DNA of 64,000 bases, taken from NCBI GenBank assembly GCA_951406725.2, contig OX597815.1, positions 144,522,001 through 144,586,000 of the forward strand, in the 5' to 3' direction. Under the pieces are notes generated by a model. That model worked only from the letters and a program-made list of their open reading frames with translations, had not been told where the DNA came from and did no database searches. Source of the stretch: Octopus vulgaris (taxonomy: Eukaryota). Within the stretch, counting starts at the first letter, position 1. Every line of letters starts with the position of its first letter. Position numbers and translations under genes: made by a program. Shown here piece by piece: positions 1 through 64,000 of the stretch.

Positions 1-408
1 GTTATTGTTTTTGTTGAATAAAATTTGTTGAAAAGAAAGCCGCAATAATTATGCACCAACCTAATATGTACGTGCGTGTGTCTGTGTGTGTGTGTGTGTT
101 TATGTATGTAAGTGTATTTATGTATGTATGTGTGTGTATTAATGCATGTATGCATGTATATCAGACATGATCCACAACATTTTTATGATGACGTCATAGA
201 TAAGAAGCCAAAGAAACTATTTGCGCATTGATTACATGTAGCATGTCTCCTAACATCTCAAACACATTCTTGTATATCTTAAGACTGACTGCAGTCTGCG
301 TACACACACACACACACACACAAGGTGTGTGTGTGTGTGTAGACATGACGGTAACGCAAGTTTAAAACAACCGCATGATGTCAAATCAAAACTAGGAGAC
401 AAGCAAAG

Positions 409-445
<37 letters not shown>

Positions 446-929
446 TACGTGCGTGTGTGCATATTACTGGGGAGATGATGGAGCAGTGATTTGGCTATCA
501 CTGGCGACCTCACCAACATGAGGTGTTACGGTTGAGGGTCGAAATACTTAAAGGCTATTCCATACCGTCCGATGACATCAATTCCTTCTGATCAAAGATA
601 CATTCACCTCCGTTGAAAGTAAGAGAAGCATATTCTTTTAGGTGTTATTAATCCCGTGTGTGCAGCGCCGGATTAGGGCATCAAAGAAAAGGTGGGGCGG
701 GGGTCACCACAGAAATGGTAAATGGTTGACGGCACAAAAATCATTTTAAACTTGCTAAAATAATATTTGAAGTGGTTTATATGATAAGAAATATAATTTC
801 GATGTGTTCATAGTGTTATAGTGAGGATCAGATCAAAGACTTAAGTAGGAGAAAGCTTTTCAAATATAAATAAAGGTGAAAATATACATAATAAACGTTA
901 TTTTCCATCTTAATATTAGTTTTGTATCA

Positions 930-1754
930 AGACGGCGAGCTGGCAGAAACGTTAGCACGCCGGGCGAAATGCGTAGCCGTATTTCGTCTGCCGTTACGTT
1001 CTAAGTTCAAATTCCGCCGAGGTCGACTTTGCCTTTCACCCTTTCGGGGTCGATTAAATAAGTACCAGTAACGCACTGGGGTCGATATAATCGACTTAAT
1101 CCGTTTGTCCTCTCTGTGTTTAGCCCCTTGTGGGTAGTAAAGAAATAGGTATTTCGTCTGCCGCTAAGTTCTGAGTTCAAATTCCGCCGAGGTCGACTTT
1201 GCCTTTCATCCTTTTGGAGTCGATAAATTAAGTACCAGTTACTCACTGGGGTCGATATAATCGACTTAATCCATTTGTCTGTCCTTGTTTGTTCTCCCTG
1301 TGTTTAGCCCCTTGTGGGTAGTAAAGAAATAGGTATTTCGTCTGCCGCTACGTTCTGAGTATAATTTATGTCTCCTGTCCCCTTACGGGAGGCAAAATTA
1401 CCGTCTTTAAGTTATTCCCCTGTCATCTTACAGCAGTAAAAATAACGCTGTTTAAAAGCGGCGAGCTGGCAGAAACGTTAGCACACTGCACGAAATGCTT
1501 AGCGGTATTTCGTCTGCGGTTACGTTCTGAGTTCAAATCCCGCCGAGGTTGACTTTCGGGGTCGATTAAATAAGTACCAGTTACTTACTGGGGTCGATAT
1601 AATCGACTTAATCCATTTGTCTGTCCTTGTTTGTCCTCTCTGTGTTTAGCCCCTTGTGGGTAGTAAAGAAATAGGTATTTCGTCTGTTTTACGTTCTGAG
1701 TTCAAATTCCATCCCCTCCCCAAAACTTCGGGTCTTGTGCATAGAGTAGAAAAG
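930..1754 (+). mobile_element. Composite of family-A tRNA-derived SINEs (dimer + ~97 bp spacer + third unit)
   Basis: Head ggcgagctggcagaaacgttagc; body gtcgactttgcctttcatcctttcggggtcgataaattaagtaccag; 14-bp direct repeat aatattagttttgt at 912-925 and 1755-1768 flanks the whole unit. Confidence 0.85.
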
Positions 1755-2583
1755 AATATTAGTTTTGTTTCATTTTGAAAAATATAAATTTATTTTATGG
1801 TTTATTATTGTATATATTTTGAATTACATTTATATAGGAGTACCAAAATCTTTTAAGTGCTTAGGGCCTCTATGGGTCTTAACTTCGTGTGTGTGTGTGT
1901 GTGTGTGTGTTAAAATCGTTTTAAAACAGTTTTATTGTTTAGTTCAGAGGCAAAGCAATGTCCACGACCCCTCTTCAAGGACGTCGGAGACTGGCGAAAG
2001 GAAGAGAGCTATCCTCAAAAATCAGAATCTTGGACCAAATGTCAACAACAGGTTTTAAGGTCTCAGGTGATGCTGGTATTAAACCGGACGACAGATTAAG
2101 TTACTCACTCTGGTAGGTCATGGTGGGATTTAAACAGTGAGATCAGAACATATAAAGTGGCCAGAATAAATAACGCAGGGTTCTCGTGTTTCCGTAAATC
2201 CACTACTCCAGACTGGTGCTATTATTTATCGAGTCGAAAATAATGAAAGACAAATCTGACCTCGGCGAGATTTGAACCCAGAACGCTACAAACCGAAAAA
2301 ACATCGCAACACATTTTCTCCAACGCTCTAATACTTCTGTTAATTCCCTGTCTTTAAAATATTACTTTAATAATTATCTTCGAAACAAAGAAAAACAAAG
2401 TTAGCCTCAGCGGGATTTGAACTCGGAGCGCAGAGAACAATTCCCCACCTTATATTATATTGTTACTGCACCCTCAACCCCATTATAACAAGAAAGAAAT
2501 ACAGATGAACCGGTGTAAAGTATTTATAGCACTAATTTTTTTCTAACTTTCCTGGTATTTTCCGATTCTTTTCATAAACTCGC

Positions 2584-2699
2584 GGCACACCTGCAGACTA
2601 TACGTGGGACACCTGCAGATTATACGTGAAACACATGCAGACTATCCATGGCACACCTGCAGACCATACGCGGCACTCATGCAGGCTAAACACAGCACA
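2584..2699. repeat. 22-bp minisatellite (~5 copies), probably inside a hAT-like MITE end
   Basis: Units ggcacacctgcagactatacgt / gggacacctgcagattatacgt / gaaacacatgcagactatccat / ggcacacctgcagaccatacgc / ggcactcatgcaggctaaacac. Confidence 0.8.
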
Positions 2700-2879
2700 T
2701 CAACACGTTTAGGTAGAGCACTCGGAGACTAACCGTGACACAGTAAGTAGAAAAGGCCTGGTTTGTGGGATTAAAATAGAATGGAACGGAAACATCTCAA
2801 ATACAGCATTACAGACCAGATATGTATGTATTACCTTCAACAACACGCGTGTAGGCACGCACGCATACACACATGATTA

Positions 2880-3140
2880 CACACACACACACATACATAC
2901 ATACATACATACATACATACATACATACATACATACATACGTATACGCGTACATACAAACATAACTATATATATGAGAGAGAGAGAGAAAGAGAGAGACA
3001 GACAGACATACGGACACAGAGAGACACAATGCATACACATATATGTATATATATACACACACATCAGCATATATATATATATATACATATACACACATTA
3101 CATATGCACACACACATACATTGCATATGTACACATACAC

Positions 3141-3187
<47 letters not shown>

Positions 3188-3190
3188 ATA
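2880..3190. repeat. Compound microsatellite (CA/CATA/GA/TA)
   Basis: Directly visible simple repeats. Confidence 0.95.
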
Positions 3191-3336
3191 GATGAGTGTA
3201 TTTTTACCTTGTTAACAATTAACACGGAAAAATAAATAAATAGTTACCAGGGCAGCAAAAATCTCACAAGTAAAGATGTTGTAACTCCTTGTTTATAAAG
3301 GTTGAAACTTCGTGTTTACGTTGAATATTTTGAATA

Positions 3337-3421
3337 ATATGAATAAAAAATGGAGTTAACGCAGGTTTAAACAAGTATTTTTAATACTTGTTTAAACCTG
3401 CGTTAACTCCATTTTTTATTC

Positions 3422-3425
<4 letters not shown>
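3337..3425. repeat. Perfect inverted repeat, 43-bp arms, 3-nt loop
   Basis: 3337-3379 is the exact reverse complement of 3383-3425. Confidence 0.95.
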
Positions 3426-3453
<28 letters not shown>

Positions 3454-3561
3454 TACATATGCACACACACATATTACATTGCACACGCACACATATATAC
3501 ATTACATATGTACACACACACACACACACATACATTACATATGCACACATACATATATACA

Positions 3562-4450
3562 CTAGCTGACGTACCCGTAATTCCCGGAAAAGCGGGGCTT
3601 ATACCTTGGTTCCATTCTCATAATTGTTTCGCTAATCCAATAACAACAATACAAAGTATGTAAGCCCTTAAAACGTTTTTTGTGCATTTACAGAGAATAC
3701 CGAACTCTTACACAGAATCTTGTTTTCAGGAATTCCCAATAAGATATGAATACCCACATTGTGAAGTCAGTTACGAAATAACATGAAAATAGTTACCCGA
3801 TAGTAAGAATTCAAATAAAATGGCTCCGAAAAGGACTTTAATGCGTTCCCAGAGTATATAGAACAGAGGAGGAAATACTAATAAGGTATATATACTAAAA
3901 TCATGAAGCATCTTACGTAATAACAGGCTAATCGGATATGAGATAATAACAATTCAAAGTAAACAACTCTGAAAAGGACTTTTATAAGTTCCCAGAGAAT
4001 ATTACCCTCAGGGGCGCTAGTGTTGGTATATTCGTGAATAAGTCACTAACCAAAATAAGTGAATCTATTGTTTAGGAAAATACTATTTACTTGTTTAAGG
4101 GTTGTACTTGATGAAATGCGAAAATAACTCTAACAGTTCAAATACTAAGAAATAAGCATACTCAATTTGATTTATACCAAATGAATGGGTTATTTCCCTT
4201 GGCTGTTAAAATCTGGGCGAATGAGTTATTTCCCTTGGCTGTTAAAATGAAATATATTAAATATGTATAAGGATTCCTTCCAGGGGCCCTATTATCGATT
4301 TTTTTTCAACAACCTGAGTATGTCATGAGGTTTCCAGACATGAGTTTTACTCACGTGTTAAGTTTCATTAAAATCGAGAAAACGATGTAGGAGGAGTTAG
4401 CTAACAAATCCACAAACACGCCCACAGACAGAATTTCCCACATATGTAGA
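3562..4450 (-). mobile_element. Non-autonomous Helitron, full length
   Basis: Minus strand starts TC (4450), ends CTAG (3562-3565) after a GC-rich subterminal segment; inserted between A and T; second copy at 51707. Confidence 0.8.
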
Positions 4451-5098
4451 TTACATATGCACACACACACATATATACATTACATATACACACATTACAT
4501 ATCCACACACACATATATACATTACATATGCACACACACACATGAACATCCCCCCACACACACACATACACACACAAATGCATACATATGTACAAAGTAA
4601 CACACACACATATACTTATGTCTTTGTGCGCATGCATAATAATAGCGGTAATATAAGAAAATAATGTAAATATCCTTATCGAAATCTTTTGAAAAGAATG
4701 TTTACAATTTTGTTGGTTACAAGTTGTCACTAACTCTACACAAATGGAAATATGTTTACATTTCATATTTCCATATCTAAACACAAAAATACCAGTCAAA
4801 TATTTGTCTGCTTATGATAGAGCTTTCCCCTCCACTTCTTCTGAATCCGTGGCCTTGGGTGTTTTTTCTAGAATTTTTTTTTACTTATGCAAGAATAGCA
4901 GACATTGATAAAAATCTCTAATAATTTTTGTCAAATTTGTCAAACAACATAACTTTCGGTTTAACTCGCAACTTCTCCCTCCCTTTCTCTCGCTTTTCCT
5001 GCCTGTATCTGGGTATGGATGAATGTACGCAGGCACATGGACGTATATGTTTCTCAATTTGATCTTCCGAGACATTAAACAATCACTTCTTTCAAAAG

Positions 5099-5391
5099 AA
5101 TTTGTAACGCACAATCTAGTGAAATCCCCCTCTCCTTTATTATATATACATACATTCGAACGTAACAGATAACAGTTAACCCTTGGGTGCTATTTGGACC
5201 ATGTTGTGTCCACCACTCTGATTGGTTGGTATTGGTGCAATTTGTCTCTTACTCCATCGCGCGCCAACATGCAACCTAACCAATCGCATCCTCCAAATAG
5301 CGCCCAAAGGTTATCTGTTATCTTCTACGTTTGAATGTATGTTTATATAATAAAGGAGAGGAGGATTTCACAAGAGTGTGCGCTACAAATT
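5099..5391. mobile_element. Foldback/MITE-like element with ~100-bp imperfect inverted arms
   Basis: aatttgtaacgcac...gtgaaatccccctctcctttattatata...gctatttgga (5099-5198) mirrors tccaaatagcg...tataataaaggagaggaggatttcac...gtgcgctacaaatt (5292-5391). Confidence 0.8.
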
Positions 5392-5547
5392 AAATTAAAA
5401 ATTAGAAGGAAAATGCTGAATCTCCATTCGTTAACTTCCTCTTAAGAAAACTTACGAATGAATATTCATTTTTCTCTGTTTAATTCTATTAAGTTACTTT
5501 CTTCACAATAAGAGATGTCACATATCTATCTGTCTCTTCATCTATCC

Positions 5548-5862
5548 GGAGGCGCGTGGCTTAGTGGTTAGGGTATTCAACTTACGGTCGTGAGTTCAAT
5601 TCCCGGTGACGCGTTGTGTTTTGAAGAAGATATTTTATTCCCCGATGCTCCAGTCAACTCAGCTGGCAAAAATGGCTTGTACCTGTATTTCAAATGGCAA
5701 GCCTTGTCAAATGGCAAGCCTGTGTCCCCTGAATCTCCCTGATAACTACGCTAAGGGTACGCGTGTCTGTGGAGTGTTCGGCCACTTGCACATTAATATC
5801 ATGAGCAGGCTGTTCCGCTGATTGGATCAACTAGAACTCTGGTCATCGTAACCGACACAGTG
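5548..5862 (+). mobile_element. Family-D tRNA-derived SINE
   Basis: Head ggaggcgcgtggcttagtggttagg with B-box gagttcaattccc; tail actacgctaagggtacgcgtgtctgtggagtg shared with 16763, 39705 and 42064. Confidence 0.8.
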
Positions 5863-5868
5863 TCATGG

Positions 5869-5899
<31 letters not shown>

Positions 5900-6813
5900 G
5901 TTTTTACCTCGATCTCTCAACTAACAAACGTTTTCAGATATAGTTAGCTATATTTTGCTCTCAGTAGCATTGGGGGATCCATCAAACACAAAATAATTTC
6001 TGCTGGTCAAATTCAATTTACTGTACCAAGAAGATCTCAAAGCCATTCCAATTATGAAAACGTTAAAGTCACTAAAGATACACAGACGTTATTTGATTAC
6101 CAAAATTCCCTGTCCGTGGCTTGTTGCACATAGAAATAAAAACAGTTAAAAACTATTATGTATTTTGATCTATTAAATGTTTCTTCTATTTCAACATTGT
6201 TTTACCTTCTTTTACTTAATTTTTTTTAAAATATGAAACCTATATTTCAATGGAACAAAATATTACTTATTCTGGACATAAATCGAGTTACACACTAGTG
6301 GTGATATAAAGAATAATTTGAAAAATAAAGAATAGTTCTGTAGAATGTTAAGACCCACGATGTGTCGGGAGTAATTATTAGTTAACTCCAGGTCAACCAC
6401 GACACAACACACCTATCAGCAAAGGAATTCCAACCGTAACCTTCCGGTCTTTTACTATATTTAAGGCAATATTTATGTCCTTCATTTTGTTAAGACTGTA
6501 GGTTGATAGCCTAAATGAGAGACTTGACTGTTATCCCTTGCAGCAGAGCGTCCATATTGAAACTCCTCGCGGGCACGTGTAGAGAAAGACTTTTCGTTTT
6601 CCCTCTCTTCCTCCCAGCCCTGATATTTGTGATTTTTTACTGACCAGATTTAATCTGAGTTTACAGATAAAATGAGTAAATAAATTGACAGATATTGGTA
6701 AGAGCAATAATAGTCTTTATATCACTAACAGCATTGAAATAATTTACTAGCGTAATCTAGTAACCTTTATAATAATACATCATCAACATTAATACATAGT
6801 AATCTATGCAATA

Positions 6814-7000
6814 TACCGTAAATCCTCGAGTATTGTCCGCCCTTGAGTATAATACGCAGGGGATTTTTAGGGGACTGTACCTCTGAAAAACCTAAACCTT
6901 GTGTATAATACGCACCCCTTCTCTAACTTGAATCGTGCGTAATTAAGCCAGTAGCACCTAGTCGAACAAACACTTCCACGCATGCGTAATACAATAATGG
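6814..7000 (+). mobile_element. pogo/Tigger-like DNA transposon left end
   Basis: TA-ccgtaaatcctcgagta terminus and repeated gtataatacgca subterminal motifs; right boundary uncertain. Confidence 0.5.
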
Positions 7001-7296
7001 TGATGTTCTTAACTGTTATATGGGAATGTAAATATGTTTGCAAATTGTTTTTATTATAATCCGAACAGCTCAAGCGAAATAGACCAAAAGAACACTCCAA
7101 TAGTAGATGACATTCAATACCTGCATACGATACTCATTGACAAGACCGACTCGGTCATGAACACTAAAAACATATAGGTCACAATAACAGAATACGCCCT
7201 GCAGATACTTTGATCATATATTGAATGACATCATTAACCATACTTCCTGTTATAATTTCGTTAAAATGTAACTAGATAATGATAATGATGATTTTC

Positions 7297-8260
7297 GTAA
7301 TAATAATAATAATAATAATAATAGCGCTTTCTTTTATTTGCCACCAGGGCGAAGGATGAGGGGGACAATACAAAGACATATAAAACGTGGGAGTTTACAT
7401 GGTGTATATAAAACGTATATACAGTGTACGTTAATAGAATTGAACTATACATAGTATACAGCAATAAGGAAGAAAATGTGATGGTAGGGGGGGATCTTGA
7501 TACAAGAATACCATTAGGGATGATCGAGGAACCACGCCATCCAAGATCGCCCTGAATACCACGGACAAATACCTTTTCCAACTCCCTTCCTCCAACTCAC
7601 AAGTCTACACCGAGTGGTACCATCTACTCTTGCCATTTTCGCAACTTTTACCCACTTTTTCATAAATTCACTCGAGGACAGCACCTCCCTCTCCACCCTC
7701 ACTTTCCTTTTCAAGTGAAATTTGAAAAAGTCGATGATGGCTTAACCCAAGAGGACTGTCTCTGTCCTCATTCCTTTCAGCTTCGTCCACCAGACAACCT
7801 CTTTCGCCACAGCAACCAGGCAAAGGAAAACTACCTAGCCTGACCGATTAAAGGATGGCGGCGGGGAAATCATCACTATGAACAGATGGATCCGTCCCAC
7901 ACGCGACAGCAGCTTTTCGTATGAGTCAGCAATGCCCGGACATTGAAGGAGTGCATGCAGAACGGTTTCGTCACTCTGCACGCACCTTGGACAAGCCCGT
8001 CTGACAGCACATCCGTGCCTGTAGAGTTTATATCGAACCGGTAGCACTGCCAAGTCAAAGACATCTGGAAATTATCCATAATAGTCGCCGACAGGAAAGT
8101 CCTCCGGAACAGACTAGTCAGTTCATCTTCGTCAATGCCTAGAGTTTCCCCAAGGACGTCATCGCACTTTCCTGCTATGAAGCCTCTGTAAATAGCTAAA
8201 GTGGAACATCCAGCGATCCTACTGCCCGACTCAGAAAGCACAAACCTCCGCCAAGGCAAC
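7297..8260 (-). mobile_element. Decayed Tx1/L1-clade LINE 3' end (zf-RVT region, 3' UTR, (TAT)n tail)
   Basis: LPVRYKLYRHG...CPRCVQSDETVLHALLQCP is a CCHC zf-RVT motif; followed by KRKVRVER...KKWVKV; frameshifted; tail at 7297-7323. Confidence 0.85.
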
Positions 8261-8269
8261 ACTAACGTC

Positions 8270-8598
8270 CTCTCAACGATTAGCCAGAGATGATTTTTAA
8301 AATGAGAATATCTGAAATATACTTGATTGCTCTTACAAACGAGAATGCTAAAAATGAACCCAACCGCTCTCAAAAATTAAGTAAAAAGAAAAACAAAAAA
8401 AATGGAAAATTATCCAGAATTCTTGTCCGGTACCGGATCGATCCCAAAATCTAATCAGTTCATGCCAGTCACGAGGCCAAACATCCCTGAAAGTTTCATC
8501 CGATATCCATCGAGCAGATCTTGAGATATCTTGTCCACGGACAAACAAACAAACGCGACTGAAAACAATACTCCCGCCTTCGCTAAGACGGAGGTAAT
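8270..8598 (+). mobile_element. Helentron/HINE (DINE-1-like) non-autonomous element
   Basis: (caaa)n followed by gaaaacaatactcc-cgccttcgctaagacggaggtaat terminal hairpin; left boundary approximate. Confidence 0.55.
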
Positions 8599-8604
8599 AA
8601 TAAC

Positions 8605-8985
8605 GATTTCTTTACTAACCACGAATTTTGCCGCAAGGGCAGCAATTTTGGGAAAGGGGATGAATCGATTACATCGACTCCAGTGTTTAACTGGTACTTA
8701 TTTTATCGACCCCGAAAGGATGAAAGGTAACATACCGACGGACGAAATACCTATTTCTTTACTACCCACATGGGGCTAAACACAGAGAGGACAAACAAGG
8801 AGAGACAAACGGATTAAATCGATTGTATCAACCCCAGTGCGTAACTGGTGCTTATTTAATCGACCCCGAAAGAATGAAAGGCAAAGTCGACCTCCGGCGG
8901 AATTTGAATTCAGAACGTAGCGACAGACGAAATACCTCTGAGCATTTCGCCCGGCGTGCTAACGATTCTGCCAGCTCTCCGCCTC
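8605..8985 (-). mobile_element. Family-A SINE (dimeric)
   Basis: Reverse complement of the family-A head and body. Confidence 0.85.
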
Positions 8986-9039
8986 TAATAATAACAATAA
9001 TAGTTTATATTTTCAGTGTTAATAACCTTTTATCTATCA

Positions 9040-9425
9040 TGTTTCTGTCATTAGACTGCGGCCATGCTGGGGCACCGCATTGAAGAATTCTTAGTCGAAC
9101 GAATCGACCCTAGTACTTTTTTTCTTAAGCCTGTGATTTATTCTTTCGAACACTTTTGCTGAACCGTTCAGTTACAGGGATGTCAACACATTAACATCAG
9201 TTGTCAATCGGTGTTGGACAAGCCCCACTTCATATATATATATATATATATATATTACACATGCACACACACGATGGGCTTCTTTCAGTTTCCGTCTACT
9301 AAATCCATCCACAAGGCCCAGGCTATATTGGAGGACATTTGCCCAAGGTGCCACGCAGTAGAACTGAACCCAGGACTATACGGTTGGGAAGCAAGCTTCT
9401 TACCACATAGCCACGCCTGCGCCTA
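9040..9425 (-). mobile_element. Family-B SINE with internal microsatellite
   Basis: Reverse complement of the 41245-41705 copy. Confidence 0.8.
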
Positions 9426-9875
9426 TAATAACGTTAAAATTTCTTCACGTAATTAAGATTTGGAGTATATTGTCATCTAATTAGTGGTTTCTAGTTAAAG
9501 GTGAAGACAGTAATCTAAAAGGTGGTTACAGAATTTTGTTCTAATTAGTGGTTAACAAAGGTCTTATTTGTTCTGTATTCTGATCCATTAAGTGTTGAAT
9601 TTAAGTAGCGTTTATCAATGTTTCTTGTGAAAGAAGAAGGACTGCAAGGGAACAAATTACCATAATTAAGATGGTTTTTGACCTTCTCAACCTTTGTCCA
9701 ACGCTATGGCCAACAAAGAAGAATTATATGGATGTGACAACTCTTGTTTAGTTCACTGATCCAGAAATAGCTTTGACTGAAGAGAGACAAGCAGATCGAA
9801 ACATCGCGGAGTCTCAATGAATCGAGTGAGTTGTTAACATATCGTCTGAAAGAAGGTTTTCTACAGTGATGAAGC

Positions 9876-10447
9876 TAGCACTCCGTCGGTTACGACGATG
9901 AGGGCTCCAGCTGATCCGATCAACGGAACAGCCTGCTCGTCAATTTAACGTACAAGTTGCCGAGCACTCCACAGACATGCGTACTCTTAATCTCAGGGCG
10001 ATTCAACAAGGTGGGGGAGCCAGGAATTTTTTGGAGGGGGGGTGCTCAAAAGTTTCGAAAAAATACTGTATCAAGTGGGAATTGAAAATGGATACATTTT
10101 TATGCATTCTAACTTTGTTGTAGCAAACCATAGGCATATGAAAGAGTAAGTCTGTGAAACTGTTACTCGAAAATGCTTGGGGCTGATTCTATTGGTGTCG
10201 GCTCGGCTAGAAAGGGTATAGCCCGGGCATCTAGGGCAACACCTTTTGTATCCGCCACTGCAACATGATACATAATATGACATAGCTGACCCTTTTCAAA
10301 TACTGGTGCTACTCATTTTTACCAGATGAGTGAACTGGAGAAACGTGAGATAAAGTGTCTTGCTCAAGCACACAACGCGCCGCCGGGAAGCGAACTCAAG
10401 ACCTTACGATCGTGAGCTGAATAACCTAACCACTAAGCCACGCGCCT
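9876..10447 (-). mobile_element. Family-D SINE interrupted by a MITE (~10007-10260)
   Basis: SINE tail 9876-10006 and head 10261-10447; the insert has ends caaggtgggggagccagg / tgtatccgccactg. Confidence 0.7.
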
Positions 10448-10464
10448 TTACTCCAAAGATGAAA

Positions 10465-11790
10465 TACAACAGCGATTAGCATATTCGTGTTCGAATCTGC
10501 CGGAACGTATCAAGAATGGATGCGTAACTCATTGTTTTGATACCATGTCGTTCTCCGTGCACATGATGCTTTATCAACTCTGTTTGTGTTTCCTTTAGTA
10601 AAGAGCTCAGAAGGTGTGGCAGCCATATATTTTGGTGATGGGGTCTAGTATTTGTTACTTCACAGAGTCCCAAGTTTTTAAATTCAGATTTGAATGCAGT
10701 GTTTATGAAACACTGTTGCTATCCTTGAAATTTTTTTAAAGGATTTTGTCAGAAGCAGAACAGCATCCGTAACTTTTTGTTTTAGCTTCGGAGACTTGTG
10801 GTAGGAAGAGAGGATGTTAATCTCAGAATGGAGACTGACCTTTATTCTTGCTACAAAATGGATTCCGATAAAGGCTCCCAAGCCATGAAGTGATGTAAAA
10901 GGGGTTTTACTCTGAGATTGACCGAGTTGAACATTCCTCTGTCAATTCTTTTATGCAGAAAAATAATTCTTAATTCTATTTATTTGAAGGTAAGAGTGAC
11001 AAGCAACGTAAAGAATAAGCACATCTTGGCTGATGATCTCTATCGCAATACATTTTGTTTCCCTGCTGTCATAGGGAAGGCGCGTGGCCCAGTGGTAAAG
11101 ATGTTGCACTCGTGATCGTAAGATTGTGATTTCAATTTCCGGACTAGGCGATGTGTTCTTGAGCAAAATTATCCATTTCACTTTGCTCCGGTCCACTCGG
11201 CTGTAAATGACTTCTAGCAATAGCTGAGAAGTTGGCCCACGATAAGAGAAGTTGAGGAAAGATTCACTTTCATAAGCAAGCACCGATAACGTCTCTAATC
11301 TGCGTCATAACGCAATCATGTCGCTCATGTGGTCGCCATTGTAGTGTAGTTCTGGTGAGAAACCAATTTTCTGTTGGAGACTGAAGAACCTATATGTACC
11401 GACCATATCAAAAGCATTTGTCACAAAATCGATATCGACGAGGATAACAACAGAAAGAACATTTAATAGATCTGCCTGTAGCTCCAAAAACACTTAATTT
11501 CGTTTGTTGTAATGAGGTAACTTCAATAGAAACTTAATAAGAAATGGTACATGAGTAATGGAGTGTATCTGAGAGTAAGATTAAGAATTACTGCCTGATA
11601 ATTACCAAATTCTTTCAGTGGTAGAAGAAATCTGAATAGATGCCTATGGTGATACCAAAACATGCGGAATACAAGACAAGATTTAAGACATAAATTAAGA
11701 TCCCAACCTAGAGATTGAAACGAAACATGAACAGTATCAATGTCACCAGCCACCGGTAACGAGGTTATCTTCACGCAGTCTCTGAAACTG
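10465..11790 (-). mobile_element. Highly decayed CR1-group LINE ORF2 (RT and C-terminus), interrupted by a SINE head at ~11077-11220
   Basis: VFLE...VVILVDIDFVTNAFDMV resembles LLEFLE..VDVIYLDFSKAFDxV; RPHHQNIWLPHL...HGIKTMSYASIL resembles RPHLEY..W.P..PGLK.LSYEERL; many stops and frameshifts. Confidence 0.6.
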
Positions 11791-12384
11791 CTAGAAATAG
11801 CAACCAAATCTTTTTCATATCACACGCTGCTGTCTTAAATGAATAACGATACATTACACAATGTAGTTTCGGCTTATGTCTGCTTGTTCAGGGCCCAGAT
11901 GATATTAAACAAGTAAAACATCTGACTGGTTTCGAAGGACCTACCAAGTCTAGACGTAGAGAACATTCATCCGGTTTAAACATAAAAAAACATGAAGCAA
12001 TTAGAAATTCTACAGAATTTAATGTCGTGTTTTTTTTTATAAACACACATTTTAATTACCGTGAGTTTTTGTTTTTATTTTTTAAGGCTCATTCAGAAAA
12101 GGAAGGGTACCACAGGGGCCTTCGTGACAAATGACAGGAAGTTATCCACGAGCCGGAATGCTTGTAACAGACCTAACTCTGTTAGGGGTGGTTTGGTCAA
12201 ATGGACGTTCGAAGACTTAGATCTGTCCTGAGCCCCAGAACGCATAAGACCAGACCTTACACCTGTTTCAATGGCGTATAAATAACTATGGTCACAACAC
12301 TCACCCTCTGAATGGGACGTATGAGATGTCTTGTTATTGTTATGATTTGATCTTACTATAATCAACAACAAACACATTTCGTCA

Positions 12385-12585
12385 ATTGGCAGAATCGTTA
12401 GCACACTGGACGAAATGCTTAGCGGTATTTCGCCCGTCGCTACGTTCTGAGTTCAAATTCCACCGATGACAACTTTGCCTTTCATCCTTTCGGGACCGGT
12501 AAAATAAGTACCAGTGAAACACTGGGGTCGATGTAATCGACTAGTCCTCTCCCGCAAAATTTCAAGCCTTGTAGAAAGGATTAAA
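12385..12585 (+). mobile_element. Family-A SINE (short-tail variant)
   Basis: tggcagaatcgttagcac...gcctttcatcctttcggg...aagtaccag. Confidence 0.8.
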
Positions 12586-12779
12586 GTCTTTATTAGATTA
12601 AAAGTAACATTACCAAAACATGAAGGTAAAACAAAACAAACATGTTTTGTTTTCTTCCGGGCGCCAGTGTACTGTAGCCGTAGTTTTTCACGTTGTTCAC
12701 CGACCGACCCTTTTCTCTGAAACTAATCAGTAGAATCATTCGACCTCCATATATAAATGATTTTCTTCCTGAAACTTAT

Positions 12780-12861
12780 AAAAATACACACATTAGGCGC
12801 ACCTTTCTGCACTAAATTTCCCAGGTAAAAAACAACGGCTTATACACCGAAAAATACGGTA
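12780..12861 (+). mobile_element. Tigger/pogo-like transposon right end
   Basis: cggcttatacaccgaaaaatacggTA terminus. Confidence 0.5.
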
Positions 12862-12883
12862 CACATCGGAGGTTAGCTGCTTA

Positions 12884-12991
12884 GGGGTAATTGTCCTAGA
12901 AGGTAATTGACCTACAGAGTTGTTGTCCTCAGGAGTATTTGTCCTTGAGGGGTTATTGTCCATGGATGGGGGGGGGGGGGTAAATGTCCTA
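12884..12991. repeat. ~15-bp degenerate repeat (ggtaattgtcct) x6, likely a DNA-transposon subterminal array
   Basis: ggggtaattgtcct, aggtaattgacct, gagttgttgtcct, gagtatttgtcct, gggttattgtcca, gggtaaatgtcct. Confidence 0.6.
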
Positions 12992-13039
12992 AACTAGTTT
13001 ATACAGCCTTAAAAAAACACTGTGTACTTACATATCTTT

Positions 13040-13256
13040 TACTTTTTATCTTTCATCTTTTAATTGTTCCAGTCATTAGACGGCGGCCATGCTGGGGCAC
13101 CGTCTTGAATTTTTAGCCGAACGAATCGACCTCAGTACTCATTTTTGTTAAGCGTGTTCTTTCGATCCCTTTTGCCGAACAGTACGGGGACGTAAAAACA
13201 TCATCATCGGTTTCAAGCGGTGGTAAGAGACAAACACAGACGCAGAACACACACGC

Positions 13257-13314
<58 letters not shown>

Positions 13315-13460
13315 CGGACTTCTTTCAGCTTCCGTCTACCAAATCCACTCGCAAGGCTTTGGTCGGCCCGAGAATATAGTAGAAGACGCTTGCCCAAGGT
13401 GCCACGCAGTGGGACTGAACTGAGAATCGTATGGTTGTGAAACAAACTTTTTACCACACT
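13040..13460 (-). mobile_element. Family-B SINE
   Basis: Reverse complement of family B with internal (TA)(CA) tract. Confidence 0.85.
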
Positions 13461-14619
13461 ACTACTTCAAAACTTTTTTCCTTAATCCCTAGGACTCTAA
13501 AGGCCGATTGCCCCGTTTCCATAGCAAATAAGTGAACAACATCACAACATTCCCTCCTGAACGCGATGTTCGCCCATAGCGGGGTTCAAAGCCAGCAGTT
13601 TTTGAGAGGAAAGGACAAGACAATTATATCGACCTCAGAATTTAACTGGTACTTAATTTTATCGACCCCGAAGGGATGAAAGATGAAGCTAACCTCAGTG
13701 GGGTTTGAACTTAGAATGTAAAGAGCCGGAGGAAATGCTACTAAAGCATTTTGCTTGATGCACTAAAGAAACTGCCAGCTCACCGCATTATACATATTTA
13801 TACTTACATATATTTTCTTTCAGTAGAGGGAGAGAGAGAAACTCTAAGTGAAAGAGTCGAGAGAGATAAATAGAAAGACATGAAGATAAAGAGTAAAGAG
13901 AAAGGAAGAAGAAAAGAGGGAGAGCAGACATATGAGAACCGTGTCACATAGTGCGCAGATATCAATACATATCGAGGCGTATCAATTTACTAAGAAGGGA
14001 ATCGTATAAATTCACTGGATTAAATTAAAATATGGAGTTCAAGGATAATTTTCTTTTTAAGAAATCCATTATTGGGCAGTAATTAACACAATTAACTTGA
14101 TTCTTGGCAGTAATAATCATCTTTTCTATTTCTGTCACTACACATCTTGTTTCTTTCTTGTAAATCATTGACTGAGGATTTATCACACATAAAATCCTTG
14201 ATGAGTTTGTTTTTGTTCTGATCAGGTAAACATGATTAAGACGCTCCATCTGTGACCAACGAACTTCTGATCGCGAAAATCTCACGGATTATCCCCGATG
14301 GTTTCTCCTCAGGAGAGAATAAAGCCAAATATTGAAACTACGACGGTGCATCAGCATCCAGGCAAGTATGATGTAGTAATTGCACAAGTTTTCAAATCTC
14401 TTCCGAATGATAATTTTTGCTGCTGCTCACATTCAAATGCATTCAACTCAACTCTGAATGGGGTTGTTCCCACAACATTTCAACGAGTATGGCATCCGCA
14501 GACGACAACATACAGACCTGATCTGTCTCTCAATAACCAAGTGCAATATAGAAGCCGTATAGTTTGAGCACCACACTACATCACGCCTCTGTCTGTGGAC
14601 AAATATCAGGCCTTTTGTT

Positions 14620-15009
14620 TTGTTTACTCTTTTACTTGTTTCAGTCATTTGACTGCGGCCATTCTGGAGCACCACCTTTAGTCGAGCAAATCGACCCCAG
14701 GACTTATTCTGTGGATGCCTAGTACTTATTCTATTGGTCTCTTTTGCCGAACCGCTAAGTTACGGGCACATAAACACACTAGCATCGGTTGTCAAGCGAT
14801 GTTGGGGGGACAAACACAGACACACAAACATATAAACACACATAAATATACATATATATACATATATACGACGGGCTTTTTTCAGTTTCCGTCTACCAAA
14901 TCCACTCACAAGGTTTTGGTCAGCCCGAGGCTATAGTAGAAGACACTTGCCCAATGTGCCACGCAGTGGGAAAGAACCCGGAACCATGTGGTTGGTAAGC
15001 AAGCTACTT
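14620..15009 (-). mobile_element. Family-B SINE
   Basis: Reverse complement of family B. Confidence 0.85.
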
Positions 15010-15051
15010 TATTTCATTTCATTTGCCATAGAGGCTGTACAAAGATGTTAC

Positions 15052-15710
15052 AACCATGTTACAACTTCTAATTCCTCTAAGTGATCGGATTCGATCATCT
15101 TCTTCCGGCCATTAAAAACAACAATGAACCGAATGAATCAATCGATACGAAACACCGCCATTGCTTGCAAACTCGCGTTTCATCGAATCGTTCGATCGGT
15201 AGAAGCAGGTTTTGTGTGTACAAAGAGCAAGAAGGGGATTGTCGGGGGGTTGTGATCTGCGCCTAATGGGAATTTCTCGTTGTACATACTGATCCCTTTC
15301 ACAATTGGTGGTTCAGTGATTTTTCCAATCCCCTCCAGTTTAAATAAAGTTATCCGCTGATAATTTTGCGTATGTGCGGCTACAGGCATCTAAGGGCATA
15401 TCACACACACACACACTATTATCGAGCCGCCTTGTACAGTCTTCTGTAGACGTGTTACCATCGTCACCACCATAGTACATTCTTGACCAATATCGACCAC
15501 CACACGGTGTTCACCGCAACAGAGATTATAGAATGAGGAGTGAGTGAAACCTCAGCTTATGCGCAGAACTAACGACGGACACGTGGAGCAATACGCCGCC
15601 GGAAAAGCACTAATCGACGTGTGAGTTTACAGGTCGGAGTCTCGATCGTTGTCGGAATCAAGTGGATGAATCACTCCACGAACTAAAAACGGCCATGCAC
15701 TACCATCCAC
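15052..15710 (-). pseudogene. Degenerate 18S rRNA 3'-third fragment (rDNA orphon)
   Basis: Collinear conserved SSU motifs on minus: gtggatggtagtgcatggccgtttttagttcgtggag; gtgatatgcccttagatg; ctctttgtacacac; gatcacttagaggaattagaagttgtaacatggtt (canonical TTAGAGGAAGTAAAAGTCGTAACAAGGTT). Confidence 0.88.
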
Positions 15711-16114
15711 ATATATGTATGTAGGGGTGTACGTGTGTATGTGTTTACCTTTCTCCGAAATAATGTGGAAAGCCAGTCTTTTCAACCTAAAATTACATTG
15801 GTGGTATTTGTTCCGCACGAACTTCACAGACGTTCTTTTGTCACTCTCGCCGTTCTAAATGCAGTGAAGCAGTGACGAGTCGATTGTAAACTTGCAACTT
15901 ATGCACGCCATTGTTTACAGAATAGTTGATATAAAATGAATGAAAATAAACGGGCTTTTGATTATCCATACACTCTGTGTCGCTGAAATGTGGTGGAAGT
16001 CGGATGAGAATTAATAAATAATTATTCCCACCTGTACCAGGCGATAGTTTTGTACAGGTGGGGGAAGCCCCTCTACAGCAATTTCCCATAATGCAATACA
16101 ACAAAATCAACAAT

Positions 16115-16353
16115 TTATCTTTTATCTTTTACTTGTTTCAGTCATTAGATTGCGGCCATGCTGGGGCACCGCCTTGAAGAATTGTAGTCGAACAAATAAA
16201 CCCTAATACTTATTACAAATCGATCCTGCTACTTATCCTGCCGGTCGCATTTGCTGAACCGCTAAGTTACAGGGCTGTAAACACACCAATAGCACACATA
16301 CACAAAGACATGCACACACACACACACATATATATACACACACACATATATAT

Positions 16354-16394
<41 letters not shown>

Positions 16395-16592
16395 TATATA
16401 CACACAGACACATATATATATATACACACACACAACGGGCTTCTTTCAGTTTCCGTCAATCAAATCCTACTACTGTATCCTCGGGTCGAGGCTATAGTAG
16501 AAGACAGGTGCTTAAGGTACCACGCAGTGGGACTGAACCCAGAACCATGTGGTTGGGAAGCAAACTTATTATCATGCCGCCATGCCTGCACC
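16115..16592 (-). mobile_element. Family-B SINE
   Basis: Reverse complement of family B. Confidence 0.8.
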
Positions 16593-16762
16593 TAGATGGC
16601 GAATAATGATATATGTGGTTTTGTGGGTGGCGGTGGAGGCACGTTTCATAGTTTCTGGATGCAAGATTGACATACAGACACAGTCCACACAAACACATAC
16701 ATACATACATACATGTATGTATGTATGTGTGTGCGTGCGCGTGTGTGGTATACACTGAATAG

Positions 16763-17132
16763 TGGAGGCGCAATGGCCTGGTGGTTAGAGCAGCGGACTC
16801 ACGGTCATAGTATTGCGGTTTCGATTCCCAAGCCAGGCGTTATGAGTGTTTATTGAGCAAAAACACCTAAAGTTCCACATGGCTCCGGCAGGGGGTGGTG
16901 GCGAACCCTGCTATACTCTTTCACCACAACTTTCTCTCACACTTACTTCCTGTTTCTGTTGTACCTGTATTCAACTTTGTCACACTCTATGTCATGTGAA
17001 TCTCCCCCGAGAACTACGTTAAGGGTACACGTGTCTGTGGAGTGTTCAGCCACTTGCACGTTAATTTCACGAGCAAGCTGTTCTGTTGATCGGATCAACT
17101 GAAACCCTCGTCGTCGCGACCGACGGAGTACC
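16763..17132 (+). mobile_element. Family-D tRNA-derived SINE, near full length
   Basis: ggaggcgcaatggcctggtggttagagcagcggactc...ggtttcgattccc (A/B boxes); matches 42064-42440 inverted. Confidence 0.88.
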
Positions 17133-17430
17133 ACGATGCATTGAATGTAACAGTAATCGATATATTCAATTACAATAAAAGTATGTAAAGGAATATATTG
17201 CATCCGGAGTTCAAATCTCGCCAGCATTCACCTTGTCATCTATACGCCACTTGGTATCGATCTATAATGCCTACTTACCTCTTATGTCATTTACATACCT
17301 CTGATGTCTGTCAATCTATAAAGCTAATCAATAACCTAATCGATTCCATAGATTATATCTCTTCTTTCCTTTGCTTTGAGGTGAGTCACGTGAAATTTAG
17401 GCAGTATTTTCTAATTAGGTGTATGTGTAC

Positions 17431-17485
<55 letters not shown>

Positions 17486-17544
17486 AGGAAGAAGTGACGT
17501 TCGGTTTCATATAAAAAGGTTTGTTCACTTTGAAATACTCCTTC

Positions 17545-17699
17545 TCTTTACTCTTTTATTTGTTTCAGTCATTTCACTGCGGTTATTCTGTGTGGATGCC
17601 TAGTACTTATTCTATCGGTCTCTTTTGTCGAACCGCTAAGTTAAGGGGTCGTAAACACACCACCATGTTTGTCAAGCGATGTTGGGGGGTGGGGGACAA

Positions 17700-17730
<31 letters not shown>

Positions 17731-17895
17731 CGACAGGCTTCTTTCAGTTTCTGTCTACCAAATCCACTCACAAGGCTTTGGTTGGCCCAAGGCTATAGTA
17801 GAAGACACTTGCCCAAGGTGCCACACAGTGGGAATGAACCCGGAACCATGTGGTTGGTAAGCAAGCAACTTACCACACAGCCACTCCTGTGCCTA
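17545..17895 (-). mobile_element. Family-B SINE
   Basis: Reverse complement of family B. Confidence 0.85.
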
Positions 17896-18020
17896 CATGT
17901 TATATATGTTATATACGATACTCATTCTGTCAATCTCCTTTACCGAACCGCTAAGTTACGGTTTTTGCAAGCAGCGGAGGGAAAGACACAAAGATACACA
18001 CACACACACACACTATATAT

Positions 18021-18300
18021 CATCATCATCATCGTTTAACGTCTGCTTTCCATGCTGGCATGGGTTAGACGGTTTGACTGAGGACTAGCAAACCAGGAGG
18101 CTGCACCAGGCTCCAATCTCATTTGACAAGGTTTCTACAGCTGGATCCCCCTTCCTAACGCCAACCACTCCGAGAGTGTAGTGAATGCTTTTTACGTGCC
18201 ATCGGCACAGGAGCCAGTCAGACGACACTGACATCAACCAGCCTCGAATGATACTTTTTCTGTGCCACCGGCACGGGTGCCAGTCAGGTGGTACTGACGG
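18021..18300 (-). mobile_element. Family-C SINE-like element ((TGA)n tail, internal tandem units)
   Basis: catcatcatcgtttaacgtc...ccttcctaacgccaacc motif shared with 19191, 20040 and 28000. Confidence 0.8.
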
Positions 18301-18737
18301 GCTTCCCCATGGTTTCCATCGAGCATATTCACTCACAAAGCTTTGGTCACCCTGAGGGCTATAGTAGACGTCACTTGCTCAAGTGTCACACAATGGGACT
18401 GAACCCAAAACCGTGCGGGTGCAAAGCAAGTTTCTTTACGATATATCCACGTCTTAAATATAATTACAAATACAGAATTAAACAACAACAAAATTGACTA
18501 AAAAATACATTTGCATATAATATATCCATTTATTGTTATTTCTTGTGGAACCTCTAGGGTTTCAGGGAATTCCGGTTGGGAAACACAATACTGCCCTGGG
18601 ATATAATCAACCCCACTGACAAAGAAAACAAAAACAGAAAACAAAACGAAAGAAAAAAGTAAAAAAAGCCTTTTGCACTCTTAACACATCTATTTCAACC
18701 GAAATAACCGAGACATTACCCGGAAGAAAGAAGAAGC

Positions 18738-18792
<55 letters not shown>

Positions 18793-19119
18793 CTGTCAAA
18801 GAGAGAAGAAAGTGGAAACAGAAATAGGAATGAGAAATGTATAAAAGATGAAATTCAAGATATGGTGCCAAAACTAACAGTGTATGGTACAAGTGTATGG
18901 TACGCACAATATGTGTGTGTCTCTGTGTGTGTGTGTGTACTGTAAAAATATCACGTGCTTAATATATAGTGTGTGTAATATTTTTGAATCTACCTAATTA
19001 AACGACTGGGGAATGCATAAATCAAATAAAGGACTAAACACATGATAACTGAAAATTGTTATTTAAAAGAATATTCTAATTAGGGGTGTAAGTCGGTTCT
19101 ATTTAAAACACTACATACA

Positions 19120-19169
<50 letters not shown>

Positions 19170-19190
19170 TGCGTGCGTGTGTTTGTGTGT

Positions 19191-19690
19191 ATCATCATCA
19201 TCTCCATCACCGTTTAACCTCCGCTTTCTATGCTGGCATGGGTTGGACGGTTTGAGTGAGGACTGGCAAGCCAATGAGCTGCACCAGGTTCCAGTCTGAT
19301 CTAGCAATGTTTCTACAGCTGGATGCCCTTCCTAACGACAACCACTCCGAGAGTGTAGTGGGTGCTTTTTACGTGCCACCAGTACGGGAGCCAGTCAGTG
19401 GGCACCCGCATCGACCACGTTAGGATGGTGCTTTTTATGTGCCACTGACACAGGAGCCAATCAGGAGGCACTGGCATTGACCACGTTTGGATGGTGCTTT
19501 TTACGTGCCACCAGCAAGGGTGCCAATCAGGGGGTATCGGCATCAACCACCTACGGATAGTGCTTTTTATGTGCCACTGACACAGGAGCCAGTCGGGGGT
19601 ACTGACATCAACTACGTTCGGGTGGTGTTTTTTTACGTGCCACTGACACGGGTGCCAGTTGAGGCACTGGCATCGACCATGACTGACTGG
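19191..19690 (-). mobile_element. Family-C element with a 66-bp tandem array (~5 copies, 19361-19690)
   Basis: ggtgctttttacgtgccac recurs at 19361, 19427, 19493, 19559 and 19624. Confidence 0.88.
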
Positions 19691-19939
19691 TGCTTAACTT
19701 TGGAAATATACAATGAGTGACACAATGGGTGATATTAGAAAGTATGGCATAAAAATTTCTTGATGCTTATGATGATGAAACAATGAATATTATTTCAAAA
19801 CTAAAATATTATTAATTTAAAATAAAATTAGATAAAACGAATTTCTCATTTGCATATTTACAATGAATAAATATGTTAGTATTCTTTTCTAAATTTTATT
19901 AACATTTTCTCAGGCAATGACGAAAGACTAAGATCTCTG

Positions 19940-20416
19940 GAGATATGCTGTGACTGCGAAGACTCGGCAAATAAAGTGAGTTCATGGCTGTATCCTACAC
20001 CAGTTTCGCATAACCAGCCCCAGCCCATTCAAAAGTACCTTGGATCGTAGGGCGACATGATGTGCTTGGGGAGACCTATTGAGTCAAGTACATCAACATC
20101 AAAATGAAAATTGTAGATGTGATCTCCGTGCCGGTAGCACATAAAAAGCACCATCCGAACGTGGCCGATGCCAGCGCCGCCTTGACTGGCTTCCGTGCCG
20201 GTGGCACATAAAAAGCACCAACCGATCATGGCCGTTGGTACGTAAAAAATACCCACTACACTCACTAAGTGGTTGGCGTTAGGAAGGGCATCCAGCTGTA
20301 GAAACACTGCCAGATCAGACTGGAGCCTGGTGCAGCCTCCTGGCTTCCCAGACCCCAGTTGAACCGTCCAACCCATGCTAGCATGGAAAACGGACGTTAA
20401 ACTATGATGATGATGA
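19940..20416 (+). mobile_element. Family-C element
   Basis: ggttggcgttaggaagggcatccagctgtagaaac...ggacgttaaa(tga)n. Confidence 0.8.
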
Positions 20417-21247
20417 TAACTCCATTGAAAACCCATCTCTGCAAAATTTCATTAAAGAAATATATTTTTTAGAAAGTCGCGTCTGATGTTAACTCTTTCA
20501 GTATCTCTCATTTACTCTTTCTCTTTCTCTCTCTATACGAAGTAAAGCACGAGAACAAAATTTAACCAACCAGCCAATATTTATATTGGCCATTATTACA
20601 TAAAGGTGTTCTTATTCAATGGACCCAACTATCTAGGATGGGTTTTAGCATAATTTCCATTTCCCAAATTCAACTCGCAACGTTTTAGCCAATCTAAGGC
20701 TTTTGCAGAAACCAGGCACGTGCCGTCAGTAATTACTCAGGGTAAACAGTTGGCGACGTTTATGTAGCAAAACACGCAAAAAATAAGCGAAACATAGGTG
20801 CGCGACTGAGATGAAGGCAGATTTGCTTCTGCCTTTACGGCGCGTAAAGAAAACGTTGTAGGAATGTATGCAGCTCGTGTACTACAGTAGTACTATGTGT
20901 AGTTTAAATACTGAGAGCGAAAGGCGGGGGCGAATTATTCCTACATAATCTACAAAAAAATCAAATATTTTGCATTTTATGCATAGTAATCAGAGTAACC
21001 TTCATAATTTTATTGAATTAGGTGTATATTTTGACGTAAAAACAAAATGTAACTATCGATCTATTACATTCAGAGTAGGCACTGCCTACCTTGCCGACCC
21101 AGGCGGCACGTTGCAGGTAGGAACTTTTTCTCAAGAAACCTTGCGGTGGAGTCAAACGCAGAACCATGTGGTTGTGATGAGATCATCTTAACTACACAAC
21201 TACCACTGGATCCTATATGAAGCAAAATCACTTTGTAATAAACAATA

Positions 21248-21762
21248 TCTCTCTATATATAAACGGCAGTTTGTCTGTCTGTGTGTCTGTCAGGTTGTAC
21301 CCTCACCCTGGCCACGGCTTTTAACCGATTCTGATGAAACTTGACACACACATAGCCCAATGTCATAATTCAAAACTAACGCGGCGAAAATTTTGAAAAG
21401 TTTCACCAGTTCTGAAAAAAATCGATAAATCCGACATGGGGTCGAGAATCTGAGCTTTTTATTTGCAACACATTTTCTGTTGTAGTTTTCGCAACTTGCA
21501 ATCGATTTTCACCAAACTCATGGTGAAGCTTAATGTTACCCTAAGAAACTTAATTCTGACGTTAGTTTTCCATGCAATACCTTACCATCAGAAAAAATCG
21601 ATAAAATCATGCCATTTTGGGAAATCGCGTTCAAATTCAAGATTACATATTTTCGACAATATCTTTCACAAATTAGCAGGAATTTTTTAAAAATTCGCAG
21701 CGAGCATCATGTCTGCTCTAGGAGCTCTTACATACCCGGGCAATGCCGGGCTACGCTGCTAG
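21248..21762 (+). mobile_element. Non-autonomous Helitron, full length (515 bp)
   Basis: A|TCTCTCTATATATAAA start; 3' hairpin cccgggcaatgccggg then CTAG|T. Confidence 0.88.
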
Positions 21763-22093
21763 TAACAAAATAAAAAGAAGACTTACAGCAGAAAATACCA
21801 AATAAGTTGACAAAGAAGCTAAAAAGGTTTCAAAATTAAACATTTCAGAGATTAAAGTGTTCGACAAAATGTAGACCATATGCAACTTTGAAAGAACATA
21901 AGGAAAATGGCTTTGTGAACTCAGCTGCCAGTTACAGAAGAAATTCTTCCAGTTGCAGTTGGCAAGAGGGTCACAATCAACAATAGTGACTTGTAGCAAT
22001 ATATTTCATGTGGTAAATCGTTTAGGGTTAGCGATTTGTCCCTCGCAAAATGACTCAACATGTACCATACTTTGCTGAAATGTACATTTTTAG

Positions 22094-22246
22094 AAACTTT
22101 GGTCAGCAGATCATCTAGATGGACGTCTCCAACCAGTCATTACTTGTGGAAAGTTTGGAAAAGACTATAAATCACAGACATCTGACTGGAATTGGTTAGG
22201 ATGCCCCTACTGCAGTGTGTCAGGTTTTGAAAGTGATTGGTATCAT
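22094..22246 (+). pseudogene. Exon-like remnant encoding a degenerate PHD-finger-like motif
   Basis: tttttag acceptor then open frame KLWSADHLDGRLQPVITCGKFGKDYKSQTSDWNWLGCPYCSVSGFESDWYH; cut off by a family-C tail. Confidence 0.4.
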
Positions 22247-22435
22247 CATCATTCTTGTTGTCATTTAACATCCATGTTCCATGACAATGGATTGAACAGT
22301 GTGCTATAATCCGGTGGGTCCAAGGATGGCATGGTGTTCCAGTGTTTTCTTTGACATGGTTTCTACAACCGAATGCCCTTCCTAACGCTAACTACCTTTT
22401 CTTCCCTTTTTTTCTACCACTTTTCCTCCTTTTTT

Positions 22436-22474
22436 TATTTTTCTGATGATGGACAAATGTCCGAAATGTTTACG
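22436..22474 (+). ncRNA. Hammerhead ribozyme-like motif (decayed) in a Penelope-like remnant
   Basis: CUGAUGA-U-GGAC-AAAU-GUCC-GAAA-UGUU; stem I poorly preserved. Confidence 0.6.
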
Positions 22475-23325
22475 ATCTTTCTCTTTCCTTTTAAGCATTA
22501 GACTTATGACACCCGTGTTAAAATTTGTCCCTCTAATTGTGTTTTCTTGTTTTTGCTCATTCATCTCACACACAGACAGACAGATAGAGATACATACATA
22601 TATGTATATATACACATTCACTAGCAAAATTTTCATTACATACTCCTTTTTATGAAATTAATCTGTCAAGCCTGATAGACATGAAAGAAGTGTGAGGGAA
22701 ATGTGATATATCTCAGTTACATTTGGATGACGAAGCATGCTTGTTGGATGTTTTTAAGGCATAACAGGTGGTGTCCATATGCCTAGGTGTGCCTCTGTGT
22801 ATATATGTTTGTGCGTGTGTGAGTATATATATATACTGAAAGTGGTGACAGCGAGAAGATGGTTAATGTACTGAAAGAAGGGTTAGTTATTGTAAACACA
22901 TTCTTAGCCATTCAATACTGTGATGAAATTGTTTAACAAACAATCAACGACTGACTTGCTTTGCAGGAATTAATTGTGAAATTTGATATATTTTTCTACA
23001 CAAAGGATGCAATTTTAATTAATTACAAAAAGAAAGATATATATTTAAACAAGTTGCTCACTATATTACTCTATTTAACTATATGTTTTTCATGAAGAAG
23101 GCACCCCTGAAAAATTTCCGTTTATTTATAGTTTTATAGTTGTCACTCCTATCACCGTTCATTCACACAAACACTATATTTTATTCCATTGGCCTGGAAA
23201 AGAGCTGGCAAATCATGATAAGAGTAGACAAATGAGGTCAAATTACAGTGAAACATGCTTAGAGTTGTTACTATACTTGAGACAAAAATCAAACTATCTT
23301 CATTGCACGTTCCCCCATCTTAAGG

Positions 23326-23370
<45 letters not shown>

Positions 23371-23494
23371 TAAAAGGAATTCCAACCTTGTCTGATTTTC
23401 ATGTTTTATTTACAATCTTAGAATGATATAATATAAGATTATTTAATATAATAGAATAAAATAAAATAGTAGAATGTTAAATGTTCATTACGAT

Positions 23495-23539
23495 TGAACT
23501 AGTACTTTCATGCATTAAATTATGCAATCTTCAGGTTCA
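23495..23539 (-). ncRNA. Minimal type-I hammerhead ribozyme motif
   Basis: UGAAC CUGAAGA U UGCAU AAUUUA AUGCA U GAAA GUAC UA GUUCA: stem I UGAAC/GUUCA, palindromic stem III AGUACU, cleavage triplet CUA; AATAAA and (TA)n downstream. Confidence 0.75.
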
Positions 23540-23688
23540 TGTAGTAGTGGTGACAGTCATGCTTCACAATTTTTGACTGTAGCGAGATGGTTAAATCTGT
23601 GCCTTAAATACACCTGTGTGGGCTCCAGATTGCTAGGTTTTGCAAACTGTACTCTGACCAATCAGTGTGTAGCATCACTCAATTACTT

Positions 23689-23768
23689 AAGCTGATTGGT
23701 TGGTTTAGGAGTCACGCTTTGTTGAACATGTTCAACAAAGTGTGACGCCTAAACCAACCAATCAGCTT
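23689..23768. repeat. 80-bp palindrome (2 mismatched pairs, no spacer)
   Basis: aagctgattggttggtttaggagtcacgctttgttgaaca|tgttcaacaaagtgtgacgcctaaaccaaccaatcagctt. Confidence 0.92.
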
Positions 23769-23960
23769 GACAACCGATGCTGGTGTGTTTACGTCCCCGT
23801 AACTTAGCAGTTCGGCAAAAGAGACCGATAGAATAAGTACTAGGCTTACAAAGAATAAGTCCTGGGGTTGATTTGCTTGACTAAAAGTCGGTGCTCCAGC
23901 ATGGCCACAGTCACATGACTGAAACAAGTAAAAGAGTAAAAGGGTAGAAAGAGTAAAGAG
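23765..23960 (+). mobile_element. Family-B SINE 3' half
   Basis: gcttgacaaccgatgctggtgtg...gactgaaacaagtaaaagag. Confidence 0.85.
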
Positions 23961-24694
23961 AGATAAGCATATTAAAGGGGTCTGTGGGAACATTAATTTA
24001 AATAAAAGTGGTCTTGGTAGTGAGAAGGTTGGGAACCACTGCTCTATACCAATGACCCATGACTACAGACCTTAATCAGAGTTTACAGGATTTGAAACCG
24101 TGATCAAGCAGACTCAGTACAATGTGTGTGTTCATGGGTACTTGTATGTGCACATACAACAAACATAGAAGTGTGATCCAAACCCAACCTAAATACTACC
24201 TGCCAGGTAAGTGTATATAAATGTATATACATTTCATTGAACAAAGTCTTTGAATGTATTTCGCAGTGAGCGCATGCCAACCTAGATTTACTGAATGAAG
24301 ACATAATCACTTGTGTTATGACAGGAGCACCGAAGGCCACGCCCTCTCGTCTCATGGTGACAAGACAATGTAAACCTGCACAATCTCAACGTTTGTCAGA
24401 CATCACAAATTCATGGTAATCATTCATCCTGAATATACAATTATAACATAAACATTTCATTCAAGCAATTTTGTTTAGGACCAGAAAGTATCACAGCTCA
24501 GAACAGTTACTGATCTGGAAGGAGACATAATTATTTGGTTGTGAGAACACAGTTCACACACCTCAAACATGTACTATTGCTACACAGGTAAAGACTGTAG
24601 GTCACGTTAACCCTTTGCCTGTCCTACGTATCACATGCAATACACAAAACATATCTCCCTGGTGTCCATTCATCATATACGATGCACATTCCTA

Positions 24695-25035
24695 CGTGTA
24701 GTAAGAAGCTTGCTTCTCAATCATGTGGTTCCAGGTTCAGTCCCACTGCATGGCACTTTGGACAAATGTCTTCTACCATAACTTCAGGTCAACCAAAGCC
24801 TTGTCAGTAAATTTCGTGTGTGTCTGTGTTTTCCCCCAACATTGCTTGACAGCCAATGTTGGTGTGTTTACATCCATATAACATAGCAGTTCAACAGAAG
24901 AGTCCAAGAAACAGGCTTAAAAACAAAAAAATTAGTACTGGGGTTGATTCACTCAACTAAAACTTCATCATGGCTGTGCTCCAGCATAGCTGCAGTCTAA
25001 TGACTGAAACATGTAAAAAGATGACAAGATAAAAG
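24695..25035 (+). mobile_element. Family-B SINE (older copy)
   Basis: Collinear with the 41245-41705 copy. Confidence 0.75.
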
Positions 25036-25149
25036 ATACTGGAGCAAACTTGGGACGTATAGAAAGAGAGCTTTATGTTGCTCAGAACAGCTGAAACAAG
25101 GGCTAACTAAAGGTCCAAAAACAAGCATGGACAATTAGGACAAACCTAT

Positions 25150-25325
25150 GAAAATATGCTTTGGACGGGCAAAGAGTTCAAAAACACAAAGCCATCAAAC
25201 TGACTGGTAACCTTTCACTTAACACCCTCCAACCATCAACCAGTTGACATGATGTATATAACCACTGCAGCTCTGGTTGGTTCCTGCTCTTCAGAACTAG
25301 CAAACTGTGTATCACCATGTTCATG
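25150..25325 (+). mobile_element. L2/Crack-like LINE C-terminal remnant
   Basis: RVQKHKAIKLTGNLSLNTLQPS and SCSSELANCVSP resemble DRVQRKAIRLIGDPSL..LQPLSHRR and CSSELA..MPP. Confidence 0.5.
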
Positions 25326-25399
25326 TTCAATTGATTGATTCATTAAAAGGGCTATGAGAACCCTAATCTTTATCCTCCTTGACTTGGTAATTAAATAAA

Positions 25400-25802
25400 A
25401 ACATTAGAGGCCCTCCTTATATACTGATGATATCAAAACAGTTGGTGTTCAGATTGAATTTCTATAGGTTTAGTGTCTGTAGAGGAGGCATAGACAAAGA
25501 TTAACGCAATAAGGGGTTTAGGAAATGGCACATAAAGAAATAAAGGGCTAATCAGTGGAACATGGATGGTATGATACTCATCTGCTAATTCAGAAGGACA
25601 GGAAACACAGTCATAGGGGTTATATACACCATGTTAGTTGGTTTATGTTTGTAGGGTATTGTTAATGAAAAGTCATCAATCAGTTTTACAACTGTTTCTT
25701 CAACATGGTCTACAATATTTAAATGTGTTGCTTGAATGACAAAGCATGTGTTCCAAATGATTTTAAGGTTGTGACAGGTTGGATCATCTGCGTAGGAGTA
25801 CC
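25400..25802 (-). mobile_element. L2/Crack-like LINE remnant, opposite orientation
   Basis: YSYADD RT motif, then IVDHVEETVVKLIDDFSLT and CPSELAD. Confidence 0.5.
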
Positions 25803-26387
25803 TCTGTGTGTATGTGTGTGAGTGTGTATGTTGTAAAGCAATGACAGTAAAGCATGAGTTAATGTATTGAAGGAAAAGAATAGAAGCTGTAAATAGTTTC
25901 TCAGTCATTCACAAAACTGTTGTGAAGAATATATTTCATATATGTGAGAAATACTCTCACACAGAACAACTATGTTTTCTGTAAAATCAGCAACTGTTTT
26001 GAGCTGAGATACTTTCTGACCCTGAACAGGAATGGTCACTTGGTTTACTAAATTTTACAGACAAGCTTTTGGTTAAACCTGTAGTTCTCATTTTGATATC
26101 CAGACCAGATCCAAAACCTGGACTTTTTTAGGGGGCTGCACTAAAAAAAGGGAAGCACAAATCAATTAATGAAAAATTTATAATATTTATAGAGGGAAGA
26201 AGGTCAGGGGATGCATGCAGCCCTGGGAGGCACAGTTAAGAACTGCTGGATTAAATCAAGACACTTATCTAAGGGTTTCAATAAGAGGATTGAACACATA
26301 ACCATGTACAGTTCTATATTTAAGAGATGACGAATTATGTACATTATTTACATTTGATGGATATTTGTCCTCATTTAGTTTGTTGTT

Positions 26388-26433
26388 AACACAACGTTTC
26401 GGCTGATATACCCTCCATCCTTCATCAGGTGTC
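26388..26433 (-). ncRNA. Minimal type-I hammerhead ribozyme motif (intact core)
   Basis: GACAC CUGAUGA A GGAUG-loop-CAGCC GAAAC GUU GUGUU. Confidence 0.72.
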
Positions 26434-26486
26434 TCAGGGAAATTTCGAACCTTAGGAATGGGAACCCCAATTCGAAATTTCCCCAA

Positions 26487-26532
26487 GACACATGATGAAG
26501 GCTGGAGAGTATATCAGCTGAAACGTTGTGTT
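26487..26532 (+). ncRNA. Hammerhead motif, inverted copy with C3>A mutation
   Basis: GACAC AUGAUGA A GGCUG-loop-CAGCU GAAAC GUU GUGUU. Confidence 0.6.
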
Positions 26533-26674
26533 AACAACGAACAAGATGAGGACAAATATCCATCAAATGTAAATAATGTAAATAATGTACATAACCATGT
26601 AGTTCTGAAGTCAACTTCTTAACAACACAGCCATACTGTTATGGGACACAACTTCCTATTTCTTCCGTCTAAAT

Positions 26675-26997
26675 CAGAGGTTCTCAAACTTTTTGGGCCA
26701 CCGCCCCATCTCATGACCGCCTCAGCGCCCCCACCCCTTTTTTATGTATAAATAAATACTTTATATTTTACTAATTTATATATACTATGAATCATTTGAT
26801 ATTTAATATAATATTACATAATTTGTATACAATACTATAATAATATAATAAATTCATAACGTCCCCTAATCCACTGCCTTCCTCACAAAACCTCCTTTTT
26901 CTCTACCCCCACCTCCCTCTTAGGCACCAGCGCCCACCTGGACCGTCTCAATGACCACCACACCACGTGGCAGTAGCACCCACTTTGAGAACCTATG
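26675..26997. mobile_element. hAT (Charlie-like) MITE
   Basis: TIRs cagaggttctcaaa / tttgagaacctatg; 8-bp TSD gtctaaat / gtctacat. Confidence 0.8.
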
Positions 26998-27329
26998 GTC
27001 TACATGTATGTGAGTGTGTGTTATAATGAGCGAAAGAAAGGTGAAGCTAGTATTCAATAACTGACATATATTTGTAGGACATTTGTTTAAACTGAAACTA
27101 TTGGTCATAAATCTGTTGTAACACATTTGCGATTCTTTTCATGACTCACCGAAAAGATCATTGACCGTAAATAGTGAACAACAATCGTATTAAACAATAT
27201 CTCTCTCTTTCCCTTTCTCTGGATCTCTCTCATGCACAAGCAGGCACACAAATATATAAGTCTGTGGATGTGGGGTGTGTAGATGTACTTCTACATACAC
27301 ACAAACACATGCACATATATATATGTTCT

Positions 27330-27925
27330 TTTTTATTCTTTTATTCCTTTGTTTCAGTGATTTGACTGCGGCCATGCTGGCGCACCGCCTTTAGTCAAGC
27401 AAATCAACCCCAGGTCTTATTCTTTGTAAGCCTAGTACTTATTCTATTGGTCTCTTTTGCCGAACCGCTAAGTTACGGGGACGTAAGCACACCAGCATCG
27501 GTTGTCAAGCAATGTTGGGGGGGACAAACACAAACACACAAACATTATAGAAGGGCAGAACACCATAGAAAAGGAATGAAATACCAAACCTCATGATATT
27601 GCTTCTAATAAATATTGATTTTTATGACTATACCAACCATGATAGATTGTTAGCCACTACACACATTTTTTCTCTCCTTGTTTTTTCTGTGTTCCTTTCT
27701 GTAGAAGAGCATAGGCTTGAAACGTAAAAGACTTTTTCTATTCCTGAGCGTTATACTAATAGACCTGTTTGTTTTGTACACCACCTGTCTTCCTCTTTTG
27801 TTTTTTTCGTAAACTCTCCTTATATATATATATAATGGACTTCTTCCAGTTTCCATCTACAAAATCCACTTACAAGGTTTTGATCAGCCCAAGGCTATAG
27901 TAGAAGACACTTGCTCAAGGTGCAA
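27330..27925 (-). mobile_element. Family-B SINE with a Penelope-like insert (~27545-27820) in its internal microsatellite
   Basis: SINE 3' half 27330-27540, 5' half 27835-27925. Confidence 0.8.
27695..27730 (+). ncRNA. Variant hammerhead motif (core CUGUAGA)
   Basis: CUUU CUGUAGA A GAGC AUAG GCUU GAAAC GUA AAAG. Confidence 0.6.
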
Positions 27926-27999
27926 GAACATTCTAATTATATATTAATAAAATTATAAATCTGAGCAGTTATAAATTATAAAATTATAATCTAAGCAGT

Positions 28000-28506
28000 T
28001 TGGCATTATATTATGCTTGAGAAGAAGACCCATCAAGCTGAGAAAAATTGCAGTCGTTACAGATACATATACATAAATACATACATATATATATAAATCG
28101 GCACCTGTGCTGGTGGAACATAAGAGTACCCCAGTGGCACCTGTGTTGGTGAAACGTAGAAGTGCTCCAGTGGCACGTAAATGGCACCCATGCCAGTGGA
28201 ATGTAGAAGCATCCCAGAGGCATGCAAATGATACCCATGCTGGAACTTAGAAACATCCCAGTGACACATGATGGCACCCATGCCAGTAGAACATAGAAGC
28301 CCCCCAGTGACATGCTAATAGCACCCATACCAGTGGAGCGTAGAAGCACTCTTGGAGTGGTTGTCGTTAGGAAGGGCATCCAACTGTAAAAACATTGCCA
28401 GATCAAATTGGAGCCTGGTGCAGCCTCCTGGCTTGCCAGTCCTCAGGGAAACCGTCCAACCCATGCCAGCATGGAAAACGGACGTTAAACAATGATGCTG
28501 ATGATG
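28000..28506 (+). mobile_element. Family-C element with a ~46-bp degenerate internal array
   Basis: ggcacccatgccagtggaa units 28100-28350, then family-C tail. Confidence 0.75.
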
Positions 28507-28999
28507 AATACTAGTTATTGCATTGATATTTGGTTCCCCATATTCTTCCACATTTAGTTGGGTAATAATCCACAACCCTTATAACTCCAAATCATTTTCG
28601 GTGTTTATTGGCCCCTTGAATAGCCACATAGACACCCACCAGGAGCCAATATGATCACTTTGCTGATCCTTGAAGTATACAGAACAAACTCATAGATTTC
28701 AGCCAACATTGGATGGAAAAATTAATTGAATTACACCAGAAATTCTCTCATCAAGTACAATTAGTTAAAAGTAATCAGTTGTTGATGAAGTCGCAATAAA
28801 GACTGAAAATAGACTAACTGGACACTCATTTCATGTCCAAGAGTTAGTTTGAAGGAAGACAGCTTATTTACTACTGTCTAATGTTATTAACAATGTCAAA
28901 TTTAATCACACTGTTGGCTGAATTCTATAAGTTTGTTACATCGTATAGTACAGCATGTATCAGCACCATTTAATGTCATACCTATATGTATCATATTTA

Positions 29000-29083
29000 T
29001 AATTTACATATATGTAAATGTAATTTATATAAGTATATAAATATATGTATTTATATAAGAGTATATACATAAATGCATATATT

Positions 29084-29117
<34 letters not shown>

Positions 29118-29334
29118 GCATATATATTTATATCTGTGTGTGTGTGTGTGCTTGTCCCCTCACCATTGCTTGACAACTGATGTTGGTATGTTTATGTCCC
29201 TGTAACTTAGCAGTTTGGCAAAAAGACAGATAGAAAAAGTAATAGGCTTACAAACAACAAATCCTGGGGTCAATTTGTTCGACTAAAGGCAGTGCTCCAG
29301 CATAGCCACAGTCAAATGACTGAAACAAGTAAAA

Positions 29335-29381
<47 letters not shown>

Positions 29382-29648
29382 TATGTATATATATATATAC
29401 ACACACACATATGTATGTATATATATATATTCACATATATGTATATATATATACACATATATGTATTTATATACACATATATGTATATATATATACACAT
29501 ATATGTATTTATATACACATATATGTATTTATATACACATATATGTATTTATATATACACACATATGTATATATATACACATATATATACTTATATATAC
29601 ACACATATGTACATATATACACATATATATATACACACACATTGTTTG

Positions 29649-29688
<40 letters not shown>

Positions 29689-29843
29689 TGTACATGTATA
29701 AATACATGAATATATATATATATATGTATAATTACATACCTATATATATACATATATAAATACCTACATATATATGAACATTTATATCTATACATATATA
29801 AATGCTTAAATATAACATATGCAACCTGCATATGTGTGTGTGC

Positions 29844-29872
<29 letters not shown>
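29000..29872. repeat. Complex (TA)-based satellite including ~20-bp atatacacatatatgtattt units; family-B 3' half at 29140-29337
   Basis: Directly visible. Confidence 0.9.
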
Positions 29873-29874
<2 letters not shown>

Positions 29875-30741
29875 AGCTATTCTTCTCCCAGTATGCACGG
29901 GGTAATGAACGTGAAGTTGTTCGACTATTAAAACTATGGAAGTTTACCTACTGAGTGTAAATAATTTAGATAAACACATTTACTATAATGATTTCCAGTG
30001 TAGGCATGAGGCCAACACAACCATATATATATATATTATAGGAGGAAGTTTTAGCTTTGTGCCAGTTTTGAGTGAAAACACACACATATTGATATACAGA
30101 GATTGATAGGTAGTCAGACAAAGTTGAATGTATGTGACCGATGGTATCATGAGGTCAGCTGGTTTTGAGGATCAGAAAATTATGTAGTCATCATCATTAT
30201 TTAAAGTTCATTATCTATCTTGGCATGAGTTGGACAGTTTGACAGAAGCTGGCAAGGCTGGAGAGCTGCACCAGGCTCCATTTGCCATTTTTGGTATATT
30301 TTCTATGACTGGATGCCCCTCCTAATGCCAAACACTTTACAATGAATACTAGGTGCTTTTTATGTGACCCCCAGCTTTTACATGGCACCCATATGGGTGC
30401 TTTACACATAACGCCAGCATAGGTACCTTTTACCTTGTCTCAGCACGGGTGCTTTCATGTGGCACCAGCACAGGTGTTTTTTTATGTGCCCCACCCAAAA
30501 AAAACAAGTATGTGTAGAAAAGAGAGAGAGGCGAGAGGAAGCAAGGAGAGAGCACATCCTTGAGTCAGAAGTGTATGTGAGCAACTTTAATGCCAAGCAA
30601 GTGGCTTCTTTCAGTTTCTGTCTACTGAATTCACTCTCAAGGCTATAGAAGAAGACACTTGCCCAAGGTGCCATGCAATGGGACTGAACCCAGAACCATG
30701 TGGTTAGGAAGCAAGTTACTTACCACACAGCCACTCCTGCA

Positions 30742-30780
<39 letters not shown>

Positions 30781-30783
<3 letters not shown>

Positions 30784-31026
30784 CTCCACTACCTTATCTC
30801 CCCTTCTTCCTAGTTCTCCTGTGTGACCCCTCTGCCTGGCATTTTCCATGATAGATAGCTAGCCACTAAACCTTTTTCTATTTTCTCTCCCTGTTTATTT
30901 CTATGTTCCTTTCTGTCGAAGAGCACAGGCTCAAAACGTAAAAGACTTTCTCACTTCTTGGGTGTTAAGCTAATACATCTGTTTGTTGTTTACACACCCA
31001 TCTTCGTCTTTTGTTTTTTTGTAAAT

Positions 31027-31040
<14 letters not shown>
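30781..31040 (+). mobile_element. Penelope-like non-autonomous element between (TA)n tracts, same family as 27545-27820
   Basis: Shared ccatga..tagat..tagccacta..ttttctctcc..tgttcctttctg segment; hammerhead-like CUUU CUGUCGA A GAGC ACAG GCUC AAAAC GUA AAAG at 30909-30944. Confidence 0.7.
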
Positions 31041-31109
<69 letters not shown>

Positions 31110-31545
31110 GGGCTTCTTTCAGTTTCGTCTACCAAATCTACTCTCAAGGCTTTAGTTGGCTCAAGGTTATAGTAGAAGACACTTGCCCAAGGTGCTACGC
31201 AGTGGGACTGAACCCAGAACCATGTAGTTGGTAAGCAAGCTACTTACCGCACAGCCACTCCTGTGCCTATAATTTATTCTCATAATTCTGCGAAAGTATT
31301 GGCCTGTAGCCTTTAGCCATTGGAATAAATAGAAATAAATTTTTATGACAGATCAATTTTTTGAGTTAGTAGAAAGATATGTATTCTATTTACACATCTT
31401 AGGAACATAAATTTTGACAAAGGTTTGGTGGAAGATTTTAATTCAAAACTTATGAAAACAAGACATTTGTACTACAGAGCCAGAGCCGGTTTCAGCCAGA
31501 TTGGTAACAAAAGGGTTAAGCAAATTTTGATATGTATTCTATTTA

Positions 31546-31784
31546 CAAAGGTGGCAAGCTGGCAGAAACATTAACACGCTGGGCAAAATGCTTAGCGGTA
31601 TTTCGTCTGCCGTTACGTTCTAAGTTCAAATTCCGCAGAGGTCGACTTTGCCTTTCATCCTTTCGGGGTCAATAAATTAAGTACCAGTTACGCACTGGGG
31701 TCGATGTAATCGACTTAATCCCTTTGTCTGTCTTTGTTTGTCTCCTCTATGTTTAGCCCATTGTGGGCAATAAAGAAATAAGAA
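31546..31784 (+). mobile_element. Family-A SINE with 18-bp TSD
   Basis: tgatatgtattctattta at 31528-31545 and 31785-31802. Confidence 0.9.
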
Positions 31785-32410
31785 TGATATGTATTCTATT
31801 TATCTTATCTCACTGACATAGGCATGAGAACTGGGGATGTTGGGCGTGCAAGCACACTCCTTAAAATTTGGGGGAATAGGGGGCAATGAAAATGCTTCAA
31901 ACATCCTCCTGAAAAACTTAGTTTGCATCCCTTAAGCAAATTTTGTTCCACATTTATGCTCACTGACTTCTGCAATAAAGTTAATGCTCCCTTCAGGGAG
32001 AGAATTCAAATCTGTTTCTGGAAAATGGAAGAAAAAAAATTAGTACATTTTGTGAGAAGCTGGTATATTGAATTATCAACAAGGAATTACCAGTCATTTC
32101 CTTCCCTTCAAGCTCTTTTAGAAGCCACAGAAATTGTAAAATTTTGTTATAACCTTAAGTATAAATTCTTGTGTGTGATTCTTGATAAAATTATAATTGG
32201 AAAGTTAATTGGTTTATGTGTGACAGAGAAGTTTATCAAGACAAGAAATTGACAGGAAAACTGATGTTGTTTTGAAAATGGTGAATCAGGCTTTTAATTC
32301 TGCAAGTCCTTGGAGTGAATATATATCTACTCAGCAGTATTCATATACCTTAACATTGACCAAATTGCTCAGCAGTATCAAAATTACTCAACAATATCCA
32401 CATTGCTCTT

Positions 32411-32487
32411 TAAAAAAATCATGGATCAGTACCTTAAAAAAATTGTGAACCAGTACCTTAAAGAAATTGTGGATCAGCACCTAAAAT
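32411..32487. repeat. 24-bp tandem repeat x3
   Basis: aaaaaaatcatggatcagtacctt / aaaaaaattgtgaaccagtacctt / aaagaaattgtggatcagcaccta. Confidence 0.75.
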
Positions 32488-34444
32488 TTCTCAACAGCAC
32501 CGATGTCACTCAGCTGAACCCAAATCGCTCATCTGGACTTACATTCAATTCATCTCAATGACATGTGGAAAAACTTTCAACAACTATCAGGTTGGCATCT
32601 AAAGTCTCTCCAAAAGAAAGTAAAGAATCCATAAAAGTTACCATCATTGTGGTGGTAGAAAAAAGAAAAGATGTTGACAGCTCTACATTGATTGTCTCTG
32701 AACACAACAAAAATTTTTAAAAAACCACTCAAAGAAAAACTTTAATCATTTTAATAACAATGTCCAATCAAAGCTAAATCAGTGTTCAATAGATTTGAAT
32801 TAAACAATGTTGTGTGAAGGCTGGTAATCGATAAAATGGTTCTGACCAAAAACAACATCCCTTATCTAAGGATTACCATTAATCAGATGAAATGATGAGG
32901 AAAAAATCACATTAAGTACTAAGTTAACCGATATCTGAGAAAAGCTGATCACCTGATCAATATAAGTGATTAGTTGACACTGGATAAAGTCATTGATTCA
33001 GTATAGTTGATCACATAGAGGAACACAGCCATAATCAATAAACACAGGAAATGCAGAGTTTTATTTCAAAATACCTGCAGCTGAACAGAATTGTACTCTG
33101 ACGACCAATGTTCTGGTGATAGTTCTATCTGTAACATGTTACATAATACAACTTAGTCACCAGCTGCACAACATGGAGCAAAACCACTGTGCAATAACTG
33201 TGGTTGCAAACACATCATGTAGAACGTTTACTCAGCAGCAGCAAAACTTATATGAAGTTCCACAAACGTAATTCTTTCACTAGAATTTATCCAAGTGGAA
33301 CACCATGCTAAATTCATGCAGTCTTCAAACCAAATATGGAATCTGTGTCTCTTTTCCTGTGTTATGATAACAGTGAAGTTAGTGATGTTTTCATGGATCA
33401 TATTACTCGCCAAATATTCTACATTATTATAACCAAACGTTTAGAAATGTTTATCTTGGCCCAAACCAAACACCTGTAAAACATGAATTGAATATGAAGT
33501 TTCAGTCTGTTACCAATGTTTATTACCTGTAGATTGCATTATACAGGTGGTTCTCTGAATCTGAAGGTAAAACACCAAGTTATGAAAATCCTCTTCCTGG
33601 TACTAAGAAACTCCCAAAAGAGCTGAACAGCAGAAGGTTTTCAGAGAAGGAACTCCACTCTTTCTTTTATTACAGTCATGCTGGACCACTGCTTTTGAAG
33701 TTATTTGTTAGGAATATCCACTCCAGAACTTAATGTGACATTTATTTTTTGATCTCTGTTTATCGAATGACTAAGTCACTATTTATTTGCATCTTTTTTG
33801 TTGCTGTTTTTTTTTTTTTTACTTAAGGAGTAACAGGAATAAATGCCAATATACACCAGTATACAAACGTAGAAATGAATACGTATAATAGTGTATGTGT
33901 ATGTAGCACAATCACCCACCAAATTGGGTGTATTTTTAATACCTTATACATATGCCCACTCACACTCATGTACATATATGTACATGTATATAATCTACTA
34001 TTTATATAGAAAATCAGTTATACATTTCCCAGATGCCTTCGCTAAGCAGAATAATGTCTTTGTTGCTTGACCCTTCTAATCTCTTCTAGGCCACCACTGG
34101 CTGGAATGGAGATAACAGACCTCCAACGAAATCATTTGTTCTCAACAATATGTCTATCCTTCTGGCTGCTTTTCGATAGTTATAAAAACAAGAACTCCGT
34201 AAGCTAAAGGCAGTTACCTAGAGTGACCATCAGTGAGTATGAACGTTATTATTGCACTTTCTTCAAACACTTCATTCATATATTTATATAACTTCTCTCA
34301 CCAATCTCCGATAATCTTTCTCGCCAACCTCCAACAATCTCTCCTTCCTCCAGCTGACAGTTTTTTGTACATTTTCGTGACGGAAATTATAACGAAATTG
34401 CTTCCTTATATCAGAGTAATAAGGCGTTTCAAAAGAACATCTTT

Positions 34445-34536
34445 ACCCGCGGAATTACCGGGTACACCAGCTAGTATGTATGTATATATATATATATACA
34501 TACATACTAGCTGGTGTACCCGGTAATTCCGCGGGT
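34445..34536. repeat. Perfect 92-bp palindrome at a Helitron 3' end
   Basis: 34445-34490 is the exact reverse complement of 34491-34536; the ORF track shows the same peptide on both strands. Confidence 0.95.
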
Positions 34537-34950
34537 GCTACATAGATGAATTTTAGCTTGCGTGCGAGACGGTTTGCGTGAATATATGTACACATGCTTT
34601 TATGTGTATAATTTAGATTCATATTCATACGTCTGTATATGTATGTATGGCGTTTACGCGCATCCTTTTGTGTATGTTGATACATATATGTGGATTTTAA
34701 TATAAATATGTATTGCAGTATTTATAACAGGTTTAATTTCTATGCATTAATTTGTACTGTCTTCATTAACGGCAATAGGTTTTTTCCTCGGTTTTTTCCT
34801 CGGATTTTATAATTTTTATAAGTTTTTTATATATATATACATATATTTTTGACCTTTTTGTTTATCGCTCGAAGATTGACCGTTTTTTCTAAAGGGCCAA
34901 TCAAACAAGTCCATTTCTTTTTAAAGGTGTAGCGTTTGTAGGAGTATAGA
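34507..34950 (-). mobile_element. Non-autonomous Helitron
   Basis: Minus: A|TCTATACT start at 34950; hairpin cccgcggaattaccggg then CTAG|T at 34507-34510. Confidence 0.65.
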
Positions 34951-34983
34951 TTGAATTAATATATATGTTCCATTCTAGCAAAA

Positions 34984-35017
34984 ACTGTCTGATGAACGGC
35001 AACGAGAAACTCAGAGT
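34984..35017 (+). ncRNA. Minimal hammerhead-like motif in a Penelope-like 3' end
   Basis: ACUGU CUGAUGA ACG GCAA CGA GAAAC UC AGAGU; AATAAA at 35049 then (TA)n. Confidence 0.6.
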
Positions 35018-35901
35018 AACAGATTTTGTTGAATTTTCTGCTGCTTAAAATAAAGTATATATATATATATATATACACGTGTACGTGTGTGTGCGTATAA
35101 ATATGTACGTACATATAAGGGGGCTAAGTACATGTCATCTGTGATAGTCCATCTTCAAGGCTTTAGTCAATCGAAGACACCCCCCCCCCCAGTAAAAGAC
35201 ACTTGCACAAAGTTCCACGCAGTGGGATTGAACCCGAAACTACGTGGTTGCAAAGCGAACAAGTTAACCTCATAGTCGTAATTACACTCCATTTAATTCC
35301 ACGTTCCACCATTTCTATCATCCTTGACATTGAAATATTAACACACAAATATGCCGTGCCACATACAACGTGAAATTGTTTCTACTCTGCAGTCCTCTCT
35401 GTTAGTTTTTCATATAAATATTGATTTTTTTCAGACATTTTCCTACAAATTCGAACAGAGGAAATTGAGAGCGTGTGATATTTTATGCGTTTTCTCAAGG
35501 GCATCGGTGGTTTATGGGAAATCAATTGACTTCGATTTAAAATCAAACTAGATCGTCAACTCATTCATAGCGAAATTTTGGGTATTACCATTTTATGTAA
35601 TTTCTAAATACTGACGAAAACAAAATGATAATAAATAAATAAATAAATAAATAAACTTTGGTGTTAGAATCATATATAGATATAAAGTTTAATATATTGT
35701 GACAGAACCTGAGAAGATATCTTGAAATCTAGCTGTTGACGATATTTCAATACCTTTTATTAATAAAGTAGAGGTAAACATTTGGACTAAATTTGAAACG
35801 ATAGAATATTAGTTACTTCAAATATATAAAGGTTTTATGCTAATGACCTTAAAACATGAAAGAAGATTGTGATAAAATCGTGAGCAGAAATCAATATATC
35901 A

Positions 35902-35936
<35 letters not shown>

Positions 35937-36095
35937 TAGAAAATATATAGCTGTAAGAAATCGATATTTCCCTGAGGATGGGCAATAAGCAAATCCAAAA
36001 GTAATGGCTAAGTCGAGTTGTTAAATATGTTGAGATTTAAGTTGTCAAATTTGCTGAAGCGTGTCCGACAGAATATTAATATTGTACAACGTCAA

Positions 36096-36523
36096 GGCGG
36101 CGAGTTGGCAGAAACGTTAGCACGCTGGGCGAAATGCTTAGCGGTGTTTCGTCTGTTGCTACGTTCTGAGTTCAAATTCCGCCGAGGTCGACTTAGCCTT
36201 TCATCCTTTCGAAGTCAATTAAATAAGTACCAGTTACGCACTGGGGTTGATCTAATCGACTTAATCCCTTTGTCTGTCCTTGTTTGTCCCCTCTATGTTT
36301 AGCCCCTTGTGGGCAATAAAGAAATAAGAAACGTTAGCACGCCGAACAAAATGCTTAGCGGTATTTCGTCTGTCTTTACGTTCTCAGTACAAATTCCGCC
36401 GAGGTCGACTTTGCCTTTCATACTTTCGGGGTCGATAAATTAAGTACCAGTTGCGTACTGGGATTGATCTAAGCGACTCACCCGCTCCCCTAAATTTCGG
36501 GCCTTGTGCCTAGAGTAGAAGAG
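36096..36523 (+). mobile_element. Family-A SINE dimer with 18-bp TSD
   Basis: aatattgtacaacgtcaa at 36078-36095 and 36524-36541. Confidence 0.92.
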
Positions 36524-37591
36524 AATATTGTACAACGTCAATATGATTCGTGACAGTGCACTAAAAAAAGGTGGAGAAATAAATTCTGTAAATATTCTAA
36601 GACAAAATCACGATGGAAAACTAAAAAAGTATTAGGAGGAACAATATTTTTTGAAAGTAATAAAATAGTTTAATAGTTTATGGTATGTATGAAGAATGTA
36701 TAAGGCATACGAAATAAAAATTCGTTAAATACTATTATATAATAAAAAAGTTTCAAATACCTCGATGTGAAAATATATATATATGTCCGCAGTGGAATTA
36801 TAGAGAAAATGGAGAACTACAATGGCGCTGAAGAGCGCTAGTAAAAAGTTCCCTCGGTAAATAACTTCCAGGTCAAAAAAACGGACTTGATAAAATATTG
36901 AAAACATCTAATTAAAGTGAATTAAGAAAGTAATTTAAACAAGAACCGAATGTATTAAATACAATATCATGTCAACAGCAGTGTGACTATCATAATTACT
37001 TAAGGGTAGAATTTGTCGACAGAGATAGCTTAAGATATTTTTTTTTTAATGTTTAGGAATTATATTTAAACGATATAAGGATTAAATGCTTGTTGTCATT
37101 GTTTTGTTTAATCTAAGCAGTTGGATAATGTTGAGTTAACGAGCGAAAACCAGTAAAAGTTATTTATCCTAAGAACTTTTAAGCTATTTAAACCCTCGTA
37201 GTAGCTAGCAATAGGTTGGACATAGGGTCAACTTGCAGTTTGATATCATTATATAGTAAATTACGAAGTGACTGTAGTGAAATCCCATAATTTCATTATT
37301 ATTTCTATAGTATGAAAACGATGCATAGAAGGTGCTTATAGGCTTTCTACTGTCTCTGAACCTATTTCACAACATATGTTCATTGAGATAGTATGTAAAA
37401 TCAAATAACTCTCGCTCAACATTGTCATCTGCGCTTCTTGGCTGGCATCCATCGCCATTCAATTCTCTCGATGTTGGATCAACAAAATTTAAAGTATGGT
37501 TCAGAACTTCACAACTACATATGCGGCCTAAACTGACATAGGATATCAAACGCGTCCTGTGGCTTCTTTTCAATGGTATTGTTAGGTTTAC

Positions 37592-37824
37592 AAGGCGGCG
37601 AGCTGGCAGAAACGTTAGCACGCAGGGCGAAATGCGTAGCCGTATTTCGTCTGCCATTACGTTCTGGGTTCAAATTCCGCCGAGTTCGACTTTGCCTTTC
37701 ATCCTTTCGGGGTCGATAAATTAAGTACCAGTTACGCACTGGGATCGATGTAATCGACTTAATCCGTTTGTCTGTCCTTGTTTGTCCCCTCTGTGTGTAG
37801 CCCCTTGTGGGCAGTAAAGAAATA
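37592..37824 (+). mobile_element. Family-A SINE monomer with 17-bp TSD
   Basis: ggtattgttaggtttac at 37575-37591 and 37825-37841. Confidence 0.92.
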
Positions 37825-38972
37825 GGTATTGTTAGGTTTACTACACAGTAAAGATATGAAGAAAACAAAACAAAACAAACTAATCTAGTACCTGTAGACA
37901 TGATGATGCAGTCGTTGTTGTTTTGTAACCCTGGATCAGTCCTGTTCTAATAGATATATGATCAAAAATACTACAGTTCAAAACATATCTTTTCCTCAGA
38001 CATACAATATACGAGCATACGTTATGCAATCAAGCCTTCCATTTTTGTTGCTGTTGTAGTGGTGTAAGAGTTGAAGATTTGGCTGTCGCCGTAAAGAGGA
38101 TCCTTTATAGGCTTATAGATATGTATTCACTTCTTTTGTTAATAATTATAAGAAAGGCATGCAGATCACAACTTCTCTTCTCAGTCAATAAGACCACCTG
38201 ATTACGAAAGATCCAAAAATGAACTACATTCATTACAAAGCAATAGTAAGAGACAGAATGAGTGAGTTCTCTTTTATGGGGCACAAAAGCCTTTGTTTTT
38301 CAGGAGACAGCAAAAAAAAAATATATATATAATCTAACGTTTGTACTTTTCTGCAGGGTAATCGTGGCCTAAGTGTAATGAACACACGTTAATTGCAATG
38401 GCGTCGCTTGGAGTGTGTGAACCGCGCCGGGAGAATATTTTATATATAAAAGTGTGCAGTATGCTTACTCTAACCGGGGGTATGTTGAGTTAAAAGAAAA
38501 GGGGTGGGTTAATTTGGTTACCCTACAGGGTGACCAAACACATAGTATGTTACTGGTGAACTTGTAGCGGTGATTCGAAACCGACTCGCTAGGTAACCGG
38601 TCAGACACCACGACCGAACCACAAAGTTTCACGTGATTGGTCTAATAAGCAACAAATCAGTGTGAAGCCGTCGCGTGATTTAGTCTTCTTGTATCCTATA
38701 AAAGACCACTATTGCAGAATGTTGAGGCAGCTGGCGGCCATCGCAAACAGCCAAGAACAACATGGCCAAGACCCTCAGTCGCCATGAAGATAGGGTAGTT
38801 GATTTCAGCAGTCTCTCTCACCTGCTCTGTAAATATTGCTGTTATTAAGTGTAAATGGCCAACACAGATTGTCTTTAAGAGCGACAAGAAATATTTCTGT
38901 TAAACGTTCGCAAGTGTTGCTCAGTTATTTCTTCACACAACCAACAATTCATTCATTAACTCAACCACAGCA

Positions 38973-39343
38973 CATCATCATCATTGTTCGACCGTGGTCG
39001 AGACAATGGAATTTACTATGTTACACCAGACTTCACGGTCCATCATAGCATTACGGAGGTCCTGTTGTTGGATGCCTGTATCCCTGGAGATTACATCAGG
39101 GTAGGAGAGTGTGCGCCCTCTGGTATTGCGAGTAGATGGCTTCCAGAGGAGAAGAGTAGAAATTACTTCTTTTTCAGCTCTACAACAATGTCCAGCAAAC
39201 TGGACTCTCCTACCTTTCACAAGAGATGACACAGGTGGTAATTTCCCATATATTTGCATTTTGGTTGGATGGCGCTTCCACGAGAGATTTTGAGCTCTCA
39301 TAAGGAGGCGAGTGTAGGTTCCATCCAACCGCCTCTCAAGCAC
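38973..39343 (-). mobile_element. 5'-truncated RTE-clade LINE (ORF C-terminus intact, (TGA)n tail)
   Basis: RLDGTYTRLLMRAQNLSWKRH...RRVQFAGHCCR...LLLWKP...RGR...DREVW is a typical RTE C-terminus; possible agcaca TSD. Confidence 0.9.
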
Positions 39344-39514
39344 AACAAAGTCCTAAACCCGTAACAAACTGAGGATCGATACCGGATCGTAATCAACTCG
39401 CCCAGGGCCTACTACTTTTACTCGCTGTGGACTTCACTGGAATAAATGGATATTTATTCAAATGAATTTGTAGAGAGTGGCATTGTGTAACTTTCCTCCT
39501 CCTCCTCCGCCTCC

Positions 39515-39549
<35 letters not shown>

Positions 39550-39704
39550 ACTTCGCCCCAAGTTTTCTCCCCATCTCTTTTTCTTCGTTCCTCTGCCCTT
39601 GTACACTTCTCCCTTTCTTTCCCTATCGCTCCATCATTTTCCTCCCTCTCACACGCCTCTCTCCTCACTCACTTCCTCTCTATCTCAACCTTTCTCTTGC
39701 CCGG

Positions 39705-40012
39705 CATTCTGTCGGTTATACAACGACAAGGGTTCCAGTCGATCCGATCAACAGAACAGCCTACTCGGGAAATTAACGTGCGAGTGGCTGAGCACTCCAC
39801 AGACACACGTGCCCTTAATGTAGAGGTCAGGGAGATTCGGCGTGACACAAGACTAGTCCTTTCAATTACAGGTATAACTCATTTTTTGCCATCTAAGTAC
39901 ACTGGAGCAACGTGAAATAAAGTGTCTTGCTCAAGGACAGAACGCGTCACCTGAAATTGAACTCACGACTTTATGATCTTGAGCCAAATACTTTAACCAT
40001 TAAACCACGCGC
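39705..40012 (-). mobile_element. Family-D SINE
   Basis: Reverse complement of the 5548 copy. Confidence 0.8.
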
Positions 40013-40468
40013 CATAACTTTCTCTAACTCCCACTCTCACTTCCCTTCTCTCTATCGTTTAACTCCCTCTCCTCTCCCTAACCCCTTCTGCAGCTCTTCT
40101 TCTCCGTCTCCTCCCCGTGACTGGCGGCTAAACGAGGACAGTAAGTCCCATCTCACTGATCAGCTTAATAACAATGAGCTGTCACCACCGTTGTTGCTGG
40201 TTAATTAATTAACCAGTCAATTAAATTAATTAGCACTATTACGCAGACCTAGATTGACCTTTTAAAGATTCAGCATTGATTTAGAAATGTCAAGATTTAA
40301 TTAATTAATTTTTTATATTTTCCCATAGTTGAGATTAAAATTTTATAAAACGTTGAAAAAAGGCCTGTGATATACATACATGCATACATACATACATACA
40401 TACATATTTTTATATTTGGTTTGAAAGATTCTTGATGTGAATACGTATATTGAAGCAAATTTTGTTGT

Positions 40469-40791
40469 GTCTTGGGAGAGTCATTACGCCAATAATAAGA
40501 ACACATGCACTGGTTCAATCCCGCTTCTGTATAATTAGTCAACTGGTGAGATATCGAGTCAATTAAGTAATCTGTCGAAAGCAGACCTTGCAGCGAGTTG
40601 AAAGTCACGGGTCACTGAAAAGCAACAGCAACGAACGAACTTCGACGGATAAACAACCGATTGATTAACCAACAAGGTGAATGACCTTTTAGTTGGTTGA
40701 TTAGATATCAAACCAATTAACTAATGATAAAGAAGTGGAATTGAACCAGAGCGTGTGTTATTATAATTGGCGCAATGACTCTCCCAAGAGA
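40469..40791. mobile_element. Foldback/MITE-like element with ~85-bp inverted arms
   Basis: tcttgggagagtcattacgccaat...ctggttcaatcccgcttc mirrors gaagtggaattgaaccag...attggcgcaatgactctcccaaga. Confidence 0.75.
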
Positions 40792-40796
40792 CTGTG

Positions 40797-40881
40797 TTTA
40801 ATCTGCACTCTTAGATAATAAAAATAACCTGTTGCTATGTTGTTTTGCTTTAACGTAACGTTATGCACGGAGTACTTTTGA

Positions 40882-40920
<39 letters not shown>

Positions 40921-41066
40921 CTGCATCAGGTAGTGGGACCTTGCTACGGGAGTTCCAGAGTTTGGGAGTGTGAAACCATCTCTTAACCACTACTATTTCC
41001 TAGTCTACACTAACCCAGAATAATAGCACTCGTTCGGATCCCAACTTTGAGTTCATATATATACAT

Positions 41067-41097
<31 letters not shown>

Positions 41098-41185
41098 TAA
41101 AGACAGACAGACTGACTGACATAATGTATGCATGTATGTGTGTGTATGTATAGACGTGTATTATTCAGATTACATCACATACTTG

Positions 41186-41245
<60 letters not shown>

Positions 41246-41407
41246 GCGCAGGAGTGGCTATGTGGTAAGTAGCTTGCTTACCAACCGCATGGTTCCGGGT
41301 TCAGTCCCACTGCGTGGCACCTTGAGCAGGAGTCTTCTGCTATAGCTTCGGGCCGACCAAAAGCCTTGTGAGTGGATTTGGTAGACGGAAACTGAAAGAA
41401 GCCCGTC

Positions 41408-41498
<91 letters not shown>

Positions 41499-41761
41499 TG
41501 TTTGTACCCCCCCACCACCACACACCATCGCTTGACAATCGATGCTAGTGTGTTTGCGTCCCCGTAACTTAGCGGTTCGGCAAAAGACACCGATAGAATA
41601 AGTACTAGGCTTACAAAGAATAAGTCCTGGGGTTGATTTGTTCGACTAAAGACGGTGCTCCAGCATGGCTGCAGTCAAATGACTGAAACAAGTAAAAGAA
41701 TGAAAGAACACAGACATATACGCGTGTGTGTATAAATGTTTATGTAGACAGAGATAGCTAA

Positions 41762-41792
<31 letters not shown>

Positions 41793-41908
41793 TTAACATA
41801 CATTCACACACACTCACACCTGTCAAAAGTACTCCGTGTTTAACGTTATGTTAAAATAAAACAACATAGCAACAGGTTATTTTTATTATATAACAGAGAG
41901 CAGATTAA
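40797..41908. repeat. ~95-bp inverted repeat pair (40797-40890 / 41812-41908) bracketing microsatellites and a SINE
   Basis: ataataaaaataacctgttgctatgttgtttt...cacggagtacttttgaca versus tgtcaaaagtactccgtg...aaaacaacatagcaacaggttatttttattat. Confidence 0.85.
41245..41705 (+). mobile_element. Family-B tRNA-derived SINE, full length, with internal (TA)(TG) microsatellite
   Basis: Head ggcgcaggagtggctatgtggtaag; B-box gggttcagtccc; CORE-like gcaccttgagcag; tail gactgaaacaagtaaaaga. Confidence 0.9.
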
Positions 41909-42063
41909 CGAGAGCCTCTCTGTACACGGTTCATGTAATGCTAGAAATAGCAGACAATCTCTCTCAGATTTGTGTGTGCGTGTGTGTGTGTGTGTGTGTT
42001 AGTTTTATGTTCAGCTATAGTAAAAAGAATTTTGCTTTAACCTGACGGGTTACTCTTTTTGGA

Positions 42064-42440
42064 AGCACTCCGTCGGTTACGACGATGAGGGTTCCAGTTG
42101 ATCCGAATCAACGGAACAGCCTGCTCGTGAAATTAACGTGTAAGTGGCTGAGCACTCCACAGACACGTGCACCCATAACGTAGTTCTCGGGGATATTCAG
42201 CGTGACACAGAGAGTGACAAGGCCGGCCCATTGAAATACAGGTACAACAGAAACAGGAAGTAAGAGAAAGTTGTGGTGAAAGAGTACAGCAGGGATCACC
42301 ACCATCCCCTGCCGGAGCCTCGTGGAGCTTTTTTAGGTGTTTTCGCTCAATAAACACTCACAACGCCCGGTCTGGGAATCGAAACTGCGATCCTATGACC
42401 GCGAATCCGCTGCCCTAACCACTGGGCCATTGCGTCTCTA
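42064..42440 (-). mobile_element. Family-D SINE, full length, with TSD
   Basis: Reverse complement of the 16763 copy; ctgacgggttactct repeated at ~42042 and ~42442. Confidence 0.9.
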
Positions 42441-42588
42441 CTGACGGGTTACTCTATACTGTTGTAGAGTACAAAAATAGCATTGACAGTAACCTCGAAG
42501 TTTTTGGTCAGCTTCATACAGACCAATGATGGCTGAACTGACCGAAACTTCGAAATCACAGTCAATAATATTCTGGTTTAAGAATAAT

Positions 42589-42623
<35 letters not shown>

Positions 42624-43476
42624 ATTTAAAAAATATATCTTGAATAGGTGACGGGTTTGTCACGGTTAGAATTTTTTTGATCATTGTGTCTGGTGGATCA
42701 GAATCTACTCCTGGTTGAACAACAACAAAAACTCGAAAGAAATCACTATTATATGTAAACAGATTAAAAGACGGCATCTCATAGACATTTTAAACGAACT
42801 TTACTATCTTAAACACCCATCGACGCCGCCATCACCTCCAGTAATGAAGCAGAGCCTCTACAAAATCACTGAAATAGCTAGAAATAGCAGCCAAACCTCT
42901 CTCAAATCACGACGTGTAGTCTTTGACATAAACGAAGTTGTTGCATTAGAAAATGTGTTCCATGGCTGAATCGACGATATGGGCATGTACAGAATGTCTT
43001 TGAGCTGGGTCACATTGGGCTAACTTGGGTCATATAGGGCTCATTATCGCCACATCATGATCACCACCACCATCACCACCATCATCATCATCTTCATCAC
43101 CACTACCACCACCGTTACCACCATAACTATCATCAGCATCATCATCATCATAGTGATGATACACGGAAGTAAAAAAAAAACATCTCGCTGTTAAAGCAAC
43201 AACAACACTTTCTGATTTGAAGCTCAGGGCCAGCAATTTTGAGTGGAGGGGGGTTAGTCGAGTGCATCAACCCAAGTATTTCGCTGTTAATTTATTTCAT
43301 CGAACCCCTGGAGAGATGAAAGGCAAAGTTTTTATCTCGGTGGGATTGGAACTTAGAAACATAAAGAGCCGGAAAGGTATTTCTTCCGGTTCTTCAAGTA
43401 AAAAATACATTAATATTAATAACAAGAGCAAAACAGCAGCAGCAACAACAACAACAAAAGCAACGACGACGACGTC

Positions 43477-43517
<41 letters not shown>

Positions 43518-43574
43518 CGGTGGTGGTGAGGACGAAAATGATATCAAATAATGAATAACAATAATAATGAGTGT

Positions 43575-43828
43575 CGAATTTTGACACAAAGCCAGCAATT
43601 GTGCGTGTGTGTGTGTGTGTGTATGTGTGTGTGTGTGTGCGTGTGTGTGTACGTGCGAGTTGATTGCTTTCGACCCCTGTGCTTTAACAGGTGCTTCTTT
43701 CAACGACCCCGAAAGGGATGAACGGCAAAGTCGTCCTCGACTGAGTTTGAACGCAGAACGTAGCGACGGACGAAATGCCACTAAGCACTTTGTCCGGGCC
43801 GTGCTAACGATTCTACCAGCTCGTCGCC

Positions 43829-43872
<44 letters not shown>

Positions 43873-44000
43873 CCTTTCTACATTAAGGCACAAGGTCTGA
43901 AATTTCGGAGGAGGGTGTAAGTCGATCACATCAACCCCAGTACGCAACTGGTACTTAATTTACCGACCCCGAAAGGATGAAAAGCAAAATCGACCCGGCA
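43575..44000 (-). mobile_element. Degenerate family-A SINE copies with (AAT)n
   Basis: Reverse-complement family-A motifs. Confidence 0.7.
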
Positions 44001-44028
44001 GAATAACAACAACAAGAACAACAACAAC

Positions 44029-44077
<49 letters not shown>

Positions 44078-44349
44078 CACTGCTCTCTCAAAAATAATAA
44101 TAAATGATGATGAGGGGTGAAGGGGTGAGCATCGACGAGTTGTAGACATCAACCAGGGACAAGAGAATATGAGCGGAGCGTTTGTAAAAAGGGGTGGCTC
44201 CAACGGCGGTGGCGGTGGCAGTGGTGGTGTGGTGGTGGTGGTGGTGACGGTGGTTGTGGGGATGTAGTAGAGTTTGTTCACGAGTTTACGGTGGTTGCAT
44301 CTAACCAATTACCAAAGTGGCACCGATGGTATTAATAGACATAAAGTAA

Positions 44350-44391
<42 letters not shown>

Positions 44392-44458
44392 TGTGTGTGT
44401 GTGTGTGTGTGTGTGGCTGTTTTAGTTAAATATTAAATATCAGTCACTAAGTATTATC

Positions 44459-44482
44459 TGACGTCAGCTTTACCATATAAGG
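44459..44482. promoter_or_regulatory. Adjacent perfect CRE (TGACGTCA) and CArG box (CCATATAAGG)
   Basis: ctgacgtcagctttaccatataagg in unique sequence between microsatellites; function not demonstrated. Confidence 0.4.
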
Positions 44483-44523
44483 TGGATTTATTATTTCATA
44501 GATGCAGTTTCTGCACGAGCTAT

Positions 44524-44573
<50 letters not shown>

Positions 44574-44849
44574 GTCACGCGCACTCACACACTTCATTGC
44601 ACGTTTCCACGTCTCTATGCAGGAAAAACATTTGCACGTAGCAACTTGTGTGAGTGTGTGTGTGTACGTATGTGTGTGTGTCTGTGAAGTATACATACTG
44701 TATTTCACACAAACACACAGAGATACACAAGTCTGTATGATTGTATATTTATGGATACATACACAAACGCATGCGCACGCACACACACACACACACACAC
44801 ACACAAATGCACTAATAAATACAAAACAGACATAGGGACAGACAGTAGA

Positions 44850-44874
44850 CAGATATAGATAGATAGATAGATAC

Positions 44875-44910
<36 letters not shown>

Positions 44911-45011
44911 GAGAGAGAGGAAGATAGATAGATAGATAGGAGAGAGAGGAAGATAGATAGATAGATAGGAGAGAGAGGAAGATAGATAGATAGATAGATA
45001 GGAGAGAGAGG

Positions 45012-45062
<51 letters not shown>

Positions 45063-45152
45063 GAGAGAGAGGAAGAAAGATAGATAGATACATAGACAGA
45101 TAGGAGAGAGAGGAAGAAAGACAGACAGACAGACAGATAGATAGTTAGATAG
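44850..45152. repeat. (GATA)n with higher-order gataggagagagaggaa units
   Basis: Directly visible. Confidence 0.95.
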
Positions 45153-46559
45153 ATGCATATACGCTATATACAAGTAATTATACGAATTACCCGAGGCCAT
45201 AAATATTTTCTACTTTACTCTTTCTGATCATGTGATGCTCAAATGCGGTAGAAACACATGTAAACACCTGTCCTTTCGTCTCCCCCATCAAAAAAAAAAA
45301 AAGGCTTTCTTTTCTTCAATGGCTTGTTAATTTAGAAAGCTGTTGATATCTTGAAATTACCACACACACACACCTCCCTTCTAATTCGGAGCCGATTAGA
45401 ACCATCACTAAGTTTTATTTTACTTTCTCTCGAAGCGAAGATGATTTCAAAAACCAAGAAGATATATTGTCTGGTATTTAATATACCTTTCTTTGCCCAT
45501 GTAATTCAAGTTTATGCTACCAGCCACTGTGAGTAATTGCTCTCAGCAAATTTTGTCACACACACACACATGGTGGCCGTCTACTCGTTAGACGAGTCTG
45601 ACCATCGCTGACCAGTAAGTGTCAGCGATGTCCATGCAAGGATTTCAAGTGGAGTACGGCTTGCACAACAATACAACGACTCTCACTTGCAATACAAAGA
45701 AGCGCACAAACAAGCGAAAGTCCAAGATATCCAGCTCAGTAGAGATGCCTTGACAATGACCAGGGGTCACTCACTTTTACTGGGGTTACTGTGTGCGCCC
45801 TCTGACACCAACTCGACTATTTTTACATCCCGCCGCTCATACATACATACATACAAGGAGAAAACTAATTGGAAGACTACAGATCCATGCCATCACTGGA
45901 ACTGTAAAAATCTGTAAAACTTTCCAGAAATTTATCAATTACATATATATGAGCCTGTTTATATATGCAACTATATGCATGAGAATATATACATAAAACA
46001 AAACATAAAAATCTGCACACACACATTCATACATACATACATACATACATACATACATACATACATACATACATACATACATACAAGGAATACTGGTGGA
46101 ATATTCCCATCGAAACTTCTGTTAACTGTAAGCATAACAGGCCGTACATAGTTGTTTGGGACAGAGAGGCAAAGGTGTGTACCATCATAGAGGTTAGCTG
46201 TCCTGCAGATATAAATATCTCTTTGAAAATCGAAGAAAAAGGGGATATTTATGGACATCTGCTTTGAAACCTCCAGCTTCTATATCCTGACTATGAATTC
46301 ATATTCATACCAATAATAATTGAAGCACTAGGCTTTGTTAGTAAATGCTTTAAAATGAATCTGGATAAACCGGGATTTTCAGAAAGAGAAACTGACCGGC
46401 TGATTCGTACATTACAAGTCTAATCTTTGAGTGGAACAGTAAAAATATGCAAGACTTTTCTCAAGTTCCAAAAGTGAATTTGTCTGTGTTCACTACATCC
46501 CAAAGATGGAGCCTTGTATCTTTGTTGGAAACCGGCTCCCATACAAGAAAAACACGATT

Positions 46560-46816
46560 CGAGTGTTATCGTTGCCAGAGTCGCCCTACTGGCACATGAG
46601 AAACAACATTCGAGCGAGATCGTTGCCAATGTCTGCTGGTCTGGGTCCCGTGCAGATAGCACGTAAAAAACACCTTTTGAGCGTGGTTGTTGCCAGAACC
46701 GCCTGACTGGCCCTCGTACCGGTGTCACGTAAAAGCACCCACTACACTCTAGGAGTGGTTGGCATTAGGAAGGGCATCCAGTTGTCGAAACTTAGCCAGA
46801 TCAGATTGAGCCTGGT
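46560..46816 (+). mobile_element. Family-C element, partial
   Basis: acgtaaaagcacccactacactc...ggttggcattaggaagggcatccag. Confidence 0.7.
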
Positions 46817-47890
46817 ACCTAAAACCCTAACCCTAAAACCTTAAAGCCAAAACCAGTACAAACGCACGAACGATGTCATAAATAACAGTGACAAACGAAA
46901 TATACACCGCCGATAGTTGTTGTTGGCAAACAACGGCAGTAAGTTTATTCAGCTGAATACACGTCACTGATTGGTTGAAATTACCGAAATACAACAACTT
47001 TAACAAAAAATAACTTCCAAAATACAGAATTTTCTCAACAACGCCAAGAGTAAAAGATGTTTTATGTGACACATTCTACCAGTATACGAAGTTTGAAAGT
47101 GTTTAGTTACAAAAAATTATTTTTTAAATCTCTCGGTCAAAAGGTAAAGATCTCAATTGGAAAGTAAAGTCATTTTGTCCTAGGGAATCTTTCATACGAA
47201 CTACTAGAGTTCACCATAATTTAAATAAGGCTTGTTGGATTTTTATCATAGACATGGCATAAAAAATAGCCAATAGCTCAATGAGTGAGTGTCGTTAGTT
47301 TAGAAACAATCCTACGAACACTGATTAATTTCCCCCAAATCAGAGTTTTTATAACTTCTCATAACTGAATTCTAAGAACCGTATTTCGTGAAAAAATTCT
47401 CTTTGACGAAAGTTTAGAATTCAAATATGGGCAGTAATTTTAACCAGTGGGATACCAACAATTATGCTTGTTCGGGCAAACGATAATTACGTCATATTGC
47501 CGCCTTTTATAACTTGCTACACTACCAAGCGGGTGGCCGCTCAAAATTTACTCTAGAGAAAGAGCAGAACATACATACAGACGTACATACAAAATTACAA
47601 AAGAACTATTCATAGTTTCATGCTTTAAGACACATTAAAGAGGCAGATTTATAGAACATGCTATGTATCTCCAAGCAATCTCTCAGGCTTAGATCATAGC
47701 GTTAGATGTGTTAAAAAAACACAGAAACAGGACGCATGAGAAAGCATGGCAAAAAATGTGTCTAAAACATGAATCTATTATTAGCCGTTTTATATTCGTG
47801 TACATTAAATGATATTTATCTCTCACTGGATGGAATACATTTTTTATTGATCCCCGCTATGATTGAACTGTAAAATTGGATGGATGGATG

Positions 47891-47934
<44 letters not shown>

Positions 47935-47982
47935 TACATACACATATACATACACACACACAGGAGGGCAATTATGGATGTG

Positions 47983-48013
<31 letters not shown>

Positions 48014-48498
48014 TTTGTATTTCATACCCAAACTGTTACATCTAATATACCTAATTTATTTATCCGCATAATTGCCTCCATATCTGCTCAACCTGATCCC
48101 TCTTATAGCCATTCTTTACCCCGTAGAATTGGTCCACTGTAAGGACACCAGAATTTAAGTGTGAATCATGTAAGCACTACAAAGTATCATCCATATTGAG
48201 AATCTCTGGATCTCATCTGTGGACTATATATATATGTTTATCTCCAGCCAAGTAAGAGATCTTTACAGTTTCGACAATTAGTTCAGTACTCAGTAGCATT
48301 GCATAAGAGTATTTGGCTGACAGGAAACTCAAAAGAAATACAAATGTTACTATCTACCTATCAACCACTCAATAAAACAAATAATGAAATATTAACTAAT
48401 TTATTCATGACGCTAAGCACGGTCTATGTCTAAAGCATGAAACAATCGAAAAGTCGACTTCATTCTGGTGTGTGTGTGTTTGTGTGTGTGTGCAATAT

Positions 48499-48645
48499 AT
48501 ATCTATATGAAAACACACACACACACACACACATATATGCATAAATATATAATGAAGGTAACGAACATAAAAAGGAAAAAAACAAAACCAACAGAGGAGG
48601 GACAAGTTTTAACAAATGTTGCATCAGCTTAATGCTTGGAGGGAA

Positions 48646-48727
<82 letters not shown>

Positions 48728-49521
48728 GTGTGTGTGCGTGTGTTTGTGTACATACATAATCGTAGATAGATACACATCTTAGCGACTTTTGCCAGCCAGC
48801 TCTTTCATATAAACATGCCAAGTTGGTTAGTGTTGGCAGAGACAAAACTGAAACGGAAAAAAACAAAGACACTCACATGGCGGACAATTATCGACCAATC
48901 GCATGCTAGAATTTAATGTATGAAATGTATACACGCTGTCTGGAACCATTCCTCCAGGATCTCTCTAATAGCAATGACGTCATCACAGCTGAACAACAAC
49001 TGCGAAGAAAAGAATTTTGGAGATGTGAGCTTGATAAAAAAAAAAAACTACGGTATCTGAAGTGCATTGGCACAGGTGGAACATGGTCACAGTTTGGTTA
49101 GATTACAAGAAAATATTCGTCTCTGTTCTCCACTTCATGTATGCTACGGTCTTTTCGACTTCATTTATCGTTCAATTGCTAAATGAGGGCTCAGGCTGTT
49201 GATTTTCACTCAAAATGAAAGTAAGGCATCAGAGTCTTAACGTGGATCCAAACAGCATCATAATACTTCGATTGCGACTGTTAACCACCAAATGTCGAAG
49301 TCCAGCCATGGATTATGGTTGTATGCATGTGAGAGATAACATCACGTGAGTTGGAAAGGAGCCTCTCAAAAAATATCTATATGAAAACACACACACACAC
49401 ACACACACATATATGCATAAATATATAATGAAGGTAACGAACATAAAAAGGAAAAAAACAAAACCAACAGAGGAGGGACAAGTTTTAACAAATGTTGCAT
49501 CAGCTTAATGCTTGGAGGGAA

Positions 49522-49566
<45 letters not shown>
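48499..49566. repeat. ~150-bp direct duplication (48499-48648 and 49373-49524)
   Basis: atatctatatgaaaa(ca)n...aatgaaggtaacgaacataaaaagg...cttggagggaaagagt appears identical in both copies apart from microsatellite length. Confidence 0.9.
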
Positions 49567-49568
<2 letters not shown>

Positions 49569-50510
49569 CACCCCATTGACTAGGTTAATCCGTCGCAAAG
49601 TGATCCATTTGCAGTTGAGTGGACTGCGGCAACGTGAAATGAAGTATTTTGCTCAAAGACACAACGTGCAGCTGGTCTGAGGATCGAAACTGCAATCTCA
49701 TGATCGTGTGTGCAACACCTCTAACCCCCCACCCACACACACACGTTGTACGATTCTACCGTAACACTTCACCTGACGAGAAGCTGTATGCATACCAGCA
49801 AAAGATCGTGCATGGCGCATAAAGTTTCAAAGTGACAGCAACATCGATTGCCAAAGTAGTCTATCGTGGATTAACAACAGGGATATCAGCTCTTCGAAGG
49901 ATATGGCTTTGCAATACAGAAGCAAGAAATAATAGCAAAAAGAAAAAGACAAACAAAACAACTGCTACACGAAAGAAATAGGGATGCGGGTAAACCTCTT
50001 AAATGTGGCGATTGATGTAGACCACTTGAAAATATCATCACAGCATTATCTACGTATGAGGTTGGAGGAGTCCAAATCATTGTACAATGCAATCCAAAGG
50101 AAAGATAATCCTGAAGATAAAGACATTACAGTGATGTTGAAGAGATCACTGATGAAAGAATGCCGGTGGAATGTTCCTATCAAGACTTCTATGAAGGCAA
50201 ACATGACAGACCAAGCATAATGATCGGAGACAGAGGAAAGAAACTATACGCGGTAGTGAAAATCCAGAAGCTGTCAATATTATGTTTTAAGGCCCTGCAA
50301 TTTTGACAAACCACGTGATCTGGCAGTTCTGGCAGCCATAATAGACGGTTCTCGTCTGTCAATGATATAAACACGAGTGCTTTTATGCATCATGAGTTCA
50401 TGCGAGAGGTACTCCCAAAGTAGATAACGCAGTATTTCGTGTTCTAACACAACATCCACATTAAGTTGGAGATCAAGCTTACCTTCTGGTATTAATACTG
50501 CTTCCGTCGC

Positions 50511-50562
<52 letters not shown>

Positions 50563-51116
50563 GAGTGAGAGAGTAGCGTATGCTATCAAAGTAACACTGG
50601 GGTACAAATATATGAAGCCCAGTATACCCATCATGACTACCCGTCTGATAAAGGTACACTAGGCACATGCATCACAACCATATGTGGGCGACATGGTGTT
50701 CTAATATCAAGATAAACAGCGCATGACCTTGCAGGTGGGGCCCAGTTAGAATTTTCTTCTGGTCGATAGCCCATCCTGCTTAAACGGTTCCTGAATAAGG
50801 GTTGTTTAAGGATGTTGAACGAACCACACGTTTCCAAAGGTGGATTATCCAAACCTCTAAGAATTCCTTTCAACACAGAGCTATGATGCTCCCCCACTAC
50901 TTCTGCTCGTGATCAGAGACGCATATATCGTCAGCCACTAAGGGTCATGCTTAGCTGTTTAAGGTCAAACAACTGACAAGCAAATCTGCGGTATTGAGCA
51001 GAATATTTGCTGTAGCCCATCTTTTATACCAAGACAAAACAATGTGCATGATAACACTTCCAATCAGTTAAGATGAGAAGCCATGAGAGACAGTGCCTGA
51101 TACTGCATCAGGGCAT
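50563..51116. mobile_element. Interspersed element embedded in (TTA)n on both sides; inverted partial copy at ~52590-52757
   Basis: gcaaatctgcggtattgagcagaatatttg is reverse-complemented at 52592-52621; (TTA)n flanks. Confidence 0.7.
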
Positions 51117-51402
51117 TTATTACTAATATTATTACTATTATTATTATTATTATTATTATTATTTAAGATTAATAAAGACGAAAAACATCAATGTCGAACT
51201 GCCGTTAATCCACGAAAATTGTAATTTTAGATCTATACTTGTAATTATTGTAAAACTGGGATGTGAGACTAACCGTCTCAGCCAAAATATTGAAAAGCTG
51301 AGCCTCCGAAAACTAGAAAGGAGGAGGCTAACTGGGAAATTATAATTACATTAATGCTACTGTGAATATATGTAAAACATTGAAGAAGCTTAGTAGCACA
51401 AC

Positions 51403-51518
<116 letters not shown>

Positions 51519-51706
51519 ATGTACGTATATATACACTCGTGTGTGTGTGTAGACAAATATTATATGTATATATTTACATGATAGCTGCAAACTCGTCTTC
51601 GAGTTTTGCCGTCGCCTGATCGAAAGTCTCACACAAGCGAAGGCGACGACCAGCCATTTTTGTGAAAGGTCTTACTTTCTTTCAAGTGATGCCTGTACAA
51701 TATAGA

Positions 51707-52425
51707 TCTACTACAGATGTGGGAAATTCTATTTGTGGGTATGTTTGTGAAGTTGTTAGCTAACTCCTCCTACATTGTTTTATCGATTTTGATGAAATTT
51801 GACACTTGAGTAGAACTCATGTCTGGAAACCTTATGGCATACTCAGGTTGTTGAAAAATATCGATAATAGGGCCCCTGGAATAGATCTTTATATATATCT
51901 AATATATTTTATTTTAAAAGCCAAGGGAAATAACCCATTAACCCTTGGAAGGAATCCTCATATATAGCCAAGGGAAATAATCCATTCATTTTCCTAAATC
52001 ATTTGGAATATATCAAATTGAGTATGCTTATTTCTTAGTATTTGAACTGTTAGAGTTATTTTCGTAATTTATCAAGTACAACCCTTAAACGAGTAAATAG
52101 TATTTTCCTAAACAATAGATCCACTTATTTCGGTTAGTGACTTATTCACGAATACATCAACACTAGCGCTCCTGAGGGAAATATTCTCTGGGAACGCACA
52201 AAAGTCCTTTTCAGAGTGATTTACTTTGAATTGTTATTATCTCATATCTGATTAGCCTGTTATTACATAACATGCTTCACGATTTTAGTATACATACCTT
52301 ATTAGTATTTCCGCCTGAGTTCTATATAGTCTGGGAACGCATTAAAGCCCTTTTCGGGGCTACTTTATTTGAATTCTTACTATCAGGTAACTAATTTCAT
52401 ATCATTACATAATTGACTTCACAGT
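51707..52425 (+). mobile_element. Helitron, 3'-truncated copy of the 3562-4450 family
   Basis: A|TCTACTACAGATGTGGGAAATTC start; collinear with the reverse complement of ~3760-4450. Confidence 0.85.
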
Positions 52426-52874
52426 AAGTGTTGTTTCCTGTTTGCCTCTATCTAGAAATCCAAGGAAATGACCACTTTCCCCTTCAAACTTCGCTTTTGT
52501 CATTTGGACATCAAGGTTTTGAAACTGACCTGTTTTCCCATTACATTGACAGATTCGGTGCCGAGTTGCTGAAGCAGAAATATCGTTATAACAAATATTC
52601 TGCTCAATACCACAGATTTGCTTGTCAATTGCTTGACTTTAACCAGATGACCATGTCCCTTAGCGACTGACCATATGTGCATCTCTGATGATAAGCAGGT
52701 ATAGTAGGGGAGCATCATAGCCATGGGTTGGGAGAGATTCTTTGGGGTTTGAATAAGTGCAACAAAAGCAAAAGCTGGAAGGAAATATTAACCATTTTCC
52801 ATACTTTCTAGGGGTGGGCAACTTGGAAGTAACAGTTGCTACTCAAGGACAAAAATCGTGTTACCCAGAGTAAT

Positions 52875-53068
52875 CTTTTACTTGTTTGATTCATTAGACT
52901 GTGGCCATGCTGGGGCACTGCCTTGAAGAATTTTTAGTCCAATGAATCGACCCCAGTACGTATTATCTTTTGAAACCGGGTACTTATTCTATTGGTGTCT
53001 TTTGCCGAACCGCAAAGTTACCGGGATGTAAATACACCAACACCGGTTATCAAGCGGTGTTGCGGAAT

Positions 53069-53107
<39 letters not shown>

Positions 53108-53255
53108 TTCCGTGTACCAGATCCACTCACAAGGCTTTAATCGGCCAGAGGCCATAGCAGAATACACTTGCTCCAGGTGCCACGCAGCGGGATTGAACCC
53201 GAAGCAATGCGGTTAGGAAGCAAACTTCTTACCACAGAGTCACGTCTGAGCCTAT
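52875..53255 (-). mobile_element. Family-B SINE
   Basis: Reverse complement of family B. Confidence 0.8.
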
Positions 53256-54419
53256 AAGCACACACGCACACACACACACGCACGTATATATGTATGCAAA
53301 TGAAGTTGTTTTATATAAACATGGTAAATGTTATCAAATGCTTATTATTATTCGAACGACCACAATGAGGTTATCTTTCCCCCACCTTCTCACCTTTTGA
53401 TGAAGAGAAAAAATAATAATTGATGTGAATGGCGTTCATCGTCTGTAAATGATAAAACTATATTTATGGAGACCCAAGGCCCAAAAGAGATATTTTGGTG
53501 AAATATATTGCCAATATGTTATCGATATATTATTTATACATAATATATATTATCTATATAACACAATGCCTCACAGAACATTTTGTGTGATCGTTTATGC
53601 ATACAGAACGAGGACGCCATGAAAGTACCACAAAGATTTTATTGATGGAGATGAAATATATTTCTTTAAAGTTAATGAAACATAGGTTCATTGATTTTGG
53701 TCCAAAGATAGCGCAGCAGAACGAGAAAGATGTTAGAAATAGGCATCGACCCAAATAACGAAATACGAGTAAATCTGCTTCACATCATCGTATCAATGTT
53801 CTATGACTAAAAAAAGGAATTTCATTCTTACAAACATGCCAGGCTGTCACGTAAGCAATAAATACAGGAGAAGCTTGACAATCTGTGAACAACACTTGCA
53901 TTTGTTATGTAAATTTGATAATTTACATACGTGAAGTTATGTCAAGATTACGGTGTTACATGACAATGTAATCGATCACCAGTCACAGGTGAAAGGATTG
54001 CACTCTATATGCTGTTCGTAACGTATGTATGTGCGTGCGTGCGTGCGTGCGTGTTTATCTGGTGCAATTTAAGCTTTAAATTCCGCGACAAATAACCGGT
54101 ATTCCTGTTTTTTGTTATGAATCTTGGGTTTGAGTGTTACGCAGAATATATGTAGAGTATAAAACAGAACAAAAGAGACTGCTTATTACAAAACATCTCA
54201 AAACCAATCGCTCATACTTTATTTTGATGTGTGTGTGTGTGTGTGTGTAAGCTTTTGTAAAATTAATTGATACAGTTACAGTAATAAAAAAAATGATTTT
54301 TTTTTTTCAAAAGTTTTTTAAGCATAAAAAAAATGCTTTTATTTAACAGAAAGTTGCTAACCTTTGTGGAAGAAGTTTATGTCTAGTGTGTATTTTGTGA
54401 ATAAGCGAAATCAACTATG

Positions 54420-54650
54420 AAAGACAAAAGAAGTATTATCTAATCGGTGCGGAGCCGACATTAGACTTCAATGAAGACATATAGAGAAACTCCATCAAAA
54501 ACTAGCTCGTCTTTCAATGGAGACATATAAAAACTAGCTCGATGCAGTTTTCGTCCGGGAAAAAATCCCTTTCACAATGTGTTAGGAGAGTCCCCTGGAA
54601 AGGTAGATTGACCGAGGAACTTAATAAGGAAATACGAAAACGCAAGAATC
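54420..54650 (+). mobile_element. Possible RTE LINE remnant
   Basis: LIGAEPTLDF and VRRVPWKGRLTEEL resemble LYGAETWTL and ILRIPWKDRVTNEEV. Confidence 0.35.
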
Positions 54651-54673
54651 AGGTATTATATTTAACATCCAAA

Positions 54674-55222
54674 CCGTGGTGCCCAACCCTTTTATTTAAA
54701 TGACTTTCCCACAGACCCCTTTTAATATACTTATTCTTAAGTATATATGTATGTATATATATTTCTCTATTACCCACAAGGGGACACAAGGACAGACAAA
54801 CGGATTAAGCCGATTACATCGACCCCAGTGCGAAACTGGTACTTTATTTATCGACCCCGGAAGGATGAAAGGCAAAGTCGACCTCGGCGGAATTAGAACT
54901 CAGAACGTAACGACAGACGAAATACCACAAAGCATTTCGTCCGGCGTGCTAACGTTTCTGCCAGCTCGCCGCCTTTATATGTATGTATATAGGGCGGCGA
55001 GCTGGCAGAATCGTTAACACGCTGGCCGAAATGCGTAGCGGTATTTCGCCTGTCGTTACGTTCTGAGTTCAAATTCCGCCGATGTCGACTTTGCCGTTCA
55101 TCCTCTCGGGGTCGATTAAATAAGTACCAGTTACGCACTGGGGCTGATGTAATCGACTTGCTGTCCTTGCTTGTCGCCTCTATGTTTACCCCCCTGTGGA
55201 CAATAAAGAAATATATCTGTAA

Positions 55223-55265
<43 letters not shown>

Positions 55266-55326
55266 TTTGAATTTACTTCACAAATCCCCAATACTACTTT
55301 TGTGGACTCTAGGTTGGGAACCACTG
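54674..55326. mobile_element. hAT-like MITE containing two head-to-head family-A SINEs (54760-54975 minus, 54993-55212 plus)
   Basis: Ends ccgtggtgcccaacc / ggttgggaaccactg; a matching end also occurs at ~23970-24041. Confidence 0.75.
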
Positions 55327-55594
55327 CCCTAACCACTAGAAGTGTGGCCTAGTGGTTAAGGTGGTGCACTCACGATCACTAGATCGTGGCTTCGATTCCA
55401 GGACTAGGCGGCGCGATGTGTTTTTTTCAGTAAAAGACTTTATTTCACGTTGCTTTCAGTCCACTCAACCGTAAATGGGTCACCCTGCAACAGAATAGCC
55501 TTCTGATCAGTGGGAAGTTAGCTTGCTCGCCTAACCAGTGTGGTGGCATCATACGAAAGGTAAAAATGATGCAAAGCACATCATGACTGGTGGG

Positions 55595-56053
55595 TGTTAC
55601 GTTCTAAAACCCCGCGCGATAGGTGAAATTCCACGAAGTAGAAACAGTATTGTACTGTATATTTATTATTATCATTATTATCTATATATATTTATTTTAT
55701 TATAAATGCAAAACAACACCGCACACTTGCCTCCCGAGTTTCGTTTGCCATACAGTATGTGCTATTCTTTATTCATCTTCGGTACACTACGTATTTTCTT
55801 TTAATATATTTTCATTAATGTCTTATACAGTGCAGTGATGTACTGTATTTCTATTTATTAATTTTTAGGCGTGAAAATGCTTATTTTACCACAGAAATAA
55901 TTAAAATAAAAAAAATTATAAATATCTATCGGTCGCATAAACCCGCGATATACTGAGGAGTCCGCGATATAAATCTACATACATTAGCCACAAAAATCCG
56001 CGATGTAGTGAAGGTGCGATAGGTGAACCGCAATATGGCGTGTGATTACTGTA
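55595..56053 (+). mobile_element. Tigger/MER2-like MITE
   Basis: Repeated ccgcgata/gcgataggtgaa motifs and gattactgTA terminus. Confidence 0.65.
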
Positions 56054-56444
56054 TAACAACATCTAATAGTCACATTGTCACGTGATATTATAATGTGAGT
56101 ATGCGTGCGCGTGCGCGTCAGCCGCAATGAGATGTGAAAGAACACTAAGTTAACGGTTCACGCCAAGGTTGGAATCTACAGAGCTTGCGTTCTTAGTGCG
56201 CTGCATTATGGCAGTGTGACCTGGAGCATCTATTCAAGAAGTATGTGGTACAGCAACTTCAACTAGGGAGAATAATTGTGTATCTGCTGCTTTATATGAA
56301 GTAATGGTGTGCTGTATGTTTATACATAAATGGAAAATAACGTCTTGTTTTCAGAAGTGACTACGTGAGTGAATGAGAGAAGGGAAAGTATGAAACGCCA
56401 GCAGTGGCAAAATATGTTATAAGTTCTATAGTAGAAATAAATTC

Positions 56445-57000
56445 ATATCTTTTCTGCTCTAGGAACAAGGCCCGAAATTTTGGTATTTAATTTATCGACC
56501 CCGAGAAGATGAAAGTAAAGTCGACCTCGGTGGAATTTGAACTCAGAACAAAAAGACAGACGAAATACCGCTAACGTTTCTTATTTCTTTATTACCCACA
56601 AAGGGCTAAAGATAGAGGGGACAAACAAGGACAGACAAAGGGGTTAAGTTGATTACATCGATCCCAGTGCGTAACTGGTACTTAATTTATCGGCCCCGAA
56701 AGGATGAAAGGCAAAGTCGACTTCGGCGGAATTTGAACTCAGAATGTAAAGACAGACGAAATACCTATTTCTTTATTACCCACAAGGGGCTAAACATAGA
56801 GGGGACAAACAAGGACAGACATGGGTATTAAGTCGATTACATCGACCCCAGTGCGTAACTGGTACTTTAATTTATCGACCCCGAAAGGATGAAAGGCAAA
56901 GTCGACCTCGGCGGAATTTGAACTCAGAATGTAAAGACAGACGAAATATACCGCTAAGCATTTCGCCCGGTGTGCTAACGTTTGTGCCAGCTTGCCGCCT
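56445..57000 (-). mobile_element. Family-A SINE trimer
   Basis: Three tandem reverse-complement units. Confidence 0.88.
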
Positions 57001-58476
57001 TTCATTTCGAGCTAAGTTTACGATCAGGTTTCGATTCCGAGATGTAACCATTTCACTTGACGTGCCTTTAGGCCACTGACAAAACTGTATGCATCACAGC
57101 TCCTTACTTTCCATCATTAAGAAGAAAAAAGAAAAAAAGGAACCTTAGGTTCCGAAACTCCTGCAGGAAAGTAATATCTCTTCAGTGTATCCCTCCCAAG
57201 AGACATGGCAGGCGATATCGAGATAGGCAGATGTTTCGGGGAGGATTTAAAGACGAACAGTTCCTTTCCTGATATAGTACAGCTTAATTAGACTTAACGA
57301 TTTTTATGCTTTAGTTAAACTTACAGATAAGAAAGAAGTTCTGTAGTTTATTTCGAGAGGCCAGATTTAAGAAGAAAAAAATGTTACATTTTGTTCTAAA
57401 AATTACTAGATTCTTACACGTTTTGTTTTACTTTTCGTGAAATCATTTAAAAATGTACATTAGTTTTTAAAGCATTTGGGATAAGTGAGAAACTTGACCC
57501 GTAAGAAGGAAACCCTAACTGCTGCTGCCGTAGCTACTACTACTGCTGCTTCTATTCATTGACAGAAGGCACGAATATTTGTGAGGCGGGTGTATATTTC
57601 TATATTTACTACCAATATCAATGTCGATTTGAGACTGAGAACATTACTCTAGGATAATTCAATTCAGAAACTATAGATAAGTTGGGATTTTCACTTTTTT
57701 TTTTTCTTTTTTTTTTTGCCCTCATCAACAAAACTGACATCTCCGATTTCAAAGGTTTCATCTAGTCACTCTTATAAGTACATAACTGGAATATTCTAGA
57801 TTAGGTTACGTTACTATGTACGACTACGAACGAGGGCTGCTTTCGAAATGCAGTATTTGACTTGAGCCATCTGTATCCCAAGTTCATGCAACAGTAATAA
57901 CAACATCCGTTTATTTACAAACAAATTTTCGCAGCTGAAATTGCTTTCACTGTTCTGTTCTACAAACCTCTTTTATTTTATTCTCGTTTTTATTCCCTTT
58001 TAAAATCCTCTTTCTACAACCACCAACATCGCCTGCTAATAAACAAACCATTTATTTCCTTTAATATTCATTCAATACTTCTCTCAATCTGTCTGTTTAT
58101 CCTTATCAATTTTACCACTCTCCTCCTCGCTCACTCTTCGTATCTATCTATCTTTTTCTAACCGATTTTCTTTTCTATCTCTATACCCCACCAATTAGAA
58201 TGAATCTCCTCTCAGTGCATAAACATGCTTCTTTCGATTTAACCTCTCTTTATCTTTCGTTGCCGTTTGCTTTTTGCCGGTTTCACACAGAGGCCATTTA
58301 TCATTGAAGTCCTACCCTATTTTATTTATTCTATGTTCCTCTCCCCTCTGTTTCTCTCACTCTCTCTTTCTATATATGTTTATACGCACATATTTGTTCT
58401 GCAAGATTCTTAATGTAAAATCCTGTGTTGAAACAGATGTTTTATCATGGGAAGGTTATAATTATTATTATTATTA

Positions 58477-58840
58477 AGGCGGCGAGCTGGCACAATCGTT
58501 AGCACGCCGGGCGAAATGCGTAGCCGTATTTCGTCTGCCGTTACGTTCTGAGTTCAAATTCCGCCGAGGTCGACATTGCCTTTCATCCTTTCGGGGTCGA
58601 TAAATTAAGTACCAGTTACGCACTGGGGTCGATGTAATCGACTTAATCCGTTTGTCTGTCCTTGTTTGTCCTCTCTGTGTTTAGCCCCTTATGGGTAGTA
58701 AAGAAATAGGTATTTCGTCCGTCTTCGCGTTCTGGGTTCAAATTCCGGCCAGATCGATTTTGCCTTTCATCCTTTCGGGGTCGATGAAATAAATACCAGT
58801 GAAATACTGGGCTCGATGTAATCGACTGTCTCCCTCCCTA
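58477..58840 (+). mobile_element. Family-A SINE dimer
   Basis: Near-consensus head and body. Confidence 0.9.
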
Positions 58841-59200
58841 CAAATACGAAAGATCGTGGCTTCAATTTCCGGACTGAGCATTGTGTTCTTGAGGAAGATA
58901 CTTTCGTTTCACGTTACTCTACTATCACTTCAGCATCTGCTATGTGGCACACTGTACACCTGTCCATGGAGTGCCGATTTGATGGAGGAAATGCAGAGAC
59001 GTATAGCACAAACATTTGATCATTATAAACAAGTCATTTGTGCACCGTTGTTGAACAGGAAATTGCAGAACCGTCATCTGTCGTTTACAACTAGAGTCCA
59101 CCATATAATTTAAATCAGTTTGATTCGGCCCCATGCGACTTACGTTTCGTAGGGTTCTTACAGAAACCTAGCTCACTGGGCTCAGTTAACACACACACAC

Positions 59201-59619
59201 ATCGTTGCTATTGTGTTAAACTGTCATATGTCCAAATTTGGCCAAATGCATTTTTTTTTTTCAGTATTTAATTTTGCTTGCAAAAGCCGGTTCTTTTGGT
59301 CAAACTAACACACCTCCAGCTGCTTCAGATGTCAAAATATGAAAATTGTCAAAGTGTAATACAACGGTTTAGCATTTTTCAAAAGTGTAGTAAGTCCCAC
59401 ATCCGGCAGTTTTGTAAAAATATTTCTGACTGAAAATATCATACATGCATGGAGTAACGATTTTATGCACCCAACAATGTATTATTGTTAAGCTGAAACT
59501 GTTGCTAATGTAAAAAGAAATGGAATGGTGAAACTATTTTTTCGTTTTCTGAAAAAAAAAAAAAAAACGAAAAAAAAAAACGTTTTGAACTGACGACAAT
59601 TTTGCATAATAGCAACGAT
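59201..59619. mobile_element. MITE with ~36-bp TIRs
   Basis: atcgttgctattgtgttaaactgtc... versus ...gacaattttgcataatagcaacgat. Confidence 0.7.
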
Positions 59620-60314
59620 ATATATATATATCGCCAGCATTCTATCCGTCAGTTTTCGCTATTCATCATCACAGATTCTAGAAATTTGGTAAACCAAATA
59701 AACTGAAGTATATTTATGTTTTTTGTCACAGAATTATTTCTACTTATATTTTTTTAATGCCTCTTACATTCAGTATGTTAACGCTAACTTTATTATTTTT
59801 CTATCACAGAGCTAATGTATTTCTTCCGCATCTTATAGCTATCTCTAATTAACTTGGTATATTAATGTTCTTGACATTAACACTAGCTTAACCAGCTTAC
59901 ATTCGAGAGAGATTGTCATGCTGGTAATACCATACTCTATCGTTATTGTAACTACTATTGTTTGGTTTCTAATATCATCTACAGTCGTGAAGCTTCACTT
60001 AATTTCATTGGTCAACTAAGAAATTGAGCAGTTTACAACTAGCTAGAAGTTCGGTTAACTTAATATACCATCGTATATTTATGTTTTTATTTGCTACATA
60101 ATTGTTTCTGCTTATCAGTTTAATACCCATTATATTCAGTACGTTAACACTAACTATTATTTTTCGTGCAGATGACATCTCTAAGTTATTAAAACCGGTA
60201 ACTTATTTGCTTTTAATTACGCCATTTTTCCATACCTACACGCGTAATGTTGTAAGTCATTATAGTTAAAATATTATATACATGATTATCTGTACAATAA
60301 GACATATCTACTTA

Positions 60315-61186
60315 CGAGGTGGTATCAAAAAGTTCTTGGACTAGTTCCGTAGCGCGCTGACAGATGGCAGCATACGGTTGCGTGCGCAGTGAGAACTAGT
60401 AGTAACTTTCATGAGGCAGTGTTCCGAGTAATACCGCTGCGTTTACTTCGCAAGTTGTGAAATTTGTGTATTGATGATCTCATGTATGCTGCAGTCTGCG
60501 ATTTTATCAAAGAGCCAACGTAAAATATTGCATTAAACTTGGCAAGTCTGCTATGAAGACACTGAGTATGCTTCGGCAAGCTTATGGTGACGAGGTAATG
60601 GTCGTACGCAAAGTTTCGAGTGACAGGGGGCGCTTCAAAAGCGGAAGAACGTCCATGGAAGATGATGAGCAATCTGGAAGACCAGCCATGAGCGTCACTT
60701 CAGGAAATGTGGTATTATGAGCGTCACTTCAGGAAATGCATCAAGAATTCGTCCCCAAGGGCCAGGTCGTCAGTCGAGAGTTCTACTGCAATGTTCTGAA
60801 GCTTTTGATGGGGGACATTCGGCGAAAGTGACCGGGTCCCTAGATTCTTCACAGCAACAAGGCATCCTGTTGCCGAGATCTCCCCACTCGTGAGTTTCTC
60901 GCCAAAGACAACATGATATCGCTTCCACACCCGCCTCATTCGCCAGATTTAGCACCTGCGGACTTGCATCTCTTCTCCAAGATGAAAATGCAGCTCGCCG
61001 TTTTAATACCGTTGTCAGGATCCAGAGTGAATCGCAGAAGGTCCTAGACTCGAAAAGTGGCAGGAACGCTAGAACCGGTGTATTGCTGCACAAGGTGACT
61101 AATTCAAAGGAGATGTTAAAACTTAGGTAAATAAGTTATTTTTTTATTAAGCATAGCTAGTCCGGGAACCTTTTGATACCACATCA
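60315..61186 (+). mobile_element. Internally deleted mariner transposon (pseudogene)
   Basis: 30-bp TIRs with TA TSDs; QRANVKYCIKLGKSA...LRQAYGDE...RFKSGRTSMEDDEQSGRP (HTH) and PHPPHSPDLAPADLHLF (YSPDLAP motif). Confidence 0.92.
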
Positions 61187-61811
61187 TAGTTACTCTCAGT
61201 ATTATTTCAGGAGGTATGGTGACATCTATACTTCGCTAATGAAATCTAATTAGTCAGAAATACGTTCTGAGTTATCCCCTCTCCCAACTTGCTAAAATGT
61301 TTAAAATAATATCAGTCATAGAGCGAAGGTATGTTTTCACACCACGTAATTATTTCTTATTAGTTCTTTTTCAATGCTCCTCGCATGAAATACATATATT
61401 AACACTAACATAACAAGTGTATATTTGGAAGGCATTGTCTTGCAGTTGTTTGAATTTTGATAACACCACACCTCATCGTTATCGGAACAACCCTTGGTTG
61501 GTTTCTGACGCCACTAACAATTATGAAGCTTCACTTAATTTCATTGGTCAGTTAAGATATTGAGCAGCTTGTAGCGAGCTACATTATAAAACGGCTCTTA
61601 ATCAAATGTTGAGTAAACTAATTTGCATATTGCCGCGAATTTGATAATGTTAGCACGCGCGCGCGCGACGGGCTTCCTCTACCATATTCATTCGCGAGGC
61701 TTTCGTCGACCCTGGGGTATAGAAGACACCTGCCCAAGGCTCCACGCAGTGGGACTGAACCCGAAACTTGCTCCTATAGTTAAGTTACTTTGAATAAATT
61801 TAATGTAGGAA

Positions 61812-62120
61812 ATATTCTTTTCTACTCTAGGCACAAGACCCGAAATTTGGTGGGGTGGGGGGGCAGTTGATTAGATCGACCCCAGAAAGCATTTGGTACT
61901 TAATTTATCGACCCCGAAAGGATAAAAGGCAAAGTCGACCTCGGCGGTATTTGAACGCGGAACATAAAGACAGATGAAATACCTATTTCTTTACTACCCA
62001 CAAGGGGCTAAACACAGAGAGGACAAACAAGGACAGACAAACGGATTAAGTCGATTATATCGATCCCCAGTACGTAACTAGTACTTAATTTATCGACCCC
62101 GAAAGGATGAAAGGTAAAGT
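61812..62120 (-). mobile_element. Family-A SINE
   Basis: Reverse-complement family-A motifs. Confidence 0.85.
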
Positions 62121-62589
62121 TAACGTCCCCGTAACCTAGCAGTTCAACAAAAGAGACCAACTGAATAAGCGCCAAGCTTTAAAAAATTTAAGTATTGTGA
62201 TCGATTCGTTCGACTAAAACTTATTCAAAGCAGTACTCCAGCATGGCCGCGGTCTAATGAGTGAACCAGATAAAAGATATGATGATCATCACCAGGGTGG
62301 TATCGAAAATGAAACACTTCAAAACCAGACCACTGCCAAACTATCTCTTCGTTGCTGCAAAACAAAAACAAATAAGACGATTCCTTCACGGTGAGGAAAT
62401 TGGAAGTCTGGTGGTGATAACGAGAGAGAAACAGACACAACACCATTCCTAAGATTCTTGCCCAGAGATTAAACATCAACAACTACTACCATTAGCAGAG
62501 GAGAAAACGTCTAGAGAGCAACCTATCCTGCTGGAAATACCAGCTAAGTCGCCTTCATATCTATCATATCCTATTGGGTATAAAAACAT

Positions 62590-63145
62590 ATGGCTGCGTG
62601 GTAAGAAGTTTGCTTCCCAAACACATGGCTTGAGTTTCAGTCCCAATACATGGTACCTTCGGCAGGTGTCTTCTTCTACAGCCTCAGTTTGATGAAAGCC
62701 TTGTGAGTGGATTTGGTAAACGGAAAATGAAGGAAGCCCGTCGTGTGTGTATGTGTGTATATATATATATATAGATATATATATATATATACTTGCAATA
62801 GCAAGCTACAAATTTAATATGAAGAATCTTTATTAGAAATCTAACTTTGGATCCCCCAAAGTAAAACTGTTCTAATTGAACTCAACCTTTCTCTTATATT
62901 ATAAGTGTGTGTGTGTGCATGTTGTGTGTGTATTTATTCCTCGCCACCGCTTGACAACTTGCGTAGATTTGTTTACGTCCCCGTAAACCTAGCGATTCGG
63001 CAAAAGTGACTAATCAAATAAGTACCAGGCTTTAAAAGCAAACAGAAAAGAACATAAATACAGGGATCGATTTCTCCGACTAAAACCCTTCAAGTCGGTG
63101 CCCCAGCATGGCCGTACTCTAGTGACTGAAACAATTAGAAGATAC
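62590..63145 (+). mobile_element. Family-B SINE with extra sequence in its microsatellite
   Basis: Head tggctgcgtggtaag; tail gactgaaacaattagaaga. Confidence 0.75.
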
Positions 63146-63449
63146 ATTCGATAATGTACACTCAGTTATACTACACACACACACACACACACATTTGTGT
63201 ACATATGCATAAATAGATGGGATGGTCACAGACTAATTTTCGACGATAGGCCTACTCTGGGTTAAACAGTAATCACACTTTGTTTCGTCTGTAAAATTAA
63301 AAAAAAACCGGAAGGTCTTGAATCGTTGACGGAGCTTGGAACGTTTTATTCCAAAATATAAGATATTAATATTTCATATTTGGAACATAGCCAAGGTCTT
63401 CAAACACGCGCGAGTACTCACAAACACACTATTTCCATATAACTATAAC

Positions 63450-63654
63450 ATAGACAAACAGACAGGAAGAGAAAGAGAGACAGAGACAGACAGACAGACA
63501 GGCAGATAGATAGACGAAAAAGCATGCAGACTGATAGACAGACAGATTGATAGATAAAACCAGACAGGCAGACAGACAAGGAGACCGATAGACGGATAGA
63601 TAAAGACAGACAGAGATAGATAGATAGAGAGAGAGGGGGGGCAGACAGAGAGAC

Positions 63655-63702
<48 letters not shown>

Positions 63703-63710
63703 ATAGATAG
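63450..63710. repeat. (GACA)/(GATA)/(GA) microsatellite
   Basis: Directly visible. Confidence 0.9.
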
Positions 63711-64000
63711 ATTTCTTTAATGGCCACGCAGGGCTAAACACAGAAGGGACAAAATACAAAGTAGAGCTTTTCTTTTTGGGAAGAAGAGAAGGGGGAAAAA
63801 CATAAAAAAAGGGGGGTGAATTCCGATCAAAAGGGAACGTGAAAAGAAAAAAGAGAAAAAGGGAGGATCGTGTATCACAGTAATGTCAATGTAAAGGGGG
63901 AAAACAGATTAGGTTTGTCCGTGGATAGAAAAGCCTACGGAAAAGACCACGGGAACCTTGGGCAATAGTGTCATGCAAAAAAAAAACATTATAGTAAGTG
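63711..64000 (-). mobile_element. Probable Tx1/L1-like LINE 3' UTR running off the window
   Basis: Minus terminus tttgtattttgtcccttctgtgtttagccctgcgtggccattaaagaaat resembles the end of the 7297-8260 LINE; no coding part in the window. Confidence 0.5.

Follow-up and report, generated by a model that had tools for sequence, protein, structure and literature searches.

The window analysed here is a stretch of 64,000 nucleotides from Octopus vulgaris (contig OX597815.1), and 13 kb of repeat-rich, protein-free DNA within it holds seven hammerhead motifs. All seven type-I motifs claimed by the first-pass annotation were located (7/7), the positions it gave being either stem I edges or the C3 residue. 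The exact C3 positions are 22443(+) in family A, 23534(−) in family B, 26428(−) and 26492(+) in family C, 27699(+) and 30913(+) in family D (copies D1 and D2), and 34989(+) in family E. They represent six insertions of five unrelated families, the C pair being a single insertion, where at least four families had been proposed; tail similarity between families was not significant (28 comparisons, 1000 shuffles).

The core letters (CUGANGA, GAAA and UH) are intact in A, B, C(−) and E and altered in C(+), D1 and D2. Stems I and II are pairable and helix III is palindromic in B, C and D, and B is the only one of the seven motifs to combine an intact core with a full set of three stems. Because four of the seven have an altered core letter or lack stem I, most genomic copies are damaged and, as predicted from their letters, unlikely to cleave.

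Descriptor scans and sequence context

With a type-I descriptor, four sites reached a score of at least 8 (23534, 26428, 26492 and 9777); 902 local dinucleotide shuffles averaged 0.28 such sites and never gave more than 3. A strict descriptor, consisting of core, stem II and palindrome without stem I, matched two sites (22443 and 23534) with a shuffle mean of 0.002 (1005 shuffles). Both descriptors were composed after the sites were known, yet they were modelled on the published consensus. Position 27699 scored 6, and six sites were observed at this score or above when 1.6 were expected. Neither 30913 nor 34989 passed either descriptor scan; the former was accepted because it is 79% identical to 27699 over 211 columns, and the latter because it matches Hydra-clade hammerhead ribozymes (HHRs). 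Repeat membership or a passed shuffle control thus backs six of the motifs, and for the seventh there is a match to a published ribozyme of a Penelope-like element (PLE). No hammerhead family was found among the 150 of 209 Rfam matches listed for the window, which were microsatellite- and hairpin-driven and of miRNA type, or in three local Rfam scans, bearing out the suggestion that standard annotation misses these motifs.

Outside the 13 kb, an eighth and doubtful motif lies at 9773..9818(+), where the scan site at 9777 scored 8.5; its stem II is weak, its helix III is imperfect, and it lacks a TA end. A 48-codon frame upstream of 9777 resembled a nuclease C-terminus by eye, and this candidate was rejected, its sole match among 1.84 billion proteins being an unrelated repeat protein. 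Six of seven insertions fall inside 12.6 kb (P ~0.008 under uniform placement, for an interval picked post hoc); decayed copies elsewhere may be missed, no cause of the clustering was found, and the sites are not treated as one system.

As had been claimed, the motifs lack coding sequence: no same-strand ORF of at least 100 codons ends just upstream of any of them. Pfam detected no reverse transcriptase (RT) or GIY-YIG remnant in 457 ORF pieces of the window, a weak test that also missed three full Hydra proteins, and a Hydra profile search of the window likewise gave no RT or GIY-YIG remnant. A run of (TA)5 or longer starts within 150 nt downstream at four of the eight sites (B, D1, D2 and E), the background for the same distance being 8% of positions across the window and 22% in the local sequence, while a sense-strand AATAAA within 100 nt is present at B and E only. 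The described proximity of several motifs to AATAAA and (TA)n is therefore correct for (TA)n at these four sites and for AATAAA at two of them. Similarly, targeting of TA sequences applies to B, D and E, and does not apply to C, whose target is not TA and carries a 13-bp duplication, or to A, which ends in a mixed microsatellite.

Families A to E

The minimal HHR of family A (22443..22470, +) starts at C3 22443 and has an extra U, a GGAC/GTCC stem II and U17 at 22470. In helix III, CG has decayed to TG, and stem I is not formed. Its tail of ~100 nt is pyrimidine-rich and runs into the microsatellite. Family A was also considered as a sister of D and rejected as unproven, because 46 and 283 out of 1000 shuffles scored as high as the A–D tail alignments (28 comparisons). 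Family B, the sole fully intact copy (23495..23539, −), has a descriptor score of 11 and a strict match as well. Stems I and II have 5 bp each, helix III is a 6-nt palindrome, A17 is at 23500, and the closure is U10.1.U11.1, as in Hydra-clade HHRs. The 3′ tail, at 23329..23494(−), is AT-rich and has (TA)19 at its end, although the limits of the element itself are putative. Folding predicts a double hammerhead as the MFE structure of the B homodimer (−18.0 vs 2 × −5.9 kcal/mol).

Family C is found as an inverted pair at 26296-26601, with the typical make-up of a PLE insertion: two copies head-to-head, both cut at the 5′ side, a tail of ~30 nt on a single arm (26307..26336, −; repeat depth ends at ~26304-26307) and a 13-bp direct repeat (26296..26308 and 26589..26601, +), likely the target-site duplication. 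An inverted pair with a one-sided tail and a direct repeat is a described PLE structure (PMC3846280, PMC8557442); in the window this combination is confined to family C, and A, B, D and E are solo ends. The minus-arm HHR (26388..26433, descriptor score 9) has an intact core, H17 at 26393 and one stem II mismatch, and the plus-arm HHR (26487..26532, score 8) has A instead of C at position 3 (26492). The majority letters in four sequencing runs restore both the stem II pair and C3, 26492 being C in 96-99.7% of the depth and 26418 standing at 89-99%. The two arms would pair with each other within one transcript, a further reason to predict little cleavage. Pattern scans for family C gave no match in metagenome, genome or viral contigs.

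Families A, B and E each occur once in the window, and the two copies of family D lie 3.2 kb apart. D1 (27637..27834, +; HHR 27695-27730), with H17 at 27726, ends in (TA)n, and D2 (30782..31040, +; HHR 30909-30944) lies between two (TA)n runs and extends ~130 nt upstream of the core without an ORF. In both copies U replaces A6 (27702 in D1, 30916 in D2), and D2 additionally has G12>A at 30933. Position 27718 is C in 90-98% of the depth of four runs, restoring G10.1-C11.1. Among the 40 of 118 differences listed for the runs, the change at 26508 in C and that at 27711 in D each fall in a loop. A pattern scan of viral contigs gave no match to D.

Both C and D are dispersed repeats, as seen in the pairwise alignment of D and in contigs of the sequencing runs. 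Judging from the contigs of four runs, C and D seem to number thousands of copies; their summed depth, which is not copy number, is ~2,000 to 170,000 times the single-copy value, according to how overlapping contigs are corrected for, and amounts to 6-22% of the main SINE's depth (runs X1 and X3). The contigs of run X6, putatively an RNA run, show no ends and speak neither for nor against expression. The majority letters of C and D restore damaged core and stem positions, and within these two families the stem evidence consists of these restoring letters. Since they restore C3, the stem II pair and G10.1-C11.1, the C and D copies have diverged from a master whose hammerhead was better formed. 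At the same time, one abundant family, D, likely carries an unusual letter in the catalytic core: a published set of 56 motifs (Fig. S3), with no cephalopod among them, has A6 in 56/56 where D has U6, and alterations at A6 reportedly make cleavage slower (PMC3088659, PMC7151607).

Family E has a Hydra-clade type of HHR at 34985..35022(+), with C3 at 34989 and A17 at 35018, followed after ~35 nt by (TA)n. Stems I and III are full and equal those of Hydra-2_aMil, and stem II has 2 bp and is closed by A.A. The published octopus Hydra-1_oBim HHR was matched by none of the motifs, and a pattern scan of viral contigs found no match to E. Outside the window, 138 HHRs were found in 120 loci that share E's stems; 18 of the 120 loci are head-to-head and none is tandem. 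In the head-to-head loci the tail motif is on exactly one arm in 13/18 and on both arms in 0/18, and 6/18 have a boundary repeat of 11-20 nt. Covariation in stem II was seen at 2 of 4 pairs among seven outside relatives of E, a weak signal (11-91 of 500 shuffles were as high) which speaks for the outside loci only, E being misaligned in stem II and stems I and III being fixed by the search pattern.

A Hydra ORF end lies upstream of 6 of the 75 assessable outside HHRs, at 161-184 nt in 5 of the 6 ORF-bearing loci, and is missing in 69/75; in one further arrangement (locus L043), a full Hydra ORF lies downstream of the HHR. This count of ORF ends is preferred to a count of 5′ extent, which took a single subfamily as its reference and exaggerates truncation. 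E's link to an ORF runs through loci of another organism with similarity over ~50 nt only. A Hydra-clade family with an intact ORF thus leaves mostly ORF-less HHR ends, so that a missing ORF is expected of 5′-truncated autonomous copies; ORF-less ends are accordingly what autonomous PLEs normally leave behind, and the label "non-autonomous" given to the motifs is not justified by the missing ORF.

Origin of the motifs

The description of the motifs as PLE-type minimal hammerheads with type-I topology, derived from several families, is supported. Our preferred reading, to which we give a probability of roughly 0.7, is that the seven motifs are the 3′ ends (pseudo-LTRs) of five PLE families, left as very short, 5′-truncated and decaying copies. 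Decayed tail ends of this sort are to be expected among genomic debris. B and E likely belong to the Hydra clade, as judged from their letters: both have a Hydra-type HHR near the 3′ end and a (TA)n insertion, traits which accompany the clade and do not define it. A, C and D have the minimal form that is typical of other PLE clades, the PLE consensus comprising an extra nucleotide after A9, G10.1-C11.1 and a palindromic helix III (PMC4209133). A PLE protein with RT and GIY-YIG nuclease would nick AT-rich DNA, reverse transcription would start 30-130 nt downstream of the hammerhead, and synthesis would mostly stop just beyond it, leaving a solo end or a head-to-head pair, as observed at 26296-26601 in the divergent truncated arms, the tail on one arm and the 13-bp direct repeat. 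Judging from the literature, hammerheads of the master RNA would cleave weakly, as dimers joined through helix III or aided by the element's protein.

It is possible, if doubtful, that C and/or D are instead true non-autonomous, SINE-like elements, perhaps with a Pol III head, which took over the 3′ end of a PLE, hammerhead included, and depend on PLE proteins for mobilisation in trans. Their depth is high for an autonomous PLE, although summed depth gives no copy number. A tRNA-headed octopus repeat with an end resembling that of family C would count for this origin of C, whereas a search of the window for tRNA genes gave none. The ~130 nt of ORF-free sequence upstream of the D2 core would also fit, but it is shorter than the gap of 161-184 nt between ORF and HHR, so that the missing ORF of D2 is uninformative. 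Non-autonomous PLE derivatives do exist (PMC8557442; bioRxiv 10.64898/2026.07.22.740005). This explanation and the preferred one share the insertion mechanism and differ in the master. A tentative and rather unlikely form for D is a high-copy non-autonomous PLE parasite with a U6 master, either an undescribed core variant or a case of spread to thousands of copies with a crippled ribozyme.

Non-LTR retrozymes replicating via circular RNA share the type-I topology and the lack of an ORF, but are very improbable here: retrozymes consist of 150-450 bp units that are repeated in tandem and carry canonical HHRs (PMC7229834), no motif of the window is in a tandem array, and pairing is limited to the inverted arms of C and to the two D copies at a distance of 3.2 kb, so the comparison with retrozymes made earlier fails. 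It is hardly credible at all that chance, in repetitive and AT-rich DNA, produced the motifs or some of them. Seven of the eight sites fold no better than shuffles (the exception is 26492, z −2.8), A lacks stem I, and a relaxed scan gives 3.5 chance matches at a score of at least 5; chance is plausible for 9777. Against it stand the shuffle controls, the majority letters that restore pairs, and E's match to a published HHR.

Significance and comparison with known systems

PLE hammerhead ends occur by the thousands per animal genome. The main finding is an ordinary one: five more families overlooked by Rfam, with six insertions in 13 kb, and, at 26296-26601, one clean example of a PLE insertion footprint. 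It also touches on why PLEs keep hammerheads at all, given that PLE cleavage mutants still insert in vitro (PMC11167929). If U6 is family-wide, D would make this question testable, as A6 changes reportedly slow cleavage, yet D seems abundant; and if D spread with a crippled ribozyme, it would be a natural experiment in which a PLE hammerhead is kept as a fold recognised by the RT and not as a catalyst.

Non-LTR retrozymes (PMC7229834; bioRxiv 10.64898/2026.07.22.740005) are likewise non-coding, carry a type-I HHR and probably derive from PLEs, but the motifs here lack tandem units and are minimal, not canonical, HHRs. The motifs resemble published PLE hammerheads in type-I topology, the extra nucleotide after A9, G10.1-C11.1, the palindromic minimal helix III and the U-rich 5′ flank, and in occurring mostly as solo copies with some opposite-strand pairs. 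Among Hydra-clade PLEs (Craig et al. 2021, PMC8557442), Hydra-2_aMil in particular shares the cleavage base of E along with stems I and III; B shares the U10.1.U11.1 closure, and both B and E have a (TA)n end, which is the target described for the clade (PMC8557442). Unlike these elements, B and E have no linked ORF in the window, neither is Hydra-1_oBim, and helix III in the Hydra rows is longer than B's 6-nt palindrome. The inverted-pLTR insertions of Penelope (Arkhipova et al. 2013, PMC3846280) and Poseidon (PAc, PMC11167929) are the counterpart of family C, which likewise consists of head-to-head truncated copies with a one-sided tail of ~30 nt and a short target duplication; family C differs in that no coding part is left, and its duplication is 13 bp (7 bp without microhomologies) compared with 8-10 bp in the published examples.

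Hammerhead motifs and their surroundings

The seven hammerhead-shaped motifs that the first-pass annotation had claimed are all directly present in the sequence (7/7). With a type-I descriptor, four sites scored at least 8, whereas 902 windows shuffled locally averaged 0.28 and none of them (0/902) reached four; 23534(−), 26428(−) and 26492(+) belong to the original finding and 9777(+) is new. A strict descriptor without stem I found two sites, 22443(+) and 23534(−), where shuffles gave 0.002 on average (n = 1005); both descriptors were composed after the sites were known. The site at 27699(+) scored 6, a level at which 1.6 matches are expected by chance, and 30913(+) and 34989(+), which passed neither scan, both rest on homology. 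Folding energy was better than that of shuffles at one of eight sites, and no hammerhead appeared among the matches listed from the Rfam scans. The possible eighth motif, at 9773–9818 (+), has an intact core, a stem I of 4 bp and a weak stem II, and may be a chance match.

The motifs fall into five families, A–E. Family A (22443, +) lacks stem I; its core is intact, with one extra U, and its stem II is 4 bp long. Family B (23534, −) is a complete hammerhead in which a U·U pair closes stem II at its base and helix III is a 6-nt palindrome; its homodimer is predicted to form a double hammerhead (−18.0 vs 2 × −5.9 kcal/mol), and B is the predicted best candidate for cleavage activity. The two copies of D (27699 and 30913, +) are 79% alike over 211 columns and both carry U at core position 6 (U6); the second copy, flanked by a (TA)n run on each side, lacks G12 as well. 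Family E (34989, +) keeps stems I and III intact and has a damaged stem II, with (TA)n 37 nt beyond the cleavage base. Tail similarity between families was not significant, and the evidence for stem covariation is weak. The proposed targeting of TA holds in part: (TA)n occurs within 150 nt downstream of four of seven insertions, 9777 included (binomial P 0.04 with the local rate as reference and 0.001 with the window-wide rate), and is absent downstream of A and C.

The window has 38% GC and abundant microsatellites, and by self-alignment ~20.6 kb of it consists of repeats recurring inside it, chiefly a few SINE-like families that we take to resemble octopus SINEs. A ~720-bp repeat has two copies (3728–4449 and 51711–52423). 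A likely LINE 3′ end at approximately 7310–8380 (−) terminates in a (TAA)n run and contains a zf-RVT match (7838–8071, −; E 5.6e-05, below Pfam's cut-off), and 60478–60717 (+) weakly matches the HTH domain of Mos1 mariner transposase (E 0.0003). A SINE fragment is joined to a near-perfect hairpin at 23689–23764. The ~2 kb at 32400–34450, without the window's repeat families, is interrupted by numerous stops in every frame, matches nothing in Pfam and is possibly an old element. Site E is preceded, 450 nt upstream, by a perfect palindrome at 34445–34536 (46-nt arms, (TA)n centre) that is single-copy in the window and attracts spurious miRNA matches.

Footprint, abundance and core of families C and D

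The footprint of C is seen directly as a single insertion, whose arms (26334–26449 and 26471–26586) are 91% complementary, face away from each other and are flanked by a perfect 13-bp direct repeat at 26296 and 26589. The minus arm is ~30 nt longer (26307–26336), and contig repeat depth ends at ~26304–26307, so the family sequence includes this one-sided tail. Within a single transcript the two arms are predicted to form a long hairpin (~−175 kcal/mol) masking the sense hammerhead. A separate repeat of lower depth lies immediately to the right (26675–27005).

Contigs from four sequencing runs were aligned to 26250–27860 at 80% likeness, which directly showed C and D to be repeats. Single-copy depth was 56 in run X1 and 28 in run X3, and that of C and D was in the millions, 67,000–170,000 times the single-copy value, or 2,000–5,500 times after division by 31 for overlapping contigs; because summed contig depth is not copy number, we say only that their copies likely number thousands or more. 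Among the 40 of 118 difference rows listed, five fall inside motifs, and there the majority letters directly restore C3 at 26492 (96–99.7% of depth), a stem II pair at 26418 (89–99%) and G10.1–C11.1 at 27718 (90–98%), while 26508 and 27711 are loop letters; none of the five breaks a pair.

The same 40 of 118 rows include neither 27702, the U6 position, nor an expected change at 26519, and their lowest computed best-run shares are ~72% (9 rows). If the rows are ranked as presumed, A6 at 27702 therefore probably stays below ~72% in every run. This, added to the presence of U6 in both diverged copies, suggests that U6 was present in at least one D master lineage (source element). U6 is the sole odd feature of these families. 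A6 is found in all 56 motifs of Fig. S3 of PMC4209133 and in all rows of File S2 of PMC8557442, and a natural A6C variant is described, in the parts available of PMC3088659 and PMC7151607, as cleaving slowly and preferring Mn2+. No published U6 core was found in literature listings; Lunse et al. 2016, on hammerhead variants of Penelope-like elements (PLEs), may cover U6. It is a tentative, rather unlikely idea that D is a high-copy non-autonomous PLE parasite whose master had a U6 core.

Hydra-type loci outside the window

Excerpts of PMC13282606 report PLEs in octopus genomes, including 30 recently active Penelope families, and the supplement of PMC8557442, in part, an octopus Hydra-clade element bearing a hammerhead. 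A metagenome scan with the stems of E gave at least 120 loci, with 138 hammerheads in those listed. Among the 120 matches listed, 102 were single, 18 head-to-head and none tandem; two pairs of listed loci are the same insertion. Of the 18 listed head-to-head pairs, in 13 a single arm carried the tail motif and in no pair did both arms, the other five comprising one variant tail, three cut by contig ends and one symmetric; a boundary repeat of 11–20 nt was found in 6/18 (130 nt searched). At five pair centres (L009, L010, L024, L070, L111), short bits of the hammerhead 5′ core are repeated at the junctions, as if RT had switched template several times.

The end of a Hydra ORF lay upstream in 6 of the 75 listed hammerheads having at least 300 nt upstream. 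In one locus, L043, the hammerhead is followed by a full ORF: positions 307–2651 hold a Hydra-type hammerhead (U·U closure), the tail, (TA)n and a full-length Hydra-type ORF, after which a second copy begins, making it a partial tandem, possibly intact. Since ORF-less ends predominate among these loci, an intact-ORF family leaves mostly ORF-less ends. The clade label of the outside proteins is a by-eye match of P0001 to Hydra-2_Amil, and the similarity of E to these loci spans only ~50 nt. In the window, no PLE coding remnant was detected with Pfam (457 pieces of at least 48 codons), which also missed three full Hydra proteins, or with a 39-protein profile covering the Hydra clade only.

Origin of the motifs and relation to known elements

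We consider the motifs overall to be truncated ends of autonomous PLEs, with a probability of about 0.7. PLE proteins would start target-primed reverse transcription downstream of the hammerhead, early stops would produce truncated ends, and inserted copies would then decay neutrally. In the available portions of the literature, solo motifs predominate and are 'probably related to truncated PLEs' (PMC4209133), cleavage is weak and occurs as a dimer (PMC4209133, PMC6765202), and the hammerhead is protein-assisted and dispensable for in vitro insertion, with RT start sites marked by the tail (PMC11167929). A less likely reading is that C or D is instead a non-autonomous element. Membership in the retrozymes, to which the first-pass annotation had likened the motifs, was not borne out, because tandem units are absent from the window (compare the parts at hand of PMC7229834 and bioRxiv 10.64898/2026.07.22.740005).

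At the level of listings covering Penelope in octopus, cephalopod hammerheads and tRNA-derived hammerhead SINEs, no publication on these families was found, and the sections seen of PMC8967140 and PMC10886601 held nothing specific. As far as the consulted sections go, the PLE consensus has a base added after A9, G10.1–C11.1 and a palindromic helix III (PMC4209133); Penelope has head-to-head pseudo-LTRs with a 31-bp tail on a single arm and 8–10-bp duplications (PMC3846280), and a similar inverted structure is reported in other PLE clades (PMC8557442). The PMC8557442 supplement, in the part available, gives (TA)n as the insertion target of nearly all Hydra families, shows a Hydra-2_aMil hammerhead that matches E in both stems I and III and in its cleavage base, and lists a U·U closure like that of B in most rows of its Hydra hammerhead table. 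The head-to-head geometry of the outside Hydra-type loci is that of the C locus. Families A–E are new families of an already known kind of PLE hammerhead.
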